A stretch of 64,000 nucleotides of DNA from Pavona decussata (Eukaryota): the NCBI GenBank assembly GCA_977016875.1, contig CDRNST010000197.1:496001-560000 (forward strand). Reading direction: 5' to 3'. How positions within the stretch are numbered: position 1 is the first letter of the stretch; each line of letters begins with the position of its first letter. The notes beneath the pieces are model-generated. The model was not told the origin of the DNA. It made no database searches and was given only the letters and a program-made list of their open reading frames with translations. Shown here piece after piece: positions 1 through 64,000 of this stretch. A program made the position numbers and the translations under genes.

Positions 1-2179
1 ATACTTATGCTGCTGAAGATTTCAGGGAATTGAATCGGCAATTACTCGCGTACAAAACAAAATTTTCGTCCTACGAAAAGAATTCATAAGATTCCTTTGT
101 CAGGAAAGTTCAAGGTGAAATTACACTGATGGAAATTTTAGTTTGTCGTCACAAATTATTTCGAATATACCTGAGGCAATTAAGAAAACAGATAATTCAC
201 CGTACGCAATAATGTATATTATGACAGAAGATAACGAAACAAGCGAAAATAATTTTTTGAGCGATTGCACAGTAAGTTAGTTCCTACTTAACAAAACTCT
301 GGTCTATGCGATGAACGGTGATGATCTGCTTTTGAAAATTAATTTTAATATTATGATGTCGGGGAAAATTTCATAAACGGGAATTTTATTAAGTTTCACA
401 TTTGAAAAAAAAAAGGTTCACATTTGAACAAATTTTTTCAAGTATTTGTGATGTAGTTCACATTTCTCGTCTAAATTATAATATTAGCTCCTCTTGAAAG
501 GTGTATGCGTTTTAGACTGGTATGAGATTTGCAAACATTGCTGCAAATAACAAATGTTTGACACTGCTGTTATTTACTTTCCTGAGGTCTCCCCAATTAC
601 CACATCGAAACTCCGAAGAGAAATCTCCGTATATTTCTCAGTCATATCCGCACAAAATAAGTTAATGCAATATTAAATCAAATCTAATTTGCCTTTCTTC
701 GTGTCCAACCACATTGTTAAAAGAAACTGGATTTTGCCAGTTCCTTGCAGTTCCACTTTTGTCTCCGTCCTTCACTCGAAAACAGCCAAGAATGCTTTTT
801 TGATGGTACAGAATTTACAAGGAACGTATAATCTGAAGATTCGTTTTGAATTATTCATCTATTAATTTGATGAATTTTCCTTCTTTTATTGTTTTTGCTC
901 TGTTGCAACCGACCGACCCACTTATGCGAGGGAGAGGGCGGTGGGAAACAATACGTTTTATGGGGGTGGCCTCAGTCTGGACAATAGCCGAAACGTGAAG
1001 TGTTTTTTAATGAAAGTAAACGTGGGCGAGTAGTTATAACAACATTTAACAACATAATAAATAGCCCATGATTTTTCAACTGAATGTTTAGACTTTTTGT
1101 GTCATCCACGGGAAAAAATTCGGTACAGTAAGGCGTACTTGTGCAACATTAAATTACGAATGACGAAATGGTAATACAATCCTCCGAAAACCTGGCAACC
1201 CACAACGTCACGTACGACACTTTGAAGGACTGTAGCCAGAAAATGACAACCCGACCAAATGACTCTTCTTTCTTTAGATATTTTATTAAGCAAGTACCTT
1301 GCACAGGCAAAGGATTGAATTGCTTTCTTTACAAATGCTTTAGAATGTAAACAAAGGCATCACGACAACCTATCAATAATAAAATTAGACAAAATATTTC
1401 CAGTATGATGTATCGTAGCTAACTGCACCATAATATTTGCAAGTTTATAAAGGTCTTCTGGAAACGACTGGTTCATGCAAGACTGCAAATCGCCTTATTG
1501 CTTGGAACAGGGCTTAGACTATTTACGTTGATATCTGGGCTTTGTAACAGGTTGTTAAGTTAAGGTAATAGAGTCAAACAACTGGGAACACAGTTCCTAA
1601 CACCAATGGGTTGCGACTGAGAACTTCGATTGAAGCTTGACTCAAGAAGGGCCGGATTTGGTTCAACCGAATTTGCTGCTAAGCTAGGTACAAGCACGTT
1701 CTGTGGGTATGTCATCGTGCAGATACTAAAACTGGAATTATGGCTAAATTACCAAGAAAAAACACATTTTAGACAAAATAAGAAATGTATACAATGGCGT
1801 CATCCGTAAGTGTCTGAACAGGAAAAGTGGTCAATGTTTGAGGATGGCAAAGCCGCAAGTACCACGCATGCGTGCTCTAGTAACCTGTAGCCACTAGAAC
1901 GGCGCTAAGACCAAGATGGTGGCTCACTAGAGATTCAAAATGTGTTTGGCAGCGGGCTCAATGGAACGGTATCTCTATTATACAGCGGTCGTTGGACGGT
2001 GATACTTTGTAACGAAGTTGGCCGTTAAGAAAAAATTGACTTAAAACCACTCACAAATTTACTGGTGGCTAATGCATCAACCGCATGGTTGCTAGGCATA
2101 TAAAAAAAACCTACTTTTGAGGGATTCTTGTTACAAACTGCTAACAACCTACTTGTCAGTTTACTAGGTCGAATTTGTC

Positions 2180-2181
<2 letters not shown>

Positions 2182-2235
<54 letters not shown>
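2182..2235. repeat. (TTA)n microsatellite
   Basis: About 18 perfect units. Confidence 0.95.
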
Positions 2236-2236
<1 letters not shown>

Positions 2237-3665
2237 AAAATTGGGAGTGTGATTAAAACAAATACCAACTTACAGTACAAGAACATTCAACAAGATGAAA
2301 ACGTTTACACGGTATAGTTTTAAGCACAATCGATTAAAAGGCGACCTCAAAATGGTCCATCCCGATCATGTAAACGGTACTCTCTTTTGTTATCAAGGTC
2401 GATTTAATCGGGCCTTAAATTAGCACCTATGAAAAAGGTTGTACAACGGCATATTGTCCCTCTTTGAGTACATTGTAATAATGAGTTGCGTAATTTGTAC
2501 CTTGCTTTTTTGAAAGAACTGATCGGGTGTTACATAATCTAATTCATCAAAATGAAATGATGTGTTGTGGCAACAAAAAACCCCGAGTTATTTAAGAAAC
2601 CAGGAATGATGAAAGTTCAAAAGTTCGTAGAAACTTGAGTTGACAGTCCAAGCCTTATTCTCGCTACACCAAACCACACAGCAGTTGATACTTTCAAATG
2701 AAGCTTTTTCTCACGATACTTCGAGCACTACATGAAGTTATGCAGGAATTTTCATCATCATTTTTCGAAACGGTTAACTTATCTTGCTGAACAAACAAGG
2801 GTTATCTGTCGAAATGCGGTATTGTAAAACTTTCCGGGAACGCCAATGAAAACAATTTGTACGAACAAAGACTACGGTTCTGCGGCATTCTTTAGCGTGG
2901 ACAAAAGCATTATTCAATTATGATCTGGATTCTGGGACCTTCATTATTCGACCAATATCACAGCCGAAATCAATGCCAATTTTCACATCAACCCGGCTTA
3001 GCTCAGTTAATGATTGTTTATTTATAATCGGCGCTGCGAATTGGCATGCAGAATAGAGTATCCTGCATTTCAAATCCCTTTTATATTTGACTCTACGGAA
3101 TTAACGAATGTGTGCGAAAAGATTAGCCCCTATAGACACCATTGAAAACACAGTTTTCACTTTGCATTAAAGTAGGCAAATGCAGATATGAAACACGTTA
3201 AACAACTGCGGACGGAATAGCAAGATTTGTGTGATCTAGAACTGGACAAAATAGGATATGAACTCCTTTAGACGTTTGACGTCTCAAGCCGAAGGTTACA
3301 CCTTCTGATAACGCTGCCCCGTCATCGATCGACGATAATAACGGTGGTTTTAGCACATTTACACGCCTTCTTTTATTAGAGTGAAGCGAGCCTTCACAAA
3401 TTCGTTTCATTCCTTGCTAATTACCACACAATTTCTAAGTAAATGGCTTAAGGAGAATAAGGCTTGGACACACTTGAGGCAAGACTACACTATTTTTTAT
3501 CACAGTGAATAACTTTTACAGAGTCAAATTTTTTGATATTCAACTAATTAGCTTGATACATGGAGCAGTTGGCTAACCACGCATGACGTTTACCCCGGCA
3601 AACGTTTGACGTGTGCATTCTTTTGCAGACGGATTTGGCACAACTCTGGAACTAGCTGAATTAGG

Positions 3666-6600
3666 ATGGAACTCCACCTGGGAACACTTTATTTACGACT
3701 ACTTGTCATCGTACAGGCTCTGGACGGTGCTTTCGCTCAAGGTAAACAACGTAATTCATTGTCCCTTTCTTTTTCTTTGTACAGAGAATAGAACACAATG
3801 TTATAGTCTCCCTCTGTTTATGCTCTTTGTGTTTACGTTTCTTTTCCTCCCATAATCCGGTATAAACCTCCAGCTTCTGTGAGCTCTGAATAATCCATAA
3901 CGGACGAGTGGTATTTCGGTTAACTTCATGCAGTTTTAATGGAAAAAGGACCTCGCAATTTCAATCGTCTTCTTGGTAGAAGGAGAAATTTTGCAGACGT
4001 TCGCTATTACACAAGTAAATTATCTGAACTCGAACTAGAATTTGTTCAAGGAATTTGTTTGCTATGTTGTCCTGGGAGTACCTTGGTAAAATTACGATTT
4101 ATGTTGTTTGAACAATTGCCAAGTCGGTTTATTTGGCCCAAGACGAATATGGCTTTGAAGCTCATGACTTGAAAGTTCTCTATGTTCATGCATTTTTTGT
4201 GGCTACGCTGTCAACGCGTTCTTGCACACAGACAAGTTAATAGTCATTATTCATGCCAAATATTTGTAGTTACCTTCTCGGCTTAATTGCGAGCCAAAAA
4301 TCTCTTTAATTTACTTCAGTTTTTGTTTTCAAATATTCAGACTATAATCTCTGAATTCTAGTTTTATCTTCGTCTAAGTCTTACATACAATCGACCCACT
4401 AAATGACCCTTCCACGAACCTTAATGAATTCTTTCCAAAGGAGAGACGAAATGAAATCACTCATCATTCATCATGAAATCATTCATTCATGTTTTGCGGA
4501 AGTCATTCCTACACAATCTCAGCCTCGTGCATTTCATGGCCCTTCCAGCAAAAGCTACATGTTCAAATTACTTTTCGAATCCTATAGATCACCAATCAGC
4601 ACTGTCTATTTGTGTTTCAGTTATATGAACTAAGTAGAAAAAAAATTTAAAGTATTCACTGCATTTGGAGGGGCAGAGAAGCAATTTGTTTTATCCTTCC
4701 TACATAGACAAAACAATAGAATTTGGAATTTTAAGTCCGCATTTTAATGGTGGAGGAATTCAACAGAAGCACTCAATGATACCTCAACCGCTTAATTAAA
4801 TTTTGATTTACTTATTAACTGTTAAATTACATAATGTCACTGTTTATATACACATCTGTTCCATTTGTTTATGGGGCTCGCGTGTATTGCCACTGCTTGA
4901 AAACAAAGTCACCTCACCAATGTGGCCAAAGTATCGCGTTAGTCTTAAGACAAGAGAGTAGCAAAAACACGATGTCATGGCATGATGCATTATTAACGAA
5001 ATTAAATAATTAGCACTGGTAACAACTACCACAGTTGCCACGACCTAAATAATTAACTGATAACTGAACGTTGCGCTCACCGTTCAACTCTTTTAATCAA
5101 AATCATGTTAAGTTATTTCAAAGATTGTACATGTAGGTTCAACTTTTGTGATATTAAAAATTGTATTCGTGACCACAAGACTAAACAACACCCACTGTGT
5201 GCATTAAGCAACAACCCCGACAGGTGAGATAAATAGAACGACACGTTATCATTAACCGTCAAGCCGCAAAAGTCGGCGTGTTTGAATAATTGTATGGCTT
5301 AATGCAAGACTACGGTCCACAAATCTCATATTGACCTTTCCATTACTTATCACCCAGGAAGCCACAAGAAGGACTTTGAGCACCAGCTGATGAAAGACCT
5401 CTTTGACGGGTATAATAAGGACTCTCGGCCTGTGTTTAACAAGAGCAGAGCAGTCGATGTTCAGTTAGATATAGCCTACAGCCAGCTGGTCGATTTGGTA
5501 GGTCTTTTGTCAGAGATTTTAATAAAACAAAAAACTTTATAATACTGTGATACCATTAACAAAGTAGGCATTTTACCAGTTGGACAGTCAGTATGTTCAA
5601 CCCAGATTTTCTTATTGTTACGGGCTAATAGGCCGAGTTGTTAGAAAAAATTACATTCTTTGCCCCCAGCTGGCGTTTTTGAGGGGTTTCAAAAGAGGCT
5701 GACAAGGCTGATATCAAAATTCATCATGATGGCAGCGATAAAATGCTCAAACAAAACAGAATGGTTGAACGCTTAAATAAACAATGACAATATCTTAGTC
5801 TTGTTATCAGAGTTGAAAATTCTACGCATAGTGTTTTATTGTATAAGAATGGCAAACAATAACTGAAGGAAACTATAGTCAAGTTATCAACATGCGAAAA
5901 CACGAAAACGCAATCTGTTTAGTTGAATTTATGTGCAAGAAACAGTTTCATACAAACAACAGTGAAAGTGAACGAGGTTTCCTATATTTTCTATGATTGG
6001 TGGGCGTCATCTTTTCGAAGACCGTGCAGGGCGGAGCCCATGGCACAGCAATCTTACAACAGTTATAAGATAAATGCTTGTTGTTCCGTAGCAACTCTAG
6101 CTGGCACTGAAATGTTTGACAACTGATCCAATTTTTTATTACATCCAACCGAGATTTTTCGTTTAAACCCAAACAAAGTCAACATAAAGAAAACTAGCCT
6201 GGTAGTATTGAACGACTTGAGCTCGGCCACATTACTTTTAGAGTTTAGGCACGCGCATCTTTACCATGACTATAACACCAGAAGCCGTGATTTGTTGCGC
6301 CCTCCCTTCGCAAAAACTGCTAAATATCAGGGAAGCTTCAGAATAAACGGTGCTCGAACTTATAACACCATCCCGAGAACCATTAGACAGGTAGTGGCGT
6401 TCAGTAAATTTAAAACCAAACTAAAGTGCCATCTTAAGCAGTAACGCCCGCGGTACATGCTGCATTTACAACTTAATTATTTGTCTAGTTTTTTATTTGC
6501 TTTTTTTTTTGTTTCAATGTTTTGTGTTTTGTGTTTTGTCTTGTGCTGTGTCAGGGCTCCATTTAAACTAGCTCTGCTAAATTGGATGCCCCTGGATAAA

Positions 6601-9600
6601 TATTGAATTAAATTAAATAAATAAAAAAGAAAGAAAGAAAGAAAGAAAATACCTCAATTGATTTTGTTAAATATTAACTCAAGGGGACGATTCAATTCTA
6701 GATACTCTGATGGCGTTGAAAACTAGCAGAATAGCACTCTTAGCTGTTTACAATCGACCATCAACCGAGTCGCACTTAGAATACCCTTCACAACCTCGTA
6801 TATTAAAGATCCCTGCTATAGCACAATGAACAGTTTCCCAGTAACGTGCTTTTCAGTAGCTTTCACTTGAATGGTCAAACTTTAGGATTTCATCCAGGCT
6901 CACAAGTTCAGTAGAATCAATTTGTACCGCATAATAAACAGTAGCACAAGATAGTACTGCTCAGTAGGTTTTATTTAAATGATAGCACTTTAGGATTTTA
7001 TCAATAGACTCAAAAGTTATTTCCACCCGACAGCATAAACAGCATTACAGGAAATTACTGCTCCATAGATTTCACCTGAATGATGGTCACAGTAAGAGAT
7101 TTCATAACAGAGTCGAAAGTTAGAACCACTTGTGAACCATTATAATTAAACAGCACCACAGGACAGGAAAGCTCAGTAGCTTCCTGATTTGAAAGATTAC
7201 ACTTTAGGATTGCATCCACTGACTCAAAAGTCTGAAAAATTAGCGGTCCCCTTGTATACAACACAACAGGAAAGCACTGCTCAGTAGTTTTCATTCTAAT
7301 GATCACACTCAAGTATTTCATCCAGACTCAAAAGTTATAATCACCTTAAAAAGCACAGTAAACAGCACAACACGAAACAGAAAGCAAGGCGTGCAATTGA
7401 GTGGCTACATTTTGATATTTCGTCGCCAGGCTCAAAAAGCGCGGGAAAATGCACACCAGCAAGTCTCGGTTGATTTTACTTCTAATCTGGGTGGAGCGAG
7501 GTTTCTTTTTTAAGCAATCAGTGAGTCAGTCGAATCTAATCCTGAGAAGTCTTAATTCTGTTTTCATAAACGGGCCCTACGAAGAGCCTCTAAAACCACA
7601 AATGAGTACGATTACAAAGCTCATTTGAAATTTCCACACTTTGTCTCAGCGGATGAGTGAACAAAGAGGACAGTTTGAAACAAACTGTTTTGTAAATTTA
7701 TTTACAGGACGGCAAGAATCAAATTTTGTCAAGCAAGATTTGGATACGACAGGTAAGACGCCTAAACCCTTCTAGATCCTTTTAATTTAGTGCTATAAGC
7801 ACACAACTACTGTCTACAGCAGAAGGTCGCAGGTACCAATATATAATCCTGGACGGATCGAAACAAAGATAGCCGGTAACGAAGGCGACGACTTTGTTGT
7901 CACAAACGCAAATGATTAGTAAGATCTTATTTGACTCGGTTAACCACGTAGAAAATGGTCTGTCTTCAAAGTGGTAGAAAAATATCCAACAAGGACGGAA
8001 GGAACCTTCGTCCTCGGCTGCGACCAGCCCCAGTGCCGCGTATTAGTTAGCTCACTGTTTTAGAGGTGGGAGGTGGGGGGATGGACGAGATGAGAACAAC
8101 AGTGATCCAATAGCATCTGGAAGAGGCGTCTTCACAGGCTAACGTTCGATCTCATTTTGAGACTTCTACGAAACGCAGCCCACGACTTATGTCATACATT
8201 CACCGCAAAAAGCATCTTTATCATGTATTCATCATTCTTTTCATAATTCCAGGTGTGGAGTAACCCTTTCCTGTCGTGGAAACCGGAAAACTACAACGGT
8301 ATTAAAGTAATAAACGTGGAACCAACCTTGGTTTGGAAGCCAGATCTTGTACTTTACAACAAGTAAGTCTGAAAAGCCTGATACTCAGGTTGCGTAAATT
8401 TTGAATGAAACTGTGCTTAAATTTTTGTTCAGGTGACATTTTTCGGGAGGCGGAGTAGTGGGGCTTGCTATTCGGGAGAATTTTGCGTTTCAAACATGGT
8501 TGAGCTTGACAACAACATCAGCAGCTTGCAACACAATACTAACAGCTCAACAACCTCTAACAGTCCGTGCGCTTATATTGATGGGGAGGGGGGGGGGGAG
8601 AGGGGGCAGTTATTATCCGAAGGATTTAGCATCTGAAATTTAGCATGGTATGGTATGGTATGGTAACTTTACTTAGACACGGTAAATCCTTCAGCAAATA
8701 TTATAAAGAGATAAAAGTTAAAGGATAGCCAAAATCATACCTAACTAAACTAACTAACCTAAACTACTGATAACCACATACTAAAAGCTGCTTTACAAGG
8801 GTGCGGTGTTAAAACTCATTCAAAACTGTGGTGACGTAGATTAAATTTAAAATCATGTAAAGATGTTGCTGCACGAAGGTCACTAGATAGGCTGTTCCAC
8901 AACCCGGCTCCACTATAAGAGAAACTCTTCTTTAAATCTTCTTTAAATAATTGGTGCAGGGCTGCGGAAGAGCCAATTTAAAAAGCATCTTAAAGCATTC
9001 AGCGGCTGTGGGATTTGGGGGGGGGGGGGGGGATGACGGGAGCAAAACCAGTAAACTGTTGATATTGCTGAAGCACTAGTGGTGTACTGTAAGTGGAGTT
9101 CTGTAGTTTTCTCATTTGCACGTTATCCGAACCTGATGCCGAGAAAGTGATTGTTTTGGCTTTTGGCTGAATGAGCAAGAGTCTTGCAGGGTTCGTCGGA
9201 GTGTACCAGTGGGGTGGGTTTTGATCGTGAAAATTTGTCAAACGTGTTATTGGATGTGGTGCCAGCATGCCTGGCAGTTGCTGAATATTAAATACAGCTT
9301 TCTAGCCAGATCTGTTAATTTTACTTTCTTTTTTTTTCTTTCCTTAGTATTGGAATTGGCCAAACCGGAGCCTTATACAACTACGATACAAAAGTCGTCA
9401 TACAATCCGATGGAACAAACTCTTGGTATGCGCCAACTGAGATCAAAAGCATCTGCAAAATCGACATCACCTTCTTTCCATTCGATGAACAAAAATGCCC
9501 GCTCATCTTCGGCTCCTGGACTTACACGGGGGTTCATTTGAATCTCACCAACAAATCTGACACCGCGGATCTGAAAAAGTACACGATCAGTGGTGAATGG

Positions 9601-10458
9601 GAGTTAGAGGCAGTACCAGCCACGCGAAATGTTGTCAAATACAGCTGCTGCCCAGACCCTTACATTGACGTTACGTATACGATCATTGTTCGGCGTAAAG
9701 TTTTGTTCTACTTGACAAACCTCATTTTGCCGTGCGTTGTACTAGCTTTCCTAACGGTTTTCTCCTTCTACCTGCCACCGGAGTCGGGTGAGAGAATATC
9801 TCTGGTCATAACAATCCTCCTTGGTTTGACAGTGTTCATGTTAGTGTTCACCGAAAATGTACCGCGCACCTCGGAAGTCATTCCGCTGATTGTGAAGTAC
9901 GCTTTCACCGTCATGTGCGAGGTTTCGTTCTCGCTGCTGATCACGTGTTTCGTGGTGAGAGTTTACCACAAGAGTCCGGCCAAACCTATGCCAGTGTGGT
10001 ACCGTTACATCACATACAGGATTCTCGCACCAATCCTCATGATGAAGTCATGTTCGGGCGGCCAACAGGATCACCCCCTCCGCAAGCATCACCTTGAGCG
10101 TACAAAGAATAACCATCGACGCAGTAACGTGCTCATGACTAAGTTATTCGGCGGCTACAGTAAAGATACCAACTGCTGCAAAATAGAACTAGAGAGCAAG
10201 GGTGGAGATGAACTCGACGAAGTCAGTTCAGGAATTTCCAGACACTCTGACACTCTCAAGTGCCCTTCTTTTGACAGACTGGATGAAATCGCACGCAGTA
10301 TGCACGCCATCATTGATCACATAAATGACGTGAAAGCAAACGAGCACAACAAAAATGACTGGCATTTTGCGGCGCAAGTCCTAGACACGTTTTTCTTCTG
10401 GGTCTTAGCAGTCGCATTTGCAGTATCAACGTCCATATTTTACTTTTCCATTCCGTGA
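3666..10458 (+). CDS. Nicotinic acetylcholine receptor alpha-type subunit, paralog 1 (~493 aa). Coding exons 3666-3741, 5358-5497, 7708-7752, 8253-8362, 9348-10458
   Basis: All introns are GT-AG and the exons join in frame (1482 nt). Signal peptide MELHLGTLYLRLLVIVQALDGAFAQ; loop A WKPDLVLYN; Cys-loop CKIDITFFPFDEQKC; loop B GSWTY; loop C with vicinal cysteines YSCCPDPY; PPESGER-M2 ([20 protein letters not shown]); M4 at the C-terminus. The 140/45/110-nt exons match the classical nAChR layout. Confidence 0.95.
6208..6650 (+). mobile_element. 5'-truncated LINE (CR1/L2 group) 3' end
   Basis: Post-RT C-terminal motif HDYNTR...SFRINGARTYNTIP..IRQ...FSKFKTKLK*, followed by a T-rich UTR and an A-rich tail. 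Confidence 0.75.
6810..7400. repeat. Degenerate minisatellite, ~105-110-bp unit, about 5-6 copies
   Basis: Recurrent CTCAGTAGCTTTCA(T)TTGAATGGTCACACTTTAGGATTTCATCCAGACTCAAAAGTT at about 6852, 6960, 7061, 7172 and 7280. Confidence 0.8.
8644..8935 (-). mobile_element. 5'-truncated LINE (CR1/L2 group) 3' end
   Basis: The minus strand reads LKKSFSYSGAGLWNSLSSDLRAATSLHDFK, then a UTR and a (TACCA)n tail at 8644-8665. Confidence 0.75.
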
Positions 10459-10579
10459 TTCGAGCGGTCGACGGTTAGTTGGTGCTTGTAAACCGGGTAA
10501 ACTGGTTCGTTGCTGCTGCTGTTGTTCTTGTTGTCTTATGAGACTAACGTAAGCTGCTCAGCTTTGATTTCAGCAAATA

Positions 10580-10748
10580 NNNNNNNNNNNNNNNNNNNNN
10601 NNNNNNNNNNNNNNNNNNNNNNNNNNNNNNNNNNNNNNNNNNNNNNNNNNNNNNNNNNNNNNNNNNNNNNNNNNNNNNNNNNNNNNNNNNNNNNNNNNNN
10701 NNNNNNNNNNNNNNNNNNNNNNNNNNNNNNNNNNNNNNNNNNNNNNNN
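10580..10748. other. Assembly gap (N run)
   Basis: 169 N. Confidence 1.
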
Positions 10749-12741
10749 TTGCGGCCACTAGATGGGCATATCCAAGCCTCTAAATTTGCGCTAGACAAAA
10801 TAAACCCTCTGGGCAAGTTATTTAAACAGAGTCTTACTTAGACCGCGGCTTAAGACAATCAGTGGGCCTCAAAATCTGTTTATAAGTGGTTTATTTTAAG
10901 TAGATAAATAGTTTTCTAGTCTGGGATGCAAGCCTTCCTGTTACTGTCAGCAGCAGAGAATGTTTAGACATGACTGTTGGCAAAATTTAAAATTGCTTAG
11001 AACGTAGTTTTGTTAAACACCGTCTACATGTCTTCCAATAACCAACCCTTTGGGACTAAATACCAGATTTTTCGCTGCTCGAGAGCGGTTAAGAGACATT
11101 TATAAGAGAAGAAAGGACTTGCAAAACTTGAAGTCTAAAATTTCAGCTGTCACTACGCACTCAGCATTACCAAACTGATCCGGAACCTTTCCATGGGGGA
11201 GGGGTAAATCGCCACGAATCTCTAGGGGATTCAAAGGTTCGGAGGGCATAATTTTCACAGGGATAATGCAGTACTTTAAACCTGTCAAACTGGGCAAGCA
11301 GTGGTTGTATCTGTCCCAAATTCCTTCTGTATCTGCTCCTTAGCTTTCTTCCAGGCGCGAGAGGGGTATTGTAGAGACCCCCAATCCGAGGGTATCAGAG
11401 AGCATAATCACCCAAAAATGTTCAAGTGAAGATTGCAAAATTTGACTTTTTGTTCGAAGTGAATTTTCATTTTCATCTTCTCGTGGTGGGGAGGGTGTGG
11501 TGCAAACCCCTCAACTCTACCCCTAGATCCACTGCTGGGTATTTGAGGTCCTAGCGGTCAGAGAGGAAAGCTAAGAGCTTGGTAATGGCCAACATTGCAA
11601 GCTATGACGCATAGTACTTGGCGGGAAAATGATCAAAACGTAAACTTTCACGTTGCCATTATCGGGTTTTGAGGCGTTCTAGAGGGAGTTGTTCTTTTCT
11701 CTTTGTATTTACAATTACTCAATTTATGAAGAGCTAGAAATAACGATGAGTTTAACCGGAACTAGCCGGCGAAAATTCCAGAAAAAGTCCCACACAACAG
11801 AGAAAGTTGTCCTTAAACCACTTTGCCCTGATGCAAAGGACCACCGAAAAATGAATGAGTTATAAAAAATTAAATTTAATTTATATAAAAGGTTGTGCAT
11901 TTTGCATCGCTTTTAACGGTTTCGAAGACTGGCAAAAGGCCAGAAGTTCATAAAAGTCCTATTTGTCCTTTTCTCGTCATATGCAACATAAGCAACAACT
12001 TGAGAGTAAAACTTAGAGAGTAAAACGCAGGAAATTAAGTTTCATTAGACTTCAGAAAGGTCACCAATTTTATAACAATATCGAGGATCTTATATGTGTT
12101 TGGTAATAAAGTGTGCCTCTAGATATTTCTAAAGAAATCGCTAGCAGCTAGCAGTAGCTTTACTTATTCAAAAAAGAACTTATTATAGCATCTAATTTAA
12201 AAAAAAAAAAACGTTTGCCACCTTATACAGCCTCTGGAGCAAAATCGATTATTTTCAGTTTGTAAGGTCTCAACAAGGTTGAGACGTTAATTTTAATAAA
12301 AAGTCATGTAATGATAGCTGTAATGATCTCTTCATTTGTGGTGACTCAATTTTTTTAGTCCATGTCTGGCTGCGGATGACTACTTGTAGGGATGATAATC
12401 GGTTGCAACTTGAAAAAATTGGCCACTTTATTCACGTTCTTCCTGTGTATTTTGGAAAAATCGCTAAAAAAAAAAAATGATTTAAATTTGTTCTTCCTCG
12501 GAGAAATCACTTCTTATACTTTCTTCCCGGTGCTGTAAGGGCACTTTCACTAGGTCAGAGAAAAGGTTCTCAGTCAATCCTTTTAGACGTTTTGACGAAA
12601 ATGGGGCCAAAAATCTCCGTTACAGTACCCCTGATAGTAATATTCTTCCGAATCAAAAGTAATCTCGCAAAGAAGCCATCACCAGGCAAATAAATGGTCG
12701 ATTAAAATTCAGTCTGCAATTATGATTTCTTTATATTGCAA

Positions 12742-14584
12742 TTTATTATATGGCCGTGTCTCAAAAGGACTGGAAACGATCAAATTCAAGAACTTGATTG
12801 GCTAAAATCGATTTTGACGGCGGTCTAGATTTTCCCATCTAGACCGGCATCTAGACCGATCTTATAGTAACTTTTGTACTAAAAACGTGACAAACAAAAA
12901 AAAGGAAAAAAAATGGCTCTTGTTAATACAGTACTAAATGGAAGAACCAGTAGCCCTGAACGTGGAAGCAGGTAAAGAGAATGAGCAAACGTTGGCAAAT
13001 TTGAGTCCAGCCGAGAAAGCTACGAGCAAAGACTGATGAAGTCGAAGTTTTTGCAAGCGCAAAAATCCAAAAACACTTAATACAAGACTAAGAGCGACTT
13101 AAACGAATGGAAGAAATTTTGTGAGTCAACGAAAGAGTCTAGAGCAATTGAAAACATACCTGCCAATGAGCTCGACCTTCTTTTGTCTAAATTTTTTATC
13201 TCCGTTCGTAGACAAGATGGCACCGAGTACGAACCGTGTATATTTGAGCGGCTTCCAGCGAAGTTTTCAACGCCACTTGCATGAAGAAGGAAGTCTAATC
13301 AACATTCTTAAGGATAACGAGTTCTCCAAGTCCAGAGAGGTTCTTGCTGCCAAACGAAAGAACCTGGTTCGCCAAGGAAAAGGAAACTGTCCAAATGCCA
13401 CAAGAGAGCTAACTGAAGCTGAAGAAGATGCACTTTTTGAAAATGGTCAGTTCGGTGTTCAGGATCCTAAATCATTACAAAGGGCTTTGTGGTGGTTTCT
13501 TTCCCTCCATTTCGGCTGGAGGGCTCGAGATGAGAGCCGTAAGCTGTGTTGGGGTGATGTAGGCTTGGCCAATGATCCAGAAACCGATTCTGAATACCTT
13601 GTGTGGAAGTCAGACAGAGGCAGCAAAACACGCACCGCACAAGATGGTGGCCATCAAAGAGCCTTTGAACCGAAAGCGTATGCAAGGAAAAACAAGTCAA
13701 GATGCCCAGTTGAATTTAACAAAGCGTTTCGAAGCCATCGTTCCGAAGCCATGTTAGATCCAGATGCTCCTTTTTATCTCGCCATAAATCACCGACGAAA
13801 ACCAAGTGACAAAGTATGGTATCTGGATAGGCCTCTTGGAAAGAATGAAATTGGCAAGTTCCTCAAAGACGCCTTTGCTTCAGCCAAACTCGATGAAACA
13901 AACAAGAAGAAGGTTTCTAATCACTCCGTTAGGAAGACCAGTGTTGGACGACTCCTCGAAGCAGACGTTCAGCCAAATTTCGTTGCACAGCTAAGCGATC
14001 ATAAAAATTTGAAAAGCCTCGACAGCTACCATTCAGCCTCTGTCAAGCGACAGCGAGAAATGTCTACTGTCCTGAATCGCGGACCAGATACATCCGCTCA
14101 GTTCGAAGAAAACCAAGTCAGTGCCTCCACTACAACTCAGCAAAATTTCTTCACAGTCCAACAAATCCAACCTCAGGCAATTTTTGCCGGAGTACATATT
14201 GACAAGTTTGAAGGCTGCACATTCAACGTTAACGTTTTCTGTGGCGATCAGTCAAAGATCGCAAGGCTGAATAAGAACTGATCGCTGAGCGATCGCGGCA
14301 CAGACAGGCATTAAAATTTGTTGCTGTTTTGTCGCATTTTAGAAAATTTTCATTGAGCCTGTAGGAAAACAACGGTTATTTTGTCTTCATTCATTGACGA
14401 AGTTTGTACAAAGCTGTACTTTGAACAGTTATTTTTGTCCCGTTTGGACTGGAGACTAGTAACAGAAGTAAGCCAGCTAAATGCTTGAGCCCGCGCAGGG
14501 GAACAAATATACTTTTTTCCTTTTGATTTCCTGTTTGGCCATATAATAAACATCTTATTAACCGAGCTAGGTCGGTTAATAAGA
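12742..14584 (+). mobile_element. Crypton-type (tyrosine recombinase, DUF3504-like) DNA transposon, disrupted copy
   Basis: Contains the recombinase reading frame. A 14-bp perfect inverted repeat, TTTATTATATGGCC (12742-12755) / GGCCATATAATAAA (14537-14550), brackets it, and there are palindromes at both ends. Confidence 0.85.
13081..14281 (+). pseudogene. Crypton tyrosine recombinase, frameshifted
   Basis: The N-terminal frame YKTKSDLNEWKKFC...LDLLLSKFFISVRRQDGTEYEP is preceded by TAA (13078-13080) and shifts frame at about 13237-13243 into LSGFQRSFQRHL. Catalytic-type motifs are HFGWRARDE (R), SKTR (K), NHSVRKT (HxxR), LSDHKN (H) and LDSYH (Y). Confidence 0.85.
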
Positions 14585-14602
14585 ACTAAGTCTTATCTTT
14601 TA

Positions 14603-14773
14603 CAGTGCAACGAACTCCACCGGGGCCACCCAACATTGATCAGCCAATCACAGGCCACGTTTACAACAAAGGAGTTTGGCTTTGGTAGTTTGTAAACCAA
14701 TCAAAACCAAAACATTTCTTTAAATTTCAAAGTGTCGGTTTTTTCGGTGGCTCCGGTTGAGTTCGTCGCACTG
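14603..14773. mobile_element. MITE with 28-bp TIRs beginning CAGTG
   Basis: CAGTGCAACGAACTCCACCGGGGCCACC matches the reverse complement of GGTGGCTCCGGTTGAGTTCGTCGCACTG with 3 mismatches. Confidence 0.75.
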
Positions 14774-16340
14774 CAAATTACATATTTCGTTAAAAAAGCT
14801 CAGTATGCGATGTCGAGTTTCTTGCGAGAATGTTATGACATTTTGTTCGGTAAAAGTGGACATGATAAAACATTCTGTTTAGTATAAAATAAGTGAAAAT
14901 GACAAGACATTCTCGGTTTGGTATAAGTGGAGAGCAATGAAAAGCAAAAGTTACTGAAAGAAGAAAAAAGAGAGAGAGAATCAAGGGAAAGGAGGTCACT
15001 CTTAGTCTGAAATGTCAGCCGTCTCCTCCCAGACTAGGTCACTCTCTCCGGCCCAGTGTTAGCAATACTGCTGGCGGACTGTAGTTTCTTCCTCCCCAAT
15101 GATCTCAGCGACTCAGCGACTGGAGCAGGCGAGAAGTCATGTACACGACCACTTGTCCCCCGGAAAAATGCAGCTTTACGAGTAATGAACAAAAGCATTA
15201 TGCAAGCTGAAAAAGCTCCGCCCCCACCGCCCACCCGCAATGATCAATTTTCCCTTAATCACCATAACTATTCATGGTGTCCAAGGTATTTTCTCGTCTA
15301 GGCAAGAATTTTTCTTTAATTAAAATCTTTCAAATCTACTGCGTCAAGGCAATCATGATCACTCACGGATTTCCTTTCCGCAAGCAAAGTACGTAAGGTA
15401 AGATGTAAGACTGAAATAAGAGAATAAGAGGGCTGCTCGTTTAAACATCATGAAATTAAGGATTCTACAGACTTACAATGTAGTCTGGAATACTAGCCAC
15501 TTTTCGGGAAATTATTGACTTCGCACACTGTGAATTTTCTTTAGTAATTAGAATAATGTGATGTGACATTCAACTTACTCACAATTACATGTAATACTGC
15601 GTAAAATACGGCGACTTACGGATTCGGCGTAAATCAAAACATCCAACTTGTTTTACGACCGTCCAGGCACTGGAAACATGACGCCAAATGTACTCACGAT
15701 TTTCATCGCGAGTTACACAAGTGGCCCGAGGTAGATGAACACAACAAACTTAGCATGAGATCAAAGTTAAAAGGAACTTCTCAAAGAATTGGTCGTATAT
15801 TTCTTTGAAAAGTCAAAGTCTCGAGCAAGCTTAAGTAAGTAAGTAACGATCAGGCGCTTTTTCTCCGTTCGGATTAACAAAAAGAAAAGCTATGTCGATC
15901 GCCCGGAATCCGGTTTCGTGTTAAACAATTGAAGGGCATGCAGAGTACCCGATATTATTTACTAGAGACAAACAGAAATATCGCTGAATGCGCGGGTAAC
16001 AATACACATGCAAAAGGTTGTATCGGTTTTCGAGCAAAGCTCTAAACGTGGCCACGTCCTCCACTTTGACAGTGCGAGAATTATTGGACGTAAGGACAAC
16101 TACTTTTAACGACTTTTTCGGAAAGACCGGTTTTCGTGCAAAGAGAAGAACAGGGGAATTTCTTCCGTGAACTTAGCAACAGGAGTAATTTGTAGTAATT
16201 AACAGCCCCCGGCTTCTATAAAGGCTTCCTTGCCTTTACCACACTTGCTCTTGTAAATAATTTAATAGGAATATTGTAGTAGTAGGAATATTGTATATGA
16301 TCTTCAATGTATTTCTGTTGTTCCATTTCTGGTAAATGGC

Positions 16341-16382
16341 TGAGTGAGTGAGTGAGTGAGTGAGTGAGAGTGAATGAATGAA
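16341..16382. repeat. (TGAG)n/(TGAA)n microsatellite
   Basis: Read directly from the sequence. Confidence 0.9.
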
Positions 16383-17364
16383 TTGTTTTAGAATAGTCTG
16401 GTCTTTTAGTCTTTTAGAATAGTCTGAGAGGACGGAAGACCATGAGTTCTGAAGAAGCGATAGAAAACCGAGAGTTTCAAAAAATGGAGCACAATTATGT
16501 TTGTATAAGTGAAGAGGAAACTGATCAACGTTTTTTTTTTCTATTTGTTGGTTGGTCGCGATGCAACAGCAGCAATGTCACATCATGTAACGTTAGCGTT
16601 GTTTGGGCAGTGAAGACTAAAGAGAGGAGATTGTTAAGTTCGAATTTGAACTTAAATTCTTAACTTAAAGAATTAAAGCTAACAATTAACCAGAGTCTTT
16701 GATAAATCACGTTTACAAGACGTCTGTTCTCGCCTCAGGCCTCCCTCACAGACAGCAGACCCTGGGAACGAGGTTGGTTCAGTGCCAAAAATTGCTTTAA
16801 CGGGGAAACTAAAATTAACTTCGTTCGAAAGTTTAAAGTTAGGGGTAATGCATCGGAAGAACTCCGGTAAGAAGTGAGATACTTTTCGTTGTTCTTTGCG
16901 GTCCATGCGTACCGTCCATATGAGCCAACAAAAACGACCCAACAAAAAACTTGAACAGTGTATAGCAATACAGCCCACTTGAAGCCAAGAAGAACATACC
17001 GGATCCAAACCAGCCATTATTCTTATTATTAGTTTGCCACTATACAGTACAGTAATATTTTATGTATGCAATATTTAAAGAAGAAATAAAATAATAAGTA
17101 TTGAGAGAGGCGAGGAAGCCTAAGCAAGCTACAGAGCTAAAGAAAAAAATAACTTACAGGAAACGCATCTGGAAGTAAAACTTTCCCTCGATGGAATAAC
17201 TGGATGGTAACTGAAAGGAGTCCCTTCTTGCGCACTGACACTTCCTGTTAAAACAAAGACACACTGATATAAAGCCACGCCGATGACAAAACAAGAACCG
17301 GATAAATGATCGCGAGAGCACTAATTTCTTTTGCTCCGATTTTACGGCGATTTGAGAGTTGTAT

Positions 17365-17523
17365 GGGGAGCAGGGATGGCGCAGTGGTGAGAGCACTCGC
17401 CTCCCAACAATGTGGCCCGGGTTCGATTCCCGGTCTCGGCGTCATATGTGGGTTGAGTTTGTTGTTGGTTCTCGTCCTTGCTCCGAGAGGTTTTTCTCCG
17501 GGTACTCCGGTTTTCCCCTCTCC
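17365..17523 (+). mobile_element. tRNA-derived SINE (family A), 5' part
   Basis: Pol III A box (TGGCGCAGTGG) and B box (GGTTCGATTCC) followed by a non-tRNA body. Related copies occur on the - strand. Confidence 0.85.
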
Positions 17524-18302
17524 GCAGGCGCAGGTGCGCGACTTTTTCTGTTGCCTTTGCTTCACGCACGAGAAAACGGAAATAGGAGATGCCTAACATG
17601 CCGCATGACGTAATGCTTTACAAGCATAAATCACGTCAGAGCTCCCCAGGAATCCGTCAACATATAAGCTTTTACGCTGAAATCGCATGCTGTCGTCGTA
17701 TCAAAATCGTCGCCAGATCGCCCCAAAAACCACTGGAAGTTTAGAGAGGCAATTTGGAATCGCCGGCACCAAAAGCACCGAAAACGGCTTTGTAAGGAAT
17801 GAGTGCTTTTGTAAGTTATGAGTGCTGAAGCTAACAAAAAAACAAAAAGAAAAGGAAAACAATGTTGCACTATTTTTGTTAATCCTGCAAAATCAGTCAG
17901 GCCCGGAGGGCTATGCGGGGACGTTCCGCCCGAAAAGAACTCTTTTTCCCCCTCGTTATAGGCGACTGGGTCAATAACTTTACTGATTTTAGTATTTGAA
18001 AGGATCGAAAAAATAGACCGTCAACTCAAAGCACAGAAATTACATCCAAGTATCTTTTGCCAAGGGTCAGGCAAAAGTTGAGCAGAAATTAGAACACAAA
18101 GATTACGCTTGCCCCTGGGAAAAAAAATAAGGCAATGTGGTTATAGAAAGGGGTTCAATTGATGTTTGTCTAGTCTTATTGCTGTCAAAGGAGTAACATT
18201 TCGGGAAAAGTTGCTATGTAAAAGGGTAAGGTGTTGAACCTCTAGCTGGGTGGAGGTACGTTTAAAACCAAAACTGGGTCCACCCAACCCTCCCCCCTCC
18301 CC

Positions 18303-19969
18303 GAGGGTCTGGATAGGGAGGGGGGGGGTACAAATGTCAGTTGTCAGTTAAATTTTTGGCTATTTGTCAGTTGTCAGTTAAATTTTGGGCCATTTGTCAG
18401 TTGTCAGTTAAATTGCTGTTAATAATTAACTGCAAATTTTAATAATTTCTTGAGGACCCAAATAAACTTAAACGTCATGAAAGACAGATAGGAGCGTACC
18501 CTGATAACCGAAAAAGTATTGTAAAAACTTGTTTCTGGTTAATGTTTAATTTTATGTTTACATTTTTGCAACAACAATCGTTTCTTTGGCCTTTACACAA
18601 ATCATCCCATGGCCAATCTACTAAGAACATACCTTACGAATCCAAGCGAAAATGGGCGCGTATTGGTCGGCCAGACCTTGAAACTGCGACAGGTGAAATT
18701 TCCTCCTCAGTGTCAGAGATATCGTTGTCTGAAGCTGTATCGTACTCGGCCTCTTGTGGGGTCGCACAGCACCAACGACCACATCAATGAGACAGTCATT
18801 TACAAATGTGACTTCTGTAACATCATTAGATGGCACCTCAGGACTGATTCATCTTCAACATCTCTGTTGAGTCGTTCTGGATCTTCCGTGATGGAATTGC
18901 TCTCTTCGTCTGGCATAAAGTTTACTTTACTGCAATCTGGTGGCTTCGTATACACCGCTGGTGGTAGAGCCCCTGCTTTGTCCTTTGTAGTCTCACCCCT
19001 GACTGTTCTTTTTCTTACTGGGTGATACTTCTCTATCAATTCTTTCATGGCAGTCTCCGTTTCAGCGCTAATCTCTGCTGACGGAAGCGGTTGCATGAAT
19101 TTTATACTTTCAAAAGCCATGGTGGTCTTTCGTAAAGTCTCCTTTGTGATGGTTCCAAAGTCTTGGGAATACTGTAAGGCGGTGAACGTTTCATGTTTAA
19201 AATGGGAGACGGCGTGAATGTTCTCCACAACTGTTGTGAGTAACGTGCACAACTCAACCTCTTCAAGGTATTCCTTGTTTTAGTCGCAGCTATGCTTTCA
19301 TGCAGCCGGCGCATTCCTTGTTCCAGAACCGTTAGTTCGCTGCCTGTTTCCTCCAGCAAGCTTGGCAGCTCTATTTTCCACTGACCATCTGTGATTATTT
19401 ATATCGCAAAATTTTCGCTTCTTCCTCCCTGCTTCGGTGCCATGCGGTAAGTTTTAAATCAAACTCTCCAAGGCCGAATTTTATTGCCAGTTCTCTCAGC
19501 CCAAGAAATGACAACAGATGCTTCTTTAGAGACTGCACTGTCTCTAGCTCATCGCAATTGATTGGAATACGGCTTCGGTGTCGTTCGAATGCCCTATCCG
19601 AATCAACGCGGCAAAAGCTAGCAATCGCCTTTATTACGCCGGAACGAGCGGACATGGTATAGACTCGCTATATTGCTCGGCTAGAGCGCGTTCCACGTAA
19701 ATTTGGGTCATGTTAGAAATAAACCAATATGAATTGTTAGTATAAAATTTGACGCCCTAATCTGCTGCTGTTTATTGTACACGTTTGTTTGGTGATTTGG
19801 TATAAAATATATCAATTATTAGCCGAAAAACATAGCAGCAGGTCTTTCGTCAGTTGTCAGTACCAGCGAGTATAAATGTCAGTTGTAGGTTAAATTTTAT
19901 GCTATGTGTCAGTTGTCAGTTAAAATTTTGGCTATTTGTCAGTTGTCAGTTAACCCCATCCAGACCCTC
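18303..19969 (-). mobile_element. Unclassified TIR DNA transposon, internally deleted, with decayed coding fragments
   Basis: 12-bp TIR GAGGGTCTGGAT / ATCCAGACCCTC. CTCCCC flanks both sides (18297-18302, 19970-19975). Subterminal TGTCAGTTGTCAGTTAAA arrays occur at both ends. Overlapping, frameshifted minus-strand ORF pieces at 19395-19655, 19102-19359 and 18800-19252. Confidence 0.75.
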
Positions 19970-22900
19970 CTCCCCCCCTCTCCTTCCTGAGCAGAGACGG
20001 AGAGAGGGCGCTAAGCCTCGTGCTCGAATCGTATACCCCCTCTTTCACCCCTTCAGTCAGCGAACGCAAGATCTGGACTATGAATTGCGTCTTCCGATTT
20101 ATGCGTGAGGTCAAGGCCACTGACTGCCGCTATCTCTCCAATATTGATCCATATCACGCTTATCTCTTCCACTCAATTCACGGCACGTAAAGTAAATGAA
20201 TGAATAAAAATCCCAGCTCACACACAGCGCACATGCAATGTGCCTTTGTTTATTAACGTTGGTTCTTTAACGTCGCGTGTTAAAAATTACTGACACAAAA
20301 TGAAAAGACGTTCCAGACAATGCTAATGGCTTAAAACGCCGATGCCTGATGGCGCGGTCATTTGATCAGAACCGAAACAAAAAACTGATAAGCAAGTCTA
20401 GTGTAATGTCGGAGCCATGGAAACCAATACCTCTTCCACGTTCCAAGTTGATAGGTCAATCTAAACCGCGTTTCGCAGTAACAGTGGTCACGTAGCTCAT
20501 GCCAATGAAATGCACGAGCGAAGTCTGTGTCTTTAGCCAGGCTTCCATGATGATCCCTTCAAGCGCTATGATCACTGAAGAAGTACTGAGCAATCACAGG
20601 GATTGGTCCCTCTGACAAGGGAGAACAGACGGAACATGTGTTTGCAATAACCAATCGCAAAGATCTCTGTGAGAGATGTTGGATCATTTTTCGGCGATAA
20701 AATAAATCAAACGACTGTATGGAAACCAGCCAGAGCATGTCAAACTGTACCGAAATTTATCTTCTACAAAGTTCTGTTTCCCAGTGCAACTGTCAATGTA
20801 TGAAGCTTTTCACTGTGAATCTCAAAATGTGTTTTGGGTGACATAAATTTGTGCCATTATATTGGCACTTAGTAAGCAAAAACTAAGACAAACTAGTCAT
20901 GCCTGATGGCACATTCTTGATGTCCAATCAATCCACTATGGCAAAATGACATCCAGAATAATGAAGCAGATTGCAAAGCTTAGAATAGCATCATGGGAAA
21001 GACTTCCCATGTCAGACAGTTTAAATAAACACTTTCATGCTTGGCAACGATTCATCGCACGACATCTCAGACCGACAGACCAAGACCAAGGCGTCTAAAA
21101 ACTAGAAGATACATGGTAAGCTATTCAAACAGTAATGTTGGACTAAAACGAATTCAGTGACTATCGATCCCTTCATTCGCAGACAAACTCTGGGTCATCG
21201 TGTGTTGTGGTTCTCACTTCTGGACCTATAAATGAAATCCTCGTCCAAATGACAGCGGTACGTTTCAGTCATTGGTTAAATTTGAATACAGTTTCTGTGA
21301 GGCAAATTACTAATTCAAATAAACCGGTTTGCAGTGTTTTTCATATGGAGGGTACATTTGACAAAACATTTAATTTTGCAAGATGTTGAAAAAAAACGAC
21401 TTTTGTTGGAATGTGCTACTTTCCATTCGTGTAACTGTAAACGACGATGTAAAATTTTTTAGCGTCGATATGTAAAATATGTAACGGAAAACGACCCTAG
21501 AAATTACCGACGTTAGTTTTTGGACCAGGCAATTTCTAACGCCACTATAATAAAAAAAAAAAAATAACAAGAAAGTGATCATAGAAAATTTCCAACATTG
21601 CTTTTTTTCCAGAAATCCAAAGTGACCTGTCACTGTTTTGGGACTGAGCAAATGCAAAATGACCACGTCATTTTTTTTAGAAAAACTGGCAAGAAAAATG
21701 ACCAATGGAATCTTCCAACGTACGTTACCGTTTCAATGCTTTGCAAAACATTTCTATTCCATTTTCCCATGCAATTATACGCATAAAAGAAAATATTGGT
21801 TTTAATAACTTTGGCGGAAGCTAATGCCTCTACTACATCTATTAAACTTTTTGTTCATCTTATTGCTGGATTTTGGTAATAAAGCAGAATTCTTCTGAAT
21901 TTTTGCCATTTCATTTTTGTATTTGCTCCAAAAAATATCATTTTCATGTTTCGGTTCCAGAAAGCCGTTAATGACGTCGATTCTTGTTATCCCTGATGTG
22001 CAGCTGGCACGGAAACGGCCCTCAGTGCGTCAATCTGTACTATAAGCCAAATCCAATTTGTCCAAAATTGAACGAGTTTTTGGCACTTATTTACCAGAAA
22101 CTATCCAACTTGAGCAAAAAAGGAAGTTTCTTATATCCCCAGAGGGCTCTTACTAGTATCAAGTGTAAATATAGCAATTAACCTGCGAGCAAGCTCTCGG
22201 AGGGGGTAGCGGGAGGGGAGAAGACACTTTGCTCGAAGGTTATACAGCAGTTAATACTTGAAATAAAGTTATAGGTAGCATAATTGATGGTTCGTGCATT
22301 TACCTCCTGGCGAGTGATTCTTCTGAACTTAGGTCAAAGCTGGATAAGAGATACAATTCGTCGACGGCTGAAAGGCTACATGATAATTTTGTGTGCACTT
22401 GAAAAGACCCGGAAAAGGACAGGTTCAGTTCAGTTCTTGAAGTTATAAAAGGCTGGTTTTATTTGCGACACAAGCACAAGGTTCAAACACAAGATGGCAC
22501 GCGGGTGTTTCTCTCTCCCACCAGCCCTTTTTGTATGTGAATAGCTCACATCGCTAATCAAAACAGGCATTTAAAAGGCAATCAATAACGGGTTTTCACT
22601 GATTGCCTGGCCTCGCGTGGTCAGGTTCCCTGGGGAAATATTCATAAAGTTATTTTCCATTAACTGACAAGGAAGAAAACACAGATGACTGATCATGACT
22701 CTGGTTGCCGGTTCAAGTCAACTACAGAATCGTAAAGTTTTGGTCTGGGGTGCGCATCATCACCCAGATCTGCTGACACGATTGTCTGTCAGATTAGTTC
22801 GAAGGAACGTTAAATTGAAAATACAAACGTCAAAAAACAATAGTGAAATGCAATAGGCCTTCATAATGAATAGTCGATATTAAGGTAACACAATAACGGC

Positions 22901-23153
22901 AATGTCATTAAATTTCCATTAACGATGAAACTCTGTAGGTAACAAACTATGTCGTTTTATAAATTGTTTACTTTAACCTTATCTCTTTGTACGCCAAAAG
23001 ACATGATCCATCCCTGCTGACATAGCATTCCTAAAAAATATCTCCCGCAGGTATATGATACTGCAATTTACATACTAAAGAATTTGAACTCCTGCTCTCA
23101 TGTTAGAATCCGTTTGATCCACATCGAAGGACAAATAACAATGCAATAAGACG

Positions 23154-26100
23154 ATGAGCTGTTGGTTCGCTATGGACACTTGCTCCACCAGACGAAGATT
23201 TCTGGTTCTTGGCACACTTTTGACATTCTTAAGAGTTGTAACATCACAAGGTAAACTAATTATTACGATTGAAAATTGCTCATTTTAATTTCAGCATGTT
23301 CTGGTCGTTGTAATTAGCGCCTCGCTGAGATACACCACCGATGATAGCACGGAAATTCGAATGCTGTTTTAGAGTACACCTTGTCTGTTGTTTATTCTAA
23401 CACTGTAACATCGTTAATTTCAACTGTTTGGTTAGTTAGAGTGTTTTGTTTAGTTCAATAACAGATATGTACGTCTTGACGATAAAACGGAATACTAATC
23501 AGAACTGAGTGGCACATTATCTCCCTATACCGAAAGTTCTGGTGAAATCCCTCTTTGCTTTTAAGGCTTTTACTAAAATAAGCGATGCTTTTAGCGAATT
23601 ATATTAATTAGCTCTCACTTGAATCATTCAAGCAACTAAATAAGTCAGTATCCAGTCGTTTTCTCTATGAAATGGCCACCTCAAGTTCTTTACATGCCGG
23701 GAGCATATTTCATTCGGTGCTGAGTTGTTAATTGCCAAAAACAAAACAAACATTAGCATTTCAACCATCAAAACTCCCCGAGCACTAAGACGATGAAACG
23801 AACCAAACAAAGTCCTTGTTCTTCACAACAGGTTGTTTAATTTTGTGAACAGATACCATCTTATAATTAAGGCACGGTACACGTCTATTTTAAGACACTT
23901 ACAAGTGTTATTGATCAGGTTGAATAAACCACCTTTTAATAATATGGCTAATGATTATTTGTATAGCTAAGAACGTTGCATGTATGTATCTCAGTCGCCC
24001 TTGTTGTTTATCATAACCATCCTGAACTCAACTAACCCGCAACAGCAGCTGTTTTGAAATGTTGTAACAGGTTTAACATGCGTAGTAAAGAACAGATCAA
24101 TTGTTGAAAGACTGGCACAGGCTCCTCATACCACAGCATTCCATTTGCAAATTTTCCTCCAATCTAGATTGCTCTAGTTTATTGCTTTTATATTGAAGAC
24201 AAGAAAAAAATCTTCAATTTCCCTTTACAAAGAATCGAGAGAGCAAATGGACAACAAGAGCAGTAGTGTAGCTCAGTTCACTTCAATCGTCGCACTGATA
24301 GGAATTTCACCTAATGGCGCAACTGTTTGAAGGTCTTTGAAGCACCATTGTGCAGCGCGATAAAGAGCACCACAAGAATGTACTGCTCGCTAGCGTTCAT
24401 TTTAACGGTAACACTAATAGGATTTCAGCCACCTTGTACAACATTATAAACATCATCAAAGGAAAGTGCTGTTCAGTAGCTTTCATTGGAAAATTTCACC
24501 CACAGACTCAAAAGTTTGACCTATCATTGTACAAAGCGATAAAGCGTACCAAAAGAAAGTACTGCTCACTGCAGTTCATTTGAACGGTCACAATAATAGA
24601 TGTCACTCACCATAATAAAAGTTAAAACCACCTTGTACGATGCGACAAACAGTGCCACACTCAAAATACTACTGACTCAAAAGCTTTTCTCAAAAGATTT
24701 TTTTTAGGCTCAAAATTAATGAATTGTTAAAATCACTATGCGTGTCAATGAGAGTCCATTAACTTGAGGCCAAACGAGCTTTTAATTTCAATTCCATGCA
24801 GTGAAACTTTTAAGCAAATCAAAGCATGCTCTATCACAGACCAGAGAACGTACGAGGTCATACGAATCTCACGAGAAACAAGAGGGAGAGTTTCAATTCG
24901 TCTTCTTTGCTTGACATAACGCCATTATATAGTTACGTCACAGTCAGGCAAAGTTTTCAACTTCCTCTCAATTTGGCCAAATATAATTAAGTACAACAAA
25001 GCTGCGATAGTTAGCTAGGGTGTTCAATCTCACTTTCGCTTTTTTTTTCTCAGGCCTTCACCAAGATGATCACGAACACAAGTTGATCAAGGATTTGTTC
25101 AATGACTACAAAAAAGACGCCTTGCCTGTGATGAACAAATCACAAGCGATTGAAGTCAAGTTTGATTTGGCATACAGCCAACTTATATACCTGGTAAGGA
25201 AACAACGAAGAATAGTTGAGAATGATGAATTGTTCAGTGAATGACACAGGCATACTCGGAAAAAGGAAATCCCGGAGTGCTCCTATCAGCACCTACAATT
25301 AAGACCTACCGATTACAAGTTCGGATGCTCTACCACTGAGCTACAGGAGACTCGTGGGAGCTAAGGCCATTAAAATAGGTTTATGGGACAAACATCATGC
25401 ATACTGCTAGGATTTGAATGTCAATGTGTGGCATTTGCGCAATGAATAGGGTCAGATCCTTTAGCCAGACCAAACATTTAAGTATATAAAAGGAAATATA
25501 CAAATAAATACGATATTGGCGTGCACGAAAAAGGCAAAAAGCAACGCGTCTCTCCTTTGTTTGGTTCAGTTCACTCTACCTTCAAATACAGTAGCTCCGA
25601 ATATTTCAACTCACAGAATCCCCAAAACACAACAAGATTAGGTCTGGAGGGAAGAAATTCTCTGCCACTCGCTCAGCTATAAAGACAGCAAACTATAACT
25701 CACAATGACCAAAATCTTTCCTTGCTTGTTTAAAGTCCGTCCAAAACTATTTCTTAAAATCGTTTCCGCCGAAAGTTTTAAGCAGATGCTTTGTACAACT
25801 TGAACTTCCGCCGAAATTTTGCCGAGGCAACCACCATCGTTGCCCGTCTATATACTGGTTACGAGCCTGGGGTTTGATTTACGAACACATGAGAAACACA
25901 AAAAGATTACCTTTTTGTGTTTAAGTACTGAAAAGTATCGTGGTTAACTTTTCAACTGTAACAGACCGTTTTCTAATGGATTTACGCCTTGTAATTAAGT
26001 GAGATCATAGAAATAGAATTGTGATTTTGAAGATCGTTTCTCTAACGGCAAAATTCGAGGATAGCTTCAAACAACTGGCCAATCAACTCAAGATCACAGC

Positions 26101-29100
26101 TGGTCTAAGATTGTTTTCTCGGCCCGAGTCCACGAACCATTCCTCATAAGATACTCTTTAAGCATAAGGTTTTTGTAACCCAAAGTCTTCCAGTGGAAGC
26201 TTACCAAAACAATTAAACACTCTACAAATAATAACTAAACCAAAAGCGGCCGTTCTTTTGCATTTGGCGTTGTAAATGCCACCATAGTTTAGTTACAAAA
26301 TCTAGGTCCCATGTATTCCTTAAATGAATAATACTCAGTGATGGCCAAGCAATAATTCACTGGGATTTTTGTTCTCGTGTTTCCACAGGATAGCAAAAAT
26401 CAAATACTTTCCAGTAAAGTGTGGCTGAGACAAGTAAGTACAAGAGGGTCGCGTTGGAGACAAGTTAAAATTCAACCTGATGGTTCTGACACTACCATGC
26501 CCTGATGCTTGCAAAGAAGAACTCTGCACTTTGGTTTTGTGCATGCGCACAATTTAAAGGGGAAGTATCACGGGGTTTTTGATATCTTTTGTTAAAAATG
26601 ATGAAATAAGACCTTCAATCAGCTGCCAAACAATTCTAGAATGAAAAGAGGAAAGAAATTAACTCAATTCTTTAAAGGAACAACTCGTGAACTGTTCTAG
26701 CGCATTTTGGAAACAAAAATGCGAGAACTTGAAAAACATTAGCCTAACATTTTTCAAGTTTCAATCCATACTGGCCTACTCTGTCTCTGGCCAGAGGTAC
26801 TAATCGACAGTTTTGTTTCACTGAGATGATAATTTATATCAAACTTGACAATTATTTCGTTGTTTCTGCTGACAGGCAAACAATTTTGGGTTTTGAAATG
26901 ACAGCAAATTTGCGTGATACTTCCCCTTTAACACTAGAAAGAAGTAACAACTGAGAAAGAAGTAACAGAGTCAAGAACAAGGACACACAACATTTATGGA
27001 CTACACCCACGATTACAAAACAACTTTTCGTAAAAGCGCGCTCTGATATGTTACGAAGGAAATACATGTAGGAAACATTTTAATCGTGTTTCTTTAGAAT
27101 TATACATAGGTTTCGTACGGGGAGGCTCCGACCAGAGATAAAACCCCAACCCTTTCACATGCCAAGTTTTACCGAAGAGGTAGCCTGTTAACGTACATGA
27201 AACAAAGTTGTACCCCTTATAATACTTTATGCAAATGCATATGCAATAATAAACATTGTACATATAATACATTTGAAGGGAGGACCGTGAAGTTAGCCCT
27301 TTGTAAAGATCTCCTAACTAAATTTATAAACTATAAAAAATAGGTAACATAGTCATAGTAGTTGTGTACAGCTGCCATCCCACTGCTACTTACAATGTAC
27401 TAACCTTGGTCAAAAAATAATAAGGAAGTAATCAAACATTTCACAATTTTATCGACCTCTTTTTCAACTGTTAAAATGCTATGCTTTTTTGTTTCTTTTT
27501 TACTTCTGCACACAGATGTGGACCAACCCATTTCTACAATGGAACCCTAATAACTATGGTGGAATAGAAAGCATCAATGTTGACCCAAAACTGATTTGGA
27601 AACCCGACATCATCCTTTACAACAAGTAAGAACAAATAAACTGAAATTTACAAATAATTTCTCTAATGGCTTACAATATCACTACTTTATCAAACACATG
27701 GGCCAAGAGAATAAGGGAAATTAGCACAAATTCTCCCATCTTGTCCCCATACCTTTCTGGGGAGAACTTGTTAAAATATTAAGAAAATTCACCTTGGGTG
27801 ATCATATCCCTAACTCTCAAATGACTTCAGGAATTGAATAAGCATTGATATTACAAGGAGAAATTTGATGCTGATCAATCACTGTTAGAGCTTAAAGGGT
27901 TAACAACCTCTTCAAACTAGTACCATGAGAAATTTATTGAGAACAGTGAGGAGAGTATAGATGACACTTATGACGCTGTGCCTAAAAGGGTTAAATTAGC
28001 CAAATAGCTCATCTGGGCTGACACTTAGCTCCTGCAGCGTCAGGTGACAATGAAACCACTTCTGTCCCCTTCTCCCGATGGGATCCATCACAGGGTATGG
28101 AAGGACAAAGTGGGGTAACATTTTTCTCATTGAAACGACAAGATGAGGAGACCAGTGCCAGACAACTGAACAATCCCCCTTACTACCAAGAGTAATAAAC
28201 AGACACGAGAAAGATGTTATATTCATTATGCCATGAGCATGGGTTAACAAAAAACAGCTGAGTCCCAAGGGGGAACCAAATTCTTGACCTTCTGTAAAGG
28301 TAATTTATTTAATTTCAATAACACGGGGAGTGCTTGTACAATCTCCTGAGCCAGACGCTCATGATAAATTGGTTGACAATAATACCTAGACCACATTGGA
28401 ATTTGGAAATGTTGGTTTTTGAGGAGAGAGGAAAACCTCTCAGAGCAAGGACTAGAACCAACAGCAAACTCAATCCACATACATTGTATTACACTGAGTC
28501 TGGGAATCGAACCCGGGCCACATTGGGGGGAGGCGAGTGCTCTCACCATACACCACCAAGTTACTAAGAGACTTGTGACGAGCTATTTCAGATGTCACAA
28601 GATGTCCTGCAAACTGCTGAGATCAATGTTTTCAAAAGCATCTTCCTCAAAAATTCTCCTATCTTATCCCCAAACTTTTCTTATAAAAGAACTTGGGGAG
28701 AAGTTATCAAATATCAACAAAATTAACCCCTTGTGTGATCACACCCTTAATTCTCATTACCTCGGGGGTTGAATAAGCCTTGATATTACAAGAAGAAATT
28801 TGGTGCTGATCACTGTTAGGGCTTAATGGGTTGAACTATTATATACATCTAGCCCTTTATAACTTATACTCAATGTTTTTATATTTGTTTTGATCAGGAG
28901 CTTGTGTAGTTGTTTATTTGATTGTGTTATATAAAGTTCTGTGTATTTCTTTGTTAGTTATGAATAGATTATTTTTCAGCTAATTCACTCCTCTTTTCTA
29001 AATTCTGTTCACAGCATTGGTTTTGGTGAAACAGGAGCAATATATAATTTTGACACCAAGGCAACGATAAAATACACAGGATATATCGAATGGTTTGCCC

Positions 29101-30116
29101 CAACAGAGATTCACAGCATCTGCAAAATTGATATCAGTTATTTTCCATTTGATGAGCAGAAATGCCCACTTATATTTGGTTCCTGGACGTACACAGGTAG
29201 GAGACATTTACAGTGCAACATGCAAGTTTAAAGTATAGTCACTTTTTGATGTGATTCACATACTTTTGTGATGTGATTTGCCTACTTTTGTGCAATCTAC
29301 TATGTGGAGGGGAGCAGGTGGGGGGGGGGGGGGGTTTACTCCCAAGTGTTTCTACTGTAGGTGTGTGAAGGGGCTACCATTTCCTATTGAAGATTTACAA
29401 AAGGGATACCTTTCCTTTCCTCCTCGGCAGAGTCCTGAGCCTCCCAGTATAAAACAAAAGAAGGCAGGTACAATAGAAAATGTTTCCTGTCCCAGAATGG
29501 TGGTGGACACTGTACTCAAGGAACATACAATTCAAGGCTCTTTGTTTTTTTTTTTGTTTTTTTTGTTTTTTGTTTTTTAAGTGTTATTAGATGTACTGTA
29601 GTTATCCCAGGGCTGTAGCAAAGACAACAGAATCATAGAGCAGGAATTGCTGGGAATCATAGTTCTGGACATATTTTCCAAAAGAAACAGAGAAGGTGAA
29701 AAAAGAAAGTGTTATCTAAAAGCCTATTAGGGAAAGCAACTACTCGTCAGAAAGAACTGCTATAACCCTTTTTTGAGAATCTGAAATCACTGTTATATGG
29801 AGATCCCAGCCAGGGTCTAGGGCCAGTGGTCTGGCCTAAGCATATTTATTCATTTTGTGATTCCTGAAACTATTCATACCTCCACCCCAAAAGGAAGTTC
29901 ATTGGAAATTCCAAGAGGGAAGAAGGGTGTTAAAGGCCAAATACTGCAAAGGAAAGTATGAAGCTCATTTGGAATCTCCAGAGGGGTAGGGATGTTCAAA
30001 CCATAACAATGTTCATGGGGGAGGGGTAGGGGTATGTATATTTTCTAGAACAGCATACTGTGAGATCATGCGCTGTAGCAAAATCTATAAACTTCTTGGT
30101 ATGAAATGTTAAACCT

Positions 30117-30148
<32 letters not shown>

Positions 30149-32340
30149 GTATAGAGTAACAACAAGCATACACTATTGATAATATTATACAGTGTAAGTC
30201 AAGTTCACCTTTACTGATTTGCACCTTACATGTACGTAAATATATTAACCCATTAACAATTTGCATTAATCTCATAGCGTTATGACCAAGTTTTCCGAGT
30301 ATAGAAACAACGATTCCAGGCGAACATGAGCGAATTGTATGAATATGGGATCGATTGAATTGTAAGATAGTTATGCGTTACGTATTGTTTACTGTTCTTA
30401 CACCTACACGTTGATCTGAAAAAATTAAGATTTGATGACCAGTAAAAAGCCTTTGTTTTGGTTCTATTTCGTTATTTGGAGACCTATAAGCGCTTACCTT
30501 GTGTCCTTAATTTCCTTGTGAGCAAAGTAAGTGGATTGCAGACCAAGAGCTGGGAAAGTCATCTTTGAGCAAGCAACGATTCGCTATTTCGGGTTTTGCA
30601 CCCAACAGAATGCACATAGAAATGTGGCCAGGATTCCGAATGATGTTTAAATTATGTAGCCATCGAAGCAGGATTTTAAAACGTTTCAAATCCAAAGACA
30701 TGTTGCATGTTTTCCCTCAACTCGCCATCTTGGCGATCTTGGCTCATATGGCATGAATACCGCTGGACAGTTTGTTCTAATTTCGCGCCATTTTCCGCCA
30801 AATTAAATTCGGCTCCAGCTGACTAGCACCTGACTTGGAAAGATAAAACTAAATATAAGTGCTCAGTACAGTTCCCTAGTTGTTAAAAGAGTGGATAACT
30901 CTATCCAGCGGATAGGTCGCTATTCTGCAGATAAAATGTATTGGTTGGAGAACAGTTACAGGCCGTTGCATAGCGATTTATCCACGGGATAGAGTTATCC
31001 GCTCTTTGAACAACTGAGGTTCCCCTGGTGTAGTAACTTCTTTCACTGCCGTAAAAGCTGCACAGTTTTTAAAAAGGTTTTAAAAATTATATCCGTCATT
31101 ATAATATTATTTTAATGACAGCAAGTAACTTCGTAAACTTCGTATCTTCTCATCCTCAATTATCAATAATGTAATCTTACAACTAGCAACTAATAATAAT
31201 ATTAATTCATTATATTACAGAAACATGTATCTGTGTAGAACCTAATTCGTCCATCCTTTCTGGTGTGGGAGACCTTTATGCAGGGTTATACGAGGCATCA
31301 ATCAATTCTAAGCCTTGTTTAATAGGAAAACACAAATGTTATTGATACAGAGAAGCTGGACCGCTGTCGAACAAATTCTGTACCGATTAACTGTCTTTTA
31401 ACCTTCCATTTTAGTTAACAAGCTAAACCTCACCAAAGAGCGTGAATCTGCCGACCTCAGCAAATACACCACAAGCGGTGAGTGGAAATTACTGGATGCT
31501 CCTCTGAAACGGAATGAGGTGACGTATTCGTGCTGTCCACACCCCTTCATCGATATCACATACACGATTCACGTGAAGCGGCGAATTCTATTCTACATGA
31601 TGAACCTGATCGTTCCGTGCATAGTCCTCGCTGTGCTCACTGTCTTCTCCTTCTATCTTCCACCTGAGTCGGGTGAGCGCATGGGCCTCGTCATAACCAT
31701 CTTACTGGGTCTCACTGTATTCATGATGGTATTCACAGACAACGTGCCACGGACTTCAGAAGTGACACCTTTGATTGGCAAGTACTCTGTTACGGTCCTG
31801 GTGCAGGTCACAGTGGCCCTGATTGTCACGTGTTCTATTTTGAGAGTGTATCATCGTGATCCGGAAAGAAATATGCCCAGCTGGTTCCGCAAGCTGATTT
31901 TCGACATTCTAGGTCCAATGTTGCTGGCGTTGCCGTCCGACGAGCGAAATAAGTTGAAGCAAGACGAGAAAAATAGGAGTTTCTACTCCACCAAAGTGCA
32001 GGGCGCTCCATATGAAATCCACCGGAGTCAAAATCATCTGGTTGTTTCCATGCCAAAGATGGGAATCCCAAAGAGAGGTGAAGGTGAGATGGGCAGCAAG
32101 TGCTTCGGCCATGCCTCCACGGGGTCGAATCTATCGATAACGCCCTCGGATGAACGGATGGAAGAGATTGTTCATGGTATGCGCTCCATTGTGGCTCACT
32201 TAAAGGACACACAGGAGACGGATGCCAAGGTCAATGACTGGCACCACGCAGCCGCAGTGCTGGACATTGCGTTCTTTTGGATCACGGCTATTACCATAAT
32301 AGGATCAACACTGGCGTTTTACTTTATGATCCCCAACTAA
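23154..32340 (+). CDS. Nicotinic acetylcholine receptor alpha-type subunit, paralog 2 (~499 aa). Coding exons 23154-23250, 25054-25193, 26389-26433, 27516-27625, 29015-29196, 31415-32340
   Basis: GT-AG introns and an in-frame join (1500 nt). Hydrophobic signal peptide ending VVTSQ; WKPDIILYN; CKIDISYFPFDEQKC; GSWTY; YSCCPHPF; [27 protein letters not shown]; four TM helices. Confidence 0.95.
24260..24700. repeat. More decayed array of the same ~105-bp minisatellite
   Basis: Shares AGTACTGCTC, CAGTAGCTTTCATT, CACAGACTCAAAAGTT and CCACCTTGTAC blocks with 6810-7400. Confidence 0.7.
25243..25435 (-). mobile_element. SINE-like repeat (family B) with a tRNA-like segment
   Basis: ACAGGCATACTCGGAAAAAGGAAATCC...TTCGGATGCTCTACCACTGAGCTACAGGAGACTCGTGGGAGCTAAGGCCATT recurs at 35745-35885 and 38487-38732. 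Confidence 0.75.
26558..26927. mobile_element. Non-autonomous TIR element with TTAA target duplication (Kolobok-like)
   Basis: TTAA|AGGGGAAGTATCACG ... CGTGATACTTCCCCT|TTAA (15-bp perfect TIR). Relatives at about 48178-48556, 12290-12635 and 63803-64000. Confidence 0.8.
28390..28555 (-). mobile_element. tRNA-derived SINE (family A)
   Basis: Reverse complement of the 17365 element (GGGAATCGAACCCGGGCCACATTGGGGGGAGGCGAGTGCTCTCACCA). It lies in intron 4 of paralog 2. A more decayed copy is at about 44270-44405. Confidence 0.8.
30117..30148. repeat. (CAT)n microsatellite
   Basis: Read directly. It explains the spurious poly-Asp ORF. Confidence 0.9.
30875..31019. mobile_element. MITE (Harbinger-like hairpin family)
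   Basis: CCTAGTTGTTAAAAGAGTGGATAACTCTATCC ... GGATAGAGTTATCCGCTCTTTGAACAACTGAGG form imperfect TIRs. Confidence 0.7.
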
Positions 32341-32850
32341 CGTACTGATTGAACGCCTCACGAGGAGGTAGGGGACGAAGAAGCCAAACTCTTCGGGGAC
32401 TTTTGCCCTTGGATGAGTTCCCCCGAGGTCAACAACCGTTTCCCAATGTTTACTGGTAATATTGTAGTTCACATGGAACTAAACTAAATTAGCTTTTGAC
32501 TTTTGAAACAAGGCTCGTGGAACCATTGTTTGTGGCTTTCGGTTGATTACTATTTGTCTTGGGTTTTTAAAGTCATACTAACAATACCTAAAAATAGGTG
32601 GCTGATAAACCCTATCTATACAATGAGCTTCCTGCTGGTTGGCCATCCATTGCAAGCTTATTCCAGTTTCAACCACCAGAATACGAATAAGGTCGACTTT
32701 AGACCAAAATATGATATTTTCATACCCTATTTTAAACCTAGCCTCTGAAGTGTATGCCACTTATAGAGTTACTCCAATTTTTCCCATTTTATACCTGTGT
32801 GCATAACTTGCCTACCTTTTATAAACAAACTGGTGGAACGCTACCGGCCT

Positions 32851-33635
32851 TTACTTCAGAAATCATGTGTCGATAACAAGTAAATACTGAGTTGCGTTAC
32901 TCACCGTTTTTGGAATATCTGAAGTGCATTCGATCTATCCAAAAAAAAATTGAGCGTCGCCATTTTGAATGACACTTAGTAGCCCGGCCGCTTTTTGTGA
33001 CGCCATTCCGTCAAACGAAATAAATAATAGGCCATTTTCATGATGGCGTCATTTTACTACAACTATCAGAATTCATTTCGTTTTCCTTTTCAAATTCAAA
33101 TTTTGTAATCCCAACGGAGAGCAAAGAACAATAGCTCTGATTGGAATGAGAAAACAAAAACCAGAAGGATTCTGATAGTTGTAGCAAAATGACGCTATAG
33201 TGAAAATGTCCTATTGACGCGGATCTCAAACGCAGCTTGTAACACTGATTTTATTTTTTCGTGGTAAATTTGCTATTTCGTTATTGATCGAAAATGTTAT
33301 CGCGTTCGGCTTGAGACTGTGACAACAGATCCATAAAAAACGTAAAGGAAGAAAAAGATTGGAAAATAAAGCATTATTACTCTTACCGAAGCCATTTCCA
33401 TATGTTTCGCCTCTTGGACGGAATGACGTAACAAAAGGCGGCCGTGCTGCTATGTGCTAATCAAAATGGCGGTGCTTAATTCGAATTTCGGGCTACTTCA
33501 GAGACGATTTTTGTATGGATCTGAAGTAACACAATAGCTCAAACAACGGTGAGTAACCGTCAACTCAGTATTTACTTATTGGTGGATTAAAACTGAAAAG
33601 ATAAACATGATGTCTGGAGTGACCTACTCCCTTAA
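32851..33635. mobile_element. Long-inverted-repeat element with a nested MITE at 33026-33215
   Basis: 32851-33025 is an imperfect inverted copy of 33403-33622 (e.g. AAGTAAATACTGAGTTG / CAACTCAGTATTTACTT). The nested MITE has ~49-bp TIRs, AATAGGCCATTTTCA... / ...TGAAAATGTCCTATT. Confidence 0.7.
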
Positions 33636-33802
33636 GGCAAAACAGGCCTTTATGTCTTTAATGGAGAAGTTGCTCTAGTGTAAATTATGGGCATATTCTA
33701 ACTTCAGAGTGCAAAATACTTGCCTTGAATGAAATGAAATGTATAGTTTTTGATAAGCATACTAGAAGACAAGTATTGAAAAAATTATGACTAGCTAGTG
33801 TT

Positions 33803-34210
33803 AAGGACGGTGCCTACTTTTGTTACTGCGCATTCGTTCTGCGCATCTCGAGATACTCGGGTTTCCTATGGGTGATGCCTACTAATACAGGGATGTTTTT
33901 GCGCGGTTTAAAACTATGCGGAGAAAGCAGAACTTAGCAAGTGCTCTTGGTATTCAAAAAGGAAATTTAGGGTAACCATGCGTTTTTTAGAGATAATACA
34001 GCTTCAATTTTGAAAAAAAAGAAACGCCATACATTACTTTGTATTTTTCTGTTTTTTAGAATAATTGTTGCTTAATTATCTCTAAAAAAAATGCCTGGCT
34101 ACCCCCTGGCCTACTTTTCTTTTTGGATTTCCATAGCTCTTCCTCAGATCTGCTCTCCCCGCACAGTCATAATCCACACCAAAAATAATTCGGTATTAGT
34201 GCGCACCGTC
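33803..34210. mobile_element. TTAA-type MITE (AAGGACGGTGCCTACT...GCACCGTC)
   Basis: TIR-like ends GACGGTGC/GCACCGTC. A diverged relative lies at 37798-38210 in the same orientation. Confidence 0.7.
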
Positions 34211-35744
34211 AAAACAGGCCTTAATGCCTGCAATAGAGAAGTTGCGCTAGTGTGAATTATAGGCATATTCTAACTTCAGAGTACAAAGTACTTGCCTTGA
34301 ATAAAATGAAATGTATAGTTTTTGATAAGCATGCTAGAAGACAAGTGTTGAAAAAATTATGTCTAGATAGTGTTGTCGGCTCTCAATATCAAAACCGTTT
34401 AAGCCCGAAATTGACCAGCATACTGGTTTCTTCTTAAAATATGACTTCCTGATGAAAAATAAAGTTGAGAATTTATCAAAGAAAGGATCACCAAAGGTAA
34501 ATGTGTGAGCAAATTCTCCAGACTAGTTCTATAAGAAGTACTTTCAGAACAATAAGGAGAGAATGGGGTCATTTCTATTCCTGAAACAGTTTTAAATTTC
34601 TAACTGCTTGTTATTATTAATAATATGTTTTACAGCAAAGTTTTTCTGCAAAGTTTGTTATACAAATAAAATACAACAAAATAAACTAATTCAACTCCAG
34701 TTTTTATTAATTTTTCTAGGGAGAATCTCCCAAGACACCCCTCCCCAAACTAGTTCCCTGGGCTTTTCCCTTGAGAAGGACACCCCCAATTTACAGGGGG
34801 GAAGCGTAGGAAAGAGGTTGCCCACTACCCTCCCTTAGAAGATCGTGCTTTTGCCACTTACAAAAGTCCACATCAGCCGTGAACCAGATTCCGGCCGAAA
34901 ACATTGGACCTTCTTTCCCCTGCAAATACTATAATTGTAGGATTAGTAACATCCGGCGGTTGGAGAATGGACGGTAATTAGACAGAAATCCACAGCGAGG
35001 AAACCGAGTATGTTTTTCAAAGTGAGATCGGCCACTCTACGTATTATATCTCCGGCGACCTTATATTAAACAAACCGTGTTATGTGTTGTTTAAGATTTT
35101 CTTGTCCTCGAGTTCTCGCTGCAAACAAAATCACAGCGTCAACCCTGAAGGACAGTCGGGAAAAAAATGCACCTGCAATTAGACCGTCTTCATGCGTCCC
35201 GTTACCACGTACTCTCGCTTTATTTTAAAGTGTAGGAAACCCACAAGTCTAACTATATCTAGCGAGTTTGAAGCGGTTCTGATCGCGCTTACAAACGACC
35301 AGCGCGAAATCAGGATCATGAGATTTTGGGCAAAATTGAACTCTTAATTTCAAAGCTTCTGTGTTCTCGCGTCGACAATCTCTGGCCCTGCTGTTTTGAA
35401 CTGCTGCCTACGTTGTCGGATTGGGGACTGGGAACTTAAATCTGATTGGTCGTTGACATGTAACGTTGTTGACAAACCAGCTAAAACGATGTATACATTG
35501 TTGAATGTTGGACAAAATGTTTGATCGGACTCAAGACATTCATGTGAAAAAATGTGATGTTATGTTTTACTCCTGATGAATAAGTGACAGACTTTTTCAG
35601 TGACACAGGGATACTCGGCAAAAGATCTGTCCTAGTAATCGAATCGTCATTGGTTTGATTCCTTTTGGTAGAACTCGGATTTTTTTCCTAGTATGCCTTC
35701 GTCCTGACTGGCGAAAATACATCTGAGAATGATGTATTATTACA

Positions 35745-35885
35745 TAGGCAAACTCGGAAAAAGGAATTCCGAATGCTCCTATCAGGAGTCGAACCTAAGA
35801 CCTTCCGATTACTAGTTCGGATGCTCTACTACTGAGCTACAGGAGAGTCGTGCAGGGAGCTAAGGCGATTAAACTAGGTTCGACA
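35745..35885 (-). mobile_element. SINE-like repeat (family B)
   Basis: Same sequence as 25243. Contains GGAGTCGAACC (reverse B box) and CTACTGAGCTA (reverse A box). Confidence 0.75.
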
Positions 35886-36213
35886 AAAAGACATCTGTCA
35901 AAATGGTCAGTTAACAAAAGATGTGGAACTAATCTGGTCATCTAATATGGATGCTAAAAGTAGTTCTAACATTGTTGAATTAACAAATGTTAAGTTACGT
36001 ACAACGATTTTAAAAAGTTTAGACAGAGCCATTCAAAAAAGGACTGCCACTTACTTTGCGCGCGCTTTAGAAGCGCGCGCATTCTTTTACAGTTACATCA
36101 CAATACTTTTCGTGGCAACAGTACACATAAACGACTCTGTTTAGAGACTCCAAAACAGTTTTCACGCAATCGTGTCACACTGAAAAAAAAACTGTTACAT
36201 TCCTAAAAGCAAT

Positions 36214-37062
36214 ATGTCGAACGACAGAGAAACGTATCAAGATGGCAAGAAAAAAGAATTTAAAACTGATGAATTCTTTTCTGCGCTTTCCGCCACAATC
36301 AACTCTGGAAAATTTTGGCGTTGTATCCGATGGTGCGACGGAGGAAGTACGGTTATAATCACAAGTCCAGTACTTTTTGAAAGAGACGTTCTGCACAAGG
36401 AGCAGTGGAGACTGCAACTGAAGGTGAACGATTTTGCCAGTTTTGCTGATTTGCTCAAGCAAGTGGGTTTTGAAAAGGTTCTGAGTCAAAGGCCGTCCAA
36501 GGTGCAAAAGTTTCGGCATTGCGACTTCACGAAAAACTACAGAGGTTTCCAACACGTGACTAAGGAGAGAGCTGAACCACAAAGAAAAAGAACAAATGTG
36601 TCAGAGGAGGAAAGTCTCAAGCTTAGTGGTGCAGGTTCAGTAAAGGAAACGAGTCAAGAAATAAATCTGGCGCAGAAAGTAAAGCGGCAAAAGAAAGTAA
36701 CTTTTGAGGATGAAAGCGCGATGGCGGCTAAGAAGAGAAAGAGAAACGTTACAAATGGCGAAGAAATGTTTACGCACGGCAAGAAACGAAAGATTGCTGA
36801 CCCAGTCACCCCAAGTGCTCCAATCAAGCACGATACACTCAGGAAACAAATGCGCAGAATCTACAGCGCAGATGAAATGACCGCTGCCCAGGCATTGCTC
36901 AGTTTATCAACACCAGTTGTGTTTGCGAATTACACTGCTATGGAACTAATGGCAGCTCAAAGCCTGGTTAATTTGTCAAGATCTTGTATTGTATCGCAGG
37001 AAAGAAGTGTTCGAGAATTGGAGGCGGCGTACGCCCTATTGCAACTTTCTAACTCAGCTTGA
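36214..37062 (+). CDS. Intronless protein (282 aa) with a divergent HSF-type winged-helix DNA-binding domain, basic NLS-like clusters and three C-terminal ExxAAxxLxxLS repeats
   Basis: The N-terminus follows the HSF DBD pattern F..L...I.W...G....I.....F...VL ... FASF..LL...GF.K ... F.H..F. KKRKR and KKRKI are basic clusters. Repeats are EMTAAQALLSLS, ELMAAQSLVNLS and ELEAAYALLQLS. Confidence 0.8.
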   Translation: MSNDRETYQDGKKKEFKTDEFFSALSATINSGKFWRCIRWCDGGSTVIITSPVLFERDVLHKEQWRLQLKVNDFASFADLLKQVGFEKVLSQRPSKVQKFRHCDFTKNYRGFQHVTKERAEPQRKRTNVSEEESLKLSGAGSVKETSQEINLAQKVKRQKKVTFEDESAMAAKKRKRNVTNGEEMFTHGKKRKIADPVTPSAPIKHDTLRKQMRRIYSADEMTAAQALLSLSTPVVFANYTAMELMAAQSLVNLSRSCIVSQERSVRELEAAYALLQLSNSA

Positions 37063-37797
37063 AGAACTGAACTTTAAAAGCGACAAATCTGATTTTGCTT
37101 ATCACTGAGAATAACTCTTTTATCTTATCTTAACTTTAGAGATTCTAAGCCGAAACTCTAATAACTTTTAATATCTTCAAACCAATACAAAATATACTGT
37201 TTTTGTATATATTAGAGACGAATTGTTCATCTGGGGCAAACTTGAGCCAACAACCAGTACTGGTTGACAAGACGGATTATGGGTAGTAGACGCATTCACC
37301 GGTACACATAGCACCAATGCCGCAGGACGCATACCAATCGATCTGACGCCGCAGTCCCAAGTTCGCCCCGGACGGATGGTATGTCTCTAAAGTTGAAACT
37401 GGTCTTTAGCTAATATCAACCAATAACTACTTTCAACGGTAAACAGAAAAAAAAATAAAAAGAATAATGAACTTAAATAAATATAGCGAATTATAAGATA
37501 TGCTAAGTATGAAATAAAAGAAAAATGAAAGAGAAAAGTTGTACCGTATTGTCACGTGTCGATTTGCAGACCAGAATTTACTTCGTTCAATGTTTATTAG
37601 AAAGCTGATATGTTGTACCTGAAAGTGATTTTTTTTTTAAAACTCGAGGAATCTTTAGAAAAGTTAGTCTTTGTTTTACTTGCTTTCGTCATCCTGGTCC
37701 GGATTTGACGATAGCAAGCACTTTAGTATTGATTTCGTTCAAAGATGTCCATATTTAGTGGTCACGCCGGTTAATTTTGATGACATTTCTTGGCAAC

Positions 37798-38210
37798 TTA
37801 GGGACGCTGCCTCCTTTCGTTTGTGCGCATGCGTTCTACGCATCTTGGAATGGTCTGGGAAACTCGGGTTTCTTAAAGATGGCGCCTACTAACACAGGGC
37901 AAGCCTCTCTTATACGGAGGTATTTTTAGTGATTTATGGCTATGCGGGGTTAGGAAAGGTTATGTGACTCCAAACAAAAACTTAGAGATAATTAAGCCTC
38001 AATTTGGAAAAAAAATGCAATACATTGTCAGCTCCACTGTTATAGGTTTAGAAGCTTTTTGGAATTATTGTTGGTTAATTGTCTCTGAAAAATAAGTGTA
38101 ACCCCCAATTTTCTTTTAGGATTCTAATAGGCCCTCACTTAAATATGCTTTGCCGCATAATCATTAGCTAAGTGTGTAAAATACCTCTGTATTAGAAGGC
38201 ACCATCATTA
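37798..38210. mobile_element. Diverged relative of the 33803 MITE
   Basis: Shares GCGCAT.CGTTCT.CGCATCT, ACTCGGGTTTC, GCCTACTAA.ACAGGG and the terminal GGCACCATCATTAA. Confidence 0.65.
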
Positions 38211-38486
38211 ATGCAGCCAATGAGTAACAATAGCCGGTTCAGCGTGAGAATAGAGGACAGCCACTCAGGTTAACCAGTGTTGACCTGTTTTTAAGGGCCA
38301 GTTGCATAGGTGATGTTTCGTTTCTCACCCACTAACAAAAAAACTCACAACCCAATAACACTCGGCACTCTTCTAAGCAACGTCAACACCAAAGAAGCCA
38401 GTTGTTCGTGTTCATTTTTACTGAACATCACACGATGATCATACCTTTGAGTGTGTCGTTCCAGTTTATGTCGGATGTTTGAGTCG

Positions 38487-38732
38487 CTGACACAGGCATA
38501 CTCAGAAAAAGAAAATCCGGCTTCTCCCAACAGGAGACGAACCTATAACCTTCCGAGTACTATATAGCTCGGATGCTCTACCATTAAGGCTCGATCACCA
38601 GCCGCTGTTCGGGAAATGAGCCCACGCTCAGCCCCGAAGAGAGGGAGGAAAGCTGGGACCGAGGGAACGGCGGAAATCGAGCCTATCTACCACGTGACTG
38701 CGCTACAGAAGACTCGTGGGAGCTAAGGCCAT
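38487..38732 (-). mobile_element. SINE-like repeat (family B) interrupted by a 100-bp MITE at 38586-38685
   Basis: The SINE sequence resumes after an insert with TIR AGGCTCGAT/ATCGAGCCT. TCTACCA is duplicated on both sides of the insert. Confidence 0.75.
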
Positions 38733-39340
38733 TACTGACAACTACTGACAATAAAAGGTATTCCGATACAGTGCATACTGAAAACGTCCATCATTCGTGA
38801 AGGCTATAGTATCTTTTGATGTTGTTCAGTTTCCATGTTCAGGATCCGACAACTATAACAGAAAGAGTGTTCGTTTTGTCGTCTTACAATATCGCACCTT
38901 GAGATGGAACCTTACTTTTTGGACCTTTTTCCTGTTACGGTAACTCGTCAAAACAATTCCTTTGTTTTAAACTCTTCGACGCCACAACGTGATAGATTGT
39001 GCTTCATCTCGGCGGGGGAAAGCCGCGGGGTAATTTAATTAACATACGTCTGTGCCTCAAAGAAAGAAAATCACAAAGGACTTTCCGAAGAGTTATTGTT
39101 TGTGAACGAACGCGCCAAACAATGAAACTGCCGAATCAAAAGTCTGAAGATTGTAACCCCAAACTGTTTATTGGTTGAAGTAGTTCCTACCTGCTGTTTC
39201 GGAACGGCAAAAGAACAATCGCTCGAAATGTAGGCCCATTTTGATGTAATTTGAAAGTGAGGTTGTTTGTGTTTGGTGACGTTGTGGAGTTAGACGAGTA
39301 TAAGAGCCATCGATGATTTTGTTCTTGTGATACAGACATC

Positions 39341-42300
39341 ATGTACGTTTTAACATTGTTCGTGTTGGCTAACGTGGTCTCTCTGGATTTCTGTGGCGGT
39401 AAGTTTCCGGCTGAATATTCGAATGTTCTTGTTTACACCAGTCTATATTCCGTTAACTGAATAAGAGAGATTGTTTTGCATGACCTAAATTTCCCATTTT
39501 CAGTTGTCTTTGCCAATATAATCCATGACTTGCTGTGATCATGGCTAAGACTAAAAGCGACAGAAAACTGCACTTGTATACGCTGCACAATTCGGTATCA
39601 CTTTCTTCATACAGCGGCTATTAATTAAGGGAGAGTAAACAGAGTTCGTTCAGGAAAGCCTTGCAGAGGGTAAGATCTTGAAAACATGAGCCTAGGAGAA
39701 ATAACGAATTCGTTTCGATATGTTGTTTACATGTTATAGCGAATTATAAGACAAAGTAAATTAATTCTCGGTTGACACGGAATCCCGCCGGACTCACTGA
39801 TCACCTTGCGTTTCTAACCGTCTGAACGTAACTCTGTGAATGGAATCCAGAACTTTCACCATTCAAATTGTATATAGAGCTGAAGAGCATCAATCTACTA
39901 AAGTGTAAAAATGATATATCTTATAAGAATGCTAGTCAAAAGGAAATTTCAGGAATACAATGATCCAGGTTCGTACATCAACGTTCGAGTCAACCTACCA
40001 TTTCGCCGATACAGTTGTTCGTGAACTTTGAAATCTGTGCCGGAATACTACCAAACGTCATAATTTGAAAATAACGTCGAATCAGGCCTTCCCCATTCCG
40101 TCTTGAGAAAAATGGGGACGAAATTGTGTTGAGCCGGTTGTAAATAACAAAAACATGAACCCAATGTAACAACCACCTCAGTTGTGCCTACTCCATTAAC
40201 AGAGTAATGCAGTCGTTTCTGCAAGTTTTTTTTCTTTCCGGTTGGCCGACCATGCTGTATGACAGAATATTTATGGTAAATTAAACTTCTCAAAAAGACA
40301 GTCTTTTTTTGAGAAGTTTAAGAGAACACACAAACTATTGTTGTCTAAAACTGTTTCTCTTTTTCTTAAAGCCTTCTGCAAGCACGTTGTTAGTAGTTCT
40401 GAAGAGTTAAGTGTAACATTTGTTTGGCACACGAACACATTTGCCACCGTTTTCATCAACAGAATACTTGCGTGGGTTCATCTATTTGCAGGAAGCGGTA
40501 TAACTGCATTCTACTGAATGCAGTGTGTTGTGGTTCTGACATTCTGTACATGATCACTCTAGCTTTTGATTCCTCATCATATAAAATAGCTTGACTTAAA
40601 AGTTAGCATCTCGTATTTTCCTATAGTACTGTTTAGTATGGATGGTGCTAGCATTTGCAGCCTCTGAGTTTGTGGATGGATTGTGAACTATGACGGTTCA
40701 AAACCTTGCAGTTAAAACTGTCATCATTGCATACTGTTTCAGGGTTATTCTTTCAAGGTGGCAGTCACTTTATTTTTTGATTGTATCATGCAAATGTCAA
40801 ATCCAACATGCGGCCATTCAATGCGGAAAGTTACTGAAGTACACTTCATCAGTTTAGTGCTGTTCCTTTTGATCATTCGTTGAATTTCTTCCAGCACTCT
40901 CGAGAGATAACGGATAGGGTATGTTTTCCTTGCTGATTTAACATAGGGTGTGTATTTTTGTTGTTGTGACCACAAGAAAAGGAAATAATATCAGGATAAG
41001 GTCAAAGACAGGTTGGGAGAAGTTTGGTCTCTGATCTTGGTTTAAAATTGAAGTCATTCGTGCCTATAGGCACACAACCTCCTCCCCCCAAAAATAAATC
41101 CAGTAGTGTCCACCCAGAATGACGGGGGTATACCTCAGCTTGTAATACAGGCATATCTCAGTATAGCAGACTCCCACAATCTCAAACGCCAGCTCGAACT
41201 ACTTGCTATCTCGAAGACAAATTTGTTGTCCTTGGATACACTTACTCATTTACTCCTTGATTTCACCCCTATTGGGGCACAAGGCCGCAACGACGACGTC
41301 ACCACTTGTTTTCTCAGATAGGACCTTGTTTCAACATATTGGGCTAGACGATACTGCATACTGTTTACATGTAGTAATTTACAGTTGGCTATATGTAAAT
41401 CCTTCTTTCTAGACTGTTGTTTTTTCAGGGTTTGTTTGTTTGTTTGTCTTAAGGCCTCGAGAAAGACGAGGGTACGGTTGCAATTGAGTTCTTTAATCGG
41501 CCTTACTAGACTCGTTCAGGAGTAAGAATTGTTTGGAATTATCAACTAAAAACCGAGGTTGTTATTAAAGTCAAGTTTGTTGCAACACAGGCAAAAAAAA
41601 AAAAGTGGATCCTGCAACGGGCTTAATTTCGGCGTGAACTTTTAAAGACATTTTCTCGATTTGTTTTCGTTAAAATTGTTAACATTAATGAGCTATGTCA
41701 GTCATAAAATAAACTAACGCAGTTGTTTAATCTTCTCGCATTGAATCATTCGAAACAATTCAATCAATCAATTAATCAATTAAATTAGATTTTATCTTCA
41801 AAGTTACACAAAATATAAAAAGTACAAAAAAAAAACGATTTTCATATACAAAAAAAAAGCAAAGCAGTCGGAGGAAGCGACCTAAAGGAAGCCATAAGCT
41901 TCACAATGACACTGCAGCATTTAGCATTGTATATTGTGTTTGTCCAAAGCAGAATGATTCAAATTTGGCATTCTTAGCCTGTGGGTCTCTGTGTGTGTTA
42001 AACCTGTGTCACCCTGCCAGCAGAGCCTTTCTTTTGCAAAAGGAGGCTCTGCTCGCAGGGTGAACTTGTGTCAAAAGTTTAGGAAAAACAGTTCAGACTC
42101 CCGCTGTCTGAAAAACGGCTCGAACGCTCAGCCTTGGGGCAAAAACAAACTGTTAGAGAAAGGGAGTGGTAACTAGCCGCAGTATCCAGTGGAAACGTGT
42201 TCTGTTAGAGAGAGCAAGAGTTTAGAGGGGAAGCACGGTTTTTTTTTTGTTTTGTTTTTTTATGAAATAGTGTGTTATTAAGGAAAGAGACAAGAGAGAA

Positions 42301-45300
42301 ATGAAAAATTTTGTACACACCGCCAGACAATCCGTCACCCACGCGAGATCACGTTGGCTTGTACGTCAGCAGATTGTTGCAGTGGTTTCCATCTGTTACC
42401 CGTTCAAATTTTCATTTTTAATCACCTTCGAAATTAAACATTTCCCAATTTACCTAAAATTAATGAAACTTCTACCATCCTACAAATCATAAAAAAATTC
42501 TGAAAGATCCATGATGTGGCCCACGTTATGACGACTTTTGAGGCATTTTTTAGATTGCTAACATCCTCGAAGAGATAATAACGATAAAATGCTAACAACC
42601 AGCTCAGAAAATCATAGCATTTTACCATGATGCCCCTTAAAGACAGCCTTTGGTCAAGTTTTCACGACTGGTTAGCTGGAGTTTATTCAGTCGATGTGTG
42701 CTGTTTATGAAGTATTTTAATTGAGGTTTATACAAAGTTTATACTCAAGGCTCGTGTTGTTTTTCAAAATTTAAGTGAGTTTCACTAACAGTAGGTCACC
42801 AACTGTTAAAGCAGAAAGCTCCTTGGGTGGTTATTTTACTGAATACTTTCAGATTTTTGTATCTGCTTGATTCGAACAAAGAAACGTATTAACAAAGAAA
42901 ACAAGAAAATTTAAAAAATTGTAGTTTGGCTTATTGAAGAAGCTACCCTGCTAGCAGAGCGTTTCTTCCCGGCAAGTTTCTTGGCATGTACTAAGCTGTT
43001 CGCGCCTCTGTTATTTCGCGTATTTTGGCTTGTTTAGAGAAGCAGAACTTGCAGTTTAGTTCTGTAAGGTTTGCAGTCCTTTTAACAAGAATAATTCGGC
43101 ATGAAAAGTGTAAAACATTACATTGCTTAAATTCGGTTAAAATGACAACCAAGAAATGAGATTTTTTTTACCATCCAATGACAGTCAACGGACGGCGTCA
43201 ACTTGGTGGTTTTTTGACGTCAAGCACTTTGGCCTTTTTGCACCTGCCTGCTGCGAGCAAAAAAAAAAAAACACGAACTAACAAAGCAAACGAGAAAACT
43301 TGAATTCTGGTTTGGCTGAGTAAAGAACAATTTGAAGTTGAATTAATTCTTGAGGTTTGCAGACTTTTTAAAAGAATCAGTATAAAAGGGTTAACCATGA
43401 AATTGCTTAAATTCAGTTGATCCACTAAACGAGATATTTTTTCACCCGGCGACGGTCAACGGAGGTCGTCATTATGAATTGATCGTCAGTTTGTCAACTG
43501 AACTAATATTTGCCCTAAATGGCTTTTTAAAACGACTAAATGTCAAGGAAATTTTGCCATCACAACCAACATGTTATTTGTGGTACTCCCATGAAACCCC
43601 ATTAAGACCCTCTTGTATGAATACCGTGTACGACATTTTGTAACAAATGAATAGCAATAAACCTAGACGATGAAGAGACTTGTTTATGGTTGCAGTTGCT
43701 GATCTTGTTGCTACACCAAGTTTTCCTTTGTAGGAATGTAGGCACGCAACCCGTACAGAATTGACCGCCACTCACTCAAATGTCGCGTTTAGTTGCGAGT
43801 GTTTGTTCCAGTGTTTGGCCCCTAATCATTTCCACTTATCTGCTGTTTTGTTAATGGTAAAAATCTTTTCTCCAGGACAAACCATGGACCAAATTTGTGG
43901 TGATGAACTTTTGACAACCAAAAACACTTTCACACCGTACAAGATTGATCAAAACCTAATGAAAAACCAAAACCATTTATGGCCACGTCCAGTATCTTAA
44001 AAGATAACGACTTTCCACAAGATCCCTTAATCTTCGTTAGATTAAACGGATGTTGCAGAAAGTACAATAGAGACAAACAGAATAAACAACTGTTCTCTGT
44101 CTGTAACAGCGTCATTGGCTCAAAACAAAACTGCGTAAACACGCGTAAGTACGATATAAAGACGTGAGAATTAGTTTCTAGAAGTCAGTTCTTAAGCCCA
44201 CTGACAAGATGGTTTTTCAGTATACAGCTCAAGTCTTCTATGATCGAACACTTAAAGACCGAATAAACACTAGAGAAACCCTCAGGGCAAAGACGAAAAT
44301 AAACAACAAACTCAAATCACATTCTGAATGATAACGAGTCGGGAATCCAGAAAACACTGTTGGTAGAAGCAACGAGCGCTCTCAACACCATCGCTCCATC
44401 CCGCCATCTCTCTTCCTTCAAGTATTATGTATTTATATAATACAAACTTTCATCTATTTTTTCAGGTCAGCCACACCTTGACTCAGAGCACCGCCTCATG
44501 CATGATTTGTTCGTAAACTACAGCAAAGAAGTTAGACCAGTCATCGACAAAGAAAAACCAATACCTGTCAACTTTGACATGATGTTCAGTCAGCTCGTAC
44601 AATTAGTAAGTGGACTTTAACATGTAAAATTTCAAAATTCGCCTACCTATGTCAAGGTGATTTGATCATGACAACTTCAATGTTTTCACCCGGCCTCTTA
44701 TGGGCTATTCAGGCGGATTTTGCTGGTTTTTGCAAAAATGTCTGCTTAGTTCTCAAGGGCAAATCAAGCATTCGTAGTCCCTTTAAGACCAACATTCAAA
44801 GGAAATTCAGCTTTCTTATTGCTACTTGTAGGATGGACGAAGCCAGATCATGACAAGTAAGGTTTGGATCAGGCAGGTATGTACTTTGTATGCTAGAGTG
44901 ATAAGCAATAAGAACTGGTAGTAGCACAGTGTCTGACTCTCAGCCAGGGTGATACACTTAGTATGTTCTCAAATGTTAGTTAATATCAACCTCGACGTTC
45001 TTATAAAAGAGGTTCTTAGAAAAAAAAAGTGTATTTGTTTGCTTATTATTGACATATGTATTTTTTTGTTAATTAATTAATTTCACAATTATTGTCTTGC
45101 TTTTGTTTGTGATTTTAGAGTTGGGAAAACCCTTTCTTGAGGTGGAATCCAGATGATTATGGCGGAGTAAAGTTCATCAATATCGACCCAAAGCTGGTGT
45201 GGAAACCTGATATTGTTCTTTATAACAGGTATGTCCCCGTTTCAAATTCTAACTCCTCTACCTTCACCCAGTCCTAATTATTTTTAATCATATTAAGAAA

Positions 45301-46678
45301 TAAACAATACTAAATAACAATGGACGGCAGATCATAATGATGGTGTTGGGAATGTGAACATAATTTCCTGTATTTTCAACTTCCCATCGGAAGGCAATTG
45401 TCTTACTGCTTCCCCTCCTCTCTCCCCCTACAATCCTTGCTTCCTCCACCGCTTTTTACATTCATGCCTATTTAGCAACTTTTCCACCATTCTATGCTGT
45501 TTTTGCGCACATAAAAAAAGTGTCTCATAAACTTTCGTAGAGTTTTCGTAACATCAGTTCTCTTATATTTTTGTACGTTGTCATTTCCTTCTAGCATTCA
45601 AAGTGACAGTGGTGAGATGTACAAATTCAACACCAAAGTCGTGATCAAGTACGATGGCTCGTGCCAGTGGTACGCGCCAACAGAAGTCAAAACAGTCTGC
45701 AAAATCGACATCACTTATTTCCCATTCGATCAGCAGCGTTGCACTATGGTTTTTGGTTCCTGGACTTACACCAGCTCCTGGCTGAACCTCAAACTTGCTC
45801 GAGAAAAAGTGGATTTATCCAACTACATTTTAAGTGGTGAATGGGACCTTGTTTCCGCCGAGGCTGTGCGAAATGTGGTAAAATACAGTTGTTGCCCAGA
45901 CCCGTATATAGATATCACTTACCATCTGCTTTTACAAAGGAGAGTTCTTTTCTACCTTAACAATTTGATCTTCCCGTGCGTGGCGCTTGCTATTCTGACC
46001 GTCTTCGCGTTTTTTCTTCCGCCAGAGGCCGGCGAGAGAATCTCGTTGATCATAACAATTCTTCTTGGCCTGACTGTCTATACTCTTATCTTCACAGAGA
46101 ACATCCCTCCTACTTCTGAAGTGACACCTCTCTTAACAAAGTACTCCACCGCCATAATGGCTTTACTAGGAACATCTCTAGTAGTTTCTTGTGTTGTTTT
46201 GTGGGTTTATCATCGAGACCCCTCAACGAAAATGTCAGCTGGCTTTGAATTCGTGGTCTTCAAGGTTTTTGCCAGGCTCCTTGGAGTAAAGTTTAAATCG
46301 GATGAAAGTCCAAAGGATGCGCCTAAGCGAAAAGGTTCCTCAGTTACCTTGGTTGCAGACCGCTGGCAAACTTATTTCCCTGTTCGGCGACGCAGCATAA
46401 CAGACGGTACAAGCGGTAACACAAGCCCGTGCAGCTCACCCAAAGGCACTGCACAAGAGTTTGTCTTCCCCTCGCAAATGGAGCGCAAGTTTGACCAGGT
46501 GATCGCAAAGCTCGATGCCGTCGCGAACTCTTTGTCAGTGGATCAAACTGAAGAAGACAAGAAAAAGAAATGGCACATGGCTGCTCAAGTTATCGACAAA
46601 ATATTCTTCTGGTTGTTTACCATAATAGTGATCGTGGTGACTGTGGTCATGTACTTCATGATCCCCAAGTACGATTAG
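39341..46678 (+). CDS. Nicotinic acetylcholine receptor alpha-type subunit, paralog 3 (~478 aa). Coding exons 39341-39398, 44466-44605, 44832-44876, 45119-45228, 45595-46678
   Basis: GT-AG introns and an in-frame join (1437 nt). Signal peptide [19 protein letters not shown] (exon 1 is the least certain); WKPDIVLYN; [15 protein letters not shown]; GSWTY; YSCCPDPY; PPEAGER-M2. Confidence 0.93.
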
Positions 46679-47765
46679 CAAAACAATTTGCTGACGCAGA
46701 TGACAACACTCCTCCAAGTACACAAACACCTTTAATTTGAGCGCCTTCCGCTTAGCCAAAATGTTTAGTTTGTTAGTGCCGAAAACTTTACTAGCCTAAT
46801 GAAAAGGCTTTTATCCAACCCGGCGAAAAGCCTCGTTTTCATTTACAAACTGGCAATCTCATTGGCGGATAAATCAAATCGTAAATCGTGGCGAATTTAA
46901 ATATTTTTCCGTGCTTTGTGGAGCTTCAGTTACTCCGCAATGCTTTGATTGAAAAAAATTTTTTTCTTCACCAGCAGCGTTGTTCTTTTCAAAGGTATAT
47001 CGCAGTATAATGTTATGGCAATTATTAATTTTAGTTTAGATTGATTGTTGAGATAGGCGTTATTTGATTTTTAACTTTAACGTCTGTTAACGGTTCTTTG
47101 TTTTTAACTTTGCTTGTTTGTTTGTTTGTTTGTTTGTTTGAGACCCAGAAAGCCAAAGTCTTCTTTTTTTACATACTTGAGAAACTCTTTAGATGTTTAG
47201 GACTTCTTGAAATATTTTTGCGATGTTTTAAGGGCATTTTGTGATGATAAACTGAAGGCTTGGGAGAACGAATCCGAGCTGAGTTCTCAAAACGTTTTAT
47301 TAGTATCACAACAACTTGTAGAAACAAGAAAATTTTCTAATTATTTTAAGAAATAAACACTCAAGGTTATTGTCTTAGCGTTACTGTTAAATGATTCTCA
47401 ACAAATCTCAGAAAACTTATGAAGTAGAACCTAATTCATTCAGGATATAATGAAACTGGTTGAATGGCTGTATAATAAAACGTTTTCTTTCATTCGGAAG
47501 AATGGCTTTACTGTTACTTTTACTGTATTCGAGCAGTTTACAATTGAGTGTCATAAGTAATTTTGGGTATGCTTAGGTTTGCTTAACCAGATCCAACCGT
47601 GGTACGCTCATACATTACACCTTTTCGCTCGCCTAACGCCATATCTACTTGAATTTTCTTCGAGTTCTGATTGGTTCATTGTGTTACTTACGATTGCTAT
47701 TATTCGTTAGCACGACATATATATATATATATATTTTTTTTTTTTTTGGGGGGGGGTCTTGTTTT

Positions 47766-47896
47766 NNNNNNNNNNNNNNNNNNNNNNNNNNNNNNNNNNN
47801 NNNNNNNNNNNNNNNNNNNNNNNNNNNNNNNNNNNNNNNNNNNNNNNNNNNNNNNNNNNNNNNNNNNNNNNNNNNNNNNNNNNNNNNNNNNNNNNN
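47766..47896. other. Assembly gap (N run)
   Basis: 131 N. Confidence 1.
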
Positions 47897-48177
47897 ACAC
47901 TCAGCCGTTTTTCTGTTGTACTTGACTCTTTCAATTAACATCTCATCTCTAACATTTCACCTTGCAGATGACTTAATTAGTCGAAAACGTTCGGTTTCTT
48001 TTTCTTTCAAACCTTTTTAGTCTTATAAAATAGTAATTTAAATTTAAGCGAATATTATGCACACTTCACCTTGTCTTACAGCACTATATTGTATTGTGCA
48101 AGTCATTTGAACATATTTGTTTAGATCAGTTTTAACCTCTGTCGTGATTACTCAACTAAACTGTTTAATTTTGAACG

Positions 48178-48556
48178 TTAAAGGGGCAATGTCACGGAGA
48201 TTTTGTTGTATGTCAAGTATTTAGCATAAAACCTTTTCTCTAACATGATATTGTTCGTAGAACCTTTGGAGGAAAACGTTAAATGATTTCTCCAATGAAG
48301 AGCAAACTACAAATCAGCTTTTGACAATTTTTTCAAAATACATTGGACGAACTTGAAAAATTAGCCATTTTGTCAAGTTGTAATCCATTTCCATCCAAGC
48401 CAACCGCAGCAAAAGATAACAAATAATAGCTTATGTATACTCCTAGGGTAATTGTCAACAATCCTGAACCAGTATTTTAACATTTCCATCGAAACAAATG
48501 TTTCAGTTTCGCTATCGAAAGGCACACTAAAATTCGGTAAAACACTCCCCCTTTAA
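48178..48556. mobile_element. Kolobok-like non-autonomous element related to 26558-26927
   Basis: TTAAAAGGGGCAATGTCACG start and CCCCCTTTAA end. Shares the internal GAACTTGAAAAA.TTAGCC...TCAAGTT..AATCCAT block. Confidence 0.65.
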
Positions 48557-48599
48557 GCTGCACCGGAAAAGTTCACTTTTATATCACAAATGTCACTTT

Positions 48600-50581
48600 C
48601 TAGTTCTCTTTGACTGACCCGTTAATATGTGCCTCGTACTGTTTAATATGACCCCTCTTCGTTGTGTTGGCGCCATGAAGTATTTTTCTGTTCATGAGAA
48701 AAACCTTCTTCCAACCGAGATCTTCAGCAACCGAATGGATTTCTGGAGGGATTTCCACAAAATGATTGATGTAAAGTCTTTTCCATAACGTTTCACTTGA
48801 GCAAACGTTATACAAGGCTCTACAAACCTGAAATAGAATAGAAGAAGGAGATGAAGAATAAAACACATTAGCCACAGAGGAAGGGTTGAGGACGGGGAGG
48901 GAGGAATCGTGGAAGGGAGGGGATGGAAGTGGAAAAGAAAACAGGAGTCACTCCAAGGCATCTCCCTGATTGCAAGTTTGTTGTTGTTGTTGTTGTTGTT
49001 GTTGTTTTTCGCATCGCTCAGTTAAGAACAATTTGAACCGCACGAAAGTAATGCTAACTACTGCGACCATTCGCAAGGAATCATCGCCTTTCAAATCGCC
49101 TTGAAGATGGACTTAACATAAAAAAGTCTCACACTATCTATCAATCTTTCCAAAATAAGAAAAGGAACAAGAAAAAGATATAACTCGAAGTTGGAAAAGC
49201 ACCAAACTAGGGATGAAAAATATGTTGTTTCAATGTCGTTTTGTTATGTAATTTATTCAGAATGGCCGCTGTTTGAATAGATATAAAACATGACATAAAA
49301 TCTGGGATTATCAGATTTTCATTAATTCACTTTATTTTGAAGAGACATTTCCCTTAAATCTGATGTTTCTTCTAAAATGATCCTTTCAAGTGTGAGAATA
49401 TTACGATCTGTCAATTATTTTTATAGTAATTCTGGCTATACTTTGTCAAACCCGCTGCGAAAAAGAAATCAATACAAGATATGTTTATTTTCATTAAGTG
49501 TGGTTGTCTCACATTGTTCTCCACAACCACGGAAACTGCTATGAGACAATGTTTAAAATAACAGTCATAATTAGATAGATTTGACCGGATTTTTTTCAAA
49601 AAAGACATTTAAATTAAAATAACGTAATAATGGAAATCTGTAAGTAATAGATTTCCACCAAAGTGTGAAATGTTTTAGTTTATTGAATTAAGTTGTTTTT
49701 TCTTTATTACTTTCTGAAAAGGGTTGCTTTCTTTTGAAATACATTATTTTGTTTGTGGAAAAAAAAATGAAAATCACTTACTTAAAACTAATATACATGT
49801 ATATATGTCCTAAAATTATTGTTGTTGAAAGGGAATTTTTTTAGTCAAAAAGCAGGGAAAACCTCGAAACTTTCCAGCAGTTTTAGTGTATAAATAAACT
49901 GACTAAATTCAAAGAAGAATTAGTTATTCATAGGAAAGTAATTGCTTATCAAGAATCCTTTGCATCATTAAAATTGTTTTCGATTTCACAAAAAAGTAAA
50001 TTTTCACCCAGCTACTATTGATTTTACAACATGCAGTTACATTGAAAATAGTCCAGTCTTTATGTACCAGCAACCGTTTCTATCAGTAAAAATAAGTAAT
50101 TATTGGCTGATGTCACGACCACTAGGGCCTGACACGATATTAAACGGCGAACTAAATGCCAGTATCTTACCTGAGCAAGTCGGGCAATGTCAAGAAGATC
50201 AAGTCGAACAATAATTTCAATCAAGGTATCACTCTTCAGGAAAGGCAGCCAGCTCTGTGTAACCAAAGAGAGAACATAATTCAAAGTATCGGCTCCAAGA
50301 ACTCGCCTTATTTCACTCTGCAGCCATACGCCATTCGAGGATTCCACAAATTCCTGCCACGATTGAATCGTTTCACTTGGCAACCGCGTATCACTCCGCA
50401 AGGTTATTCTCCACGAGCGCCATATGACCAAATCTTTCTCGACGCACAAAGAAAAAAAATCTTTACTCGGTGCCTGTCCCACTCCAGATTTCTCAAAAAT
50501 TATGTCGGCGCGTTTTGATGTTTTCATAACGCCGTTTTTGCGATTTCTGCTGTTGAAATAAGCGATAGATGCCGTTTCCAT
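48600..50581 (-). CDS. FBXO36: F-box only protein 36-like (~212 aa). Exons 50581-50171 and 48827-48600
   Basis: Motifs GQAPSKDFF, VIWRSWRITLRS, an F-box (LKSDTLIEIIVRLDLLDIARLAQVCRALYNVCSSETLW) and AEDLGWKKVF match my recollection of FBXO36 (PPSKDYY, IFRWWKISLRS, LDLEDIARL, AEDTGWRQLF). Phase-0 intron with CAG|GTAAGA donor and tttcag acceptor. Confidence 0.88.
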
Positions 50582-52772
50582 TGATCAATACGGAGATAAA
50601 ACAACAGTACACGCTAAAAGCTTGTAATACTCCTTTGCTTAAGAATAGGTGATAACTGCTATCAAACCTTCATAAAGTATCTCTCCTTTCGGAAGTATTA
50701 AGCTCACAAAGTTCGAGAACAATAACGACGTGTCAAAGGAAAAGTGAAGTACGTGCTACATTTAAGAACAGAATTTGAATTTGATTCGTTTGTGTTTTGA
50801 TTAAAAGACAAAGACGGAAAGCAATTAGCATGTCGTTAGCAGATGGAGGTACACGAGTTTTAATTTTCAATGCACCGTTGCTAATCAAACGCTTTTCCTC
50901 ACAATGCAGCACATTGCTTTCGATGATTTCACTCAGACCAATATTCACACAGTTTTGTCTTCGTTCGTCATGTTTACAGCGTCGCAATTAGAGACGCGTA
51001 CAATAGCTCATTAATATGCAATTGATTGCTTTCCAAAACGGACATTTATTATGGGATTCCAAATAAAGCCTCAGTTGATAAGATCCAATCTTTTGGATGT
51101 TTTCAGATAAGAATTTCACAGATATTAAATCGAATATTGTTTGAAGATTCGCCGTTTCACATCAAGTGCAATTTCTATGTATAATTAACCCCTACTGGGA
51201 TTTTTTAAGCAGTGCCTTTTTTTAGGCAATAGTTTATGTTTCATGATTGGTCTGCACAGCTTTGCTAAGACCAATATTTATATACTACCTACACTTGTAT
51301 ACTACAGTATTTCAATACAGAATTGCTATGTGGTGCATCATGACTGACGATATGGTGAATTTTCAGAAACAATCTTTCACTGCATTATTAGACCTCATTA
51401 GGTAATTTTGATTAAGATGTTTGTTTTATAAACATTTTATCCTTTAGCTTATAGAGTAAGTATTTGCCAGTATATGCGCCATCTAGTCGCACCAGTGGAA
51501 AAACACTTCACAGTATTTCCGCGGTTTGAGCACTGATTCAGTTCCCATGCAGTTCTGTAGTGCGATTCTCTGGGGCCGGAATAGGGTTAATGAATTTACT
51601 GGCAACAACTGGATGATAATAATAGCAGTATTTCAAGTGCTCTTTATTTGTCAGGTACTGCAAAATAAATATAGCTTGGAAATTCTTACGAGCCGGTATT
51701 AACGCGTGGGAAAGCAAAGTCCTTCGATATTGTTACCGTCTGCGGGCGTCCCTGATCGTTGTTGCTCAGTGCAAGATCGCGGGGCTTAGCAGCCCGAAAA
51801 ACTGATTCTTTAAATTTCCCCTAAACGAACCGATAGATGACTTTAGCATAATAGAATATGAATATGGTCTACACATAGTTCAGGGGCTGCTGGAAAAATA
51901 CGCGACAGTGCAGGAGTGAAAATTTTCTTCGACTTCCTGCAAAACTGAAGGACTCGCTAGAGCAAATCTACAATCCCGTTTTCAGATACCCCGCCTAGCG
52001 AGCAAATTACTCATGTGAAAATTGCTCTTGACGAGGGGCTCTTCTCTGTTGGTTCGCTTCCTCCAGCGTCCTCAAGCTTGCTTTGCTTCTTCGCCTGCTC
52101 GTATCATTAGCTCGCTTAACAAACTATCTAGAAAGGAGCTGCTAGCAGCCAGTTTAGAGCTATGTAAAGAATGTTCCGATGTTTGAATATTCGGAACACT
52201 TGTGAGGACAGAAGGTCTGACATTATAAGAGGCTTAAGAGGAATAACAATACTGATTCCACAAGCAGTATTACTGATTTAGTTGCATGCATGTCTTTCAT
52301 GCCAAGCATATCGCTAACTGATATCATTTTCGTGCATTGACTTCCTTCAGACGAAGCCACTTCAAATTCTTTGTGGTCTGATGTTGGCATACATAAAACG
52401 TTTACCGAAAATACATACTCCATAAATAAATGATTTACCTTTCCCTGGGGTTCTCCCTTATATAAGCTGTACCGGATGTGCCAGCGACAATGGGTGTGGT
52501 TTTTGAGCCGTTTTTCTGAAAACGGGTGTTGCGGTTTTGCTTTCAAGTCTAAAATTGGATATAGTTTTTTAGGGAACGTACTTATTCTTTTTTTTTTTTT
52601 TTTGTCTTCAAGCGATATAGGGCGAAGATAAAGAAAGGGAGAAACTATATCGAAACAATCATTCGGGAAACATTTGATGCGATAGAGATTGATTAACCAG
52701 TATCGCGCCAAGTCTGAAAAAGAGTATAATTTATGGGAAGTGACTTATTTTGGCCCGAAATAGGTCCAGGGA

Positions 52773-53460
52773 CTGGGTCCGGTTGTTCAAAATGCAATTA
52801 ACACTTATCCTCGATTAAGTAAAACTTTACCGAGTTTTTCACGTTTTTAAAAGCTATTAGTAAAGTCAAGTATGAATTAAAACTAAGGAGCAAAAATCTT
52901 TGGAAGAATCTTATTGATTGATAATTTAACTTGAATCAACGTTCACGTTAACCGAGGATTAGCGTTAATCGGGCTTTGAACAACTGGGCCCAGCTGTTCG
53001 AAGCCCGATTAACGCTAATCAAGAATAAAAGGGTAAACGAGGTTTTCATCTCGCTCGTTAAAAATTGTTTTAAAGGCTAACATGGCTAAGTTCAATCTAA
53101 TGGTAAAGAAAAGTCTGCATCAAAACTGAGCGACTAAAATCTTTCGGAAAAAAAATTTAATTAATTAGCTCGAATCAAAGTTCACGTTAAACTAACCCAG
53201 GATTAGCTTATAGGGGCTTTGAACAATTGGGCTTTGGGCCCAGTTGTTTAAAGCCAGGTTAAGCTAATCCTGGGTTAACATAAAGTTTGATTCATGTTTA
53301 ATGACTAACCGATAAAGATTCTTCCAAAAGATATTTATCCTCTAGTTTTTACCATTATCTTAAAATTAGCTCTTGAAAACATTTAAAATAAGCGAGAGGA
53401 AAACCTCGGTTAATTTTTGATCGGGGATTAGCGTTAATTGGTTTTCGAACAACCAGGCCC
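52773..53460. repeat. Three abutting copies of a ~220-250-bp Harbinger-like MITE
   Basis: Units at about 52773-52993, 52984-53232 and 53235-53460, each bounded by GGCCCAGTTGTTCAAAGCC..TTAACGCTAATCC-type TIRs. The third unit is inverted internally. Confidence 0.75.
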
Positions 53461-56400
53461 ACACTCTAACAAGGCAACACACCCGCTAGAACCGGTTAAG
53501 TGTAGACCTACCCACCCACCTGGGACGGTGGGTACGTCTACATGTAAATTACACATTCTCACCAAAAAATCCGACGAGTGTGGAGATTACGTCCGCTGTT
53601 CGATTAATTCTCCACAGCCACCGTTTTTGGTTTAACGATTTCTGTAAAACATCAGATATCCTTCAAAATTCAACCAAAGTACTCAAACCCGATAAAGAAA
53701 CACTAACACTGGTGTACGGCACTAGTATAACATTTTAAAGTTGCGAGATTAAACTTAATTAAAATAAACACGGTGGTAAAATCTCTTGTCGCCATGGTAA
53801 CATCAAGTTGCAGGATGAATGACTTTAAACCAACCTGATGTCAGATAACTATAGGAAAGTCACAAAGTTTAGTGCTGCACGTGATTGCTTTAAGATTAAA
53901 AAACGTTATGACTGTTCAAAGCCAGGGCGCTTATTTCCCCCCCCCCCCCCCCCCAACGCCCCCTTAACCTGTCCCAATTGTGCTTGGTAACTTTTGAGCC
54001 GCAACTCTTGGTGTTTGGAGAAACTTTACTTATAAGCAGTTCTAGCAATCTCCAGCAACTTTTGCCTTTCTGGGCAATTTTCAGCAAATAACAGGTTTAC
54101 AGCACTGACATACTGATCAAGGAGGTACAACTGAACAATTTGTTAGAAAACTCCAATTTCCAGGAATATATATACTAACTGGCCCTTGATAACGTTTCGC
54201 AGGCCTACTGCGATCCTCATCTAATATTTAAATGGCTAATTAGATGTATTTTTCTTAACCGATATTATTAGCACTTTTTGAGAAGAACAAAAAATAAAGT
54301 TCTTGATTAACGTTTGTACTCAGGAAAACATCATGAAATTTAGGTAGCACCTTCGTGGCATTCTAGGAGGGAGGGGGGGGGGGGGAATTTTTCCAGCATT
54401 TTACAAGCACAATCGCGACAGGGCTAGTTCCGTATATGATAGATAGAAAGTAGAAACTGTCTCACTTGTTTATCAACGCTCACTAAACTTAATTAACCTT
54501 GAAATGAAATTCAGCTGCTATTTCTAATTTAGGTAACTTCGATCAGAATAGATTCCGATCTCCAGCTACCGAAACCACAACTGCAAAAATCAGATCCCGT
54601 AGAAAACTGATCCTCTACACCTCACAACAACAACAATTTGTTTGCATTCCCATATATACACTCGATTGCAAAAACGTTGACACCAAAAAAGCATAAACCG
54701 TGAACGATGAGACCCAATGGCTTTATGGGTGTAAGTGTGCTAAATTTATTTGCATAATGTTCTATTCTCGTGCGACGGTTGATAACCAAAATTAGTTGCA
54801 CGTGGTGAATGATGGAAACTGTCCAAGCTTTCCTAAAGTGTCAAGTTGGCCAACAAGGGCTTTTTCAACTTTACGTATTTTTTTTCATATTTTATCTGAG
54901 TGTTTGGAAGTTTAAGCTGTTTATCTAGTTAATGCTAGTGAGATTAAGCATTCAATTGCCTAATTTCCGCTGGTATTAAAAGGTGGACCTTTACCTTGCC
55001 AACCCGAATCCGTGGAAAACCTCACAATATCTTATGTTGCTTTTCATGCTTGCTAACAGTAGCAGCAACAACTTTATTGTCTTTTGAGGCTTCACCTTTT
55101 TGGCATATCAAGCGTTATCGTGGGTTTTTTCTGCCATTTATAGTACTTAGTTTTTGATCAGGTTGTCGGTGCAAAAAGTGAGGACTCCACCAGTATTTGC
55201 TCTCGCCAGCGAATCCTTTGGAGACGCTCGCTATCCAGGCCATTAATTGCCCTTTTATGATCGCTCAAATAAAGTCAGTGAAATTGTTGCCGTTGCCAAC
55301 AATAAGCACAAAATAGGTTACACTGTTTCTGTAATACATTGAAGAAAAAAGACGTACTTTTCGAAATACTGAAATCAATACATTCAGATCCCCGCTTTTA
55401 TTTTGTCGCCGGTGGTCCTTTCAAACACAGTTACTGGTTTTCAAAATGTGTGGCTTACTAAGACCAGAAACGGAACAAGGTTTCATGCAACTTCCTTTAT
55501 CTATTGCTACAACAAGTGCCAGGTTATCAAGGGACAGGGAACATGCAAGTTTCGACCTTCGTTGCAGCTTGGTGTTCACTGAGTTAATCACATATCCCAA
55601 GAGAGCTGTAAAAATCAAGTCTTTGTTCTCATCCCATTCTCTCCACTCAAGGTGTTCTAACTCCCTGTTGCCCCAAACCAAACCTTCCCCCAGTCGGAAA
55701 ACCAGACATTTCTGTTCTTAGCAATTTATTAGTACGTTTTTCAACATCTAATGCCTGCGGACAAATTTGTATGCGTATTTTTACCTGTTTACGTCAGTGG
55801 GGCTTGTTTTTCTTTTTCGTGTGTCATTCTCGAAGACATTCGTCATTTCACCAGGCACGTCCTCATGGTCTAAGGTCATTGAACCTCACTACTCTGAAAT
55901 CTGAAACGGATGTACGTATTTACGCGTCTTAGATATGGGAAATAACTGGGTTTTATGCCAAGAATGGTTCCGCATGCCTTAAACTCAGGATGAAATGGAT
56001 GAAATAGCATGAGCCACCCATTTTTTGTATTAAAATCGGAACTAGTGAGATCATTGAGGTTTTATGAGAATAAACTTCGGGGACAAAGAAACAACAACTG
56101 AATTAAGGAAGGGTCGCTCTGTAACAGTGTAATACGTTCTTACTTGTGCAATCGTTTTGGAGTATATTTCATTTTAATTGTGAAGGTTTTTTCAGCTCAC
56201 TGCGTTTTTGTCACGGCAAACAAACGCGGGCACAAACGTCCCTAGGCTTGCGCGCCCCCACAACTCACATCCCGTCGGGACGAGATTGCGTGTAACTTCC
56301 GGTCCCTTGGGAGTGATGATAGGCCTTAATTTCGTTAACGTAACTGTACCACAAAATAACTGTATTTGGTCACAGTGAATCCCCAGAATAGAAACCAGCG

Positions 56401-56461
56401 GGAAAGTACAATGGAAAGTACTTTGAACTGACGTAGGCAATAGATCCCAGTCTCAAAGACG

Positions 56462-56942
56462 CATGTGACATACATATTTAAGATCGCTTTTCGTTGTTTA
56501 GCTAAGAGTCATCAGAGTTTTTGCATGTGGCCTTGAAATACCAATGTTCCTGAATGTTTTATTTGCTGCGTTGTTATTTCGTTTTGTGACAAAAACGGAA
56601 ATCTCGCCCATGATAATAGGTTTTTATTGAAGACGAAGCGCAAAGGATTTATACAAGCCTTGAGTACGCCTTTTTAATAACTGAATGACTCAGGCAAAAA
56701 GTTAGGTCAGTTAGGAAACATGTGACAGGACTTTGTTTGATCATAAACAACAAATTAAACGGTAATTTGAACTAAGTGACTCAGGGAAAAAAGAAAAAGC
56801 ATGTGACGACTATGGACGGTCAGTGCCTGCCGGATCACAAAACGCGAAAGGACCGAACGTGTCTAAATTCGAACTGAATGACCCAGTTAATCCAAGTAAA
56901 GAGGCATGTGGCCTGTGGATCGAGATCCGGGTGAGTCACATG
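56462..56942. promoter_or_regulatory. Candidate enhancer: cluster of CATGTGAC E-boxes and AP-1 sites
   Basis: CATGTGAC at 56462, 56719 and 56800, plus reverse GTCACATG at 56935; CATGTGG at 56524 and 56905; TGACTCA at 56686 and 56777; TGAGTCA at 56932. Confidence 0.55.
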
Positions 56943-59050
56943 GCTTTCCTCGGGAAAGACCACCGAAAACAATAACAAAACATCATGCACCTTTTTCGCT
57001 GTGTCTTGTGACCACTTTGCCTGTTCCGTGGTTTGTGGGAAGAGAAAAAAGGGGGTGTTCCCAGGATGCAAAACGCATGCATACGGCGAGGTGAGAAACA
57101 CACCCAACTCCACTCAACAGCTCACCATGGCCACCAATTCTTATCGCCACTTTTATTTTTAGCCGGAACAGGCCTTGCCAAATTCAAAACAGAACAGTGT
57201 TATTTACTTGAATTCTTGATCCAACAATGTAAACGATCAGAACAGTTCTATGGGGCTCAGACAAGTACAGACTTCCGCCAATTGTCGATGTGGTTTCCGT
57301 ACCTCGGCTTCAGCGATGAAATTGCGGTTGTCGTAATCTTCTTTGAAGTTCCTTGGATTCTTTGTCATTTTCGTGCATATTTTTCTCGGCGCTGTTGTTA
57401 ATTTTTCAGATTAACAAATAACACATCTGCCTTGGGAAAATATTCAAATTAAGACCTCAAGTTGTTTGGCTATTTTCCTACAGGAAGTCATTCTAGACGG
57501 CATTAAACATCTAGAAATATATATTATATCACTTGGTGATATAATATTCTCAAATATTTCCAAATGTTGGCTGGAATACAAACATTCGGTGTTTTTTAAG
57601 ACCGAATCGTTCCCCAGTCATGTTGATCGAACTTTCCTCTTGCCAAAATAGACTTCTTTGTCTTTGCCACAACTTGATAAAATAGAGAATAAAGGGACCG
57701 TGTGATTCAGTTTCACGACTTACGGATTCTATTCAACAAAGCCTTTTTTGACACATCGCTGTATTTAGTCTAATTGATTGAACATGACCATAAATATTCT
57801 TTGGTGTTAAGCCATGTATGAACAACTTGAAAGCAAAGGAAGGGAACGTCAGTGGTGGTTTGAATCATTTGAGAAAGGCGCTTGACCCTTCCGTTCTGAG
57901 GTCAGGGAATAAAACAATCTTCTAATTGTGGGTGGTACAGGACGCGACGGGGCTGCTCCCTTAAATGTAACTGAAAAAATACATCGCTATATTCACAGCA
58001 TCCAGCTGCGAGTCGAGCAGCTTTGAATTATGTTGACAAAAGCAGTAATTCGACGCACTCAATTCACGTTTTCCCACGGATATACTCAGTGTACATTCCT
58101 GGGAAACTATTTCTTCTTTCGTGATGACTAACAATTCCTGTTTACATTGCACTCAGGAAATAGGCCTCACGCCAAACGAAAAACGCGCCAAAAAATCGTT
58201 TTCGTGCTTTTGTTTTAATTTGACAGGCGCACAAAGCAGTTTTCCCGCGCAATATTATACGCAGGAAGATGTGAGCAGAATAGGTTTAGCGTAAACGGAA
58301 CACGACAGAAGATTATTAATTGGTTTTTTTATGTCAGAATAAAGTCTGAGAATTACTTTTTGATCATGAACAGGGTGAAATAAATTGTGTCTATGCGTTT
58401 TGACCTTTGTTTGTGAAGAATCAACAGAACTCGGTGTGACGTACAGGAACACAAAACAGCTCGCGCTGATCGATAGCGATCAGCCGTGATACTACAGACA
58501 TCCCTTATCGTAATGAATTCATGGCCGTAAATATTAATGCAAATGCAATAAATAACATTGACAGCAGAAACTATTTTTGAACGAACAACGTATCCGATGG
58601 AGTCAATTTCATTCAAATCCCTTCTGTTTGCTGTCACTTTTTTCTCAGCCGGTTTTGTTTGTGTTGTGGTTTATTGAATTGCGACCCAATCGTGTCGTGT
58701 ATCACGGAAATCTTCCAGACAACGCGGTCAAAACATTGAATCTTTTTACATTTATTACAAAAATAGTATTTACAATTTTATGCCATTATTTTGACAAGTC
58801 AATTATTCCATCCATATTTCAGGAAACGTGTTCTGTTCAAATTTAACAATATTTTTCCGTTGAACAATTCTATGAACCTCCGAGCGACATTCCAGTCTAA
58901 ACGTACCCTAGTTGTTCGTGTTAAAAATTGCGGTGATTAATTCACTCTTAATTCAAGGATAGGAATAAATACGTCCTCTGAAGAGAGTCGTTGAACAGCA
59001 ACCTTGTCTCCAACACTAGGAAAATATTTGGGTACCGCGGTGTCAGGAAG

Positions 59051-59431
59051 TCACGATCCTTGCTTTCCGTTGGTTGATACTACACTACAGTCTGTTAAGT
59101 CAGCATTCACGACTTGTAGCTCGGGCAAAACATTCATTTTGTCAAGTTCCATTTCTAAAATTAGCGATGTTAACGCATCGTCGTCCAGAATGACAGAGTC
59201 AAATCGCGATTCGTTTGAGCTGAAAAAGTCCATGCTTTGCGCCTCGAACTTCCCACTCCTGTGGATACAGTGTGGAATAGGGTATGCGTTGGAGTACGTG
59301 AAAATGCTTCCCTCGAAGGACCTGTGAGCAGAATTTCCACTTGGGGATGAAAATGGCACAGGACTTGGAATAGGCCTTGTAAACGACGGCGTCGTGGTAG
59401 TTACAGCAATGTGATTAAGCACCAAAGCCAT
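59051..59431 (-). CDS. CITED-like (CBP/p300-interacting transactivator) small intronless protein, 126 aa
   Basis: The ATG at 59431 is in strong context (ACGATGG). A Ser/Pro/Thr-rich low-complexity N-terminus precedes the acidic segment DSVILDDDALTSLILEMELDKMNVLPEL (59200-59117), which aligns without gaps to CITED2 CR2 [28 protein letters not shown] (13/28 identical, recalled sequence). Confidence 0.82.
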   Translation of the reverse strand: MALVLNHIAVTTTTPSFTRPIPSPVPFSSPSGNSAHRSFEGSIFTYSNAYPIPHCIHRSGKFEAQSMDFFSSNESRFDSVILDDDALTSLILEMELDKMNVLPELQVVNADLTDCSVVSTNGKQGS

Positions 59432-59489
59432 CGTCTGCGTCTTCAATTCTTGGTTTTCAAATGTCGTTGCACTCGGCCGCAGTCACAAC

Positions 59490-59526
59490 AGTGTTGATCG
59501 ACTCTAAATTCAAACTTCCTTTTATA
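59490..59526 (-). promoter_or_regulatory. TATA box and initiator of the CITED-like gene
   Basis: TATAAAAGG on the - strand (59526-59518), with a TCA initiator-like element about 30 nt downstream (59497-59495). The ATG follows about 65 nt later. Confidence 0.7.
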
Positions 59527-62500
59527 CCCGTCACAACTGACAAAGGAGTTATTTATAGTCCGTTACCGCAGTAGCATTGGGAGGTCACCGGAGGACACCA
59601 ATGCTCACGGATTGAAACCGAGAAGCCAAAATATTTACGCGTTGTGTAGGCGCTGATGGGAAGCGAAACTTGCGTAATAGCTAGTTTCAGACGTGACTGA
59701 AAGCCAAAGCCTCGATCCCTTAGAAGTGGTATTGGATCAATTGAGGGTCTTTCGAGAGTAGCAGGCAACAGAATTCTCGTAAACTAATATTTGACGGTGG
59801 TCTCGACTCTGCCGTTTATTGATATTCCTTTCAAAGTGTTGATAGCACCCACCATTGTTACAACGGAGATTGTAATCTGATTGTTACACAATAGCTTTGG
59901 TATTTTAATAGGCAAAGTCTCTGGTATACCTTTGATGTTGGCCGACAACGTCTTGGTTTAGGGGGAGGAAACGGGGATGATCAGCAAAACATGTTTTGCA
60001 TACAAGTTGAACTGACCCTCGAGGGCAGTGCATTAATCGTTCGATCTTTCGTTCGAATTTTCATGAACATTTTGGTCGTGAATTTACGTGACGCACGCAG
60101 TGTTCTTTGTCCGAGGATCTTTGGACATGGTTATCGTAAGCTTTTTGTCGGTTCTTTGGCACAATCAAGAAAGTCCTGCTTTTGTGTTCGCAGACAAAAA
60201 TCCTTTATCTATGGGATAAATGGGTTTTATCACTCTCCTACACATTGTGTTTTGTTGTGTTTTATATATTTTACACTTAAGCATCTAATCTAGCTCGACA
60301 GCGAAGATTTTTGCCACGTCAGAAAAAAATTCGAAACATCCTCGCGAGTTTTTATTTTTCTAAATTTAAAAGCTTGATTTCAAGCGTAAACAACCCGTTA
60401 TCTTTAGGGGTGACGATAACACAGGACTAGAATGCGCGAAAGAAAGTGGTTTTATTGATATTATGAATCGCTCTGATAAAAACAAGAGGTAATGATTTCG
60501 CTTTCATAGAACCAATTGTATACAAAAATCTATTTTTGTAGACTAATGCGACCGGTTTTATGCTCTGCATTGCGAAAGCGAAATAAACGAAACGATTAAC
60601 ACGTTTTATTTCTAATACCGGTAATTGCGTATTTTGTGTTGTGATTCACCTGAACAATTTTAGAGAATATCGTTTCAAAATTGCATAACAATCCGGCCAG
60701 ATGATTACGCCACATTTTGGCATGCCATAATTTCATATTTCCCATTCTGGAGGAACAAAGTATGGTTTGAATACGATGAAAATAGCACCATATTTTTTAA
60801 AAACGCGCCAGACATAGCTGATAATGGTCTGAGTTTCGTTAAAGATTGTGTAATCTATCTTACACCAGCGATCTTTCATGACAAAAACCTGTCAGTGATT
60901 CAAAGCGTATACATTTTAAAGCTTTCAGGTCCTATCAGAGTTATTTCAAAGAAATTTAGGTGTCCAAAGGGAATTTAATTCTTCGTATTGCAGAAAGTAC
61001 TTTGTTAAGGTTATCAAAACAAAACAAAGCCCGAAAGGCTCATTGATGTTTATTATCGTCGGCAGAAAGGTGACGTAATACTGCTATTTAGGATTACGCG
61101 CGCTTTTTATCATATCGCAAGCTCGGTCACATGCATGCGGAAATATCGGAGACAAGGAGTCCAGCAAATTTTATGTGACATTAAATTAAAGACTGCTTTA
61201 CAGTTGAATTCTATTTGTATTGTGCTGTCGGAATTCCTTCTACGTTTTATGGCTTTGGTGTGTTTACAACTGCCAGAACGGGATCAAACAAAAAACCTAA
61301 CAACGCAACGGAACTGATGGCACAAAGGAAGAATTCGAGTCATTGTCAACAATAAAGGATGATTATATATTTCAGATTGGTCTTGTGTGCATATGAATGA
61401 CAACAGATAAGATAACTCTCTTGGCATTCCGCTTTCGGGATGGACAGCTGATTTTGCTGGGTCGAAAGGGAAATGTGAGACCTGGCTCTTGGAAACCGCG
61501 GTAAGAAGAACGAAACCGCGATGAGCAGGACAATTTTAACCCTATTCTTTGAATATCCTGTTCAAAACAACCCTCTACAATCGAAGACAAAAGAATAATA
61601 GGTGAAGGAGCTATTTGTTACTTACTGAAATATTGGGCAAAGGACGTAAATTATATTTCATGTTTTCATCCTTAATTTTGTCTCGTAGCTCTCATGTAAC
61701 GATCGTTCACTTCGAGCCCTCCCGGTTCTCAAAATGATCATGACGCCAAAACTGCATATATTTTCGTTTCGCCTCCCGTCAAACCGTTCAAGTTAGCATA
61801 CAAGTTATTTGTCTCAATATCCGACTCCCTTAAAACTGAAACATACAATCGTTCAGTGTTGAGCTCTCGTTTCTTTTACTGTGAAGCCAGATTAGGGTGC
61901 TATATTTTTCCGGTACAGCTGTGTTCAGTCACTCTTTTCCTCAAGTTATTTCCATGAAAATAAGGAGCTATGCAAATCCAAAAAAATCGTTGGATTGTTG
62001 GAAAGCATTCCAAATTGTTCGTAATAGTGGTTAAATAGCCAGTTTCCTTTTCATAATATCACCCTAAAATAAATGGTTTCCTGCATACGTGTCGTTGGCT
62101 GAACAGATACCCGCTTTCATTCGCAACCGAACGTTCTATCTCGAGTCTATCTCGGTAGACTAGCAAGTGCTTTCAGTAATCAGTCCTGGTATTTTAAATA
62201 TGCCAGCGAGTCAAGTCGTGCGTGGTCGATCATGGATCACGTAAACAGCGATATTAGGACTCAAATGGACTGTTAAACATACAAAGTATGTAAATCAACT
62301 GGTAAGAAAAAAAAAATTGGAAAATCAGACATCACTGAGTTTTGACTTACGAAAGAGGTGAAAACGAAAAAAAAACTTTATGAGTTTCGTTCTCGAGAAT
62401 AATTACGTATGAGCTTTTATGGGATCATGGAAGTGAAGTACTACAGGAAAAGGAACAGGTGGTCTTCAATAAATATTCGCTAGCTTCCACCAAACCTGAG

Positions 62501-64000
62501 CTCTGTCGAATTACATGAAGTATCATCTGAAATGCTAAATTCTGAGCATTATTCGAAAACTCTAGAGAATTTCTCTCTCGCCGCTTCGCGATGTTTTAGC
62601 TTTAGATAATGAACCCTTAGAGGCCTGAGTGTCCATTACCTTAATAGCCTCTCAAAACACTTTATTATATCTCAGCTTTTGAGCCATATTATGCCTGTTT
62701 ACGCCGTCACGCTTGACGAAAACGGACGCTGACGCGACTTGTGGCACGGAAACCACTTTTTGGCGGGAAACATTTTTGGTATGCCGCGTTAACACGTCAC
62801 TGATGACTCACTGTTTAAAGGGATTTCAAGCGAGTGATTTGCCACAAAATCGTTTTTATGCATGCACATCATCAGCTGCAGTTTATAGAAATCAAGTTAA
62901 TGTCTTTAAATGTTGGTGATATAAGTTCGAGAAGTGTTTCAGTGAGTTTCGCTTCCGGCGGTATTTTCTGAATCCCATAAAAAGCATTATCGTCCAACCG
63001 CAACTTGAGCTTCTCAGCTAATGGTTCGAACAACAGCATTTCATTCTCAGGGCTTCAGCCGTTGTAGTATTAAATTTAAACCTGCATCATGGCCAGATTT
63101 CTCATGGACTCAAAAACACATTCTTGTCAGTCAGTTTCTCTACACTTCGAGACTTTACAGTAACAGGTCCCTCTGCAGATAGAATTTCACGTGCAGTTGT
63201 TAGCGATATGTTGTTTTCCAAAGTTGTGCGGTTATGCTAAATTAAGCGTAAAATTGCATTTGGACCACTGGGTTTCCGTGTACATGACCTACAAGTTAAG
63301 TAACGGTCACTGGAATGTACTCGAATATTTGGTCAAATAAGGGATTTTCGGTATAATAAACAAAGTGGATATTTAAAAATAAAAACACAAAGCGGGTGGC
63401 AATCACGTCATTTTATAATCCATCGAATAAGATCACGTACCAAAATATTTACGTGTTTACGTACGGTTGAGCTGACATCGATAACAACTGGCGCGCGTGG
63501 CATTGCCCGGAAAATATCGATACTCGTCGTCAGTATCGTTTGATATTCCTCAAGTATATGTAACCACAAGAAACATGACAAGTATTCCAGAATGTCTTGG
63601 AGGAAACTGTTATTTCTATGAGGCGTGATTCTTGTTAGCCCAAGCATTTTGCTGTGCTCTTGTAGAAAATCAGATTAACACTGCAGCCTGGTACTTTAGC
63701 TTTCTTTTGAAAGTATTCTCAAGACAAAAGATCATTAAACGATGACGTCACACGATAAAAGGTTTCGATGGTGATATGCGACCATATGACTCCAAACTTG
63801 CTAAAGGGGCAGTGCCACCTATTTGTATTGTCACTACGAATGACCAAAAAAAAACATATTTGTTTCTGATTGAATCGTTAAAATAATATGGTTGAGTTTT
63901 GCATAAACCCCACTATGTCTGGCTGCGGATGGCTTGGATGGAAGTGGATTGCAACTTGAACAAATTGGCCAATTCAGTTTCAAGGCGTGATTCCTATGTA

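Follow-up and report, generated by a model that had tools for sequence, protein, structure and literature searches.

The window, a 64-kb stretch of Pavona decussata DNA, contains an intronless gene for a protein that joins a heat shock factor (HSF)-type winged-helix domain to a basic linker and a C-terminal tail of three short repeats (Table 1). Contigs from RNA libraries show no splice joint within the coding sequence, and in six other coral assemblies the gene is likewise a single uninterrupted ORF in each fetched locus. The contigs, assembled from the metatranscriptomes of two coral libraries together with two runs that bear the species name of the window, span 36061-38202 without splice joints and leave 34802-35405 empty, which supports an unspliced transcript, probably of about 2.1 kb; they give neither its strand, its ends nor its level. 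The first-pass annotation, made from the sequence alone, had named an unexpressed or unconserved ORF as grounds for abandoning its reading, and the results point away from both: RNA contigs cover the gene and the ORF is intact in seven assemblies. It had also called for a check of copy number, and a tblastn search detected no second copy of the gene within the 64-kb window.

Table 1. Position of the HSF-like gene and its parts, in window coordinates.
Feature	Residues	Position	Strand	Basis
Conserved 5' leader / core promoter		36058..36213	+	Alignable across four coral loci
Coding sequence	282 aa + stop	36214..37062	+	Intronless; ORF list
HSF-type winged-helix domain	18-110	36265..36543	+	Pfam PF00447, AF2, Foldseek
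Altered recognition helix (FASFADLLKQVGFEKV)	74-89	36433..36480	+	HSF4 alignment; Asp79 replaces invariant Arg
Disordered basic linker	111-214	36544..36855	+	AF2 pLDDT 27-37, no long helix
Repeat 1, EMTAAQALLSLS	221-232	36874..36909	+	Predicted helix 219-231
Repeat 2, ELMAAQSLVNLS	244-255	36943..36978	+	Predicted helix 242-257
Repeat 3, ELEAAYALLQLS	268-279	37015..37050	+	Predicted helix 266-281
3' untranslated region, probable		37063..38202	+	Metatranscriptome contigs 37087-37977 and 38021-38202, unspliced

Immediately 5' of the ATG, a leader of about 155 bp is kept in four coral loci and the DNA farther upstream is not. A GCGCGC...GCGCGC palindrome (36058-36082) lies within this leader and takes the form GCGCGCGC-TTTAGAA-GCGCGCGC; it is conserved in the four loci and sits near the 5' end of the RNA contigs, which start at 36061 and 36082. 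The palindrome may represent a core-promoter or leader hairpin element.

The gene is found between two genes for Cys-loop receptors, both in the window and in its closest relative, locus L001, where a 20-kb neighbourhood is collinear with the window at 84-91% nucleotide identity. These flanking receptor genes are common to the two loci only: L004 and L006 adjoin COX5A and L005 a glutamate-receptor-like gene, which indicates that the position of the gene is not conserved across corals. Three paralogous, nicotinic-receptor-like Cys-loop genes form a loose cluster in the window (9358-10455, 28992-32340 and 45578-46678; 39-46% mutual identity), with the HSF-like gene placed between the second and the third, as in L001. 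Two direct copies of a tRNA-derived SINE, 81% identical, bracket the gene (35742-35880 and 38490-38735); they have a very high RNA-library depth, many chimeric contig joints run between them, and the first includes a degenerate tRNA reported by ARAGORN (35774-35846, minus strand). A further locus, L002, from one related coral, is flanked by a reverse-transcriptase zinc-finger ORF and a 613-residue piggyBac-type transposase ORF (L002:5760-6485 and 12084-13925), and in comparison with the window synteny was found nowhere past the transcription unit. A seeming stop of similarity at the ends of the transcript had suggested that L002 is a retrocopy, but the notion was dropped, as the 3' similarity runs on, interrupted by indels, and no poly(A) tail is present.

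The DNA-binding domain (DBD) is recognised by the Pfam model HSF_DNA-bind (PF00447) across residues 21-110; the match scores 34.6 bits (E=2.8e-8), where the gathering score is 22. In a full-length AlphaFold2 (AF2) model, built on an alignment of 28 family sequences, residues 18-110 are predicted with confidence (pLDDT 76-90) and the remainder of the protein is of low confidence. All of the top 50 PDB matches returned by Foldseek are DBDs of HSF4, HSF2, HSF1, HSF5 or the fungal Skn7, with a probability of 1.0 and a target-normalised TM of about 0.7; a PDB sequence search by itself gave weak HSF matches (E about 0.2), and the fold search was needed. The first-pass annotation had described the HSF scaffold as intact and would have yielded to the lack of an HSF-fold match; both the Pfam model and the predicted structure bear its description out. 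Moreover, the HMMER alignment with HSF4 has a five-residue gap in HSF4 just ahead of the recognition helix, corresponding to a 5-residue insert in the coral protein. This insert had been likened to that of HSF5 and HSFY, and the likeness agrees with the position of the protein in the DBD tree described below.

The linker between the domain and the tail is rich in Lys, Arg and Glu, with 25 Lys and Arg residues against 14 Asp and Glu, and 19% of its residues are hydrophobic. It is predicted to be disordered across the region examined for the HR-A/B trimerisation element of canonical HSF1/2/4, and the lack of a long helix together with the low hydrophobic content argues that HR-A/B heptads are absent, in line with the earlier statement that none were evident. 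Four clusters in the linker resemble nuclear localisation signals (RKR at 124, KRQK at 157, KKRKR at 173 and KKRK at 190), and K174, R175, K190 and K191 are invariant or almost so. Because of these basic clusters the protein is probably nuclear.

A word search retrieved 42 homologues of about 280 residues, with 40-89% identity, almost all of which carry PF00447. A profile built from 24 family members matched just 195 of 1.84 billion cluster representatives at E<=0.001 (18 at E<=1e-30), which shows that the family, referred to here as D-type, is well separated from ordinary HSFs, most canonical members of which go undetected by the profile. The D-type clusters include Acropora millepora LOC114976219, A. 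digitifera LOC107333093 and a hypothetical protein of Desmophyllum pertusum, and their only database annotation is "uncharacterized". The complex/robust division of stony corals separates Acropora from Desmophyllum. The next tier of the profile search (E 1e-13 to 1e-8) consists of cnidarian HSF5-like proteins of 280-420 residues that have a canonical helix, FKT(R/K)NFTSFVRQLNLYGFRKV, and a single C-terminal [AV]VQxLLxL motif; this set is termed R-type. Its members appear under diverse names, including "SFL1-like" in Actinia (XP_031568145.1), LOC100206582 in Hydra (UniRef "Heat shock factor protein 5"), "uncharacterized protein" in Montipora and "Heat shock factor" in Paramuricea, with others in Exaiptasia, Nematostella and Hydractinia, and the nearest named relatives of this tier outside the cnidarians are insect and fish HSF5. 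Also found by the family profile were two long proteins, P0059 (1091 aa) and P0069 (1146 aa), in which coiled-coil-like spacers lie between six tandem HSF-type domains; their sources are probably protists.

D-type and R-type genes occur in the same assemblies at similar coverage, L004 (D) with L007 (R) in ERZ25067868 and L005 (D) with L008 (R) in ERZ26168041, which makes them paralogues and not orthologues. In a maximum likelihood tree of 66 DBDs (LG+C20, ultrafast bootstrap and SH-aLRT, fungal root) the D-type sequences form one clade (100/98), which falls within a larger clade (100/97) together with cnidarian R-type, bilaterian HSF5-like and HSFY-like sequences; the canonical HSFs lie outside and the branching order inside the larger clade has no resolution. 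The gene is not a one-off: the D-type occurs throughout the Scleractinia as a paralogue of the HSF5-like gene of cnidarians.

The most unusual part of the domain is its recognition helix, which reads SFADLLKQVGFEKV where other HSFs have SFVRQLNxYGFxKV. When aligned by HMMER, FASFADLLKQVGFEKV lies opposite MASFVRQLNMYGFRKV of HSF4, and the wider signature FKT-x-x-F-x-SF(V/I)RQLNLYGF is replaced in the window by LKVNDFASFADLLKQVGF. HSFs owe their specificity chiefly to an invariant Arg (Arg71 in HSF1, Arg63 in HSF2), which forms bidentate hydrogen bonds with the guanine of GAA, and a neighbouring Asn adds a water-mediated contact (PMC8379338). In the coral protein the helix 3 Arg that contacts the guanine of nGAAn in a functional HSF is Asp79, and the neighbouring Gln, Asn and Tyr are also replaced. 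The earlier claim that the base-contacting Arg and its neighbours had been lost extends to the family, since among 34 distinct D-type helices the Arg position is occupied by Asp in 27, Ala in three, Lys in two and Asn and Gly in one each, and never by Arg. The structural residues of the D-type helix (Phe, Phe, Leu and Gly-Phe) are invariant, the remaining outward or DNA-facing positions vary among orthologues, and its net charge averages 0.2, compared with +3 for the R-type helix. The R-type helix is near-invariant from Hydra to corals, and all R-type and HSF5-like sequences inspected retain FKT...SFVRQLNLYGF. This pattern fits a fold that has been retained for something besides GAA reading, and from the residues involved it is probable that nGAAn/HSE DNA is no longer read through helix 3.

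Some DNA affinity may persist, because the whole domain still has a net charge of +5 and because Asp is favoured at the Arg position and not random; an Asp within a recognition helix could bring a new specificity instead of none. Hence the D-type protein might still be a sequence-specific DNA-binding factor, with the Asp helix reading some other motif and the tail recruiting a co-regulator there, an unlikely reading but the strongest of the alternatives. It would account for a net positive DBD under purifying selection (omega 0.15-0.53) and for the retention of Asp in most of the helices, which indicates that the position does not drift freely, and mouse HSF5 itself deviates from classical HSE recognition (PMC11059408). 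However, a single fixed base contact does not sit easily with a position that also admits Ala, Asn, Gly and Lys, nor a new target with a helix of net charge near 0 whose other DNA-facing positions are widely variable among orthologues. Loss of GAA reading through helix 3 is preferred here as the account of the altered helix.

The tail contains three matches to AAxxL[LVI]x[LIM]S with a period of 23-24 residues, and not one of 200,000 composition-preserving shuffles of the protein reached even two. Three tandem amphipathic repeats had been described by the first-pass annotation, and they lie exactly where it placed them, each largely within a predicted helix. A tail-only AF2 model based on 39 sequences yields three helices (pLDDT 70-81) with a pTM of 0.27, a combination of confident local helices without a confident fold that would be typical of docking motifs; a folded three-helix bundle was considered and is unsupported by this model. 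Repeat 1 is the best conserved of the three and contains the Ala and Leu that are invariant in the tail alignment. All three AAxxL repeats are present in the window, as had been stated, but the Ala-Ala of repeat 3 is not kept in every coral lineage and is Ser-Gly in one of them; in acroporids repeat 2 lacks the Leu-Ser end and finishes in HFFK and not in Asn-Leu-Ser. The Ser-Gly lineage also has a conserved extra C-terminal CWKLFRHPI. These changes were read from an alignment of the tails of P0020, P0025, P0028, P0029 and P0281 and of P0023, P0027 and P0032.

The resemblance of the repeats to the Sin3-interacting domain of KLF-type factors, also noted at the outset, is closest in repeat 2, where MELMAAQSLVNLS can be set against MDFVAAQCLVSIS of KLF9. 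With its flanks, MELMAAQSLVNLSRS is identical to KLF9 residues 7-21, MDFVAAQCLVSISNR, at seven of 15 positions and mostly conservative at the others, in a comparison of short motifs that was picked after the fact. As a ligand of SIN3A-PAH2, KLF9 residues 4-21 serve as a benchmark (PMC12102759), and the Sin3-interacting domain of KLF16, reported to be the same as that of KLF9 and of KLF13, no longer binds Sin3 when proline substitutions are introduced (PMC3293586). Of the two published PAH2 motifs, the aptamer- and TIEG-derived A[AV]X[VA][LV] (PMC1557813) is fitted by repeats 1 (AAQAL) and 3 (AAYAL), whilst repeat 2 (AAQSL) is one residue off, with Ser where the motif requires Val or Ala. For the type II motif A(A/V)X-phi-phi-XX-phi, derived from HBP1 (PMC7948954), none of the three D-type repeats has the bulky hydrophobic residue at position 4. 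All three regions are predicted to adopt the amphipathic alpha-helix expected of a PAH2 ligand. Docking of the tail helices to Sin3 PAH2 is, on these motif likenesses, a plausible but tentative proposal, somewhat less likely than not; the missing position 4 residue, the Ser of repeat 2 and the lineage-specific losses in repeats 2 and 3 count against it.

Beyond the basic patch that follows the R-type DBD, conservation is confined to an island of 20 residues of the type EYMYQKLQEEQ-(M/I)(A/V)VQLLLSL(R/K), the core of which, AVQLLLSL, is an exact fit to the type II PAH2 motif. This C-terminal island is found from Hydra to corals, with AVQLLLSL or VVQSLLSL as its type II core, and is borne by proteins P0064, P0067, P0241 and P0073; the R-type genes of the coral assemblies lie at L007:3001-3858 and L008:3001-3849. 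A search of the searchable literature found no description of the cnidarian HSF5-like tail motif or of the coral D-type subfamily. Because a tail motif of this kind is common to D-type and R-type and was seen in no bilaterian HSF5-like sequence inspected, it argues that the two are sister paralogues. The coral D-type took over this tail helix as one copy from its R-type parent and subsequently tripled it. The deepest D-type branch, formed by P0055 and P0057 (locus L014), has the helix SFVDQLL, with Asp, a single tail helix, ELAAVSGLLSLQ, and an extra PPFPHDKYCLP, and may mark the state before the tripling. Atypical HSFs, the fold itself and Sin3 motifs of the KLF type were already known; what is new is a coral subfamily that lacks the Arg, the tripling of its motif in tandem and the PAH2-type motif in cnidarian HSF5-like proteins.

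When the helix and the tail are considered together, the D-type would be a protein that has lost GAA reading and whose helices dock to Sin3, acting as an adaptor or a decoy; this combined reading is the best single explanation, though the balance for it is close to even without quite reaching it. As a multivalent Sin3/HDAC adaptor it would reach chromatin via other contacts, and as a decoy it would vie with the DNA-binding HSF5-like parent for a common partner. A different use of the tail is conceivable, if rather improbable, in which the helices are not Sin3 motifs but bind each other, the single helix of the parent or another shared partner such as a co-activator, and the D-type is an Id-like dominant-negative or modulator of HSF5-like complexes. 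The helix type is common to both paralogues and is the parent's only conserved tail element, its Ala/Leu-rich faces are suited to helix-helix packing, and mouse HSF5 oligomerises via non-DBD regions although the HSF5 type has no HR-A/B (PMC11059408). Association of this sort would, however, leave unexplained both the extended match to a PAH2 ligand and the exact type II PAH2 fit of the parent, and confident packing of the three helices is not seen in the AF2 model.

The rate of change of the gene was followed by pairwise Nei-Gojobori dN/dS, a check that the first-pass annotation had recommended, and is 0.31-0.60 for the D-type overall. By region the values are 0.28-0.74 for the linker and 0.16-0.78 for the repeats, beside the range given above for the DBD; omega is below 1 in all three for every pair, and the first 17 residues have values of at least 1 in two pairs only. 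With the ORF intact in seven assemblies out to a dS of about 1.1-1.3, the D-type gene is under purifying selection. It evolves roughly four-fold faster than the R-type: in the same genome pair, where dS is 1.32 for both, the D-type has an omega of 0.34 and 45% protein identity and the R-type an omega of 0.09 and 78% identity. Between L001 and the window the flanking receptor proteins are 98% identical and the HSF-like protein 89%, which likewise indicates that the gene evolves fast. These two signs of speed are what a decaying or functionless duplicate, with an ORF surviving by chance, would have in its favour, but such a reading is highly improbable and is largely refuted by selection and conservation, as no assembly examined, across dS above 1, has a broken ORF, omega stays below 1 in the DBD, linker and repeats of all pairs, conservation extends to the 5' leader, the gene is covered by RNA contigs and Acropora and Desmophyllum both possess the family.

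The biology of the proposed Sin3-docking adaptor or decoy can be approached through its HSF5 kinship. Mouse HSF5 lacks HR-A/B, binds a single GAA and is required for male meiotic prophase (PMC11059408, PMC12366260), whereas the heat-shock response proceeds without it (PMC12366260). A gene that carries the name HSF5 is expressed by sperm cells in the cell atlas of Stylophora (PMC8162421). By analogy with HSF5, this suggests germline biology and not heat stress for the D-type; the germline is the better grounded of the two because of the HSF5 kinship and because the mouse protein is not needed for the heat-shock response, and the kinship lends no support to a link with heat tolerance. As the HSF5-named gene marks Stylophora sperm cells, the two paralogues are candidates for a way into the study of gametogenesis in corals. 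It might even be that the D-type is a natural antagonist, in stony corals, of the germline HSF5 programme, a DNA-blind duplicate whose three helices soak up or multivalently recruit the Sin3-type partner of its parent, but this is a speculative suggestion and unlikely as it stands. Were it true, cnidarian HSF5-like factors would be Sin3-dependent repressors and corals would tune gametogenesis by means of a decoy encoded by a paralogue.

An invariant DNA-reading arginine defines the HSFs, and a conserved coral subfamily has dropped it yet stays under selection. The D-type thereby offers a natural experiment on the role of the HSF fold once GAA is no longer read. Moreover, the cofactors of the atypical HSF class are poorly known, and the R-type tail helix that matches the Sin3-PAH2 motif is a concrete candidate for a mechanism.

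Among known systems, the canonical HSF1/2/4 proteins share the winged-helix fold of PF00447 with the D-type, but the latter is without the invariant Arg and HR-A/B and belongs to a separate clade. KLF9/13/14/16, KLF10/11 (TIEG) and HBP1 offer a likeness of the tail, a short amphipathic helix in which Leu/Val and Ser come after an Ala-(Ala/Val) core; in the D-type this motif is attached to an HSF domain and not to zinc fingers or an HMG box, and it is C-terminal and present as three tandem copies. Vertebrate HSF5, together with HSFY and HSFX, resembles the D-type in its DBD-tree clade (100/97), in the insert between helices 2 and 3 and in the lack of HR-A/B (for the domain layout of HSF5 see PMC11059408), and the HSF5 DBD in entry 8zys gives the highest identity among the structural matches (28-31%). 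Unlike the D-type, HSF5 retains the Arg and binds GAA-containing DNA (PMC11059408), is much longer and, in the one fish protein inspected, has no tail helix of the AAxxLLxLS type. The closest counterpart is the R-type, with about 270-420 residues. Its HSF domain likewise has an insert ahead of helix 3 and is followed by a basic patch, HR-A/B is absent, and the C-terminus has a conserved amphipathic helix of the [AV][AV]QxLLxL type; it is found in the same coral genomes, and the coral copies examined are single uninterrupted ORFs. It differs from the D-type in keeping the canonical FKT(R/K)NFTSFVRQLNLYGFRKV, in having one tail helix and not three, and in evolving about four times more slowly.

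Follow-up and report, generated by a model that had tools for sequence, protein, structure and literature searches.

The minus strand of the 64,000-nucleotide stretch of Pavona decussata DNA analyzed here (the window) carries a short single-exon gene (59054..59431) whose 126-aa product is, judged from its sequence, a new, divergent and miniature member of the CITED family that occurs in stony corals and related lineages. We consider it probable that this is a genuine and probably transcribed coral gene for a mostly disordered CITED protein, the C-terminal tail of which would bind the TAZ1 domain of CBP/p300. Annotation apparently lacks the gene; its named database copies are labelled just ‘hypothetical protein’, and some copies already bear a precomputed Pfam CITED tag while the gene itself has no name.

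The gene, its constraint and its relatives

The sequence-only reading had proposed an intronless 126-aa ORF in a strong Kozak context, and both features stand. The frame opens with an ATG at 59431, its last codon ends at 59054 and a TGA stop occupies 59051-59053; a 131-aa ORF listed for the same frame starts at an upstream TTG. Assembled contigs of public runs are collinear across the gene and show no joints. The start codon has an A at -3 and a G at +4, and all five coral species share the same ACGATG. One copy of the gene was found in the coral genome (602 Mb, 1180 contigs). Candidate paralogues on contigs C132, C388 and C265 (E 0.016-0.34) were rejected as unrelated open frames or stop-containing sequences.

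We determined dN/dS between the window and four genomic loci of other corals (L016, L022, L023 and L024). Pairwise values were 0.08-0.20 at a dS of about 0.3-1.8, around 1, which points to a genuine coral gene under purifying selection. Three blocks of the protein are conserved. The N-terminal block, residues 1-28 (59348..59431, minus strand), consists of a Thr-rich run followed by IPSP, lacks a Pfam match and has a dN of 0.091 versus a dS of 0.76. The middle block, residues 42-56 (59264..59308, minus strand), has the core YP-x-PHC and a dN of 0.024 versus a dS of 1.45. The third block, residues 78-115 (dN 0.048, dS 1.08), lies in the putative CBP/p300-binding, CR2-like region of residues 74-115 (59087..59212, minus strand), where the Pfam CITED and PDB profile matches discussed below also fall. 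The linkers between the three blocks have a dN of 0.29-0.43. AlphaFold2 placed the sole helix at residues 84-93, in the highest-pLDDT blocks (74-78) of a model with a mean pLDDT of 57.6, and the protein is predicted to be disordered apart from this helix.

A search of 5.8 billion proteins recovered 23 relatives at E ≤ 0.01 with alignment identities of 58-98%, and two of them are named, from the stony corals Desmophyllum pertusum and Oculina patagonica. The ORF is therefore conserved in related species, with stony-coral orthologues 58-98% identical and under purifying selection. A profile built from coral sequences only, run with no word index against 1.84 billion proteins, gave 12 matches, all cnidarian-type, including the remoter proteins P0025, P0026 (E 1.2e-19) and P0031, which are 111-147 aa long and share the three blocks. 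A second, word-indexed profile search (A2 profile) added the P0026 and P0031 clades, with P0050-P0055 at E 1e-28 to 1e-36, which have the three blocks as well and among which P0051-P0053 are closely related to P0026; there were no vertebrate proteins among the matches listed from its 8000 scored candidates. The similarity to vertebrate CITEDs amounts to about 22-37 bits, and such matches therefore cannot reach significance in libraries that large. The sequences of the three clades outside stony corals come from ENA, JGI and Logan contigs. In the resulting alignment of four clades and 19 sequences (A3), the invariant positions are T14, I21, S23, P24, Y50, P51, H54, C55, E93 and the LPEL motif.

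Some matches had peculiarities of their own. The 555-aa protein P0024 was rejected as a homologue, its match being confined to seven copies of a YPIPHC-like motif. It is built from at least seven tandem units of about 60 aa, every one with F-x-TSPLYPIPHC, closely resembling the coral middle block FTYSNAYPIPHC, and may be a tandem repeat derived from the coral gene or sharing a motif with it. In P0028 and P0030 the coral protein is recognisable, but its Thr, Pro and Ser codons have become codons for Ile, Phe and Leu, the pattern expected of C-to-T converted (bisulfite) reads that were assembled and translated. If these two sequences are bisulfite-derived, the gene body would be largely unmethylated in those samples.

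The C-terminal tail and the CITED family

The CITED likeness proposed from the letters of the window was borne out by profile search in part: Pfam CITED (PF04487) was the sole family matched by the window protein (E 7.6e-5), but the score of 23.3 bits lies below the Pfam gathering threshold of 27 bits. In this match, residues 74-107 are paired with positions 155-188 of the 210-position profile. Residues 1-73 gave no match to Pfam CITED positions 1-154, which represent the vertebrate N-terminal regions (CR1/CR3), and the alignment with vertebrate CITEDs extends over only some 35-40 residues. CITED was likewise the one Pfam family at E ≤ 0.01 for 20/22 orthologues, with a best coral value of 3.4e-6, and three relatives that have all three blocks in common scored above the cut-off of 27 bits (P0051, 36.1 bits; P0052, 32.5 bits; P0053, 31.1 bits). 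Structure matches of P0051 in the atlas were discarded, the model having a pLDDT of 0.31.

Searches in the other direction, from the coral sequences to proteins of known structure, agreed with the Pfam result. When the coral-only profile was compared with 177,635 PDB sequences, four human CITED2 chains ranked first, the best at E 0.0015. With the four-clade A3 profile, CITED2 chains were again the top four, human CITED2 reaching E 3.2e-8, 3.9e-7 and 5.5e-7, and the next unrelated match had an E of 0.07. Two of these chains are fusions of CITED2 and HIF-1alpha; no HIF CTAD alone and no other TAZ1 ligand was among the PDB matches of this profile. Language-model features point to chordate CITED clusters (0.91-0.92), the nearest being CITED1-type. 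These results argue that the coral tail is a CITED CR2-type domain, for which homology is much likelier than chance.

The CR2-like region holds, in order, an acidic run, an alphaA helix, LPEL and a phiC-like motif. The C-terminal 28 residues DSVILDDDALTSLILEMELDKMNVLPEL align to human CITED2 (PDB 1p4q) without a gap and with 13/28 identities up to LPEL, exactly as first reported. The predicted amphipathic alphaA helix comprises residues 82-96 (59144..59188, minus strand; core ALTSLILEMEL), as judged from the AlphaFold2 model and the alignment with CITED2 alphaA, where it pairs with L-x-SLV-x-E-x-GLD. The retention of LPEL is confirmed; the motif occupies residues 102-105 (59117..59128, minus strand), is invariant in 19/19 sequences of A3 and aligns to the LPEL of human CITED2. 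The sequence-only reading further held that the vertebrate residues after LPEL are replaced by QVVNADLTD. That string does follow LPEL, as residues 106-114 (59090..59116, minus strand), but it is not simply a replacement; it is a coral-conserved motif, alignable across clades, that pairs with vertebrate phiC. After LPEL the four clades follow a common pattern: +2 is hydrophobic, a short variable stretch comes next, and then an acidic residue or Asn, L or F, one of S, T or G, and finally D. The coral motif has retained V (+2) and D-L (+6 and +7) but no aromatic, and one clade, that of P0031, reads LPEL-HL-EFSDW. On this alignment a phiC-like region appears to be kept in corals, in a form less aromatic than in vertebrates.

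Human CITED2 CR2, solved with the TAZ1/CH1 domain of p300/CBP (PDB 1p4q and 1r8u), has the same C-terminal order of acidic run, alphaA, LPEL and hydrophobic-acidic motif. Like the coral protein, human CITED2 is small, disordered outside the helix and encoded by a CDS in one exon. The two differ in the residues after LPEL, where W247, F253 and F255 of the human WLGQNEFDF align to Q, L and D of the coral motif, and in the Ser-Gly-rich junction of CITED2, which the coral protein lacks. Human CITED2 is 270 aa long, whereas the coral protein has 126 aa and its own lineage-specific Thr-rich/IPSP and YP-x-PHC blocks. The vertebrate paralogues CITED1 and CITED4, from another phylum, are likewise short and characterized by the C-terminal domain that they share with the coral protein, and neither shows detectable likeness to it outside CR2. 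CITED4 also lacks the Trp after LPEL and has a Phe there instead (PMC13286877). In the CITED2 tail, the TAZ1-binding motifs alphaA, LPEL and phiC are all needed for efficient one-way displacement of HIF-1alpha, and phiC matters for both affinity and the one-way character of the displacement (PMC8784115). The HIF-1alpha CTAD is itself a disordered TAZ1 ligand, and its LPQL occupies the same site as LPEL (PMC8784115); the coral CITED-like protein has no counterpart of its helices alphaB and alphaC or of its hydroxylated Asn.

Promoter, transcription and surroundings of the gene

Two TATA boxes lie upstream of the gene, TATAAATA at 59550-59557 and TATAAAAG at 59519-59526, in agreement with the TATA box first described; TATAAA is retained at the first position in 4/5 coral species and at the second in 4/5. 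The initiator described with it did not hold up, as all that stands there is a generic CA dinucleotide such as chance alone would supply. Near this core promoter (59519..59557, minus strand), RNA-like contigs end at 59475, 59482 and 59537, just downstream of the TATA boxes. Further upstream, an alignment of five species at a synonymous divergence near 1 revealed conserved footprints (59607..59912, minus strand). They include a TGACCT half-site (identical in 5/5 species), GTAAATATTTTGGC, ATCAATAAAC and a 34-bp block with two AACAAT motifs. The same interval contains forkhead-like ATAAAC and GTAAATA; by consensus, AACAAT is SOX-like and TGACCT would be a nuclear-receptor half-site, and these factor assignments are suggested by motif consensus. 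Vertebrate CITED2 is a FOXO3 target, a relation that makes the forkhead-like sites upstream of the coral gene of interest. A CACGT, which is ACGTG on the opposite strand, lies at 59691..59695 (minus strand), 264 bp upstream of the ATG and in the same alignment column in 4/5 corals. The ACGTG core fits the RCGTG of a hypoxia response element and other bHLH or bZIP sites too, and is a lead only.

The stretch occurs in 19 public runs. We took 14 of the 19 to be RNA, which is a guess, and each of these contains just 35-61% of the sampled words. We aligned contigs of four of the RNA-like runs, from four studies, to the gene; again, the RNA nature of the runs is guessed and not on record. Run X1 gave contigs at 58732-59377 and 59350-59439, run X10 at 59087-59475 and 59446-59482, run X2 at 59086-59537 and 57744-59115, and run X8 a single contig at 58227-60068. 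The contigs contain no joints, and the transcribed region therefore has no intron. Since the X8 contig crosses the promoter and the runs are not recorded as RNA, transcription of the coral CITED-like gene is likely, not proven. An AATAAA poly(A) signal lies about 300 nt past the stop (58751..58756, minus strand), and 19 nt beyond it, at 58732, lies the end of an RNA-like contig. Other RNA-like contigs extend past this signal to 58227 and 57744, and longer 3’ ends or read-through are possible. The contigs of two runs break exactly at 59087-59116. In run X10, a 1261-nt contig shares the 30 bases of 59087-59116 and then continues into unrelated sequence that gives an in-frame stop; this may reflect a branch in the assembly graph, an allelic difference or a chimeric contig.

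Elsewhere, the window has Cys-loop ligand-gated ion channel exons or genes on the plus strand at 9538-10458, 31519-32340 and 45578-46678 (Neur_chan_memb, E 1e-42 to 1e-45). At the locus of the distant homologue P0059 (L015), Cys-loop receptor genes also lie downstream in convergent orientation, as in the window; the receptors are only 28% identical, and the shared neighbourhood is suggestive of synteny at most. The plus strand also carries a 282-aa ORF with an HSF-type DNA-binding domain (36214-37062; E 2.8e-8, 34.6 bits) and a 386-aa ORF with a DUF3504 match and a weak phage-integrase-type match (13121-14281), the latter presumably a tyrosine-recombinase mobile element of the Crypton or DIRS type.

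CBP TAZ1, HIF-alpha and the proposed role of the tail

CBP is encoded on contig C93 of the coral genome, with an intron interrupting TAZ1 after GKTCQ; the exon that follows starts with VAHCASSRQIISHWKNC. A second copy of both TAZ1 exons is present in the same assembly at G000:C62:1846512-1847770 (L018 and L020); its second exon reads CPVR in place of the expected zinc-binding CPVC and has other changes, and it is probably a decaying partial duplicate of CBP. The HIF-alpha CTAD was found on contig C263 (43.5 bits), in a gene separate from the CITED-like one. ANAP with its Asn and the helix GEELLRAL are both preserved in it, and FPNI stands where vertebrates have LPQL.

By analogy with CITED2, the tail would fold onto TAZ1 (CH1) of the coral CBP/p300, filling the alphaA groove and the LP(Q/E)L site. 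It might then compete with other TAZ1 clients, the most obvious competitor being the coral HIF-alpha CTAD from the same genome, or bring CBP to proteins bound by the other two conserved blocks. We co-folded the coral protein with a database fragment, P0157:28-128, that stands in for the coral’s own TAZ1 and resembles it at about 86% identity over the first exon and at 30/35 residues of the second. The pair scored 0.49, compared to 0.01 for the best of three controls, with the runs agreeing in at least 80% of contacts and a partner pLDDT of at least 56. In calibration, the mark was reached by 51/78 solved complexes and 2/108 mismatched pairs. At scores of 0.60 or under, it was reached by only 5/78 solved complexes and by all four of the passing mismatches (of 180), and co-fold passes in this range were more often wrong than right. 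The CITED2-TAZ1 complex is also a solved structure, and the pass may therefore reflect memory. The co-fold lends weak support to TAZ1 binding by the coral tail and raises its odds only slightly. It seems fairly probable that the coral protein is a CR2 homologue acting at CBP TAZ1.

Within this explanation, the protein might further be a HIF-induced feedback inhibitor that displaces coral HIF-alpha from CBP TAZ1, in which case the HIF-CITED-CBP loop would be older than bilaterians. The presence of a CITED-like gene, a CBP TAZ1 and a HIF-alpha CTAD in one genome is in keeping with such a role, a canonical LPEL opposite the FPNI of coral HIF-alpha could give the CITED-like protein an advantage at the site that both use, and ACGTG stands at the same aligned promoter position in 4/5 corals. 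However, ACGTG is a short and non-specific core, and vertebrate CITEDs act on many HIF-independent partners too. The phiC motif, which backs one-way displacement in vertebrates, is weakened in the coral protein, and the linker between alphaB and alphaC of coral HIF-alpha, hypothesised to be decisive for the switch, is shortened (10.1101/2025.06.06.658374). In that study, a human HIF-1alpha peptide with the coral linker bound TAZ1 less well (10.1101/2025.06.06.658374). We regard HIF-induced feedback as a minority prospect. A role as a HIF off-switch is plausible, although we would not expect it to be the outcome, and the full scenario, in which the switch predates the cnidarian-bilaterian split and a mini-CITED induced through ACGTG evicts an FPNI-decayed HIF-alpha to reset the nightly hypoxic response, we judge rather unlikely.

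Convergence is possible for a disordered motif of 38 residues, and the coral protein could in principle be a small disordered activator of separate origin, in which an acidic helix and an LPEL arose anew for binding TAZ1; it would then act as a CITED does while standing outside the family. Short linear motifs in disordered regions do converge, and HIF-1alpha and CITED2, which share LP(Q/E)L in the absence of homology, set a precedent. The alignable stretch is confined to about 38 residues, and the remaining conserved blocks are absent from the Pfam CITED model. Independent origin would, however, have to account for three sub-motifs in the same order and spacing, for three relatives that exceed the curated Pfam cut-off, and for a profile that matches CITED2 at E 3e-8 and no HIF CTAD alone or other TAZ1 ligand. 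It would also have to produce the LPEL-HL-EFSDW kept in one clade, which is near the vertebrate LPELWLGQNEFDF. We therefore consider convergence improbable. It is more improbable again that the CR2 resemblance lacks functional meaning and that the protein acts through its Thr-rich/IPSP and YP-x-PHC blocks with no CBP binding: these blocks are at least as conserved as CR2 (dN 0.024 for the middle one) and have no known counterpart, and the co-fold score of 0.49 is weak, but CR2 is equally constrained (dN 0.048), LPEL is invariant in four clades and CITED is the only significant database similarity.

A CITED-type gene in a coral contradicts statements in recent papers that the family is confined to vertebrates or absent from corals. 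The sequence-only reading was right that the family is usually described as vertebrate: a 2025 review has it as ‘present only in vertebrates’ (PMC12653289), and a 2025 preprint from the group that described the HIF-CITED2 switch delimits the CITED2-bearing group as vertebrates plus lancelet, with coral among the animals that ‘have no CITED2’ (10.1101/2025.06.06.658374). That preprint treats Orbicella faveolata as being without CITED2 and reads the divergent coral HIF linker accordingly (10.1101/2025.06.06.658374). Our literature searches on this family in corals and other cnidarians, Nematostella among them, and in amphioxus turned up no published description of a cnidarian or other non-chordate CITED.

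With CITED membership of the coral protein as the preferred reading, a CITED-type tail conserved in stony corals and three further clades would push the origin of this CBP/p300 ligand much earlier; the alternative would be a striking case of convergence. The coral protein is also a natural variant that retains LPEL and alphaA next to a weakened phiC, set opposite a HIF-alpha with a weakened LPQL, and as such it could serve to test which motifs make the switch one-way. For coral biology, the gene is a candidate regulator, and reef deoxygenation gives the hypoxia response of these animals practical interest.
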